A stretch of 37,585 nucleotides of DNA from a virus. Taxonomy: Duplodnaviria > Caudoviricetes. The position numbers and the translations under genes are program-made. This document shows, piece after piece, positions 1 through 37,585 of the stretch. Numbering within the stretch: the stretch's first letter is position 1; the number at the start of each line of letters is the position of its first letter. The notes below the pieces were generated by a model, which worked only from the letters and a program-made list of their open reading frames with translations, did not search any database and was not told the origin of the DNA. The stretch is taken from positions 1 to 37,585 of IMG/VR virus record IMGVR_UViG_3300017560_000305; one strand, given 5' to 3'.

Positions 1-483
1 TCACTTGCCCGCAACGCCAAAATTGCCCTCTTCTTTCAGTGTCTGATATTTCTCGACGTTCATTGTGCTTACTGTATAGGAAAGCTCTTCCTGCGTCATC
101 TTACGTTGTTTTGCCAGGACTTCGACGAGTAACTCCTGAGTTGTCTCCGCTACTGCGCGCTGAAGTAAAACATTATGCCGCAGTTCGCCTAAACTGAGAT
201 CCAGATCACGCTGCAGCCTGGCATTCTCTCGTTCCAACGCTGCGATATATTTTTCTTTATAATCAAACACCGAATCCGCTTCTGTTGGGCGATCAAATAT
301 GTTTATTCCTTTCTTATGGTTCTGGAACAGTTCATTGATCCGAGCCATAGTAGCCGCTGAGGGCTTTTTAGGATTCTCCTGAAGCCAATACTTTACTCCT
401 CTATCAGTAACTCCTAGAACTTTTGCTATAGGGGATAGCCCGTAAACACTTATCAATTCCTGCACTTTTTCAAGAGACGACAT
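1..483 (-). CDS. Putative prophage repressor (N-terminal HTH, C-terminal coiled coil)
   Basis: IAKVLGVTDRGVKYWLQ is an HTH-like motif; divergent from a small Cro-like gene; no S24 peptidase domain seen. Confidence 0.7.
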   Translation of the reverse strand: MSSLEKVQELISVYGLSPIAKVLGVTDRGVKYWLQENPKKPSAATMARINELFQNHKKGINIFDRPTEADSVFDYKEKYIAALERENARLQRDLDLSLGELRHNVLLQRAVAETTQELLVEVLAKQRKMTQEELSYTVSTMNVEKYQTLKEEGNFGVAGK

Positions 484-526
484 TCCTTATGCTGTTTAAT
501 TGATCGTAATCAAGAAATTAAAAATA

Positions 527-562
527 GTTCCAGAAAAACTTGGAACCGTTCCAGAACTGTTC
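527..562. promoter_or_regulatory. Putative operator array
   Basis: GTTCCAGAA at 527-535 and 548-556; palindrome TGGAAC-C-GTTCCA 541-553; GAAC-T-GTTC 554-562; lies between the divergent HTH genes. Confidence 0.6.
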
Positions 563-571
563 ATATATTTG
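539..571 (+). promoter_or_regulatory. Bacteroidota-type housekeeping promoter for the early operon
   Basis: TATATTTG at 564-571 matches the -7 consensus TAnnTTTG; CTTG at 539-542 as -33 element with a 21-nt spacer. Confidence 0.6.
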
Positions 572-603
572 CTTTACAAATTCGTCAACCAAATATAGCA
601 TTT

Positions 604-840
604 ATGAAACTGAGTGATACAGCGATTGGGCAAATAAGGGGAAATAGCTGGGTATCGAACAGGGTATTTAACCGGATTGGTCTTGCAATGAACAAGAACC
701 CATTTACGATACTTCGCTGGTATAAGACAAATGCAGATAACGGCCCACTAACATCAACCGTGGCTCTGCAAATCATCGCCGAAGAAACGGGGTTGACTCA
801 GGAAGAAATACTCGATACAAACGAAACCGTCGCGACATGA
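604..840 (+). CDS. Cro-like small DNA-binding protein
   Basis: 78 aa; IGLAMNKNPFTILRW is HTH-like; first gene divergent from the repressor. Confidence 0.65.
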   Translation: MKLSDTAIGQIRGNSWVSNRVFNRIGLAMNKNPFTILRWYKTNADNGPLTSTVALQIIAEETGLTQEEILDTNETVAT

Positions 841-938
841 ATGACGAAATGCTGCCAGATGATCACCCTATTTGGGATTTGCTTGTGGACGCGATCATTG
901 GCATGATGGAAAACGATTCAAACAACCAACAATCATAA
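837..938 (+). CDS. Small hypothetical protein (33 aa)
   Basis: ATGA overlap with the Cro-like stop; MNDEMLPDDHPIWDLLVDAIIGMMENDSNNQQS; ends 5 nt before the next ATG. Confidence 0.45.
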   Translation: MNDEMLPDDHPIWDLLVDAIIGMMENDSNNQQS

Positions 939-943
939 ACAAA

Positions 944-1294
944 ATGAGAACAGTAATCCTTGCGGTATTTGCCGCCCTTTTCCTCGCCTCTTGTTCAAAA
1001 GAAAAATTCCGTCCCGCTGATGACATGATGAACCCGATAAGGGTCTACAGCTCCCGTCCCTCAGTAGAGGGTGATCGTGTACGCATATACATCAACGGTG
1101 AATATGCGGGGAACCTGGTCTATTCTGCGCAGCAGCCAGGATGTGATCAGACACACTTTGTCGGCGTAAAAGTTCGCCGCGGCGATACCGCTGTGATTGA
1201 GTATGTCAACCCTGTTCATCCTTTGGAAAACAAAACACTTAAAGTTAAAACACCTACTCAGCAAGCTGGATGCGTCTTCTTTAATGTAAGATAA
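944..1294 (+). CDS. Lipoprotein of unknown function
   Basis: ATG 944 gives MRTVILAVFAALFLAS-C, a lipobox signal peptide. Confidence 0.75.
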   Translation: MRTVILAVFAALFLASCSKEKFRPADDMMNPIRVYSSRPSVEGDRVRIYINGEYAGNLVYSAQQPGCDQTHFVGVKVRRGDTAVIEYVNPVHPLENKTLKVKTPTQQAGCVFFNVR

Positions 1295-1340
1295 TCCCTG
1301 GCCGTTGCTGACCTATAAACACCAGTTAATATCGTACCCT

Positions 1341-1481
1341 GTGATTGCTTTACCCACACCTGCTACGCTTCTTGCTTTTCAGCTTGCTTGGTATGCCCAT
1401 CGCCTGACGACATCCCGGTCGATTGAGGAGAAGGCATTCATTCGGGAAACGTTGTGGAGGCTTAAAAAATCATTCAAATGA
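1341..1481 (+). CDS. Small hypothetical protein (46 aa)
   Basis: GTG start; TGA overlaps the ATG of the next ORF (ATGA). Confidence 0.35.
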   Translation: MIALPTPATLLAFQLAWYAHRLTTSRSIEEKAFIRETLWRLKKSFK

Positions 1482-1618
1482 AACTACCCATGCTTTTTGG
1501 CCACGAGATAAAACAAACTGATATGACCGGAGTATTTACACTGCTGGCAGTATTGTTCATCGGTTATCTACTGTGTGTATGGTTTGAACGCTGGGCGAAA
1601 AAAGATCTCAAAAAATGA
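1478..1618 (+). CDS. Small single-TM protein (46 aa)
   Basis: GVFTLLAVLFIGYLLCVWF hydrophobic run; ATGA coupling at both ends. Confidence 0.5.
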   Translation: MKLPMLFGHEIKQTDMTGVFTLLAVLFIGYLLCVWFERWAKKDLKK

Positions 1619-1746
1619 TCATCATGGAAAAAGTACTGGCTTGTTTTTTCTACAGTGCCGCGGCTTCAGTCGTTATCGCCGTGACCGTTGGAATTATCGC
1701 AATTTATCACGCTGAGCGTCAGATGCGCCGGCAAAACCCCAAATAA
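1615..1746 (+). CDS. Small single-TM protein (43 aa)
   Basis: VLACFFYSAAASVVIAVTVGIIAIY hydrophobic run; stop 1 nt before ATG 1748. Confidence 0.5.
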   Translation: MIIMEKVLACFFYSAAASVVIAVTVGIIAIYHAERQMRRQNPK

Positions 1747-1747
1747 C

Positions 1748-2092
1748 ATGGACTACACAAACATCAAAACCTTTGACGATGTATTCGTCGCTACCGGCGT
1801 GACTGAAGAACAGTTCGCGGCTAAGATCAACGGCATGGATCCTGACACTGCAGCCTATGAAAAACTGAAGTTGGTTGCCAAAGCCATCAACGGTGACTGG
1901 ACTCCTGACTTCAGCGACGGGGATCAGGGTAAGTGGGAACCCTGGTTCTACTTCAGAGATAGTGCTTTCGACTTCGCCGTCGGCTGGCACCAGTACTCGT
2001 TCGTCGGCTCCCGCCTTTGCTTCGAAACGGAGGAAAAGGCTGAATACGCGGCTACAACGTTCATTGATGAGTACAACGCTTTTCTGAAATAA
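1748..2092 (+). CDS. DGR target protein 1 (114 aa)
   Basis: Start taken as ATG 1748; paralogous motifs AYEKLK..A.A.N..W.PD..KW.PWF..VGSRLCF; contains VR1. Confidence 0.88.
   Translation: MDYTNIKTFDDVFVATGVTEEQFAAKINGMDPDTAAYEKLKLVAKAINGDWTPDFSDGDQGKWEPWFYFRDSAFDFAVGWHQYSFVGSRLCFETEEKAEYAATTFIDEYNAFLK
1967..2022 (+). repeat. DGR variable repeat VR1
   Basis: Aligns ungapped to TR 8301-8356 with 14 mismatches, all at TR adenines. Confidence 0.93.
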
Positions 2093-2124
2093 GCCTCGCT
2101 ACCTATTTGCAAAAAACACCAATC

Positions 2125-2454
2125 ATGAATATCAACGTAACAATTTCCGCGGCACCTGATCTGCTGCAAACCCTTCAAACTTTCGTGGGCCTGTTGACCG
2201 GCAAAACGAGTACTGATAAAAAGGACAAGCCTGTTAAGCCGGTCGTGACTACCCCTGCTACAGCAACTGAAGCCGCTGAACCGGACAAGGTCGTAACCCT
2301 TACGCAAATTCGCGAGTTGGCGACCGACCTGTCGCAGAGCCACGGCAAAGGACCTGCTGTCAAAAACTTGCTGAAACAGTATGACTGCGATACGCTTACC
2401 AAGCTTCCGCAGGAGCAGTACAACGCCTTTTTCAACGAACTGAAAGGGTTGTAA
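2125..2454 (+). CDS. Hypothetical protein typical of the position upstream of DUF2800
   Basis: ATG 2125 after AAAACACCAATC; low-complexity linker plus helical C-terminal domain (VKNLLKQY..LTKLPQEQY). Confidence 0.75.
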   Translation: MNINVTISAAPDLLQTLQTFVGLLTGKTSTDKKDKPVKPVVTTPATATEAAEPDKVVTLTQIRELATDLSQSHGKGPAVKNLLKQYDCDTLTKLPQEQYNAFFNELKGL

Positions 2455-2455
2455 T

Positions 2456-3625
2456 ATGGCACATGCAATCCTTTCCCCCTCTGGCGCTTCGCGTTGGCTA
2501 GCTTGCACTCCCTCGGCAAGACTGGAAAGTACTTTCCCGGACCAGGCTGGCCTCGCAGCGCGCGAGGGGACGCTTGCCCATACGCTCGGTGAACTACTGA
2601 TCCGGCGAGATAATGACTGGGTGACACCTCCCAAATTCGATAAGCAACTGGCTTTGATCAAAGCAGATAAGCTGTATCAAAATGAGATGATGGCCTACTG
2701 TGAAGATTATGCTGCCTACATCATGGAGAAGTTTGCCGCAGCAAAGATGCACACCGCCGATGCACAATTGCTTCTCGAACAGCGAGTCGATCTTACGGAC
2801 TTTATCAAGGAGGGTTTTGGTACCACAGATGCTAATATCATTGCTGACCATACGCTCGATATCACGGATTTGAAATATGGGAAAGGGGTACCCGTTTCTG
2901 CTGTGGAAAACAAGCAGATGATGATCTATGCCCTTGGTAGCCTGAAGGCTTTCGGTCACCTCTACGATATACAGGTTGTTCGCATGACCATTTACCAACC
3001 TCGGATTCAAAATATTTCCTCTTGGGAAATATCGGTAACGGATCTACTCGCTTGGGCAGAAACAGAACTGCGGCCCAAAGCTGCACTTGCTTTCACTGGC
3101 GAGGGAGATTTCTTACCGGGTAAACATTGCCAGTTCTGCCGCGCACGCGCAGTGTGCAAAACCAACGCAGCCTTTAACCTGGAGATTGAAGAGTACGAAC
3201 GAAGAGAATCCGATCTTCTTTCTGACTCCGATATAGCAGATATACTTGGTCGCGCGGAGGCATTAGAGAAATGGTTGAAAGCTGTAAAAGATCATGCCTT
3301 ACAACAAGCGGTTGCCGGTAAAAGCTATCCAGGATATAAACTTGTCGAAGGACGCAGCGTCCGTAAATACGCTGATGAGGCGGCGGTGGAAAAAAGGCTA
3401 CGGGATAACGGCTTTACTGATGCGCAAATCTTCAAACCGTTGGAGCTGTTGGGTATTACCGCACTGCAGGGTGAACTGGGTAAAAAACAATTTGAACAGT
3501 TGCTCAGTCCTCTTATCATCAAACCCGCTGGTAAACCTGTTTTGGTGCCATCGTCGGATAAACGTCCTGAACTCAATAACCTTGAAGCCGCTGTACGCGA
3601 TTTCGATGATGGCTTCGAAGACTAG
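2456..3625 (+). CDS. DUF2800-family PD-(D/E)XK (Cas4-like) exonuclease
   Basis: HAILSPSGASRWLAC, GFGTTD, DLKYGKG, QMMIYALG and HCQFC..C motifs. Confidence 0.88.
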   Translation: MAHAILSPSGASRWLACTPSARLESTFPDQAGLAAREGTLAHTLGELLIRRDNDWVTPPKFDKQLALIKADKLYQNEMMAYCEDYAAYIMEKFAAAKMHTADAQLLLEQRVDLTDFIKEGFGTTDANIIADHTLDITDLKYGKGVPVSAVENKQMMIYALGSLKAFGHLYDIQVVRMTIYQPRIQNISSWEISVTDLLAWAETELRPKAALAFTGEGDFLPGKHCQFCRARAVCKTNAAFNLEIEEYERRESDLLSDSDIADILGRAEALEKWLKAVKDHALQQAVAGKSYPGYKLVEGRSVRKYADEAAVEKRLRDNGFTDAQIFKPLELLGITALQGELGKKQFEQLLSPLIIKPAGKPVLVPSSDKRPELNNLEAAVRDFDDGFED

Positions 3626-3657
3626 CATAGAAACAGCAAACTTTTAAAACACCAATA

Positions 3658-4245
3658 ATGTCAGAACAAAAATCACCGACCAGTGTGTCGACAGGCGTCG
3701 TACGCCTCAGTTATGCCCATATCTGGGCGCCTTCCAGAATCGATGAGGAAAGTAAGGAGAAATACAGTACTGCGATCCTTATCGACAAGGCGGATAAGTC
3801 AACCGTTGACAAAATCAACGCGGCAATCGAGCACCTCGAAAAAGAAGCCAAAGAAAAGAACAAAGGAAAGCTGCCCAAAAACTTCAAGCGCCCGCTACGT
3901 GACGGGGATGAAGAAAAGCCTGAAGACGAGAACTACGCCGGAAAGTACTTCCTGAACGCGTCCAGCAGCCGCAAACCCGGTATTGTGAAACGTGTCAACG
4001 GCAAGTTGGAAACGATCACCGAAGAAGGTGAAGTATACTCAGGTGCCTACGTCCGCGTCGGTCTGAACTTTTACCTCTTCGATGTGAAAGGTAATGTCGG
4101 CATTGCCGCGGGCCTCAACAACATTCTGAAAGTAAAAGACGGCGAGCCGTTGGCCGGTGGTACTTCCGCCTCCCAGGATTTTGACGACGATTTCGATTAC
4201 AGTGAAATCGACGCCGATGCAGAAAACGACAGCTTTCTCAACTAA
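3658..4245 (+). CDS. DUF2815-family ssDNA-binding protein (T7 gp2.5-like)
   Basis: RLSYAHIW, PLRDGD, VYSG, GIAAGLNNI..DGEPLAG motifs; acidic C-terminal tail. Confidence 0.88.
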   Translation: MSEQKSPTSVSTGVVRLSYAHIWAPSRIDEESKEKYSTAILIDKADKSTVDKINAAIEHLEKEAKEKNKGKLPKNFKRPLRDGDEEKPEDENYAGKYFLNASSSRKPGIVKRVNGKLETITEEGEVYSGAYVRVGLNFYLFDVKGNVGIAAGLNNILKVKDGEPLAGGTSASQDFDDDFDYSEIDADAENDSFLN

Positions 4246-4251
4246 CCCCGC

Positions 4252-4278
4252 AAGAGCCTGTTTCGGCAGGCTCTTTTT
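4252..4278 (+). terminator. Intrinsic terminator after the SSB gene
   Basis: AAGAGCCTG-TTTCGG-CAGGCTCTT then T run. Confidence 0.8.
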
Positions 4279-4290
4279 AAATTTTTTAAT

Positions 4291-4749
4291 ATGAATAATT
4301 TAACCATATCGAAACAACACGTGCTCAGTGCCTACCGGTCCGAGAGTCTTGAAGGTAAAAAAGTTCTTGAAGCATTATTTGGCAACACTGTGTTTCAGCC
4401 AATCACTGATCGCGTAAAAACCTTTGCAGACGCCTGCGCCGTTGTTGGAACAACCGAACAGGCTGTCCTTGCCTTATCTCAAACAACCGATGGCCAAGCT
4501 TATGAAAAGTTGAAAGTAGTCGCCCAAGCACTCAACGAAGGCTGGCAGCCTGACTGGAAGAACGGCAACAAGTACAAATGGTATCCAGTATTCGACATGA
4601 GTGGTGATCGCCTCGTCTTCTACGGCGCCTACTTCTGGTACCTGCGCTCGGCCGTCGGCTCCCGCCTTTGCTTCGAAACGGAGGAAAAGGCAGCGTATGC
4701 CGGCAAACAGTTTTTGGATCTTTTCGAAACTCTTTTCGTTATCCAATGA
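4291..4749 (+). CDS. DGR target protein 2 (152 aa)
   Basis: RVKTFADAC, AYEKLK, NEGWQPDW, KWYP, VGSRLCF; contains VR2; ATGA-coupled to the DNA polymerase. Confidence 0.9.
   Translation: MNNLTISKQHVLSAYRSESLEGKKVLEALFGNTVFQPITDRVKTFADACAVVGTTEQAVLALSQTTDGQAYEKLKVVAQALNEGWQPDWKNGNKYKWYPVFDMSGDRLVFYGAYFWYLRSAVGSRLCFETEEKAAYAGKQFLDLFETLFVIQ
4612..4673 (+). repeat. DGR variable repeat VR2
   Basis: Ungapped match to TR 8295-8356 with 15 mismatches, all at TR adenines. Confidence 0.95.
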
Positions 4750-6689
4750 AAGAACTTTCAATCGATATTGAAACTTTCAGCAGCGTTGACCTCAGAAAGT
4801 CGGGCGTGTACCGGTACGCAGAGGCGCCAGACTTTCAGATTCTCCTGTTTGCGTACAGCTACGGTGGCAAGGTTGAAATTGTAGACTTCGCGAACGATGA
4901 AGTTCTTCCTGATCAGGTATTGGCTGATCTCGTTAATCCGGATGTACTCAAAACTGCCTTTAATGCCGCTTTCGAACGTACTTGTATTGCTGCTTATCTG
5001 GGGCTTCAAATGCCTGCATCGCAGTGGCGCTGTACAATGGTAAAAGCGATGCAGCTTGGTTTGCCTGGCAGTCTTGATTCTGTGGCGAAAGCTTTGAAAC
5101 TGTCTGCAGAGAAAGACAATGCCGGTAAGGCGTTAATCAAATATTTTTCCGTCCCTTGTAAACCGACAAAGACAAACGGCTTAAGGATCCGAAATCTACC
5201 TGCGCATGATCTGGTCAAATGGGAAGCGTTCAAAAACTACTGTATCCAGGACGTCGTGGTAGAAAAGCAGATCAGAGAATCACTCTCATGGTTTGAACCC
5301 GTACCGACTGAGCATAAAGTCTGGAACCTGGATCAAAAGATCAATGACACCGGGATCATGCTAAACGCTGAACTCGTTAACAATGCTATTGCCTTTGATC
5401 TGGCCTTTGCAGAAAAACTGAGTACCGAAGCGGCTGTCTTGACCGGTCTTTCAAATCCAAACAGTGTTGCACAGCTTAAACAGTGGATTTTGGATACCTC
5501 CGGCGAGGAGGTTGACAAACTGAATAAAGACACCCTACCAGAGCTGATCGATAAAACGGACGACGAGGTGTTACGGCGTGTGTTAGAACTCCGTCAGCAG
5601 ATGGCCAAAACATCCGTCAAAAAGTACCTGGCTATGCGCAACGCGATCTGCCGCAATGGTAGAGTGCATGGCGTTACGCAGTATTACGGTGCTGGGCGGA
5701 CAGGACGGTGGGCCGGTCGTTTAGTCCAGGTGCAGAACTTGCCAAAAAACGACTTGTCTGATCTTGACCTTGCCCGCCGTATTACCCTGTCCGGTGATAT
5801 TGATACCCTGGAACTCTGTTTCGGTAACGTGCCGGACACCCTTTCTCAACTCATCCGTACCGCTTTTGTTGCGCCTGCAGGAAACCGCCTCATCCCTTCT
5901 GATTTCTCTGCTATTGAGGCGCGCGTAATTGCGTGGCTGGCTGGCGAAAACTGGCGACTGGAAGTCTTCAAAACACACGGTAAAATATATGAAGCTTCAG
6001 CCGCACAGATGTTCGGTGTACCGATCGAATCCATCAAAAAGGGTTCTGATCTCCGACAGAAGGGGAAAGTGTCAGAACTGGCTCTTGGTTACCAGGGTGG
6101 CCCAAATGCCTTGGTTAAAATGGGAGCGCTCAAAATGGGATTACAAGAGGAAGAACTGCCTAAGCTGGTCAAGATGTGGCGCAATGCTAATAAGAAGATC
6201 GTCGCGTTTTGGGATAGCGTCAACAGGGCTGCTATTACCGCAGTTGAAACCGGCCGCACAGTCTCTCTGCAGCACCAAGTCGGCTTTCAAGTTTACAAGG
6301 ACATCCTGTTTATTCACTTGCCGAGTGGTCGGAAGCTGGCTTATCAACAGCCTCGGTTGCTTGATGGGAAATACGGTCCTATCGTTACTTACTCCGGAAC
6401 TGATCAACAGAAAAAGACCTGGGGCCGGCAGGAAACCTATGGTGGTAAACTGGTCGAAAATATCGTACAGGCGGTATCGCGCGACCTGCTGGCAGACGCG
6501 ATGCTTCGCCTGGATGCGGCGGGTTATAAAATATGCATGCACGTGCATGACGAGGTTGTCCTGGAAGTTCCCACGGACAAGGGATCACTTGACGAGATCG
6601 ACGCAATTATGGGAGCGTCTGTTCCCTGGGCCTCAGGGCTGCCTTTAAAAGCAGACAGTTACGAAACACTTTACTACAAAAAAGATTAA
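4746..6689 (+). CDS. Phage family A DNA polymerase with 3'-5' exonuclease domain
   Basis: DIET (ExoI), FNAAFE, YCIQD, motif A DFSAIEAR, motif B RQKGKVSELALGY, motif C HVHDE; start taken as ATG 4746. Confidence 0.95.
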   Translation: MKELSIDIETFSSVDLRKSGVYRYAEAPDFQILLFAYSYGGKVEIVDFANDEVLPDQVLADLVNPDVLKTAFNAAFERTCIAAYLGLQMPASQWRCTMVKAMQLGLPGSLDSVAKALKLSAEKDNAGKALIKYFSVPCKPTKTNGLRIRNLPAHDLVKWEAFKNYCIQDVVVEKQIRESLSWFEPVPTEHKVWNLDQKINDTGIMLNAELVNNAIAFDLAFAEKLSTEAAVLTGLSNPNSVAQLKQWILDTSGEEVDKLNKDTLPELIDKTDDEVLRRVLELRQQMAKTSVKKYLAMRNAICRNGRVHGVTQYYGAGRTGRWAGRLVQVQNLPKNDLSDLDLARRITLSGDIDTLELCFGNVPDTLSQLIRTAFVAPAGNRLIPSDFSAIEARVIAWLAGENWRLEVFKTHGKIYEASAAQMFGVPIESIKKGSDLRQKGKVSELALGYQGGPNALVKMGALKMGLQEEELPKLVKMWRNANKKIVAFWDSVNRAAITAVETGRTVSLQHQVGFQVYKDILFIHLPSGRKLAYQQPRLLDGKYGPIVTYSGTDQQKKTWGRQETYGGKLVENIVQAVSRDLLADAMLRLDAAGYKICMHVHDEVVLEVPTDKGSLDEIDAIMGASVPWASGLPLKADSYETLYYKKD

Positions 6690-6691
6690 AC

Positions 6692-7356
6692 GTGAAAACG
6701 GATACGATGATATCAATGTGCGATCTGACTGGTAAGATGGCTGAACCTTGGGCGGAAGCTGGATATACATGTATATGTGTCGATATCCAGCATTCAATCA
6801 GGGCGACAAAACGATGTGCGCACCCTGTCAAACATTTTCCATCGGGCGGATCTATTCATTTCGTTTGGGGAGACGCCAGGAGTTGGAAGCCATCAATGTT
6901 TTGTAAAGATTTCTTCAATCGGTATATCATCCGATTCGTGGCTTGTTTTCCTACTTGTACCAATCTGGCCGGCAGCGGCTCGCAGGATTGGCAACTCAAA
7001 GGAATTGCAATGCTTACCGACGGTCTGATGCTATTCAACGCTTGCGAGCAGATATCAGATTGGTCCGGCGCGCCATATTTAATTGAAAACCCTGTTGGTG
7101 TTGTCCCTGCACATCACCGGAAGCCAGACTATTATTTCCAGCCGTGGCAATTCGGCGACCTATACCAAAAGAAAACATGCCTTTGGTCAGGTAACGGATT
7201 CGTCATGCCAGAGGCAGAATACATCTTCAAACCGGAAGGTGTTACGCAAAAGATATGGCTTACCCCCCCGGTCCGGATCGTCAGAATGAAAGGTCAAAAA
7301 CGCCGACAGGATTTGCTCGGGCAGTTTTCAACGCTAATAAATTCTTGAACCAATAA
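6692..7356 (+). CDS. C5-cytosine methyltransferase-like protein, apparently frameshifted near the C-terminus
   Basis: N-terminal SAM-binding-like strand (ISMCDLTG..VDI), FPTCT, IENPVG, KKTCLW. The reported frame stops at 7348; the family-like tail RSKTPTGFARAVFNAN is in another frame after a C7 tract and stops at 7356. Confidence 0.6.
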
Positions 7357-7366
7357 AACACCAATC

Positions 7367-7837
7367 ATGCAAACACTACAGACTCCCAAACAAACAGTTA
7401 TTGACCTTTTCAATAACTCCAACACAGTAGAACGTGCCGTTCTTATCAAGCTGTTCGGCGACTCCTTTCATCGGCCAATTACAGAACGCATCCAGACCAT
7501 TGAGGATGCCTACGCCGAATTAGGCCGCAAACCTGAAGATTTCCGGCCATACAGTCAACCGCCAAATCAGCGCCAGGAAGCCATGAATGCCATGGCAGAT
7601 ATCTGGACCGTTGTTGAAGCCGCCAACGAAGGCTGGCAGCCTGACTGGAAAAACGACGATGAATACAAATGGTACCCATTCTTCGATATGAGTGGTGATC
7701 GCCTCGTCTTCTACGGCGCCAACTACTGGGGCCAGGGCTCGGACGTCGGCTCCCGCCTTTGCTTTCGGACTCGTGATTTGGCCGAGCATTTTGGTAAAAA
7801 ATTCATCGAGGTATATGAGAAATTCATGTGCTCCTAA
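7367..7837 (+). CDS. DGR target protein 3 (156 aa)
   Basis: ERIQTIEDA, NEGWQPDW, KWYPFF, VGSRLCF; contains VR3. Confidence 0.9.
   Translation: MQTLQTPKQTVIDLFNNSNTVERAVLIKLFGDSFHRPITERIQTIEDAYAELGRKPEDFRPYSQPPNQRQEAMNAMADIWTVVEAANEGWQPDWKNDDEYKWYPFFDMSGDRLVFYGANYWGQGSDVGSRLCFRTRDLAEHFGKKFIEVYEKFMCS
7703..7765 (+). repeat. DGR variable repeat VR3
   Basis: Ungapped match to TR 8295-8357 with 12 mismatches, all at TR adenines. Confidence 0.95.
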
Positions 7838-7863
7838 CCTTCAAAACTTTCAAAACACCAATC

Positions 7864-8244
7864 ATGACAAAAGTCATCTCCTTCCTGTCAGCTTGTAAAA
7901 AGCTCAAAAGAGACCCTAAGAAACTCCCCGTCGTAAAGGGTTTGCCAAAGATCCATGCTGAGGCCATTATCGCCCAGTATAAATTATGGACCATCGCTGA
8001 CGCAATCCGCGATGGCTGGAAACCGGATTATAGCAATACCGATCAATGGAAGTGGTACGCTTACTTCTACTTTGAGTCTGCAAAAACAAAACAAGGCCGT
8101 CCGACCCTCGTCTTCGGCTGCGCCGCCTACTGGAACCGGGCCTCGTACGTCGGCTCCCGCCTTTGCTTCGAAACGAGGGCACAGGCTGAATACTTTGGTA
8201 AGAAATTCATAAAGCTGCACCAGCAGGTTCACCGAATGGATTAA
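7864..8244 (+). CDS. DGR target protein 4 (126 aa, basic)
   Basis: ATG 7864 after AAAACACCAATC; AQYKL, DGWKPDY, KWYAYF, VGSRLCF; contains VR4. Confidence 0.9.
   Translation: MTKVISFLSACKKLKRDPKKLPVVKGLPKIHAEAIIAQYKLWTIADAIRDGWKPDYSNTDQWKWYAYFYFESAKTKQGRPTLVFGCAAYWNRASYVGSRLCFETRAQAEYFGKKFIKLHQQVHRMD
8107..8168 (+). repeat. DGR variable repeat VR4
   Basis: Ungapped match to TR 8295-8356 with 14 mismatches, all at TR adenines. Confidence 0.95.
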
Positions 8245-8461
8245 CGTATTCAGGTCGTACGTGTCAAGGTTGCTGCCGCTCTTCGGCTCTTTGCCTCGTC
8301 TTCAACAACGCCAACAACTGGAACCAGAACTCGAACGTCAGCTCCCACCTATGCTTTAAGAACTCAGACGACGTAGACCTTACCTCTTGGTAAAAAATAA
8401 CAATAATTAGTAGGGGCGGTGGTACCAATCCGGGAAGCCTACCCGAACAAAGCAAAGTTTT
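8245..8461 (+). ncRNA. Putative DGR template RNA (5' flank, TR, spacer)
   Basis: Non-coding interval between target 4 and RT; contains the TR, flanking complementary segments and small hairpins. RNA ends unknown. Confidence 0.6.
8295..8356 (+). repeat. DGR template repeat (TR)
   Basis: CTC GTC TTC AAC AAC GCC AAC AAC TGG AAC CAG AAC TCG AAC GTC AGC TCC CAC CTA TGC TT: seven AAC triplets, 18 adenines, non-coding, about 105 nt upstream of the RT. Confidence 0.95.
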
Positions 8462-9430
8462 GTGAAACGAATATCTAACCTTTTTAACCAGATATGCAGC
8501 GTCGAAAATTTACGCTTGGCCGATCAGAAGGCCCGCCGTGGTAAACTGGATCAGTACGGTGTAAAACGACATGACCAGCAACGGGAGGAAAATCTGCTGG
8601 CTTTACATGAGCAACTCGTCAACCGGAATTATCGGACTTCAGAATACTTGGTACGCACAATTGTTGAACGGAAGACCCGGGTTGTCTACAAACTCCCTTA
8701 TTACCCGGACCGGATAACGCATCACGCGATTATGAACATCCTTGAACCGATTTTTGTCGCGCACTTTACTGCCGATACCTATTCCAGCATCAAAGGCAGA
8801 GGGTTACACCTGGCAGCGGATAACGTTAAAATCGCGTTACGGGATAAGGTGAATACTGCCTACTGCTTGAAAATGGATATCACGCAATTTTATCCTTCGA
8901 TCAATCACGATATTCTGAAAGCTCAACTGCGTCGAAAGTTCAAAGATCTCGATTTGTTATGGCTGCTGGATGAGATTATCGATAGTGCGCCCGGCGTACC
9001 CATCGGGAATTATCTGAGCCAGTACTTTGCCAATTTCTACCTGACGGGTTTTGATCGCTGGGTCAAGCAAGAAAAGGGTGTACGGTATTACTTTCGATAT
9101 GCAGATGATCTGGTCATCTTCGGTGCCGATAAACAGACGCTGCATGCACTGGCTGCTGATATCCGGCATTACTTGTCAGCCAACCTGAAACTTTCAGTAA
9201 AGGACAACTACCAGGTATTTCCAGTAGCTGCGCGCGGCGTTGACTTCCTTGGCTACAAATTCTATCACACGCACACGCGTCTTCGCAAATCCATCAAACG
9301 ACAGTTCGCACGAAGGCTGGCAAAAGGAGCCAGCGGGCAGACCGTTGCCGCTTACTGGGGCTGGGTGAAGCATTGCAATAGTCGCAACCTCATGAAAAAA
9401 TTAACCGGTAAAAAATCATTACAAGCATGA
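8462..9430 (+). CDS. DGR reverse transcriptase (322 aa)
   Basis: DRITHHA, YSSIKGRG, LKMDITQFYPSI, GVPIGNYLSQ (the SQ variant typical of DGR RTs), RYADD, DFLGY; no maturase or endonuclease extension; GTG start. Confidence 0.95.
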   Translation: MKRISNLFNQICSVENLRLADQKARRGKLDQYGVKRHDQQREENLLALHEQLVNRNYRTSEYLVRTIVERKTRVVYKLPYYPDRITHHAIMNILEPIFVAHFTADTYSSIKGRGLHLAADNVKIALRDKVNTAYCLKMDITQFYPSINHDILKAQLRRKFKDLDLLWLLDEIIDSAPGVPIGNYLSQYFANFYLTGFDRWVKQEKGVRYYFRYADDLVIFGADKQTLHALAADIRHYLSANLKLSVKDNYQVFPVAARGVDFLGYKFYHTHTRLRKSIKRQFARRLAKGASGQTVAAYWGWVKHCNSRNLMKKLTGKKSLQA

Positions 9431-11895
9431 CCATTGATATAAACCATGACGGTAAGATTGATATCGCCGTCGGACGTAATCGAAAAGAAACACACTGGAA
9501 AAACAAAGAACTGAAATGGTCGGAGCTGGTAAAAAAGCTGTCCGAAACGCACCGTACTGCGGAGACTGTTAAGGAGTACATGGCCTCTAAAAAACCACGA
9601 CAGGATGAAATCAAAGATATAGGCGGATTCGTTGGAGGATACCTTTCTTCAGGCCGCCGTAAGCCGGAAAACGTAGTGCACCGGCAACTGATCACCCTTG
9701 ACCTGGACTCCGCACAGGCGGACATGTGGTTCAACTTTACGCTGCAGTACGGATGCGCCGCCTGCATTTACTCGACCCATAAGCATACCGCCGCCGCGCC
9801 GCGGATCCGTTTGGTAATCCCGCTGGACCGTCCTGTCTTCTCAGATGAATATGTTGCTATAGGTCGACGCATTGCCGGTGACATTGGTATTGAAGATTTT
9901 GACCACACCGGTTTTCAACCTTCCCGGCTCATGTACTGGCCCTCTACTTCGAAAGATGGCGAGTTCCTATTTGAGTGCCAGGACGGTCCGTGGTTGTCGG
10001 CGGATGAAATACTCAGTCGGTACAGGAACTGGCGGGATTCAAGTGAGTGGCCAGTCAGTCAGCGCAACGACAATGTGATCCAAACCGCCATTAAAAAGCA
10101 AGGCGACCCGCTTGAAAAGCCGGGTGTCGTTGGGGCCTTCTGCCGCACCTACGATATTCACCAGGCAATCGATACGTTTCTTCCTGATGCCTACGATGCC
10201 TGCGATGTTGAAAACCGATACACGTACAAAGAAGGCAGCACGTGGGCGGGACTGATTGTGTATGACGGAAAATTTTCTTACAGCCACCACGGTACGGATC
10301 CAACCAGTGGAAAGCTATGCAATGCTTTCGACCTGGTGCGCCTGCACAAATACGGTTTGCTCGACGAGGAGGCAAGGGAAGGTACACCGGGGAATAAATT
10401 ACCGTCGTATACGGCTATGATTGATTTTGTCACCAAAGATCCTGAGGTCCGTAAAATGATTGTCAGGGAGCGATTGCAGGAAGCCGAAGATGTATTTGGA
10501 ACCGAAGATGAAGATGCCAGTGAAGAACCGGAAAACGATGATTGGAAAGAGCAACTGGACATGGACAAAAAGGGCAATCTGCACAGCACTATTAACAATG
10601 TGGTGCTGATCATGGAGAACGACCCGAAACTTAAAGGCCGTATCGCCTACGATGAGTTTGAACAGCGGTTGATCGCTACCCGGAACTTACCCTGGCGAAA
10701 GATCAACCACCAGAACCGATACTGGTCAGATAAGGATGACGCCAATATATCCCTGTATTTGGAAAAGCTGTATGGTATGCCCGCGGCAAAGCTTGACACC
10801 GCGATTGGGGTGATCAGCGAAAAAACCCGGTTTCACCCGGTACGCGACTACCTCAACACGTTGCAGTGGGATGGGGAGCCACGTGTCGAAACATTGTTTG
10901 TCGAATACATGGGCGCAGAAGATACGCCGTATGTGCGGGCTGTTACTCGTAAAACGATCACGGCCGCGGTGGCACGGGTGATGCAGCCAGGGGTTAAGTT
11001 CGACTATGTATTGACTATTGTCGGTAAACAGGGGCTGGGTAAAAGCTCCCTGATCGGTAAACTTGGCCGGCAGTGGTTCTCTGACAGCTTCACCACCATA
11101 CAGGGGAAAGAAGCTTTTGAACAAATACAGGGTGTGTGGATCGTGGAGATCGCGGAGCTGGCCGGTTTACGCAAAGCCGAGGTCGAAGCGATCAAGCATT
11201 ATATCTCCAAACGGGAAGATCGGTACCGCGTGGCTTATGGCAAACGGGTGGAGAACTTCCCCCGCCAGTGTATCTTCTTTGCTTCCGTCAATAAGAAGGA
11301 CTTCCTAAAAGATTCATCTGGTAACCGCCGATGGTGGCCGCTCGATGTATTCAACGGGAAGCCGGAAAAGAATGTTTTCGTTGATCTGACCGATACCGAG
11401 ATCAACCAGGTATGGGCAGAGGCGGTAACGCTATACAAGGCCGGTGAACCGCTATATCTGGACCGGGAGCTGGAACAGGAAGCACAGCAGATTCAAAGCC
11501 GCCACAGTGAACAGGACGACCGTACAGGCATTATCCTGCGGTACCTGGAAACCTTGCTGCCGGAGGACTGGGAGAAAAAGGATACCTACGAACGCCGCGC
11601 GTGGTTGAACGGTGATAAAGAGCTCCAGGAGGAGGGCACGGTACAACGGCAACGGGTGTGCGCAGCGGAAATCTGGTGTGAAGCTTTGGGCGGATTTCAG
11701 AAGGAGATGAACTCCCAGAATACGAGGTTTATACATGATGTCATGCATCAATTAGACAACTGGGTAGAAACGAAAAATAAAAGCCGGTTTGGTATCTACG
11801 GCGTAATGAAAGGATACGAATTAAATGTTGCCGCTGTTGCCCATAAAAGCAAGTACGGCAACAACAAGGGCAACATTTTAAAAACTGAAAGTTAA
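9427..11895 (+). CDS. Primase-helicase, VapE (virulence-associated protein E) family
   Basis: N-terminal primase-like LDLD and STHKH..RIRLVIPL; Walker A GKQGLGKS, EIAEL, SGNRRWWP. Confidence 0.9.
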   Translation: MTIDINHDGKIDIAVGRNRKETHWKNKELKWSELVKKLSETHRTAETVKEYMASKKPRQDEIKDIGGFVGGYLSSGRRKPENVVHRQLITLDLDSAQADMWFNFTLQYGCAACIYSTHKHTAAAPRIRLVIPLDRPVFSDEYVAIGRRIAGDIGIEDFDHTGFQPSRLMYWPSTSKDGEFLFECQDGPWLSADEILSRYRNWRDSSEWPVSQRNDNVIQTAIKKQGDPLEKPGVVGAFCRTYDIHQAIDTFLPDAYDACDVENRYTYKEGSTWAGLIVYDGKFSYSHHGTDPTSGKLCNAFDLVRLHKYGLLDEEAREGTPGNKLPSYTAMIDFVTKDPEVRKMIVRERLQEAEDVFGTEDEDASEEPENDDWKEQLDMDKKGNLHSTINNVVLIMENDPKLKGRIAYDEFEQRLIATRNLPWRKINHQNRYWSDKDDANISLYLEKLYGMPAAKLDTAIGVISEKTRFHPVRDYLNTLQWDGEPRVETLFVEYMGAEDTPYVRAVTRKTITAAVARVMQPGVKFDYVLTIVGKQGLGKSSLIGKLGRQWFSDSFTTIQGKEAFEQIQGVWIVEIAELAGLRKAEVEAIKHYISKREDRYRVAYGKRVENFPRQCIFFASVNKKDFLKDSSGNRRWWPLDVFNGKPEKNVFVDLTDTEINQVWAEAVTLYKAGEPLYLDRELEQEAQQIQSRHSEQDDRTGIILRYLETLLPEDWEKKDTYERRAWLNGDKELQEEGTVQRQRVCAAEIWCEALGGFQKEMNSQNTRFIHDVMHQLDNWVETKNKSRFGIYGVMKGYELNVAAVAHKSKYGNNKGNILKTES

Positions 11896-12033
11896 CAAGT
11901 TAGGCCATTTGTTGCCCTTGTTGCCTTAAAATACTATATGATTTAAAAATATAGGATTAGAGAGAATAAAGGCACCCGCGATCGCCTAAACGCCCCCGCG
12001 TAAGAGTTTAAGATTTTAAGGCAACATGCAACA
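11826..12033. repeat. TGTTGCC/GGCAACA repeat array, candidate replication origin
   Basis: Seven exact heptamer copies in paired alternating orientation around an AT-rich core, right after the primase-helicase. Confidence 0.65.
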
Positions 12034-12054
12034 AAATGCGAAAAATACCAAACG

Positions 12055-12333
12055 ATGAGAGAAAAGACAATTGAAACCCGGCTTCGTAATGAAGTCAAAA
12101 AGCGCGGAGGTATTGCCCTGAAATTCGTGAGCCCTTCGCATGCAGGTGTGTTTGACAGGATCGTGCTGATGCCGGGCGGCAAAACCTGGTTTGTAGAACT
12201 GAAGGCCCCTGGTAAAAAATTATCGCCGCTGCAAGAAGTATTCCGTAAACAACTGGACGCTTTACAACAGCCCTACCGGGTGGTAGATGATCTGCAAAGC
12301 TTGGATGAATTTTTAAACCTTATCGAGTTATGA
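12055..12333 (+). CDS. VRR-NUC domain nuclease
   Basis: MREKTIE, KFVSP..GVFDR, FVELKAPG..LSPLQ. Confidence 0.9.
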   Translation: MREKTIETRLRNEVKKRGGIALKFVSPSHAGVFDRIVLMPGGKTWFVELKAPGKKLSPLQEVFRKQLDALQQPYRVVDDLQSLDEFLNLIEL

Positions 12334-13739
12334 AGTATCAACCTTTTCCTTACCAGGAATACACTACTCGCCGTATCATCGAAAATACCTGTGGCCCGTT
12401 ACTGGACATGGGGCTTGGCAAAACGGTATCAACGCTTACAGCCATCGATCACTTGATCTATGAAAAGCAAGAGGTGAAAAAAGTACTGGTAGTCGCACCG
12501 CTTCGCATAGCGGATGAGGTGTGGTCGACAGAAATTGCGAAGTGGGATCACCTGAACCGTTTACGGTTGTCTAAGGTGTTGGGGTCTGAAAAAGAACGTA
12601 AACAGGCACTGCGTGTGCAGGCGGATATCTACGTCATTAACCGGGAAAACATTCCCTGGCTGGTGGCTCAGTACGGTACAGCCTGGCCTTTTGATATGAT
12701 CGTGGTAGATGAAAGCAGCAGCTTTAAGAACCCGCAATCCAAACGGTTTAAAGCGCTTCGCAAAGTGCGACCTCTGGCAAAGCGCGTGTATACGCTTACA
12801 GGAACGCCGACACCAAACGGTCTGTTGGGACTGTGGCCCCAGGTGTACCTGTTGGATCGCGGCGAACGGTTGGGAGAGTCATTTTCCAATTTTCGCAAAC
12901 AGTACTTCGATCCCGATAAACGTAACGGAGAAACGATCTTCAGCTATGCAATCAAACGGCCGGACCGGAAGATGAACGATATCCTTGGCCGGGATATATT
13001 CGAAAAGGAGATTCACGACAAGATTGGTGATATCTGTTTTTCCATGAAGGCGAGCGATTACCTGGATCTTCCCGCGCGCATTGACCGTATCCGGCAGGTT
13101 CAATTAGGGGCAAAAGTACAGGCGCAGTATGATGAGTTTGAACGCGACCAGGTCTTGACGCTGCTGGGTGACCAAGAGATTACAGCGTTCAATTCCGGGG
13201 CCTTGACTAGTAAATTGATGCAATATGCAAACGGTGCTATTTACGATGAGAATAAGGACTGGCATGAAGTGCATGATGCAAAGCTGGCGGCCCTGGAAGA
13301 GATCGTCGAGGCGGCAGACGGTAACCCGGTACTGGTATTCTATTCATTCAAGCACGACCTGGAACGAATCAAAACCCGGTTGAGTGGCTACCGGGTCCGG
13401 ACACTGCAAACGGCCAAAGATATCCATGACTGGAACGACGGAAAGATCGAAGTGTTGTTGGCGCACCCAGCTAGTGCCGGCCACGGACTTAACCTACAGG
13501 CAGGCGGAAACATCATCGTATGGTTTGGGTTGACGTTTGACCTTGAGCTGTTCCAGCAGGCAAATGCCCGCTTGCATAGGATGGGCCAAACCAAGCCTGT
13601 TATCATTCACTACCTGATCGTCAAAGGAACCATTGATGAAGAAGTTGTTGCCGCCTTGGATAGCAAGTCCGGAAAACAAGAGGCTGTGATCAGGGCGGTC
13701 AAGGCCCGAATTGATAAACACCGAAAACATGCCGCATGA
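12330..13739 (+). CDS. SNF2-family (SF2) helicase
   Basis: DMGLGKT, VVDESS, LTGTP, GHGLNLQ, QANARLHRMGQ. Confidence 0.93.
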   Translation: MKYQPFPYQEYTTRRIIENTCGPLLDMGLGKTVSTLTAIDHLIYEKQEVKKVLVVAPLRIADEVWSTEIAKWDHLNRLRLSKVLGSEKERKQALRVQADIYVINRENIPWLVAQYGTAWPFDMIVVDESSSFKNPQSKRFKALRKVRPLAKRVYTLTGTPTPNGLLGLWPQVYLLDRGERLGESFSNFRKQYFDPDKRNGETIFSYAIKRPDRKMNDILGRDIFEKEIHDKIGDICFSMKASDYLDLPARIDRIRQVQLGAKVQAQYDEFERDQVLTLLGDQEITAFNSGALTSKLMQYANGAIYDENKDWHEVHDAKLAALEEIVEAADGNPVLVFYSFKHDLERIKTRLSGYRVRTLQTAKDIHDWNDGKIEVLLAHPASAGHGLNLQAGGNIIVWFGLTFDLELFQQANARLHRMGQTKPVIIHYLIVKGTIDEEVVAALDSKSGKQEAVIRAVKARIDKHRKHAA

Positions 13740-13996
13740 CCTGGGAGGAAATAATAAAAGCCACAGAGGCGGGGGCTTATTCGGTTGAGCCCTTACGCGC
13801 CTATTTGTTGGAGATAGAGGATGTAATTCGTTATTCCGGGCGTTTTCTGCGAGTGTTTGAGATCACAGCTACATGCATAAAAGCCCAGCAAGCAGGCGAT
13901 GAACGCGGATATAAAAGCGTAAAGTTTGGCAGGCAATCGAGAGAGCGGGTAGAGCTTATTGTTTTCAGAAAGACCGGATGTTTCAGAAATGTTTGA
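13736..13996 (+). CDS. Hypothetical protein
   Basis: ATGA-coupled to the helicase; 86 aa. Confidence 0.55.
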   Translation: MTWEEIIKATEAGAYSVEPLRAYLLEIEDVIRYSGRFLRVFEITATCIKAQQAGDERGYKSVKFGRQSRERVELIVFRKTGCFRNV

Positions 13997-14022
13997 AACT
14001 ATGCTATATTTTATTATCTTCG
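13992..14022 (+). promoter_or_regulatory. Possible Bacteroidota-type promoter for the sigma-like gene
   Basis: TTTG 13992-13995, 19-nt spacer, TATCTTCG 14015-14022 (one mismatch to TAnnTTTG). Confidence 0.45.
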
Positions 14023-14037
14023 ATAAAACGCTAACCT

Positions 14038-14526
14038 TTGACTCGTGACCAGATCATCAACGCTGTATTTAACAGTAGGCAACTCGATGCCTGGATCTGT
14101 CGTCTGCAGCGCGAAGACCTTCGCCAGGATTTAAAAAGCGAGGTGATTGAGACCCTTCTTCTTTTGGATGACAGCTTTTTACAAGAGTTACATCAGTCTG
14201 GAAAAATCATAGGTTATGCGATGGGGGCAGCATGGAATATGTGTGCCAGAAAATCCAGTTCATTCAATCGAATGTACCGTTCATGGACCTATGATGTAAA
14301 CGACGTGCCAGATCAGCCGGTTGAGCCTGATGTTGAAATGCACATAGAAGCCGTTCTTTCAGCGGTCAATGAGCTGCCTTGGTATGACAGGGAAATACTC
14401 AAGCTGTATGCGGATATGAGATCGTGCCGGGCAGTACAGAAAAAAACAAACATCCCACACACCAGTATCAACCTGACAGTAAGAAAGTCTATTAGAACAG
14501 TACGGGAAAAATTAACTAACCAATGA
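14038..14526 (+). CDS. ECF/sigma70-like late transcription factor
   Basis: Region 2-like DLRQDLKSEV; region 4-like VNELPWYDREILKLY..HTH; sits between replication and packaging genes; TTG start. Confidence 0.7.
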   Translation: MTRDQIINAVFNSRQLDAWICRLQREDLRQDLKSEVIETLLLLDDSFLQELHQSGKIIGYAMGAAWNMCARKSSSFNRMYRSWTYDVNDVPDQPVEPDVEMHIEAVLSAVNELPWYDREILKLYADMRSCRAVQKKTNIPHTSINLTVRKSIRTVREKLTNQ

Positions 14527-14831
14527 CTACACCACTACTTATTGTACTGGCGGCTTTGGCCAATGCGACCATGCTGATGCATGTCGTTTTTGAACCGTTG
14601 AGTTACCGACTTTGGATACGTCAACATAGCAAAAAAGGCGGCAAGATACCGCCAGCTAATGAACGGCATTTCTTACCCCGTAAACCTTTTCGGTGTATTC
14701 CGTGTCTGACGGCATGGCTTGCTTTTCTGTTTGCTATGTTCGCAGATCAAGGTGTTTTTTCAGTGGTTTATATCGGAGCCGGCTACATGATGGGTTGTAT
14801 TTATTCAGCCATTCAAATGCGATACCTGTGA
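14523..14831 (+). CDS. Membrane protein with CxxC motif (DUF1360-like)
   Basis: Three hydrophobic segments and CIPCLTAW. Confidence 0.6.
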   Translation: MTTPLLIVLAALANATMLMHVVFEPLSYRLWIRQHSKKGGKIPPANERHFLPRKPFRCIPCLTAWLAFLFAMFADQGVFSVVYIGAGYMMGCIYSAIQMRYL

Positions 14832-15784
14832 AAGTATTAGGACTTGTTTTTAAAGATCACGGCCCGACGTTTCACCGGGTTTTAATGCCTTTGTTGAAGA
14901 TGAGAGAAGTCGACGCATACATCACCAATGCACCGAGGGATGAGGACTTTTCGAGCATCGATGTACTGTATTACAACCGCCATGTTAACCAGGATCTGAT
15001 CGAAAAGGCCCGGGCCGTTGGAGCAAAAATCGTTATGGACCTGGATGATCACTGGGAGTTGGACCCGCACCATGTGGCGTTTCAATCTTCAAAAAAAGTT
15101 CGTGACCTCATTATCCAGCAGGTTCAGCAGGCAGACGCCGTCACCTGTACACACGACAGGCTGGCACAGGAAATATACCGGTACAACAAAAACGTGCATG
15201 TTGCGGCCAACGCTATACCGAATGATCCGGAGTACTTCCCTGTCAAGAACATTCCCGCCGAACTCACCCGTTTATTCTGGCAGGGGTCCATTACCCATGA
15301 AAAAGACATTAACCTGCTGCGGAAGACAGTGCGGACATTAGATTCTAGCCGGTTCATGATGGTCATGGCGGGCTACAATTCGGAGGATGTGGAATGGTTC
15401 CGAATGGCCAATGCCTATACCGACTACCAGAAGATGCCATACTCACTACTGGAAGGGCTTCCGCCTTCAGGCTATTACCGTTACTACTCACTGGCAGACG
15501 TGTGCCTGGTGCCATTACTGTCCACGTGGTTCAATGGGTTTAAAAGCAACCTGAAGGTATTGGAAGCGGCTCACGCTGGCCTACCAGCCATCGTTTCCGA
15601 TGTGAACCCATACCGCGGTTTACCAGTCCTTTACGTTCGAAAGGAAAGCGACTGGCTGAAGTGGATAAATGACAAGGACGCCCAACGTGAATGTGCACGC
15701 GATCTGCAGGCTTTTTGCCAAGAACATTACGACTACGACATGATTAATCAACAACGAAAAGAGTTTTTATTTCATGAAACCTGA
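14828..15784 (+). CDS. Glycosyltransferase (GT-B fold, GT4-like)
   Basis: FHRVLMP, MDLDDHW, FWQGS, KSNLKVLEAAHAGLPAIVSDV; GTG start overlaps the upstream TGA. Confidence 0.82.
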   Translation: MKVLGLVFKDHGPTFHRVLMPLLKMREVDAYITNAPRDEDFSSIDVLYYNRHVNQDLIEKARAVGAKIVMDLDDHWELDPHHVAFQSSKKVRDLIIQQVQQADAVTCTHDRLAQEIYRYNKNVHVAANAIPNDPEYFPVKNIPAELTRLFWQGSITHEKDINLLRKTVRTLDSSRFMMVMAGYNSEDVEWFRMANAYTDYQKMPYSLLEGLPPSGYYRYYSLADVCLVPLLSTWFNGFKSNLKVLEAAHAGLPAIVSDVNPYRGLPVLYVRKESDWLKWINDKDAQRECARDLQAFCQEHYDYDMINQQRKEFLFHET

Positions 15785-16028
15785 AAACAAGCAATTCCTG
15801 GACGAACTCCGGCCCTTGCATGATCTGTATGTAAAGGCTCAATACATCAAACACTTTGACGGCGCAACCCGGCAAAGGCTGCTTGATGTCATACGGGAAG
15901 AGTTTCAGCCTGGTTACCTGGCGGACCTGTGGTGTTCAAGCTGCGTTGCGGATATGCTGGTGTTTGCTTTCACGCAGTATGATAAGCAGCCAAAAGAGAT
16001 ATTAAAGCCTAAAAAGGAACGAAAATGA
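15774..16028 (+). CDS. Small hypothetical protein with CxxC
   Basis: WCSSCV; overlaps both neighbours. Confidence 0.65.
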   Translation: MKPENKQFLDELRPLHDLYVKAQYIKHFDGATRQRLLDVIREEFQPGYLADLWCSSCVADMLVFAFTQYDKQPKEILKPKKERK

Positions 16029-16510
16029 AGTACATCCACCCTACAGCGGTCATCGGCCCCAACGTAACGATTGGGGATGCGTATATCGGCCCATACTGCG
16101 TTATCGGTTATCCTGCCGAACACCGTGGCACCTTTCCCGAGGTGGGCAAGGTGGAGATTTGCGACGGAGCAATCCTGACAGGTCATGTAACCGTTGATGC
16201 AGGTATCGGCATGAATGGTGTCACGTTCATTGGATCTTCAGCATTCCTTATGAAGCATTCCCATGTCGGGCACGATGCTATCCTTTACCAGGGGGTAACT
16301 GTCGCGTGCGGGGCAAAAATCGGTGGACATTGCGTTATCGGCGTTGAAGCAAATATCGGTTTAAACGCAGTGATACATCAACGAGTTATCATACCCGCCG
16401 GTTGTATGATCGGTGCCGGCGCTGTGGTGATCAAAAAAAGCCAGATGCAACCTAATTACAAGTATGCCGGCAACCCTGTGCGGGAACTCGGCCCAAATTT
16501 TAAGATATGA
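16025..16510 (+). CDS. Hexapeptide-repeat (left-handed beta-helix) acyl/acetyltransferase, LpxA/NeuD-like
   Basis: IHPTAVIGPNVTIG, HVGHD, IGAGAVV, YAGNP. Confidence 0.85.
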   Translation: MKYIHPTAVIGPNVTIGDAYIGPYCVIGYPAEHRGTFPEVGKVEICDGAILTGHVTVDAGIGMNGVTFIGSSAFLMKHSHVGHDAILYQGVTVACGAKIGGHCVIGVEANIGLNAVIHQRVIIPAGCMIGAGAVVIKKSQMQPNYKYAGNPVRELGPNFKI

Positions 16511-17223
16511 AAGTAGGAGTGATACTCTTAACCTGTGGCCGCGCAGACCTCACGCAACGAGTAGTCGACCGGTGTTTGTTCAATTCCGGGCATAACGCCC
16601 CAGTGTATTGGGTGGATAATGGAAGCGGCTACGATGACTTTATGCGGATTGCAGCCCTGTACCCCTTCGATGGTTCGTACCGGTTTGAGGAGAATAAAGG
16701 CATTTCCGCCGCGATCAATGCGGGTATCAGGATGGCCAAGACTGAAGGATGCGATGCGGTCGTTACACTCGCAAACGACATTATGATGCCCGACGGTTGG
16801 CTGGCTGCAATGGTCAGCGCTGCCGGGGCCATCGAGAGGACCGGCATGGTCGGCATACACTGCGTGGAGACGCTGCCGCCGATTGAGGAACTCGACGGGG
16901 TTACCGTTCACCCGACTTTTGCCCCGTTCGGAAACACCTTAATCACAATGGAGGCTATCAGGGCAGTGGGCATGTTCAACGAGGATTTCGACCCGTACGG
17001 GATGCAGGACACTGATTTCGGATATCGTACAACGATGGCCGGGTTTAGGAATTACTACCTACCACACCTGCAGTCTGAGCACATCGGCCACGACGTAGGG
17101 CAGGATAGTGAATACCGGCGGATGAAGGACGAGGGGCTGTCTAAGGCCGGACAGATATGGGCAGACGCTCAATCCAGATATGATGAAACTGGCAACTACA
17201 CAATTTTTTACCCTGAATGGTGA
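16507..17223 (+). CDS. Glycosyltransferase family 2 (GT-A fold)
   Basis: WVDNGS, ENKGISAAINAG, LANDI, VGMFNEDF..YGMQDTDF. Confidence 0.85.
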   Translation: MKVGVILLTCGRADLTQRVVDRCLFNSGHNAPVYWVDNGSGYDDFMRIAALYPFDGSYRFEENKGISAAINAGIRMAKTEGCDAVVTLANDIMMPDGWLAAMVSAAGAIERTGMVGIHCVETLPPIEELDGVTVHPTFAPFGNTLITMEAIRAVGMFNEDFDPYGMQDTDFGYRTTMAGFRNYYLPHLQSEHIGHDVGQDSEYRRMKDEGLSKAGQIWADAQSRYDETGNYTIFYPEW

Positions 17224-17227
17224 TACA

Positions 17228-17713
17228 ATGATTGAGAAATTAAAGCGAGGCCGGCCAAAGGCGATCAAGAAGTCCGCGAAGTTGTGGGAGCTTTTTGAGC
17301 AATACGTTGAGCGTGTGAAGCAAAACCCAATTAAAGTTCAGGACTTTGTCGGCAAGGATGGCGATGAGGTTGAACGCAAACGAGAACGCCCCCTGACAAT
17401 GGAAGGGTTTGAAAACTTTCTTGAGGATCAGGGAATTATTAATGACCTCGGCGATTATATGCGAAACAAAGATGGGCGCTACTCAGATTTTGCCCCTATC
17501 TGCTCGCGTATAAAGCGATCAATCAGGCAGGACCAAATCGAGGGCGGCATGGCCGGCATTTATAATCCGTCAATCACTCAACGCCTCAACGGCTTAACCG
17601 AGAAGGTTGAAGAGTCCGGAAGCAAGGAGGTGAAAGTAACAGTCAAGTATGACCGAAAAGGTAATAACCCTTCTGCAGCCTCACCCGGGGCAGATGGAGG
17701 TGATACAGAATAG
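17228..17713 (+). CDS. Terminase small subunit (P22 gp3-like)
   Basis: GRPK, LWELFEQY, RPLTMEG, GIYNPSITQRLNGL; overlaps TerL; start taken as ATG 17228. Confidence 0.8.
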   Translation: MIEKLKRGRPKAIKKSAKLWELFEQYVERVKQNPIKVQDFVGKDGDEVERKRERPLTMEGFENFLEDQGIINDLGDYMRNKDGRYSDFAPICSRIKRSIRQDQIEGGMAGIYNPSITQRLNGLTEKVEESGSKEVKVTVKYDRKGNNPSAASPGADGGDTE

Positions 17714-18827
17714 TGCGCGATTTAACGTTGTTGCGTGTGGCCGCCGCTGGGGTAAGTCCGGTATGGCGGTCAACTTATGCTCGGAGCCCGCGCTTGAAGG
17801 GTTCCCGGTTGGGTACTTCACACCCACGTACAAGCTGCTGGATGGCACATATTCCGAACTGCTGTCTGTGTTGGAACCCGTGATATCGCGTAAGCATGAA
17901 CACCAGTTCATTGAATTGATTACGGGCGGGAAGATAGAGTTTTGGAGCCTAGAGAATGAGATGGCCGGAAGAAGCCGGAAGTATAAACGTGTCGTCGTCG
18001 ATGAGGGGGCATTCGTTAAACGCCTGTGGTCTTGCTGGACCGAATCGATCCGGCCAACCCTTACCGATCTTAAAGGGGACGCCTTCTTCCTTTCGTCTCC
18101 GAAGGGAAAGAACGATTTCCATAAACTGTTCATGCGGGGCCGATCAGGCCAGGCGAACTGGGCCAGCTTTCAAAAAACGACTTATGACAATCCGTACATT
18201 GATCCTGAAGAGGTAGACGACGCGAAGGCGGACCTGCCGGAAGATGCTTTTAAACAGGAGTACCTGGCTGAGTTTCTGGACAACATCGCCAACCCGTTCG
18301 GATCTGCGTTTATCGCACAATGTACATTCCCGTTATCCACCCTACCGCCCGTGTGTTATGGAATCGACCTCGCCAAGTATACGGACTGGACGGTTATAAT
18401 CGGGCTGGATCGACACGGGCAGGTATGCTACTTTGACAGGTTCCAAGCTGATTGGCGAACAACGGAACAGCGGATACTGAGTTTGCCCCCTGCACCTATT
18501 TGCGTAGACAGTACCGGTGTCGGTGATCCAATAGGCGAGGCAATTGCAGCCGTCCGTCCCACGGAGCTATTCAAGTTTACGGCTAATAGCAAGCAACAGT
18601 TAATGATGGGGCTACAGGCGGCCATCCAGAAGCGGGCATGTACTTTTCCCGAGGGACACATCACCGATGAACTGAGCAACTTCACATACGAATACACATC
18701 AACAGGAGTGAAGTATACGGCGCCGGGAGGGCTGCACGATGACTGCGTAATGGCGTTGGGTCTTGCCTGGCACAAGTGGCAAACAGAAGGGCAGTTTAGC
18801 GGTAACATTTCAATCGAAATATTTTAG
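17649..18827 (+). CDS. terL: Terminase large subunit
   Basis: PHPGQ, Walker A GRRWGKS, Walker B VVVDE, SSP, nuclease GIDLA..DWT and HDDCVMA. Confidence 0.93.
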   Translation: MTEKVITLLQPHPGQMEVIQNSARFNVVACGRRWGKSGMAVNLCSEPALEGFPVGYFTPTYKLLDGTYSELLSVLEPVISRKHEHQFIELITGGKIEFWSLENEMAGRSRKYKRVVVDEGAFVKRLWSCWTESIRPTLTDLKGDAFFLSSPKGKNDFHKLFMRGRSGQANWASFQKTTYDNPYIDPEEVDDAKADLPEDAFKQEYLAEFLDNIANPFGSAFIAQCTFPLSTLPPVCYGIDLAKYTDWTVIIGLDRHGQVCYFDRFQADWRTTEQRILSLPPAPICVDSTGVGDPIGEAIAAVRPTELFKFTANSKQQLMMGLQAAIQKRACTFPEGHITDELSNFTYEYTSTGVKYTAPGGLHDDCVMALGLAWHKWQTEGQFSGNISIEIF

Positions 18828-18828
18828 T

Positions 18829-19470
18829 ATGATAAAAGCAATTAGCTGGGCAGACGTAACGGTACACCAGTATCAGCAGGTATACCAGATACTCATAAGT
18901 AATCCGCAGGACGATATCGAAGCTGTACAGCGGATCGTGCAAATCATGTACGGGCTTACATCCGACCAGGCGGACAACCTTTCAATTGAAGAGTTCAACC
19001 GGTTAGCCAAGTCTGTTCGGTTCCTCTTTGAGCAGGGGATAATCCCGGGGCAGCCGAAAAAGGTTTTGCGGATCGGCGGGAACCGGTACAAGGTCTGTTA
19101 TGATCTACAGAAGATGCGTCACCGTCAGTACGTTGAGGTGGTGAGCTGGACGCAAACGGAGCAGGACATGATCTTAAACATGCATCGATGCATGGCGTCA
19201 ATCGTCGACCCGATCAACTGGTATGGCAGGCGCCGCAAGAATATGGCCGACGAGCATACCCGGATAGCGGACGACATGCTTAATGCTCCCGTTCTGGATA
19301 TCTACCACTCCTGTGTTTTTTTTTGCACGCAATTCAGGTACTTAATAGACAGTATCCAACCCTATTTGGTCGAGGAGATGATGAGCAAGGGGATGAGCAG
19401 GACCATGGCGGAGGCAGCGGTGGAACTTTCCAAAGGTATCACGGATGGACTTACTCTACTACGGCGATAG
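18829..19470 (+). CDS. Putative tail assembly chaperone, unshifted product
   Basis: ATG 18829 just after the TerL stop; contains a T9 slippery run at 19316-19324. Confidence 0.65.
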   Translation: MIKAISWADVTVHQYQQVYQILISNPQDDIEAVQRIVQIMYGLTSDQADNLSIEEFNRLAKSVRFLFEQGIIPGQPKKVLRIGGNRYKVCYDLQKMRHRQYVEVVSWTQTEQDMILNMHRCMASIVDPINWYGRRRKNMADEHTRIADDMLNAPVLDIYHSCVFFCTQFRYLIDSIQPYLVEEMMSKGMSRTMAEAAVELSKGITDGLTLLRR

Positions 19471-19601
19471 CGGAACTGGAACGAATTACCCTTGATCAGG
19501 CGTACGAGCTGCCCATTATCCAAGCGCTTAATGATTTGGTCTACCTGAAGGCAAAGACGGATCACGACCGCGAGTTACTTCAAAGAAGAACTCATTTTTA
19601 A
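19323..19601 (+). CDS. -1 frameshift extension of the preceding gene (G/GT-type)
   Basis: Open -1 frame starting in the T9 run, with no ATG start; fills the gap to the next promoter. Confidence 0.65.
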   Translation: MHAIQVLNRQYPTLFGRGDDEQGDEQDHGGGSGGTFQRYHGWTYSTTAIAELERITLDQAYELPIIQALNDLVYLKAKTDHDRELLQRRTHF

Positions 19602-19602
19602 T

Positions 19603-19629
19603 TGGACAGATTCCGCTTTTTTACCACTA
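19603..19629 (+). promoter_or_regulatory. Putative phage late promoter 1
   Basis: TGGACA-N15-CCACTA, 7 nt before ATG 19637. Confidence 0.65.
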
Positions 19630-19636
19630 CTGATAT

Positions 19637-20260
19637 ATGAAGTCATTTAGTAAAGCACAAGCTGAAGCCATTGCTGACGGTTTCCTAGACAGTATTGGCA
19701 CGAATAAAGGAGATGCCAATGTAGTCGGGAAGGGAGTGGTGTCTGCCCTCGTTCGGCTTGCAATGACGATTGCCGCCCAAGCTACCAGTAACCTTGAAGA
19801 GTCTGGTAAAATATCGTCCGGAGAGTTGGCAGAGTCCATCACGGTTGAAGAACCGAAAGCCGAAGGCAGCCAAATTTCGATTGAAATATTGGCGTTGTTT
19901 TATTACAAGTTTATCGACCGTGGTGTAAGAGGCGTGGAGAGTGGCACAGGTGACTTTCAGTTTCGGACAGCGCTCCCCAGTAAGCGAATGGTTGATGCCT
20001 TTGACCGTTGGATTAAACGGGAAGGCATCAGCGTGGAAAACGTCAAACAGGCGCTGTTTAAAAAGGAAAGGAAAGGAATGCAGGTAAAAAGTTCTGCCGC
20101 TTACAGCTTTGCAAGAAGTGTTAAAGCTAAAGGTATTCGTCCTACCGGCTTTATGTCCAAGGCGATCCGTACAGCGGAAACGATCATGAAGAAAGAACTC
20201 GGGGCTGGTCTTAAGGTCGATGTGCTAAATACCCTTCCAAAAAAAATAGGTCCATCTTAA
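19637..20260 (+). CDS. Putative tail completion/morphogenesis protein (HK97 gp10-like)
   Basis: SSGELAESI, Y..FIDRG and GIRPTGFM resemble gp10-like neck proteins. Confidence 0.55.
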   Translation: MKSFSKAQAEAIADGFLDSIGTNKGDANVVGKGVVSALVRLAMTIAAQATSNLEESGKISSGELAESITVEEPKAEGSQISIEILALFYYKFIDRGVRGVESGTGDFQFRTALPSKRMVDAFDRWIKREGISVENVKQALFKKERKGMQVKSSAAYSFARSVKAKGIRPTGFMSKAIRTAETIMKKELGAGLKVDVLNTLPKKIGPS

Positions 20261-20269
20261 AAAAAGTAT

Positions 20270-20296
20270 TGGACAAAAACGGGGTTTCTGCCACTA
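20270..20296 (+). promoter_or_regulatory. Putative phage late promoter 2
   Basis: TGGACA-N15-CCACTA, 8 nt before ATG 20305. Confidence 0.65.
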
Positions 20297-20304
20297 CGTA
20301 GTAT

Positions 20305-21462
20305 ATGTACTCCGTTTTAACAGAACCCGGCCTATACTCATCTGCTCACGGCGATTTGATTTATGTAGTATCAGAGCCGACAAAGACAGCCGATCCAGAT
20401 ACTTACCAGGACTACCGGTTTATCCTCGATCTGACAGTGGGGGCTAATCCCGCTGTTCGTCTGAAGGCATTACCCCGGCCGGACAATAAGCTCGGTGTTT
20501 TTAACATCGGTAACGTCGTCCGTAATTATTTCAACACCGCGTTGAACCCGGGATCCGGCATCCTATGCCAGCAGATGGGGGTCGGGGATTTCTTACTTGA
20601 ACTAGGAATCAGCCTGGGCGAGGAGTACAATTTTATTACCTACCCCAATATTACCAGCAGTGATCTGTCTGTTTACAACCACTATGACGGACGGACTTTT
20701 GGTAGCGGATCGACCCTTTCTGCCAAATTGGGCAAGGTCGCCAGCAACAGAATGGGGGCGCTCAAAGTCCACCCAGCCAGCACATTTTCTTTCCTGCCTT
20801 TTTTCCCAAGTACTGCCGATGTTGATTTTACGGCCCGTTCTTATACAGAGGCCGGCGCAAATGTCGCTACCTACTCCACTACGTTTTCTCCAACCGGGCA
20901 GATGCTCATCTTCAATGTATCCCCTTCAAGGTTAAACACCGCCAGCGCAGGGTTTATTACGCCTGCTGTAGCGTATTACACCGTAGAAGTAGAAGGTGAT
21001 TTGTATCGGTTTGATCTGATATGCGAACCTAAGTATGACCGGTATAGCGTGCACTTCCTGAATCAATACGGCGGGTTTGAGAGTAAAGATTTCACCAAAG
21101 TTTCCCGACGCCGTATCGAGATCACCAAAACAGACTATGGACGCCTGCCGTACGACATAGATGCATCAGGTGTTGTTCGTTACTTCAATGCGGGCAATGT
21201 CTACAACGACACCGCAGCAGTATACGCCAGCCAGTACATGGACAAGCTTACCCTGAATAGTGATTTCATATCTGATCAGGAATATGAATGGTTGGGGGAA
21301 CTGATGCGCTCCCCGATGGTGTATGTACAGATGGGAGCGTATTTCATCCCTGCTCGAATCAACGGCAACAATTACGAATACCGTAAGCATATTAACGACA
21401 AGTTCACCAACATCACGCTGGACATAGAGTTCGGCGAAACCTTCAACGCTCAATTCAGATGA
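20305..21462 (+). CDS. Putative tail/baseplate structural protein
   Basis: Beta-rich 385 aa; FLNQYGGFE and L..SP.VY motifs; structural context. Confidence 0.55.
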   Translation: MYSVLTEPGLYSSAHGDLIYVVSEPTKTADPDTYQDYRFILDLTVGANPAVRLKALPRPDNKLGVFNIGNVVRNYFNTALNPGSGILCQQMGVGDFLLELGISLGEEYNFITYPNITSSDLSVYNHYDGRTFGSGSTLSAKLGKVASNRMGALKVHPASTFSFLPFFPSTADVDFTARSYTEAGANVATYSTTFSPTGQMLIFNVSPSRLNTASAGFITPAVAYYTVEVEGDLYRFDLICEPKYDRYSVHFLNQYGGFESKDFTKVSRRRIEITKTDYGRLPYDIDASGVVRYFNAGNVYNDTAAVYASQYMDKLTLNSDFISDQEYEWLGELMRSPMVYVQMGAYFIPARINGNNYEYRKHINDKFTNITLDIEFGETFNAQFR

Positions 21463-23552
21463 GGACCGAAATGTACATGGAGAATGAGCGGGTAGACCTA
21501 ACCGCCGACTTGTCAGCGTTGTTGACGTTTTCTCTCGACGACGTTAAAGAGTTTGCCGCCAGGTCTACCACCTTCAGCAAAACGATTGTGTTACCCGGCA
21601 CGGCCAGAAACAACCGCTTATTCGGGAATATCTTTCAGACAGGACAGGCCAATTGGTACAATGCGGGTCAGCCAAATATCGGGTACAACTTTAATGCTGC
21701 GAAGTCTGCCAACTGCATCATCTTTCAGGATCATTTGCAAACATTCAAAGGTGTACTCCGCCTGTTGAAGATCGTTTGTGAGAAAGGGCGTATCGAATAC
21801 GAGGTCGCCGTATTCGGTGAAATAGCGCTGCTAAATTCAACTCTTGCGGGCGCGCTGCTGGAAGACCTTGATTTCTCCGAGCATGACCATGACTATACGA
21901 TTGATAATATCGCTGACTCGTGGGATAACCCTGGCGGATCAGGCGTGTATTACCCACTGATTGATTACGGTACCTATTCAACCGATAAACAAAACTGGAA
22001 CTATCGCACATTCCGGCCAGCTCTTTACCTGCGTGAGTACCTGGATAAGATATTCACGGCGGCCGGTTTCCGGTACGATGCCCCGCTGTTTGATACACCA
22101 CGATTCAAGTCGATCATTATACCGCACAATAAAAAGGATTTGACGCGTAAGGATGGCCCGTTTCTGCGTGCCACTATGAACACTCCCGCTGATATCCTGT
22201 ATTCAGCGATAGGTAAGACAACGCCACAGGATGCTGTATTGGAAACTTTCAGCGCCTCAAACTTTACCATTGATGGCACCAACAAGTTTATCACCTACAC
22301 GGGTATCACGCCCGTAACAGTACGCGGCAGGGTACGCGTGACCGGTGATATATTCAACGGCACAACAGACGAGGTGCGTATGGACCTCGGCCCACTCAGC
22401 GCCGGTTCTGGCGATACTGGATCGGTGGTACTCCCGCCGCCTAATCCCGCACTGCAGGCTACACCATTCACCTTCGACGAGACGCGGGAAGTGACACTGT
22501 TCCCGGGTGGTATATATTCCTTCCGGCACTACATACAGGATCCAACCGGCACACCTTACCGCACACGCATATTCAGCATTGACATATCACTTGATGCAGT
22601 TACCCCTATCTACGAAATCGTAGACCTGGGCGAGCCGGTAAAGATGAACGAGCAAATCCCGCAGAACGTGAAGCAGGTGGACTTTCTGCTTGCTGTTATA
22701 CGCCTTTGGAACCTGTATGTATATGAAGACTTCAATGATACCCGACTGATCAGAATAAACCCGTTTGTTGACTTCTACGGCACTGATAGCATCAACTCGG
22801 TAGACTGGTCTTTCAAACTGAACCGGGATAAAGTGTTTACACTCGAACCGCTTTCTGAACTCAATGCTAAAAAATATGGGTTCAAGTATAAGGCAGATAA
22901 CGATTTCTATAATGAGGAGTACCGCAAGCGCTGGGGAGAGGGTTACGGCGATTATACTTTCGACTCGCAGTTCGAGTTTTCCGAGCAGGTAAAATCCTTC
23001 GAGGTCGTTTTTTCCGCCACTCCGTTAGTTGGGTATGTCGGTGAGGATAAGGTGTATTCAACTATCATGAAGCGAACGGGTGAAGGCGGTAGCCTGATCG
23101 AAGAGCGAATAGATAGCAACATCCGGCTGTTGCAGACTAAGAAAATTACCGGAGTAAATAACTGGGACATCATGTCAGACACCGGCGACTCGCTTGGTTT
23201 GTTTGACTTATACCCATATGCGGGGCATTTAAATGATCCCGACGTACCAACGGACTGCCTGAATTTTGGTGCGCTTCGATCAGTATTCTTTGTTATCGCT
23301 GCCATTCCTGCATATGCTACTCAATTCAAAGCTTACTGGTCACCCTACATGGCCGAGATCACCGACAAAGATGGAAAGCTGTTAACGGGTAATTTTTATC
23401 TAACCGCAAAAGATATCGCCGAGCTTGATTTCTCACGGCTAATCTACGTGGACGGATCCCTGTTTCGCTTGAACAAAATAGCCGATTACAATGCCAGTAA
23501 GCCAAGTGATTGCAAATGTGAATTATTAAAAGTTAACTACTTACTCTACTAG
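21459..23552 (+). CDS. Putative tail tip/baseplate hub protein
   Basis: 697 aa; FSKTIVLPGT..NN and YYPLIDYG; adjacent to the tape-measure-like gene. Confidence 0.6.
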   Translation: MRTEMYMENERVDLTADLSALLTFSLDDVKEFAARSTTFSKTIVLPGTARNNRLFGNIFQTGQANWYNAGQPNIGYNFNAAKSANCIIFQDHLQTFKGVLRLLKIVCEKGRIEYEVAVFGEIALLNSTLAGALLEDLDFSEHDHDYTIDNIADSWDNPGGSGVYYPLIDYGTYSTDKQNWNYRTFRPALYLREYLDKIFTAAGFRYDAPLFDTPRFKSIIIPHNKKDLTRKDGPFLRATMNTPADILYSAIGKTTPQDAVLETFSASNFTIDGTNKFITYTGITPVTVRGRVRVTGDIFNGTTDEVRMDLGPLSAGSGDTGSVVLPPPNPALQATPFTFDETREVTLFPGGIYSFRHYIQDPTGTPYRTRIFSIDISLDAVTPIYEIVDLGEPVKMNEQIPQNVKQVDFLLAVIRLWNLYVYEDFNDTRLIRINPFVDFYGTDSINSVDWSFKLNRDKVFTLEPLSELNAKKYGFKYKADNDFYNEEYRKRWGEGYGDYTFDSQFEFSEQVKSFEVVFSATPLVGYVGEDKVYSTIMKRTGEGGSLIEERIDSNIRLLQTKKITGVNNWDIMSDTGDSLGLFDLYPYAGHLNDPDVPTDCLNFGALRSVFFVIAAIPAYATQFKAYWSPYMAEITDKDGKLLTGNFYLTAKDIAELDFSRLIYVDGSLFRLNKIADYNASKPSDCKCELLKVNYLLY

Positions 23553-23554
23553 TT

Positions 23555-25765
23555 ATGGCCGATCAAGATATCGTCGCGAAACTTATACTGGACTCCAAGG
23601 AAGCTGGCAATAGCGTAAAATCGTTTAAGGCGGAGCTAAAAGAAGCCACCCAAGCGCTCGTATATGTAAAGGAAAAGTTTGGTGAAAATAGCCAAGAAGC
23701 GCTTAAGCTTGCTAAACACATCGCCGAACTAAAAGACAAGATACAGGATGCCAAAGAAACGGCAGACCTGTTCGACCCTGGCGCACGGTTCCAGGCTTTC
23801 GGGAACGTACTCAGGACAGTAGCCGGTGGATTCTCTGCAATCACCGGAACCATGGCTTTGTTTGGCGCCGAGAGCGAGGGTGTTCAAAAGACCATGATGA
23901 AGCTGCAGGCAGCCATGGCGATTACTGAGGGGGTGAATACTATTGCCGACTCAGCGAAAGATTTCCAGCGACTAGCAGCGATCATTCAGCAAACAACGGT
24001 ATACCAGAAAGCGCTGGGAATGTCAACGGCGTTAACGTCGAATATCTTCAAAGCGTTCGGTATACAGGTAGCAGCGACCAGTACAGCTTTTAAAGCATTG
24101 CGTGGTGCAATCATCGCAACAGGTATTGGCGCTTTGGTAATTGGAGTAACGCTATTGATATCTAAAATCAGCTCTTGGATATCCAGCACTAACGAATCGG
24201 AGGCGGCTCAGCTACGATTAAACGCTGCGCTGGAAGCACAGCAGTATCTACTTAATTCAGGGCTTAAGGCTATTGATAGGTATACAAAGATGCAGACTGT
24301 CATGGCTGAAATTACTGGCAAGTCTGAAGCGGAAATATCTAAGATAGAGGCTTCCAGTTGGGATGATAGAGTTAAACTTTATGAGGATAACTATAAACGA
24401 CTTGATTCTATAGCTAAAGACGACGCGGGTAGGTCTTTTGAGGATCAAAAAAAAGCGAACGATGCAAGACTCGAAGCACACAGGCAGTACTTAGATGCGC
24501 TTGCCGATCGAGAGTATGAGTCGAAAAAGAAGGATGCGGAAGCTGCTAAAAAGAAACGTCAGGAAGATGAAGCCGCGGCCAAATCTGCCGCAGATAAAGC
24601 GAAAGCTGCAAGGGAACAAGCGGCGAAGGAAAGAGAGGCAGATGTAAAGTCTGCCGGCGAAATGCTGCGTGACCTGGAAAATCAAAATGCCCTGGCAAGG
24701 ATTAAGGACGCAGAGGCCGCGGAGCTTAAAAAGATCGACCAGGATAAACGTATTGAAGAACAGAAGATCGAAGCACTTAAGATTTCGGAGGAGAAAAAAC
24801 GTGCATTATTGCTTGCCCTGGAAGAAAGCACCAATAATCAAAAGAATGAAATAATTGACAAATACGAAAAGGAAAGAATAGATAAGGACCAGCAGTATCA
24901 ACAAAGGCTCCAAGAGCTAAAGGATCAAAACTATATCGCGGGCATCGCCAAAGAAGAAGAGCGACGGAAGGCAGAAATTGAACTATCCTACCAGCGCGCG
25001 GTAGAAGACGCAGCCCGGGAAATTGAAAACGAGGAGCAGCGCCGGATGATAGTTGAACAATACAAGATCGACCGGGACGCGAAACTTAAGGTGATAGAAG
25101 ATGAAAAAAAAGCAGCACAGGCGGAGTTGGCAGAAGAGTTGGCATTAAATGAAATGGACGAATATGACAGGCAAATCTCTGTTACAGAAAGCCAGTACGC
25201 AAAAAAGTTTGAGCTGGCAAAAGGGAATGCGGAACTCACTGTACAACTTGAAGAAGAAAAGGCAAAGGCGATCAAAAAGATTGAGGATGCGCGCTTATCT
25301 GCCCAACTTGATGCGACATCTAAGTTCTTGGGTTCAGCGGCTTCGTTGTTTGGTAAACACACCGCTGCATATAAGGTAATGGCAATCGCTCAGACAACCA
25401 TTGATACGTTTAAAGGTGCACAGGCTGCCTTTACTTCCATGTCGTCTATTCCGGTCGTAGGGCCGGCATTAGGGGCACTGGCTGCTGCTGCTGCTGTGGT
25501 ATCAGGGTATAAAAACATACGCCAAATACTGAACACTAAAGTACCCGGCGGAGGAGGTGGTGCAACGGCGCCATCAATTTCAGTGGACCCGGTAGCCGCA
25601 CCGTTGGCGCCGCAAGCCGCTGTAACCAGTACCTCATTGGATCAGAATAGCATAAACGAGATTGGAAACGCGGCTTCCGGGCGCGCCTATGTTCTGGAAT
25701 CTGATGTAACCGGGAACCAGGAACGTATTGCCCGCCTTAACCGCGCAGCAAGAATCGGCGGGTAA
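23555..25765 (+). CDS. Tape measure-like protein
   Basis: 736 aa Ala/Glu/Lys-rich coiled coil with two hydrophobic segments (AIIATGIGALVIGV; IPVVGPALGALAAAAAV). Confidence 0.75.
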   Translation: MADQDIVAKLILDSKEAGNSVKSFKAELKEATQALVYVKEKFGENSQEALKLAKHIAELKDKIQDAKETADLFDPGARFQAFGNVLRTVAGGFSAITGTMALFGAESEGVQKTMMKLQAAMAITEGVNTIADSAKDFQRLAAIIQQTTVYQKALGMSTALTSNIFKAFGIQVAATSTAFKALRGAIIATGIGALVIGVTLLISKISSWISSTNESEAAQLRLNAALEAQQYLLNSGLKAIDRYTKMQTVMAEITGKSEAEISKIEASSWDDRVKLYEDNYKRLDSIAKDDAGRSFEDQKKANDARLEAHRQYLDALADREYESKKKDAEAAKKKRQEDEAAAKSAADKAKAAREQAAKEREADVKSAGEMLRDLENQNALARIKDAEAAELKKIDQDKRIEEQKIEALKISEEKKRALLLALEESTNNQKNEIIDKYEKERIDKDQQYQQRLQELKDQNYIAGIAKEEERRKAEIELSYQRAVEDAAREIENEEQRRMIVEQYKIDRDAKLKVIEDEKKAAQAELAEELALNEMDEYDRQISVTESQYAKKFELAKGNAELTVQLEEEKAKAIKKIEDARLSAQLDATSKFLGSAASLFGKHTAAYKVMAIAQTTIDTFKGAQAAFTSMSSIPVVGPALGALAAAAAVVSGYKNIRQILNTKVPGGGGGATAPSISVDPVAAPLAPQAAVTSTSLDQNSINEIGNAASGRAYVLESDVTGNQERIARLNRAARIGG

Positions 25766-25767
25766 AC

Positions 25768-25794
25768 TGTACAGTTTGGGGTTTTTATCCACTT
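25768..25794 (+). promoter_or_regulatory. Putative phage late promoter 3
   Basis: TGTACA-N15-CCACTT, 6 nt before ATG 25801. Confidence 0.6.
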
Positions 25795-25800
25795 ATAGGC

Positions 25801-26436
25801 ATGGAGCTTCCTATTTACAAAGCACTCATAAGTGATGATTTTGATTCGCCGCTTCAAATAGAAGCGGTAGCATTTGTTGATAAACCGGCTATCGAGCGGA
25901 ATTTTATGGCATTCAGAGAACACCGGCGCCTAACCTTCAGCGACGAGAAGCGAATCGTCAGCGGCCCGGCTATGCTATCCGACTACCCAATTTATCGAAA
26001 TATCGAAGGTATCGGAGAGTTTTTTCTTGTCTTCGATAAGCACACCATCCTTTCGATGGTGCAGAAGTTCTTCCGAAAAGGCTTTGCTCAAAGCTTCAAT
26101 CTTTTTCATGATCAAAAACAGAAGGTTGCTGACGTAACAATTTACGAATCGTTTATCACCGACAGCGATCGAGGCATTGCGCCCCCTAAAGGATTCGAAG
26201 ATGCGGCTGATGGATCCTGGTTCATATCTGCCAAGATCGATAATGATGAGGTGTGGCAGCGCATTAAATCTGGAGAGGTAAAGGGATTCTCCATCGAAGG
26301 GCTGTTTGATCAGACCCCGATCGGGATGGCTGTTACACGGGATCAGCAGTTGGCGGCAATTGAAAAAATCGTTGAATCGATGGACCCGGATATAGCGCTG
26401 GCAAAAATATGTGAAGTTTTAAACTGTACAATTTAG
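25801..26436 (+). CDS. Prohead serine protease (XkdF-like)
   Basis: VDKPAIE, NLFH, GSWF, VWQRIKSGEVKGFSIEG. Confidence 0.82.
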   Translation: MELPIYKALISDDFDSPLQIEAVAFVDKPAIERNFMAFREHRRLTFSDEKRIVSGPAMLSDYPIYRNIEGIGEFFLVFDKHTILSMVQKFFRKGFAQSFNLFHDQKQKVADVTIYESFITDSDRGIAPPKGFEDAADGSWFISAKIDNDEVWQRIKSGEVKGFSIEGLFDQTPIGMAVTRDQQLAAIEKIVESMDPDIALAKICEVLNCTI

Positions 26437-26451
26437 CATGTTTTGCTACTA
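26425..26451 (+). promoter_or_regulatory. Putative phage late promoter 4
   Basis: TGTACA-N15-CTACTA upstream of the scaffold/capsid genes. Confidence 0.6.
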
Positions 26452-26477
26452 ACCAGTAGAGAACTTATCAACGCATT

Positions 26478-27173
26478 ATGTCAGACAAGAAAAAGACTTT
26501 AATCGAAAAGATCCGCCAGTTGTTTGCTGATGAAACATCCCCGGTAAATCCTGATCCAGCCGTCATGGCAACACCTGCCACCCCCGCTATTACCAATACT
26601 CTTACCGATGGTCGCATTATCACCATCGACAAATTGGAAGTAGGAGGCGTGGCTATGATTGATGGTCAGCCTGCCGCTCCTGGAGATTATACGCTTGAAG
26701 ATGGGAGCGTAGTAACCGTGGCTGAAGCGGGTAAAATTACCGCAATAACGCCGCCGGCTGCTGCAGCCGCTCCGGTCGCACCTATCGACATGAGCACACC
26801 TGAAGGCAAGCAGGCTGCTTTTGAAAGTATTCAAAAGTTTGCTGTTGCGCCTGAAATGGCGGTCGTATTAAAAGCCCTGATGGAGTACTGCTTTGGATGG
26901 GAGATGCGCCAAGCCCAAGAGAAAGCAACGCGCGATCAGGCTATCGAGGCGTACCGTACAGGCTTTAATAAGCAGGTAAAAGATGCCGAAGATAAAGTCT
27001 TGAAACTTGAAACGACGCTCAAACAAATGTTTGAGCTGATGGAGGAACTGGCTGCCATCCCGCAAGCCGACCCTCCTGGGCAGCCCAAGAGTTCAACCAA
27101 CGACGCCGGCCAATCCCGCGAAGATCGGTTCCAGCACGTCGGTGCTGCATTCAGAAGTCTTCGCGAAAAGTAA
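26478..27173 (+). CDS. Putative scaffold protein
   Basis: APGDYTLEDG..VAEAGKI motif plus coiled coil; between protease and capsid. Confidence 0.65.
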   Translation: MSDKKKTLIEKIRQLFADETSPVNPDPAVMATPATPAITNTLTDGRIITIDKLEVGGVAMIDGQPAAPGDYTLEDGSVVTVAEAGKITAITPPAAAAAPVAPIDMSTPEGKQAAFESIQKFAVAPEMAVVLKALMEYCFGWEMRQAQEKATRDQAIEAYRTGFNKQVKDAEDKVLKLETTLKQMFELMEELAAIPQADPPGQPKSSTNDAGQSREDRFQHVGAAFRSLREK

Positions 27174-27205
27174 CACAACAGCTAACCTATTAACACCAAT
27201 ACACG

Positions 27206-28171
27206 ATGGCACTTGATCTCTCTGCACTGACGAATTATACCAAAGAAAATGCTGATGTCCTGTTGGCCCGAAGCTACTATTCCAGCCGTACGCTGGACCT
27301 CATCAGCTCTGAAGGAAATGTCCAAACGGGCATCAAAACCTCTGAGAAAATCGGCATTCTGTCAACAGATACCGTCTTTCAAAGCGGGGACAACTGCGGG
27401 TTCAATGCCTCTGGCACTACTCGCATCACGCAGCGTACGATCACTGTTGGATCTATTGCGATCCATGAGCAGCTCTGCCCGAAAGACCTGGAGAAAAAGT
27501 ACACCCAGTTGAAAATGAAAGCTGGCAGCGATCCGAAAGAAATTTACTTCGAACAGAAGTACACAGAACTCAAAGCGCTGGGTACTGCTGAGAAGCTGGA
27601 GGTAGCAACTTGGCAGGGTGACACCGCCAGCTCAAACCCCAACCTGAATAAGTTTGACGGGCTTATCAAGCTGATCGACAACGCGGGCCTTGCTGTAAAC
27701 GGCAACCCCACCGGCATCACTGTAGCCACGGGTATCACAGAAAGCAATGCCAAGGCTATTGCCCGCGGCATGTGGCAGAAGCTGCCGGCTGCCCTGAAAG
27801 GGCAATCTGATATCCGCATCTTCTGCGGCTGGGATTTCTTCGAACTGTTCATCGGCGTCTATACCGACCAGAACCTGTATCACTTCTCACCCACAGGCAA
27901 GGAAGTTGCTAAGGGCGCCGGTAACGGTGAGGTAATCATCCCTGGTACATCCTATGTGCTCACCGCTGTTCACGGCTTGGACGGTACCAACCGACTGTTC
28001 GCCCTCCGCATGAGCAACATGTGGCAAGGCGTAGACATGGAGAATGAGGAGGAGAAGTTCGAAATGTGGTACTCTCAGGATGACCGTGTCGTAAAGTACG
28101 TGAACGAGTTCAAGAACGGTGTGCAGGTTGCATTCCCTGATGAAATCGTTTCCTTCAAACTTGTTCCCTAA
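27206..28171 (+). CDS. Major capsid protein
   Basis: 321 aa after protease/scaffold; LCPKDLE, WQGD, FDGLIK; followed by a hairpin. Confidence 0.8.
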   Translation: MALDLSALTNYTKENADVLLARSYYSSRTLDLISSEGNVQTGIKTSEKIGILSTDTVFQSGDNCGFNASGTTRITQRTITVGSIAIHEQLCPKDLEKKYTQLKMKAGSDPKEIYFEQKYTELKALGTAEKLEVATWQGDTASSNPNLNKFDGLIKLIDNAGLAVNGNPTGITVATGITESNAKAIARGMWQKLPAALKGQSDIRIFCGWDFFELFIGVYTDQNLYHFSPTGKEVAKGAGNGEVIIPGTSYVLTAVHGLDGTNRLFALRMSNMWQGVDMENEEEKFEMWYSQDDRVVKYVNEFKNGVQVAFPDEIVSFKLVP

Positions 28172-28187
28172 CCTATCTGAATAACAC

Positions 28188-28209
28188 AAGCCCTGCGGAA
28201 GCGGGGCTT
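28188..28209 (+). terminator. Stem-loop after the capsid gene (no U tail; stabiliser or weak terminator)
   Basis: AAGCCCTGC-GGAA-GCGGGGCTT. Confidence 0.5.
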
Positions 28210-28221
28210 AAACTATAAGCT

Positions 28222-28743
28222 ATGCCCTGTGCATTAACCCAAGGATACACACCGGACTGCCGCGATGGAGCGGGAGGTACAAAAGAAGTATATATTGTCG
28301 AGATTGGCGGCATCGATTCAATTTCTGTTGTGAGCGGCGTAGTAACCGGCATTACAAAAAAAGCTGGTAAGAAGTTTTTCAAATACCAGTTGCCGCGCGA
28401 AACCGCCAATGCTACTGAAACCGGTGCAGGTTCAGAACAGAACGGAACATTTTACGTAACCCAAAACGTGCAGATCATTCTGAATAAACGCCAGGCGTCT
28501 GTTCGCAATGAAGTGCAGTTGCTCGCGCAAACCAACGTTGTAATTGTGGTTGTTGAAAATACCGGCAAAGCTTTCCTGTTTGGCAAAGAGTTCGGTCTCA
28601 CCCTGCTTGCCCCTGTATCTGACACTGGCACAGCCTGGGCGGACCGAAACGGGTACACCTTACCGTTTACCGGTAACGAAAAGGAATTCGCTCCGGAAGT
28701 CGCGGCCTCAGTTATTGCGGCACTTGAGACACCCGGGTCTTAG
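28222..28743 (+). CDS. Putative major tail (tube) protein
   Basis: 173 aa; C.LTQG...C.DG.GG, NGTFY.Q, G.A..DRNGYTL; followed by a strong terminator. Confidence 0.65.
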   Translation: MPCALTQGYTPDCRDGAGGTKEVYIVEIGGIDSISVVSGVVTGITKKAGKKFFKYQLPRETANATETGAGSEQNGTFYVTQNVQIILNKRQASVRNEVQLLAQTNVVIVVVENTGKAFLFGKEFGLTLLAPVSDTGTAWADRNGYTLPFTGNEKEFAPEVAASVIAALETPGS

Positions 28744-28762
28744 CCCATGCTCTAAAAAGTTT

Positions 28763-28795
28763 AATCCCCGGCCTACCTTAGTCGGGGATTTTTTT
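28763..28795 (+). terminator. Intrinsic terminator
   Basis: AATCCCCGGC-loop-GTCGGGGATT then TTTTT. Confidence 0.8.
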
Positions 28796-28858
28796 ATAAA
28801 TTGCAATTATAAAAATTTCAATAGTTACTGAAAATAATATAAATTTGAAACGCTGGCG

Positions 28859-29245
28859 ATGATCAACTTATATAAGGGGCAGGGCGAACAGTCCATGTTG
28901 GTGACGCTGACCGAAATGGTTACCCTGGAAAATCCTTACTTTCTTTTTGTATTCACCCCCCTTTCGGAGGGCGCTCCTGTAGCAGTTGTATTTTCTCCAG
29001 ACACGGACGTATCCACCTATAAGGATAGGTATAACGAATTCCTGATAGATGTAGATGAGATTTTTGAAGGCAGGAATGCACAGAAATGGAGCTACGAAGT
29101 ATACCAACAGGAGAGCGAAAGCAATACCAATGTTGCCTTGGCCGGGGCATTGATCGAGAACGGTAATATGTCTTTATGGGCTCCTGAAAGCGAAACGTTC
29201 ACAGAACACAGTACAGACTTGATATTCAAAATGCATAATCAATGA
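28859..29245 (+). CDS. Hypothetical structural-region protein
   Basis: 128 aa, ATGA-coupled to the portal. Confidence 0.7.
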   Translation: MINLYKGQGEQSMLVTLTEMVTLENPYFLFVFTPLSEGAPVAVVFSPDTDVSTYKDRYNEFLIDVDEIFEGRNAQKWSYEVYQQESESNTNVALAGALIENGNMSLWAPESETFTEHSTDLIFKMHNQ

Positions 29246-31476
29246 GCACCGAAGCAACTGCCCCTTCTATTACATTTCTGCAGTTCGCGGATTCCAAAAT
29301 CCCGGAAGTTCGGGAAGTTCGGGGCCGGGATTGGGTGTTGTTTGGCGATGACAATAAGTATCCCCAGTATCTCACTTACCTGTTTACAAAATCATCAAAG
29401 CACGGGTCGATAGTGGAACGTAAGGCGAAGTACATCCATGGATCAGGCCTGCAAAAACATACGCCGGTGCCTGGTAGCTGGGCAGAACACACAGACCCTG
29501 CAACGAAGAAAAAGACGCTGGCAAAGCCTATCAATCGCAACGGTGAAACAATGGACGAGATCATCCGAAAGTCCATCGTCGACACCGAGATACATGGCGG
29601 CTTCCGGTGGGTGGTAATTTGGTCATGGGATCGGAAAAAGTTCGAACTCTTCCACTACGATTTTGATAAGTTCCGGGTCTCAAAAAAAAGAGACGGCTAC
29701 TATTTTTGCAACGACTGGAACAAAACATTAACCGGCGAAAATAAACCAACGTTCATCCCCAACTTTAACGCGGCTGATCGCAACGGGCGTCAAGTATTTG
29801 CCTACGACGAGGTGCGTCCTGGTGCAGATTCTTACCCGCTGCCCGGTTATATCAGTTGCAACAACTCCATTGAAACGGATATTGAGATCAGCAAATTTCA
29901 TTTGTCTTCCATCCGCAACGGCATGCATGCCAGCAAGCTGATCCAATTCTTTACTGGAGAGCCTGATCCTACAAAAAAAGAGGAAATCGAGAAGAAGTTT
30001 AAAAAGAAATTTGCAGGCGCCGAATCCGCCGGCAAGATGATCATCTCGTATAGTAACCCCGGAACAACCCCGGTGAATGTAGAAGACCTTTCCAGTACCG
30101 AACAGGACAAGCTGTTTGATGTGTTGGAAAAGAATGTGCAGCAAAACATACTGTCCGGTCATCAGATTGTCTCACCCATGCTCTTCGGTATTAAGACGGA
30201 GGGGCAATTGGGAGGAAATACAGAGCTACGCGCCGCGTATGAGATATTCATTAATACTTACGCATCACCAAAACAACAGGCTATTGAGGCGATTGTAAAT
30301 AGGTTTGCGGCCCTTGCGGGCGCTGGGAACGATTATTATCTGAAGCAACTCGACCCTGTTGGTATAATCATCCCGGATGCACTCATTGAAAAAGTGATGA
30401 AGCCCGACGAGATCCGCGAGCGCTTGGGTCTGCCGCAAACCGGGGAATCAATCGCGCCTGCAGCGCAGCAAATACTTGATACCTTATCAGCCCTTCCGGA
30501 GGCGCTGGCGACGAAAGTAATCGAGAACCTTACACCGGATGAGGTTAGATCATTGGTATCGCTTCCGTCCACCGGCGCGCCTTCCCCGGCACTGTCTGCC
30601 GACGGCGTTGTTCCCGCTGAGGCTGATGCCGATAGTCCGCGTACCAATGACATACTTCGTAACCTGACCGGAAGACAATACCAAGGTTTCCTCCGGGTTC
30701 TCAGGCAGTTTTCATCCGGCAAAATAAACAGGTCTGTGGCAGAGATTATGCTTCGGAGCTATGGCATATCCGATGAGGATATAGTTGTTTTATTGGCAAC
30801 CGACGACACGGAAAGGCCTACAACTGCTACGCCTGCTGCTTTTTCTGAAGAAGATGATGACGAAGCGTTGCGCGTCTTTTCCGAATTCGGAGAAGATTTA
30901 AACGGGCATACTATTGTTTATTCGGAGTTTCTGCAGCCAGTCCAAGAGCGAGATATATTCGACCAAGAAACGGCCGTACTCGGACAGACGTTTGCCGTAT
31001 CAGAATTGTCCGCACCGCAACAAGACGTTATAAATATCATCAAGAAAGACAAAAGGGCTACCCCTGATGTCATCGCTTCTGTTCTTAAGAAACCGGTGGA
31101 AGAAATCAATTCAATCCTTCGCGATCTGCAGGAGAATAAAGTTATCAGCGTGAAGGATGTTAACGTCGGCGCCGATGTTCAGATAGAAAGGGAGTTGATT
31201 ACCGACGTGGAAGCGCCTGATAAAAAAAGGACATCTTCCGGGTACGTTGTTCGGTATAGCTACGACGGGCCTAAGGATAACCGCAATAGGCCGTTTTGCG
31301 CCAAGATGATGGAACTAAATAAATTTTACAGCCGCGCCGACATTGAGTTGATTTCACAGCGTTTGGGATACTCCGTTTGGGATCGGCGCGGGGGATGGAT
31401 TACGTTGGAAGACGGAACGCATCGGCCGTACTGTCGACACAGGTGGAAGATTAACGTGTTAAAAAGTACCCAATGA
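29242..31476 (+). CDS. Portal protein with long C-terminal extension
   Basis: First ~400 aa portal-like (FGDDNKYP, YPLPGY, KFAGAESAGK, ILSGHQIVSPMLFGI); C-terminal wHTH-like and RPFC..CRHRW regions. Confidence 0.75.
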   Translation: MSTEATAPSITFLQFADSKIPEVREVRGRDWVLFGDDNKYPQYLTYLFTKSSKHGSIVERKAKYIHGSGLQKHTPVPGSWAEHTDPATKKKTLAKPINRNGETMDEIIRKSIVDTEIHGGFRWVVIWSWDRKKFELFHYDFDKFRVSKKRDGYYFCNDWNKTLTGENKPTFIPNFNAADRNGRQVFAYDEVRPGADSYPLPGYISCNNSIETDIEISKFHLSSIRNGMHASKLIQFFTGEPDPTKKEEIEKKFKKKFAGAESAGKMIISYSNPGTTPVNVEDLSSTEQDKLFDVLEKNVQQNILSGHQIVSPMLFGIKTEGQLGGNTELRAAYEIFINTYASPKQQAIEAIVNRFAALAGAGNDYYLKQLDPVGIIIPDALIEKVMKPDEIRERLGLPQTGESIAPAAQQILDTLSALPEALATKVIENLTPDEVRSLVSLPSTGAPSPALSADGVVPAEADADSPRTNDILRNLTGRQYQGFLRVLRQFSSGKINRSVAEIMLRSYGISDEDIVVLLATDDTERPTTATPAAFSEEDDDEALRVFSEFGEDLNGHTIVYSEFLQPVQERDIFDQETAVLGQTFAVSELSAPQQDVINIIKKDKRATPDVIASVLKKPVEEINSILRDLQENKVISVKDVNVGADVQIERELITDVEAPDKKRTSSGYVVRYSYDGPKDNRNRPFCAKMMELNKFYSRADIELISQRLGYSVWDRRGGWITLEDGTHRPYCRHRWKINVLKSTQ

Positions 31477-32039
31477 GCAGGAACATACTCCTTATATCTA
31501 CTGAAACATTTGCCAAAGTAACCGGGGTTCATGGAAACATTGACCCCGCATTGATACGCCCACACATTAAAGCGGCTCAAGACATGTACATCCTTCCGGC
31601 TCTTGGATCAGCTTTATATGATAAACTGCTGGACCTTGTCGCTTCGGATTCATTGACCGGAAAATACCAGGAATTGGTCGAGTCCTATATAACTGATTCG
31701 CTCTGTTATTATACGCTGCTATCCGTTCCGACAACAATATCCTATCAGATATGGAATATAGGGGTCGTCAGGAAAGCGCCGCAGAACTCACAAGTCCCTA
31801 CGTTTTCTGAGCTGTCTCAGCTATCTAAGCTGTACCAGGACCGCGCAGAGTTTTACCTGGACCGCGTTATAAAATACGTTCAACAAAACGCAACCTCTTA
31901 TTTCCCGGAGTATAACTCTCCCGGAGACGGGATCGACACATTGGTGCCGGATGATACAAGTTTTACCGTGCCCATCCATCTCGATGACGACGACTGCCAT
32001 AATTGTGGGAGATACTGCAACTGTAGAAAATACCGATAA
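31473..32039 (+). CDS. Putative head-tail adaptor
   Basis: Helical; GNIDP..I..AQD.YI...LG..LY; follows the portal. Confidence 0.6.
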   Translation: MSRNILLISTETFAKVTGVHGNIDPALIRPHIKAAQDMYILPALGSALYDKLLDLVASDSLTGKYQELVESYITDSLCYYTLLSVPTTISYQIWNIGVVRKAPQNSQVPTFSELSQLSKLYQDRAEFYLDRVIKYVQQNATSYFPEYNSPGDGIDTLVPDDTSFTVPIHLDDDDCHNCGRYCNCRKYR

Positions 32040-32106
32040 ATGCCAAAAGGGAATACATCCAAGAACGAGGAAAAGCTGAAGATCTACCTCGACAAACAAA
32101 AGACAA

Positions 32107-32604
32107 ATGACGCTGAACCAGATCGTAAAACGGATAGAGGAAATAGCGCTCAGTCACAGACTGGTAACAAGCTTTCACCGGGTAGCAGACGCTAACTACT
32201 TTTTAACTGATCAGCAAATAAAGTACCCGGCGTTCCTAATAGTTGATCAGGGTGGATCGATAGATCCTTCTGGCAGGGTAGATTCTTATGGATTTCAGGC
32301 ATATCTCCTGGACGCGGTAAAACTCGCATCCAAATCCATGGCCAACCAGTATGAAGTCGTCAGCGATTGCCGCACTACACTTGCCGAACTTTTGGCAATG
32401 CTCAACAGTCAGCAGTATAATGACTGGAAAATAGCAGGGGGTGTAATGACTCCGTTATTTGAAACGCAGGAAGATTTCTTGGGCGGGGTGATGGTACAAC
32501 TAACAATCACGGTTCCTTTTGACAATAACTTCTGTCATGTGCCTACTACCCCGGTAACAAACGAAGGCATATACGCAGATCAATACAGCGATCAATACGC
32601 ATAA
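32107..32604 (+). CDS. Putative tail terminator/neck protein
   Basis: 165 aa, acidic, KYP motif; structural context. Confidence 0.5.
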   Translation: MTLNQIVKRIEEIALSHRLVTSFHRVADANYFLTDQQIKYPAFLIVDQGGSIDPSGRVDSYGFQAYLLDAVKLASKSMANQYEVVSDCRTTLAELLAMLNSQQYNDWKIAGGVMTPLFETQEDFLGGVMVQLTITVPFDNNFCHVPTTPVTNEGIYADQYSDQYA

Positions 32605-32607
32605 ATT

Positions 32608-33867
32608 ATGAGCACAATTCAACAACTCACCGACCAGGTGAATGCTAGTATCAGAAACCAGACAGCGGCCAACTCAATAACAACAACTATCGATGCTGAC
32701 CAACGGCAGGCAGTTATTAATGAGCTGAAATCTCGCGGCATTGTCTTTATAACGGGTACAGATCGGCTGGAGAATACGTCCCACCTTGACTCAAACGGCG
32801 TGGTCACTATTGATGGTTCTGCTCTTTTCACGCCGTTTGAGTCAGACGATGAACCCGACGACATTGAAACATTTGCTTCCGCAAATGAAGGCTGGTTATG
32901 GAAGCGTTCCAAATATCCGCTGATTTTAACTACCTCTGGAAAGATCGAGGACGCGGGCTCTGAAATGTTGCTCACACACTCAGATAATCTTTTTTTAGTT
33001 GTTGATAGTTCTGTAGTGGAACTGTACGACAGCGGTATCAATTTGGAGATAAACGGTGCACGCGCAGTACGGATCCGTGATAAGAGTATGGGCGTTAACA
33101 TGGAGCCGGAAGTGGCCGTTGATTCTGCCGGGGCGCACCGCATCTGTCCAGGTGATCCATCCGTTCAATTCCCGACTACTGGGGTGGGAATGGAGATGCG
33201 TTATAGCCTTAGCAGCAATGCTGGGGAAATATATGTTTACGACCGAACTAATGGAGGGTATCGCCCATTGCGTCTAGGATTCCAATCAAAGCAGGCAGTC
33301 CTCGCAGAAGATGGGAAGGTGGGCATTATGACAGAAACGCCGCAGGCGGCACTTGATATAGTAAGCTCTGACTCTGGCCTGCTGGTCCCCCGACTTACTA
33401 CTACTCAGCGAAATGCTATTGTTTCCCCGGCGACTGGTTTGGAAATCTTCAACACAACAAACGGTGTGCATGAATACAAACACGCCACACTCGGCTGGCT
33501 GCCGGTTGGTCGGAATTATAAATCTTGGTCTGGCCTTCTCACATATAATGCACCAGGTGGCACGCCATCCAATCCAACGGTCACGGTATTGGAAAACTAT
33601 ATTGGATCGGTCGTATGGACACGAGTAGACATTGGACGGTATGCCGCCACATTGGCCGGGGCTTTTCCGACTGGGAAGGTGACGGTTATCACTCCCGGAT
33701 TTTGCAGTCCCGCCCTCTTGGGTATCGAGGAAGACAACAACATCAGGATTAAGGCCGGTCCAATCAGCGCCGATACGATCGCGTTGCAATTATGGAACCA
33801 AGAGTCGGCAGACTGGAATGACGACGGGATATACCAACACCCCGTGGAGATTCGCGTCTACGCATAA
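32608..33867 (+). CDS. Putative tail fibre/receptor-binding protein
   Basis: GKVGIMTETPQAALDI..GLLVPRLTTTQRNAI.SPATGL.IFNT motif of Bacteroidota fibre-like proteins; last structural gene before lysis. Confidence 0.6.
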   Translation: MSTIQQLTDQVNASIRNQTAANSITTTIDADQRQAVINELKSRGIVFITGTDRLENTSHLDSNGVVTIDGSALFTPFESDDEPDDIETFASANEGWLWKRSKYPLILTTSGKIEDAGSEMLLTHSDNLFLVVDSSVVELYDSGINLEINGARAVRIRDKSMGVNMEPEVAVDSAGAHRICPGDPSVQFPTTGVGMEMRYSLSSNAGEIYVYDRTNGGYRPLRLGFQSKQAVLAEDGKVGIMTETPQAALDIVSSDSGLLVPRLTTTQRNAIVSPATGLEIFNTTNGVHEYKHATLGWLPVGRNYKSWSGLLTYNAPGGTPSNPTVTVLENYIGSVVWTRVDIGRYAATLAGAFPTGKVTVITPGFCSPALLGIEEDNNIRIKAGPISADTIALQLWNQESADWNDDGIYQHPVEIRVYA

Positions 33868-33877
33868 ACCCCACGTT

Positions 33878-34114
33878 ATGACTTTGGAGCAAAAGATAGA
33901 CGAGATAAAAATAATGGTGAATGATATTCACAATATCGTTCTCGGGCCTGAGCATGAAAAGGACAACGGCCTTTTGGCGCGCGTCCGCGATCTGGAAACC
34001 AAATTTGAAAAGCAATCTATGTTACAGAAAAAACTGTTTTGGGTTGCTATCGGTATGAGCTTTCCGGCGAGCTGGGGCTTACTGGAGATCCTGCAAAAAA
34101 TTATACTGAAATGA
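33878..34114 (+). CDS. Small coiled-coil plus single-TM protein, holin/antiholin candidate
   Basis: ATG 33878; C-terminal hydrophobic segment; start of the lysis region. Confidence 0.5.
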   Translation: MTLEQKIDEIKIMVNDIHNIVLGPEHEKDNGLLARVRDLETKFEKQSMLQKKLFWVAIGMSFPASWGLLEILQKIILK

Positions 34115-34698
34115 CAAAATACATTATTTGGTTGCCCGTGCTTTCGCTATTGGTGAGTTGCGGGACACCCCGTAAAAACAAAAAGACAACCCGGCAGGAG
34201 ACTAAAACGGAGCAGTCGACCGAGCGTACCGTATCGACGGCTGGAACGAAGGATAGTGCTGGCGCCACGTACCGGACGGCGACAGATTCCACAATAAGTG
34301 AGATAGAATTTCAGCCCGATTCCGTAAAGAAGCCAGCCGTTGGCAATGTTGTTGTGATCCGCCCGGACGGTACCATCGAGGCTACAGGATCGATCAAGAC
34401 GGTAAAGACCACGCGGAAGCAGACGGCCGCAGCGGGTGACAGCGCAAGGGTCAGGGAAAGCCACGTCGTGAAAGTACAGGATAAGCATACGGAAAAGGCA
34501 AAGGTAACCGTAGAAGAAAAGACGAAGCAGGTGAAACGATCGGTAAGCTGGGGCGTAATTGCCGCCGTGTCGCTGCTTGTGTTGGCAATCGCCTTATACA
34601 TTGACTACCGGACAGGTGGGAATGTTCTTTGGCGAATCGTTGGATTATTCCGCAGGGATAAAAAAAGCCACCGAACTAACGGTGGCCATCGCCAATAG
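34111..34698 (+). CDS. Unimolecular spanin candidate
   Basis: N-terminal lipobox (LLVS-C) plus C-terminal TM (WGVIAAVSLLVLAIALYI). Confidence 0.65.
   Translation: MTKYIIWLPVLSLLVSCGTPRKNKKTTRQETKTEQSTERTVSTAGTKDSAGATYRTATDSTISEIEFQPDSVKKPAVGNVVVIRPDGTIEATGSIKTVKTTRKQTAAAGDSARVRESHVVKVQDKHTEKAKVTVEEKTKQVKRSVSWGVIAAVSLLVLAIALYIDYRTGGNVLWRIVGLFRRDKKSHRTNGGHRQ
34660..34686 (-). terminator. Minus-strand intrinsic terminator
   Basis: A7 followed by GCCACCG-AACTAA-CGGTGGC on +, i.e. hairpin plus U7 on -. Confidence 0.55.
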
Positions 34699-34749
34699 GC
34701 TTGTCATCTCCTGTGATGCTTAATAAATATACCTACTTAAAACAATAGC

Positions 34750-35145
34750 ATGAAAAATTTTATTTCCCGTCTCAAATTTTTAATTCAGCACTATGATGGG
34801 CTGTGGAGCGTTCCGCTGGCATTCTTTGGCTTCTACTTCGTCGGCCTGGTGTTGTCCTGGTTCTTTGGCTACGGAACCGGAACGTACGATCCCGCCTTCG
34901 TGCAACCGTTGTTTCTGTCTGCTGTGATAGTCATCGGTGCGACGAATGTTGCTGTGCTCGGTCTTTATTTTACCCTCCGCGGTTTTCACAGATACCTGTA
35001 CGGCCGCAAAAAAGACGGGGATGTGTTCAACCAATCGAAAGCCGACTGGAAGGACTTAACGCCATTGCAACGGTTCTTTGTATCGCTTGGCTCCTTGGCG
35101 TTCTTTATCGCCGCTACCATCACTATTTATCTGAAATTGGTATGA
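34750..35145 (+). CDS. Three-TM membrane protein, holin candidate
   Basis: Three hydrophobic helices; ATGA-coupled to the endolysin. Confidence 0.6.
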   Translation: MKNFISRLKFLIQHYDGLWSVPLAFFGFYFVGLVLSWFFGYGTGTYDPAFVQPLFLSAVIVIGATNVAVLGLYFTLRGFHRYLYGRKKDGDVFNQSKADWKDLTPLQRFFVSLGSLAFFIAATITIYLKLV

Positions 35146-35675
35146 AGCAAATAAAGCGACTGTCTGTACTCGTTACCGCCCTGCTATCCTTCAGCACTGC
35201 GCCGGCTCAAACCGTAAAAGATCCTGCCTCCCGCCTGCAGCAAGTCTACATCTCACAAATAGGCGTAAGAGAGGCTACGGGCCGAAATGACGGGCCCGCG
35301 GTTGAAATGTACCTGCGGTCAGTTGGGTTGGGAAAAGGAAATGCGTGGTGCGCTGCGTTCGTTAAGTGGTGCTTCGATCAGGTTGGCATCCACACGCCGA
35401 TCACCGCCTGGAGTCCGACTGCCTATAATGCGAAAAACCCAGTATGGAAAAACGGCCGGTTTATCCAGGAGCCGCGGCCGGGTGACGTGTTTTGCCTTTG
35501 GTTTCCGAACCTCGGAAGGATCGCTCATACCGGGTTCTTTGACCGAAAGATCAATGGCAGCATTTACGAGTCAGTGGAGGGTAACACCAACGAAGCAGGT
35601 AGCCGGTCAGGTAATGGAGTGTATCGGCGAAAGCGAAGTTTCCGCGCCACCTATGTAATCAGCAGGTGGTATTAA
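35142..35675 (+). CDS. CHAP-domain endolysin with N-terminal signal peptide
   Basis: AWCAAFV, HTG, EGNT; ATG 35142 gives MKQIKRLSVLVTALLSFSTAPA-Q. Confidence 0.85.
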   Translation: MKQIKRLSVLVTALLSFSTAPAQTVKDPASRLQQVYISQIGVREATGRNDGPAVEMYLRSVGLGKGNAWCAAFVKWCFDQVGIHTPITAWSPTAYNAKNPVWKNGRFIQEPRPGDVFCLWFPNLGRIAHTGFFDRKINGSIYESVEGNTNEAGSRSGNGVYRRKRSFRATYVISRWY

Positions 35676-35696
35676 TACATAATTATGATTCGTGAG

Positions 35697-35741
35697 TTTT
35701 CCCCTAACGTTTCTACGTCGGGGGTTTTATTTAGGGGAAAA
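35697..35741 (+). terminator. Terminator/inverted repeat after the lysis cassette
   Basis: CCCCTAACGT-TTCT-ACGTCGGGGG then TTTT; also a perfect 11-bp IR TTTTCCCCTAA / TTAGGGGAAAA. Confidence 0.6.
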
Positions 35742-35806
35742 ATCCCCTCCCGTTACAGGTTTTATCCGTCCTTGATTATTCGTCTCTTTGATGAAAACAA
35801 ACAATC

Positions 35807-35989
35807 ATGGAAAAACAAAAATTGAAAGTCGGCGATGACGTTAAATTCGCTTCAGTAAAAGAAGGCCGGATCATAGACATCCAGGCGGAAAAGGCAAAGC
35901 TGATTATCGAGGTGTATTTAAATGACGATATCAGTGTGGCTGTTACCGAGTGGGTAGATGTCGAAAAGCTCTCATTCTTGGAAGACTAA
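35807..35989 (+). CDS. Small hypothetical protein (KOW/SH3-like)
   Basis: LKVGDDV..EGRIIDI; A-rich leader and own terminator. Confidence 0.6.
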   Translation: MEKQKLKVGDDVKFASVKEGRIIDIQAEKAKLIIEVYLNDDISVAVTEWVDVEKLSFLED

Positions 35990-35991
35990 TT

Positions 35992-36018
35992 AAATGCCCT
36001 TCAGAAGAAGGGCATTTT
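35992..36018. terminator. Intrinsic terminator (possibly bidirectional)
   Basis: AAATGCCCTTC-AGAA-GAAGGGCATTT perfect 11-bp stem. Confidence 0.75.
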
Positions 36019-36034
36019 CCTTTAAATTTATGCC

Positions 36035-37585
36035 ATGTTGCACGCTGTAGGTTACGCCAGACTGTCCGATAAAAAAGAGGCATCGTCTTCGATTCCCTCC
36101 CAAAAGAGACGGATACAAGAATATTGCGATCATCACGGAATCCAATTAGAACAGATATTCACCGACGACGGCAAAAGCGGATGGACCTTTGACCGCCCGG
36201 GATTCAAAGAACTGGAAAAATTTTGCCGTGCTAACAAAAAAGTATCACTGCTTATCATACCCCATTTTGACCGATTCTCTCGCGCAGACCCGGTTGATGC
36301 CATGGTCAAGGATCGATACTTCCGGGACAAGCTGGGCGTAAAAGTGCTGCAGGTGACAGAACACCCGTCGACCAATACTGAGGATAGTATGTTTCAGCTC
36401 ATGCGTTTTATGCAAGCATTCGCAGCAAACGAAGAGCGTAACAGGATAGTTGACCGGATAAAAAACGGGTACCGGTACCGGGCAAGTCAAGGCCGTTATA
36501 CCGGCAGACCTCCGTTCGGGTATAAGGTGGTAAAAGCAGAGGGGAAGATTACGGAGATGGTAATCGACGAGGAACGGGTCGAGGCGGTAAAGGCAGTATT
36601 TTATTCGTTCTTATCTGGCACACCTATCGAGCAAATAAGAAAAATAGCCAGGGAAAAAGGTTACAAGGGGCAGGGTAATTCTGTTATCCAAAAGATGCTG
36701 GTTAATCCCTTGTATGCTGGGCTCGTCCAAGTTCCGGCGTACAAAGATATGCCGGCTAAATTGGTGCAAGGAGTACATAAGGCTATCATCACAGAACAAC
36801 AATATTGGGAAATACAGCAACGTCTGGCGGAGAGCAAGCGTACACACGAGATCAGGGAAGAAGTACCATTACGCGGCGTGCTTAAGTGCTACATCTGTGG
36901 TCGACCAATGACCGCGGCACCATCAAAAGGCAGGCACGGTAAATGGTATTGGTACTACTTCTGTAACAATGATCGTAAGTGGAACTTCTCAGCAAAAAAA
37001 TTGCACGATCAACTCAAACAGATATTAGAATCAATCAGTATTACCGGACCGGCATACGACAAGCTCAAGACGCGGATTTCTTCAGAACTCAATAAACGCG
37101 TCAGTACACAAACCAGGGAATTGATGCAAGTTGATTTGCAATTGCAGAAGGCGGAACGATCATTATTAAAACTGGAAGAACGCTATTTACTTAATCCAGA
37201 TGTATCGCAGGAAGCATACAAAAATGTATTGGCTGAAAAGCGCGAAGAGATTTCGGTACTCGCCGAACGCCGCCGTTTGCTTAACACCAATGCCGCAGAG
37301 TTTTTGTCGAAACTAGACTACTATCTTCAGAAATCGGCATCTCTTTATACAGTGTATGAAAGCTTTGATTTGGCAGGGAAACAAAACTTCCTTCGCCAAG
37401 GGTTCGGTTGGAATTTGTCATACTTTGGGGGGAGTTACCGAACCCCTTTTTTGCTGCCTATCTTTATGCTGAAAGGTCCGCTGGAAGCGGGTTTGCCGCT
37501 GATCATTGAAAATAAGAAACCGCCCGAAGGCGGCTTTAAAGGTGCTGTAGCCCGTAGGGGAATCGAACCCCTGTTCTCAGAATGA
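36035..37585 (+). CDS. Large serine recombinase (integrase)
   Basis: YARLS catalytic motif, D.GKSG..RPG, DRFSR, PPFGY, NPLYAG, zinc ribbon C..C..YYFC, coiled coil. Confidence 0.93.
   Translation: MLHAVGYARLSDKKEASSSIPSQKRRIQEYCDHHGIQLEQIFTDDGKSGWTFDRPGFKELEKFCRANKKVSLLIIPHFDRFSRADPVDAMVKDRYFRDKLGVKVLQVTEHPSTNTEDSMFQLMRFMQAFAANEERNRIVDRIKNGYRYRASQGRYTGRPPFGYKVVKAEGKITEMVIDEERVEAVKAVFYSFLSGTPIEQIRKIAREKGYKGQGNSVIQKMLVNPLYAGLVQVPAYKDMPAKLVQGVHKAIITEQQYWEIQQRLAESKRTHEIREEVPLRGVLKCYICGRPMTAAPSKGRHGKWYWYYFCNNDRKWNFSAKKLHDQLKQILESISITGPAYDKLKTRISSELNKRVSTQTRELMQVDLQLQKAERSLLKLEERYLLNPDVSQEAYKNVLAEKREEISVLAERRRLLNTNAAEFLSKLDYYLQKSASLYTVYESFDLAGKQNFLRQGFGWNLSYFGGSYRTPFLLPIFMLKGPLEAGLPLIIENKKPPEGGFKGAVARRGIEPLFSE
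37510..37537 (-). terminator. Terminator downstream of the tRNA, embedded in the integrase ORF
   Basis: Minus strand AAAGCCGCC-TTCG-GGCGGTTT-CTTATTT with a cUUCGg tetraloop. Confidence 0.7.
37548..37585 (-). tRNA. 3' half of a tRNA, probably tRNA-Glu (cut by the window edge); likely att core
   Basis: Reverse complement TC-AT-TCTGA-GAAC-AGGGG-TTCGATT-CCCCT-ACGGGCT-A: anticodon NTC, T-arm and acceptor strand. Confidence 0.82.

Follow-up and report, generated by a model that had tools for sequence, protein, structure and literature searches.

Known systems and the present locus

In DGRs of the Bordetella phage BPP-1 type (mtd-avd-TR-brt), the RNA of the template repeat (TR) is reverse-transcribed with errors at adenines, and the resulting cDNA replaces the VR. 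Recent work (PMC12875486) connects the transfer of DGR cDNA to its target with single-stranded DNA of the replication fork.

The small target family considered here has been catalogued by Roux et al. 2021 (PMC8144416) as PC_00007 ('Phage_other', DGR clade 1, RT cluster REF_DGR_[t122]). In the catalogue entries concerned, PC_00007 is the primary target of 208 RT OTUs of this cluster, is viral with FCB hosts, as here, and is classed as non-structural/unknown, 1.6% being predicted structural (PMC8144416); the corresponding part of the target file holds at least 94 occurrences of LNEGW, a long-short pair included. The main-text passages make no mention of PC_00007, and fold, cassette, dimer and accessory gene are undescribed in them; unlike PC_00007 as described there, the present copy serves four targets at dispersed positions.

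Wu et al. 2018 (PMC5758913) assigned DGR #120 of Galbibacter, with the order TG-TG-TR-RT, to Lineage 3, architecture A1 and class CLec3/f4. Its target was filed as a C-lectin from the VR alignment, phage context not being given there, and was reported to align poorly to other CLec3 targets (PMC5758913); it carries the label PC_00007 in the Roux data entries concerned. The TR of #120 is about 70 nt long and, as here, a GC hairpin is lacking after the VR. Compared by eye, both #120 and #121 share with the present DGR the long-short-TR-RT order and the lack of avd, and the targets agree in motif order and length with the sequences in the Roux and Wu supplements.

Counter-defence has been proposed for the distal, non-structural target of Quimbyvirus/LoVEphage (Benler 2021, PMC8008677; Dahlman 2025, PMC12629997). 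In those phages the distal target is single, is called a C-type lectin and is secondary to the tail target of the DGR, the TR being 113-118 nt long, whereas the DGR here serves the target family only, in four copies, with a 64-nt TR. LoVEphage QVQ57199.1, which bears the distal VR, matches the target profile (E 4.7e-29); its neighbourhood fits Benler's ORF 80/84, with which it is probably identical. The original prediction, a DGR hypermutating a family of early intracellular proteins, stands in so far as the DGR is real and its targets, neither tail proteins nor secreted, belong to the early/replication region. Its suggestion of an undescribed system is not supported, since the targets are PC_00007 of Roux 2021 and those of DGR #120/#121 of Wu 2018 and counter-defence had already been proposed elsewhere. 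The target class itself being already catalogued, what is added here is the prevalence of the cassette, the fold search, the T3-T4 dimer prediction and the mutual exclusion of PAG1 and an SSB module.

Template and variable repeats

The features of the locus are collected in Table 1. The window (the whole 37,585-nt stretch of prophage DNA analysed) was scanned on both strands, ungapped, with TR 8295-8356 as the query. The matches at 7703, 8107 and 4612 each have no non-adenine mismatch, the match at 1961 has five, every one before 1967, and the next best TR-like place in the window has 20. The expected 14, 15, 12 and 14 mismatches of one TR to four VRs were recovered on recounting, all 55 of 55 falling on TR adenines with the anticipated spectrum of 29 G, 21 T and 5 C; the end of VR3 had to be corrected, from 7765 to 7764 for the 62-nt repeat. 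For 14 mismatches all to fall on the 18 adenines of 62 nt by chance, the probability is 1e-10. Twelve of the 55 mismatches represent three positions at which the four VRs agree with one another (TR 8340 G, 8347 G, 8351 T). Because these sites are fixed across 92 loci (152/152 G, 142/143 G and 112/112 T), they are differences between IMH and IMH*, and therefore 43 mismatches are true variable sites. A fifth target was found neither in the window nor in L284, which extends 2.6 kb further upstream, and the distance from VR1 to the TR, re-measured, agrees with the 6.3 kb given earlier.

Table 1. Features of the DGR locus (positions in the window)
Feature	Position	Strand	Remarks
Target T1, short form	1748..2092	+	114 aa, pI 4.3, PHROG 11581
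VR1 + IMH	1967..2022	+	14 mismatches vs TR 8301-8356, all at A
Enc34/Gp2.5-like ssDNA-binding/annealing protein	3658..4245	+	PF10991, PHROG 112
Target T2, long form	4291..4749	+	152 aa, extra N-terminal helical hairpin
VR2 + IMH	4610..4673	+	15 mismatches, all at A
Target T3, long form	7367..7837	+	156 aa
VR3 + IMH	7701..7764	+	12 mismatches, all at A
Target T4, short form	7864..8244	+	126 aa, pI 9.8
VR4 + IMH	8106..8168	+	14 mismatches, all at A; other allele in independent run
Template repeat TR	8293..8356	+	7 AAC codons + 1 CAG, 15 mutable A
IMH*	about 8337-8356	+	within TR
TR-RT spacer	8357..8461	+	blocks conserved across 92 loci
DGR reverse transcriptase	8462..9430	+	frame open over 322 aa; GNYLSQ at 182, YADD at 213

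Each target could take about 6.8e8 amino-acid variants (15^7 x 4, calculated by hand), a stop codon being impossible, and at the AAC/AAT codons the VRs are enriched for Y (18%), D (14%) and G (10%). The locus has TR/VR, adenine-specific change, IMH/IMH* and RT in common with BPP-1. Unlike BPP-1, it has no avd, no tail target and no GC hairpin after the VR (the 50 nt 3' of each VR have a folding energy of only -1.1 to -4.9 kcal/mol), but about 25 further codons after the VR and four targets; the VRs are confined to four early genes, none being a tail receptor-binding gene in a tail module.

Variation at template adenines

Adenine-specific variation between strains, the absence of which would have spoken for an inactive relic, is present in VR4 and among relatives. 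In run X7, from another study and a related strain, VR4 8116-8145 differs by eye at 8 of 13 TR adenines and at none of 17 other sites, which indicates that the element has been active. Among 52 near-identical gene pairs, differences occupy 144 of 1081 TR-adenine sites, against 4 of 2894 other VR sites and 48 of 17499 sites outside. All 23 variable VR sites in five LoVEphage-type genomes are TR adenines (23/23), and in two other PAG1-less records with identical RT (L007 and L008) the target differs at 11 of 19 TR-adenine sites and is otherwise unchanged. Five runs contain a near-identical prophage; their contigs, from which rare variants are dropped, yielded no VR allele beyond cross-matches between paralogs. 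A candidate VR2 allele in X7 (4643-4652, differences all at TR adenines) was rejected, as the contig joins VR1-like sequence upstream to VR2 downstream via a shared 39-mer.

Reverse transcriptase, spacer and accessory gene

The RT matches RVT_1 and PHROG 1423 (E 8e-118), and its catalytic motif is intact. The conserved hairpin of the spacer is retained: where the majority have G-C, both sides have changed to give A-U. The reported ATGA coupling to the primase was reproduced, the RT stop and primase start overlapping at 9427-9430; such coupling is not typical of the class, as PAG1 comes after the RT in most relatives. No Avd family was found among the 44 ORFs. T4 was considered as a substitute for Avd and rejected, being itself a VR-bearing paralog and LoVEphage's DGR having no such neighbour.

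PAG1, which by eye corresponds to the gene after the RT in relatives and was called tenuous by Wu (3 DGRs), adjoins the RT in 133 of 147 loci. It is found in 133 of the 135 loci without an exo-SSB-PolA module against none of the 12 with this module, and is absent here. The PAG1 model (pLDDT 88.2) has a predicted OB-fold. Its top structural match is the OB domain of RuvBL2 (Z 6.6, rmsd 3.2, 69 aligned), SSBs are matched at Z 5.8 (rmsd 2.6-2.7, 66-67 aligned), and most of the best 50 rows are OB folds, with every Z below 8. Among 60 PAG1 proteins, no Pfam family (E 0.1) recurs in more than 2. The Gp2.5-like SSB is a candidate stand-in for the missing PAG1.

Target proteins and their predicted fold

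The targets had been described as small soluble paralogs, and this holds: they are 114, 152, 156 and 126 aa long, share 35-44% identity and have no hydrophobic segment, neither TM nor signal. T3 and T4 represent the conserved long-short pair ahead of the TR (T3-T4-TR-RT). The class ranks among the large ones in the DGR target catalogues, 5,339 clusters at 50% identity matching the target profile. Two-domain tandem fusions of the target domain exist, and the longer homologues (n=19) are mostly tandem repeats of it, PF03382 occurring in 2. PADLOC and NCBIfam return no family for the targets, and no Pfam family is common to more than 3 of 117 targets at E 0.1.

The published expectation for such VR domains is a C-lectin variant. 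The T2 model (pLDDT 88.6) is mainly helical with one beta-hairpin, and a helical scaffold with the VR on this single hairpin is predicted for the targets. Foldseek found no match to the T2 model in PDB at E<=0.001. A wide PDB comparison has no CLec or Ig chain among its 50 best rows, which is no proof of a new fold; its best match is an unrelated protein (Z 4.6, rmsd 5.0, 105 aligned), and a second structure comparison reached at best Z 3.3. BFVD and ESM Atlas return only uncharacterised viral proteins, and a PDB sequence search with a target gave nothing under E 0.019. The conserved Cys in TFEDAC and SRLCF may resemble the CLec alpha1/beta5 pattern. No literature on the fold or dimer of the target family, or on the fold of PAG1, was found in a search of sources other than subscription journals and bioRxiv supplements.

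The T3-T4 complex, the one pairing folded, scored 0.77 against 0.02 for the best control; near relatives of a genuine partner pass this test as well. Of 157 solved pairs 116 reach the score mark, and of 215 mismatched pairs 2 do. Contacts agree between runs to at least 97%, and partner pLDDT is at least 83. This pass is unlikely to reflect memorised structures, because solved relatives were not found. The predicted interface includes variable residues 116, 119, 123, 124 and 126 of T3 and 85, 88, 92, 93 and 95 of T4, and a T3-T4 heterodimer with both VRs at the seam is predicted. If VR residues are buried there, their role may be to adjust pairing and not to contact a ligand. Long and short forms occur together in 76 of 92 loci; since the other 16 have a single form only and LoVEphage has one member, the heterodimer is not obligatory.

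Distribution and genomic context

A survey of related phages, proposed earlier as a check, shows that the long-short-TR-RT cassette is common in the early regions of Bacteroidota phages. Phages of Mu-like, lambda-like and PolA type carry the targets across Bacteroidota, and cultured carriers include BI-TP1 (gp84), PV4-TP1 (gp58) and LoVEphage (QVQ57199.1). Four or more targets are rare (3/132), and in each of 12 related phage records (12/12) genes of the target family are the sole matches of the TR. The nearest annotated neighbour is a gene of replication, recombination or transposition in 69 of 91 loci, a methyltransferase in 12, a head/neck gene in 5 and a regulator or integrase in 3, with none in 2; the 5 of 91 loci with a head/neck gene nearest count against a non-virion reading. 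In 85 of 91 loci, replication genes are no farther than 5 kb away and have the same orientation. Tail-fibre genes never adjoin targets among the 137 neighbour clusters scanned. One public record names a member 'tail protein' (HHpred), yet the gene sits between NinB and the replisome organiser.

The neighbours here are, as first described, exonuclease, Gp2.5-like SSB, PolA, methyltransferase and primase/helicase, the methyltransferase gene being frameshifted near its 3' end. The promoter signal was not above chance, with no match to a Bacteroidota promoter pattern. Plasmid matches were not found, and no RNA datasets with this sequence are listed.

Possible functions

The reading given about an even chance is that an intact, Avd-less DGR rewrote four early paralogs, whose long/short pairs would bind and neutralise, inside the infected cell, a changing host protein, likely of defence. 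A single template has rewritten one and the same set of eight codons in four small paralogs of the early operon. As in BPP-1, TR RNA would be reverse-transcribed with errors at A and cDNA would replace the VR, with the phage's own Gp2.5-like SSB probably handling the cDNA in place of the accessory PAG1 with its predicted OB-fold. Long and short chains, as modelled, would pair into two-chain binders with the variable segments side by side, so that two long and two short chains might give up to four pairings. The targets are probably expressed alongside lytic early genes, and the ligand would be a host protein, most likely of anti-phage defence. Early-region position suits any intracellular role, counter-defence being one. 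The neighbours of the LoVEphage member are methyltransferases, a TIGR02757-family gene and RtcB, and a similar neighbourhood has been described for its Quimbyvirus counterpart (Benler 2021, PMC8008677).

A broader proposal, held tentatively and well short of even, joins an intracellular antibody-like repertoire of non-lectin long/short chains against host defence with PAG1-dependent, Avd-less DGR homing. In its first part, a single retroelement of Bacteroidota phages would rewrite the chains, whose combinatorial pairing, here two by two, would create composite binding sites; in its second, PAG1 would be ssDNA-binding and would have been lost repeatedly wherever a Gp2.5-like SSB/annealer could replace it.

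Replication genes nearby on the same strand in most loci (85/91, within 5 kb), carriage across Bacteroidota by phages of Mu-like, lambda-like and PolA type and the lack of an effector domain in the targets would also suit host-takeover adaptors, that is, intracellular variable binders that dock on a housekeeping protein (replisome, RNA polymerase or protease) and track host strains, with no defence involved. This is considered rather unlikely, as housekeeping surfaces probably evolve slowly, a poor fit with constant hypermutation, and the LoVEphage member has methyltransferase and RtcB genes for neighbours.

Still less probable is a role in inter-phage conflict, in which the targets recognise the proteins of competing phages for exclusion or sensing, as has been proposed for DGR-diversified sensors of multicellular bacteria. 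Variable binders without an export signal fit such a role, and phage proteins would evolve fast enough to reward hypermutation; however, there is neither an effector domain nor a conserved effector neighbour, and the targets are likely silent in the lysogen, because their genes follow the repressor divergence on the strand of the lytic genes.

That the targets are minor virion, decoration or injected proteins encoded out of place and diversifying receptor binding is improbable. Tail proteins make up most phage DGR targets, CLec3 tail targets share the VR end motif, one LoVEphage TR serves both kinds of target, and a structural role of PC_00007 was left open in the relevant passages of Roux 2021. 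Against this, tail-fibre genes are never adjacent among the 137 neighbour clusters, the homology to the C-terminus of the LoVEphage tail collar does not go beyond 19 columns where the VR ends (probability 5%), and 1.6% of PC_00007 is predicted structural in the entries concerned (PMC8144416).

Finally, that this copy is a recent relic, its DGR silenced by loss of PAG1 and its four VRs frozen, is very improbable: PAG1 is absent from the record, no VR variants were found in the contigs of the five runs with a near-identical prophage and the adjacent methyltransferase is frameshifted, but the RT is open with its motifs intact, the four VRs have zero non-A drift, the spacer hairpin is retained, a related strain has another VR4 allele, and the PAG1-less L007 and L008, with identical RT, have otherwise the same target apart from 11 of 19 TR-adenine sites.

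If the counter-defence reading is true, phages would possess a counter-measure of a new kind in a small, soluble scaffold of two chains whose variable seam is programmable; the same scaffold would be a compact platform for binder evolution. The exclusion between PAG1 and the SSB module offers a direct genetic handle on the route of DGR cDNA to its target, and since a member is present in cultured LoVEphage-type phages, its localisation is testable now.

Anatomy of the DGR and its target family

The window is a single provirus record with an estimated completeness of 85%, with a divergent repressor-like gene at one end and a serine integrase at the other. With both strands counted together, the template repeat (TR) matches exactly four sites, the variable repeats VR1 to VR4 inside the paralogous targets T1 to T4; a fifth match is absent, the next-best site having 20 non-adenine mismatches. 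The counts of 14, 15, 12 and 14 mismatches in the original prediction are exact on recount, and its claim of adenine-only change stands, as all 55 fall on TR adenines (29 G, 21 T, 5 C). Because three positions are identical across all four VRs and fixed over 92 loci (152/152, 142/143 and 112/112), they mark IMH versus IMH*; with these differences set aside, 43 true variable-site changes are left. The 15 mutable TR adenines are supplied by seven AAC codons plus a single CAG. The RT frame is open and possesses the GNYLSQ and YADD motifs, the TR-RT spacer retains its conserved blocks and hairpin, and no avd was found among the 44 ORFs of the window.

Positions in the window of the features discussed
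Feature	Position	Strand	Description
Lipoprotein gene	944-1294		small, predicted; hydrophobic leader, then Cys
T1	1748..2092	+	short form
T2	4291..4749	+	long form, extra N-terminal helical hairpin
T3	7367..7837	+	long form
T4	7864..8244	+	short form
TR	8293-8356
RT	8462..9430	+
SSB	3658..4245		Gp2.5-like/Enc34, PF10991
Terminator-like hairpin	4252-4275		strong; between SSB and T2
Methyltransferase	6692-7356		PHROG 757; 7-C run at 7263-7269
14-nt leader	2114, 3647, 7356, 7853		ends in start codon of PHROG 408-like gene, SSB, T3 and T4, respectively
Shared DNA past VR1/VR2	2002-2040, 4653-4691		39 nt, near-identical
Shared DNA upstream of VR2/VR3	4600-4620, 7691-7711		near-identical
Glycosyltransferase region	14693-17223		two glycosyltransferases and a hexapeptide-repeat transferase

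All four targets are assigned to PHROG 11581, and the target profile recovers 5,339 clusters (50% identity level). The survey covered 157 sources, namely the window plus 156 loci, largely of Bacteroidota, drawn from IMG/VR and GTDB. RT is present in 122 of these, and in 116 of the 122 at least two targets form TR/VR pairs that differ at adenines only. An enlarged set of 219 loci gave 156 RT clusters at 90%; in the 132 with sufficient upstream DNA, one target is found in 3 clusters, two in 103, three in 23, four in 2 and five in 1. The commonest order is long target, short target, TR, RT, with exact long-short order in 56/92 loci and both forms in 76/92, counts that are biased because the search query was a long form. 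Among loci of at least 12 kb, targets are dispersed in 6/10 with the exo-SSB-PolA gene module versus 6/100 without it. The layout of the window is an uncommon, four-target dispersed form of the class.

This class is already catalogued yet functionally blank. Two DGRs of the type (#120 and #121) were placed by Wu 2018 in CLec3/f4, Avd-less Lineage 3 (PMC5758913), and Roux 2021 lists the target class as PC_00007, non-structural/unknown, with the expectation that unknown VR domains are CLec variants (PMC8144416). Distal VRs close to counter-defence genes are described by Benler 2021 (PMC8008677) and Dahlman 2025 (PMC12629997), and DGR homing has been tied to replication direction (PMC12875486). 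The distal VR of LoVEphage sits in the same target family as T1 to T4; passages of PMC11054128 and PMC12694917 contribute nothing further about this family.

Variation between strains

A near-identical prophage occurs in six soil runs of 2018, three of which may be where the record itself came from, with a VR covered in five; the contigs of these five, which drop rare variants, contain no VR alleles other than paralog cross-matches. Run X7, from a different study and a related strain (depth 2.7), differs from the window within VR4 (8116-8145) at 8/13 TR-adenine sites and 0/17 other sites, against 13/172 in the piece of contig upstream, all counted by eye. In 52 near-identical gene pairs of relatives, 144/1081 TR-adenine sites differ, versus 4/2894 other VR sites and 48/17499 sites outside VR. 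All 23 varying VR sites in five LoVEphage-type genomes are TR adenines. The element of the window is a genuine, strain-variable DGR.

Genomic context

The surroundings speak against a tail system. From 91 dereplicated loci, 1,688 adjacent ORFs were clustered, and none of the 137 clusters scanned (those in at least two loci) belongs to a tail-fibre family. The nearest annotated neighbour is a replication, recombination or transposition gene in 69/91 loci, the remainder being methyltransferase (12), head/neck (5), regulator/integrase (3) and none (2). TR matches in 12 whole records, 10 of them at least 90% complete, all lie within target-family genes. No hydrophobic segment was found in T1 to T4.

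Near-identical DNA extends beyond the VRs in targets only 44% identical as proteins, which suggests gene conversion among the paralogs; assemblies break at these shared stretches. The 14-nt leader has four exact matches, and five with up to 2 mismatches versus 0.69 expected; it may mark translation starts in common, or serve as a handle for recombination. Given the hairpin ahead of T2, expression of T2 and the genes downstream may depend on read-through or on a separate promoter. The methyltransferase is frameshifted near its 7-C run: the ORF covers profile positions 12-182, and positions 192-220 resume in a different frame (E 1e-7). The letters there are identical in contigs from three runs, and the gene is either a slippage-type switch or broken. 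The early-region lipoprotein has no family match. The glycosyltransferase region stands directly ahead of the terminase genes.

PAG1 and the SSB module

A gene of about 100 amino acids (PHROG 19665), matched by eye to PAG1, the RT-adjacent accessory gene of Wu 2018, lies 3' of RT in most relatives. In its model (pLDDT 88.2) OB folds rank first, with SSBs at a middling Z of 5.8. After 9 truncated clusters were dropped from the 156, PAG1 was found in 133/135 clusters without the module versus 0/12 with it; the Fisher value for this contrast takes no account of kinship. One of the two exceptions without the module, L110, carries a shortened copy. Whole records give the same picture: PAG1 occurs in 1/10 with the module, counting the window, which lacks it, and this sole copy belongs to a second DGR on a different contig. 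PF10991 is present in 3/32 virus records, the three with the module, and in 0/29 others; among these 29, 21 were shown to be PAG1-positive.

These distributions are consistent with the phage SSB taking over the PAG1 role in module phages, although two RT relatives with other targets have neither PAG1 nor the module. PAG1 may instead have been lost along with phage lineage, from some other cause. On a tree that was built quickly and is poorly resolved, RTs lacking PAG1 are spread about (10 changes over 11 rows, at least three forced), and their clustering is not above that of shuffles, one row being a truncated locus.

Genome G009 contains two DGRs of the target family on separate contigs (L132, L161), one with PAG1 and the other with the module. 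A single in-frame RT-PAG1 fusion is found at a contig end (L204, 10001-11170).

Structure and pairing of the targets

The T2 model (pLDDT 88.6, pTM 0.81) is mostly helical with a single beta-hairpin, and the VR spans the second hairpin strand and the next loop. Structure searches against solved folds gave no good match; the targets may or may not belong to CLec. Likeness to the LoVEphage tail-collar target covers just 19 columns, at the VR end. That a single LoVEphage TR feeds both this target and the family member suggests that the VR end either became grafted on a small scaffold or was reduced into one. Structural (BFVD) or weak sequence relatives of the scaffold occur in crAss-like phages (NC_055890.1, NC_055889.1).

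The predicted T3-T4 complex scores 0.77, the best control 0.02; the mark for this score is passed by 116/157 solved pairs and 2/215 mismatched pairs. Contacts were reproduced between runs to 97% or more, and partner pLDDT is no lower than 83. Equivalent variable residues from both chains lie in the predicted interface. Among the possible pairs, homodimers included, the prediction covers T3 with T4 alone. Tandem two-domain versions of the target protein exist.

The likeliest reading, at about even odds, is that T1 to T4 form variable intracellular binders of two chains that serve counter-defence. The testable additions made here are the predicted long-short dimer and the mutual exclusion of PAG1 and SSB.
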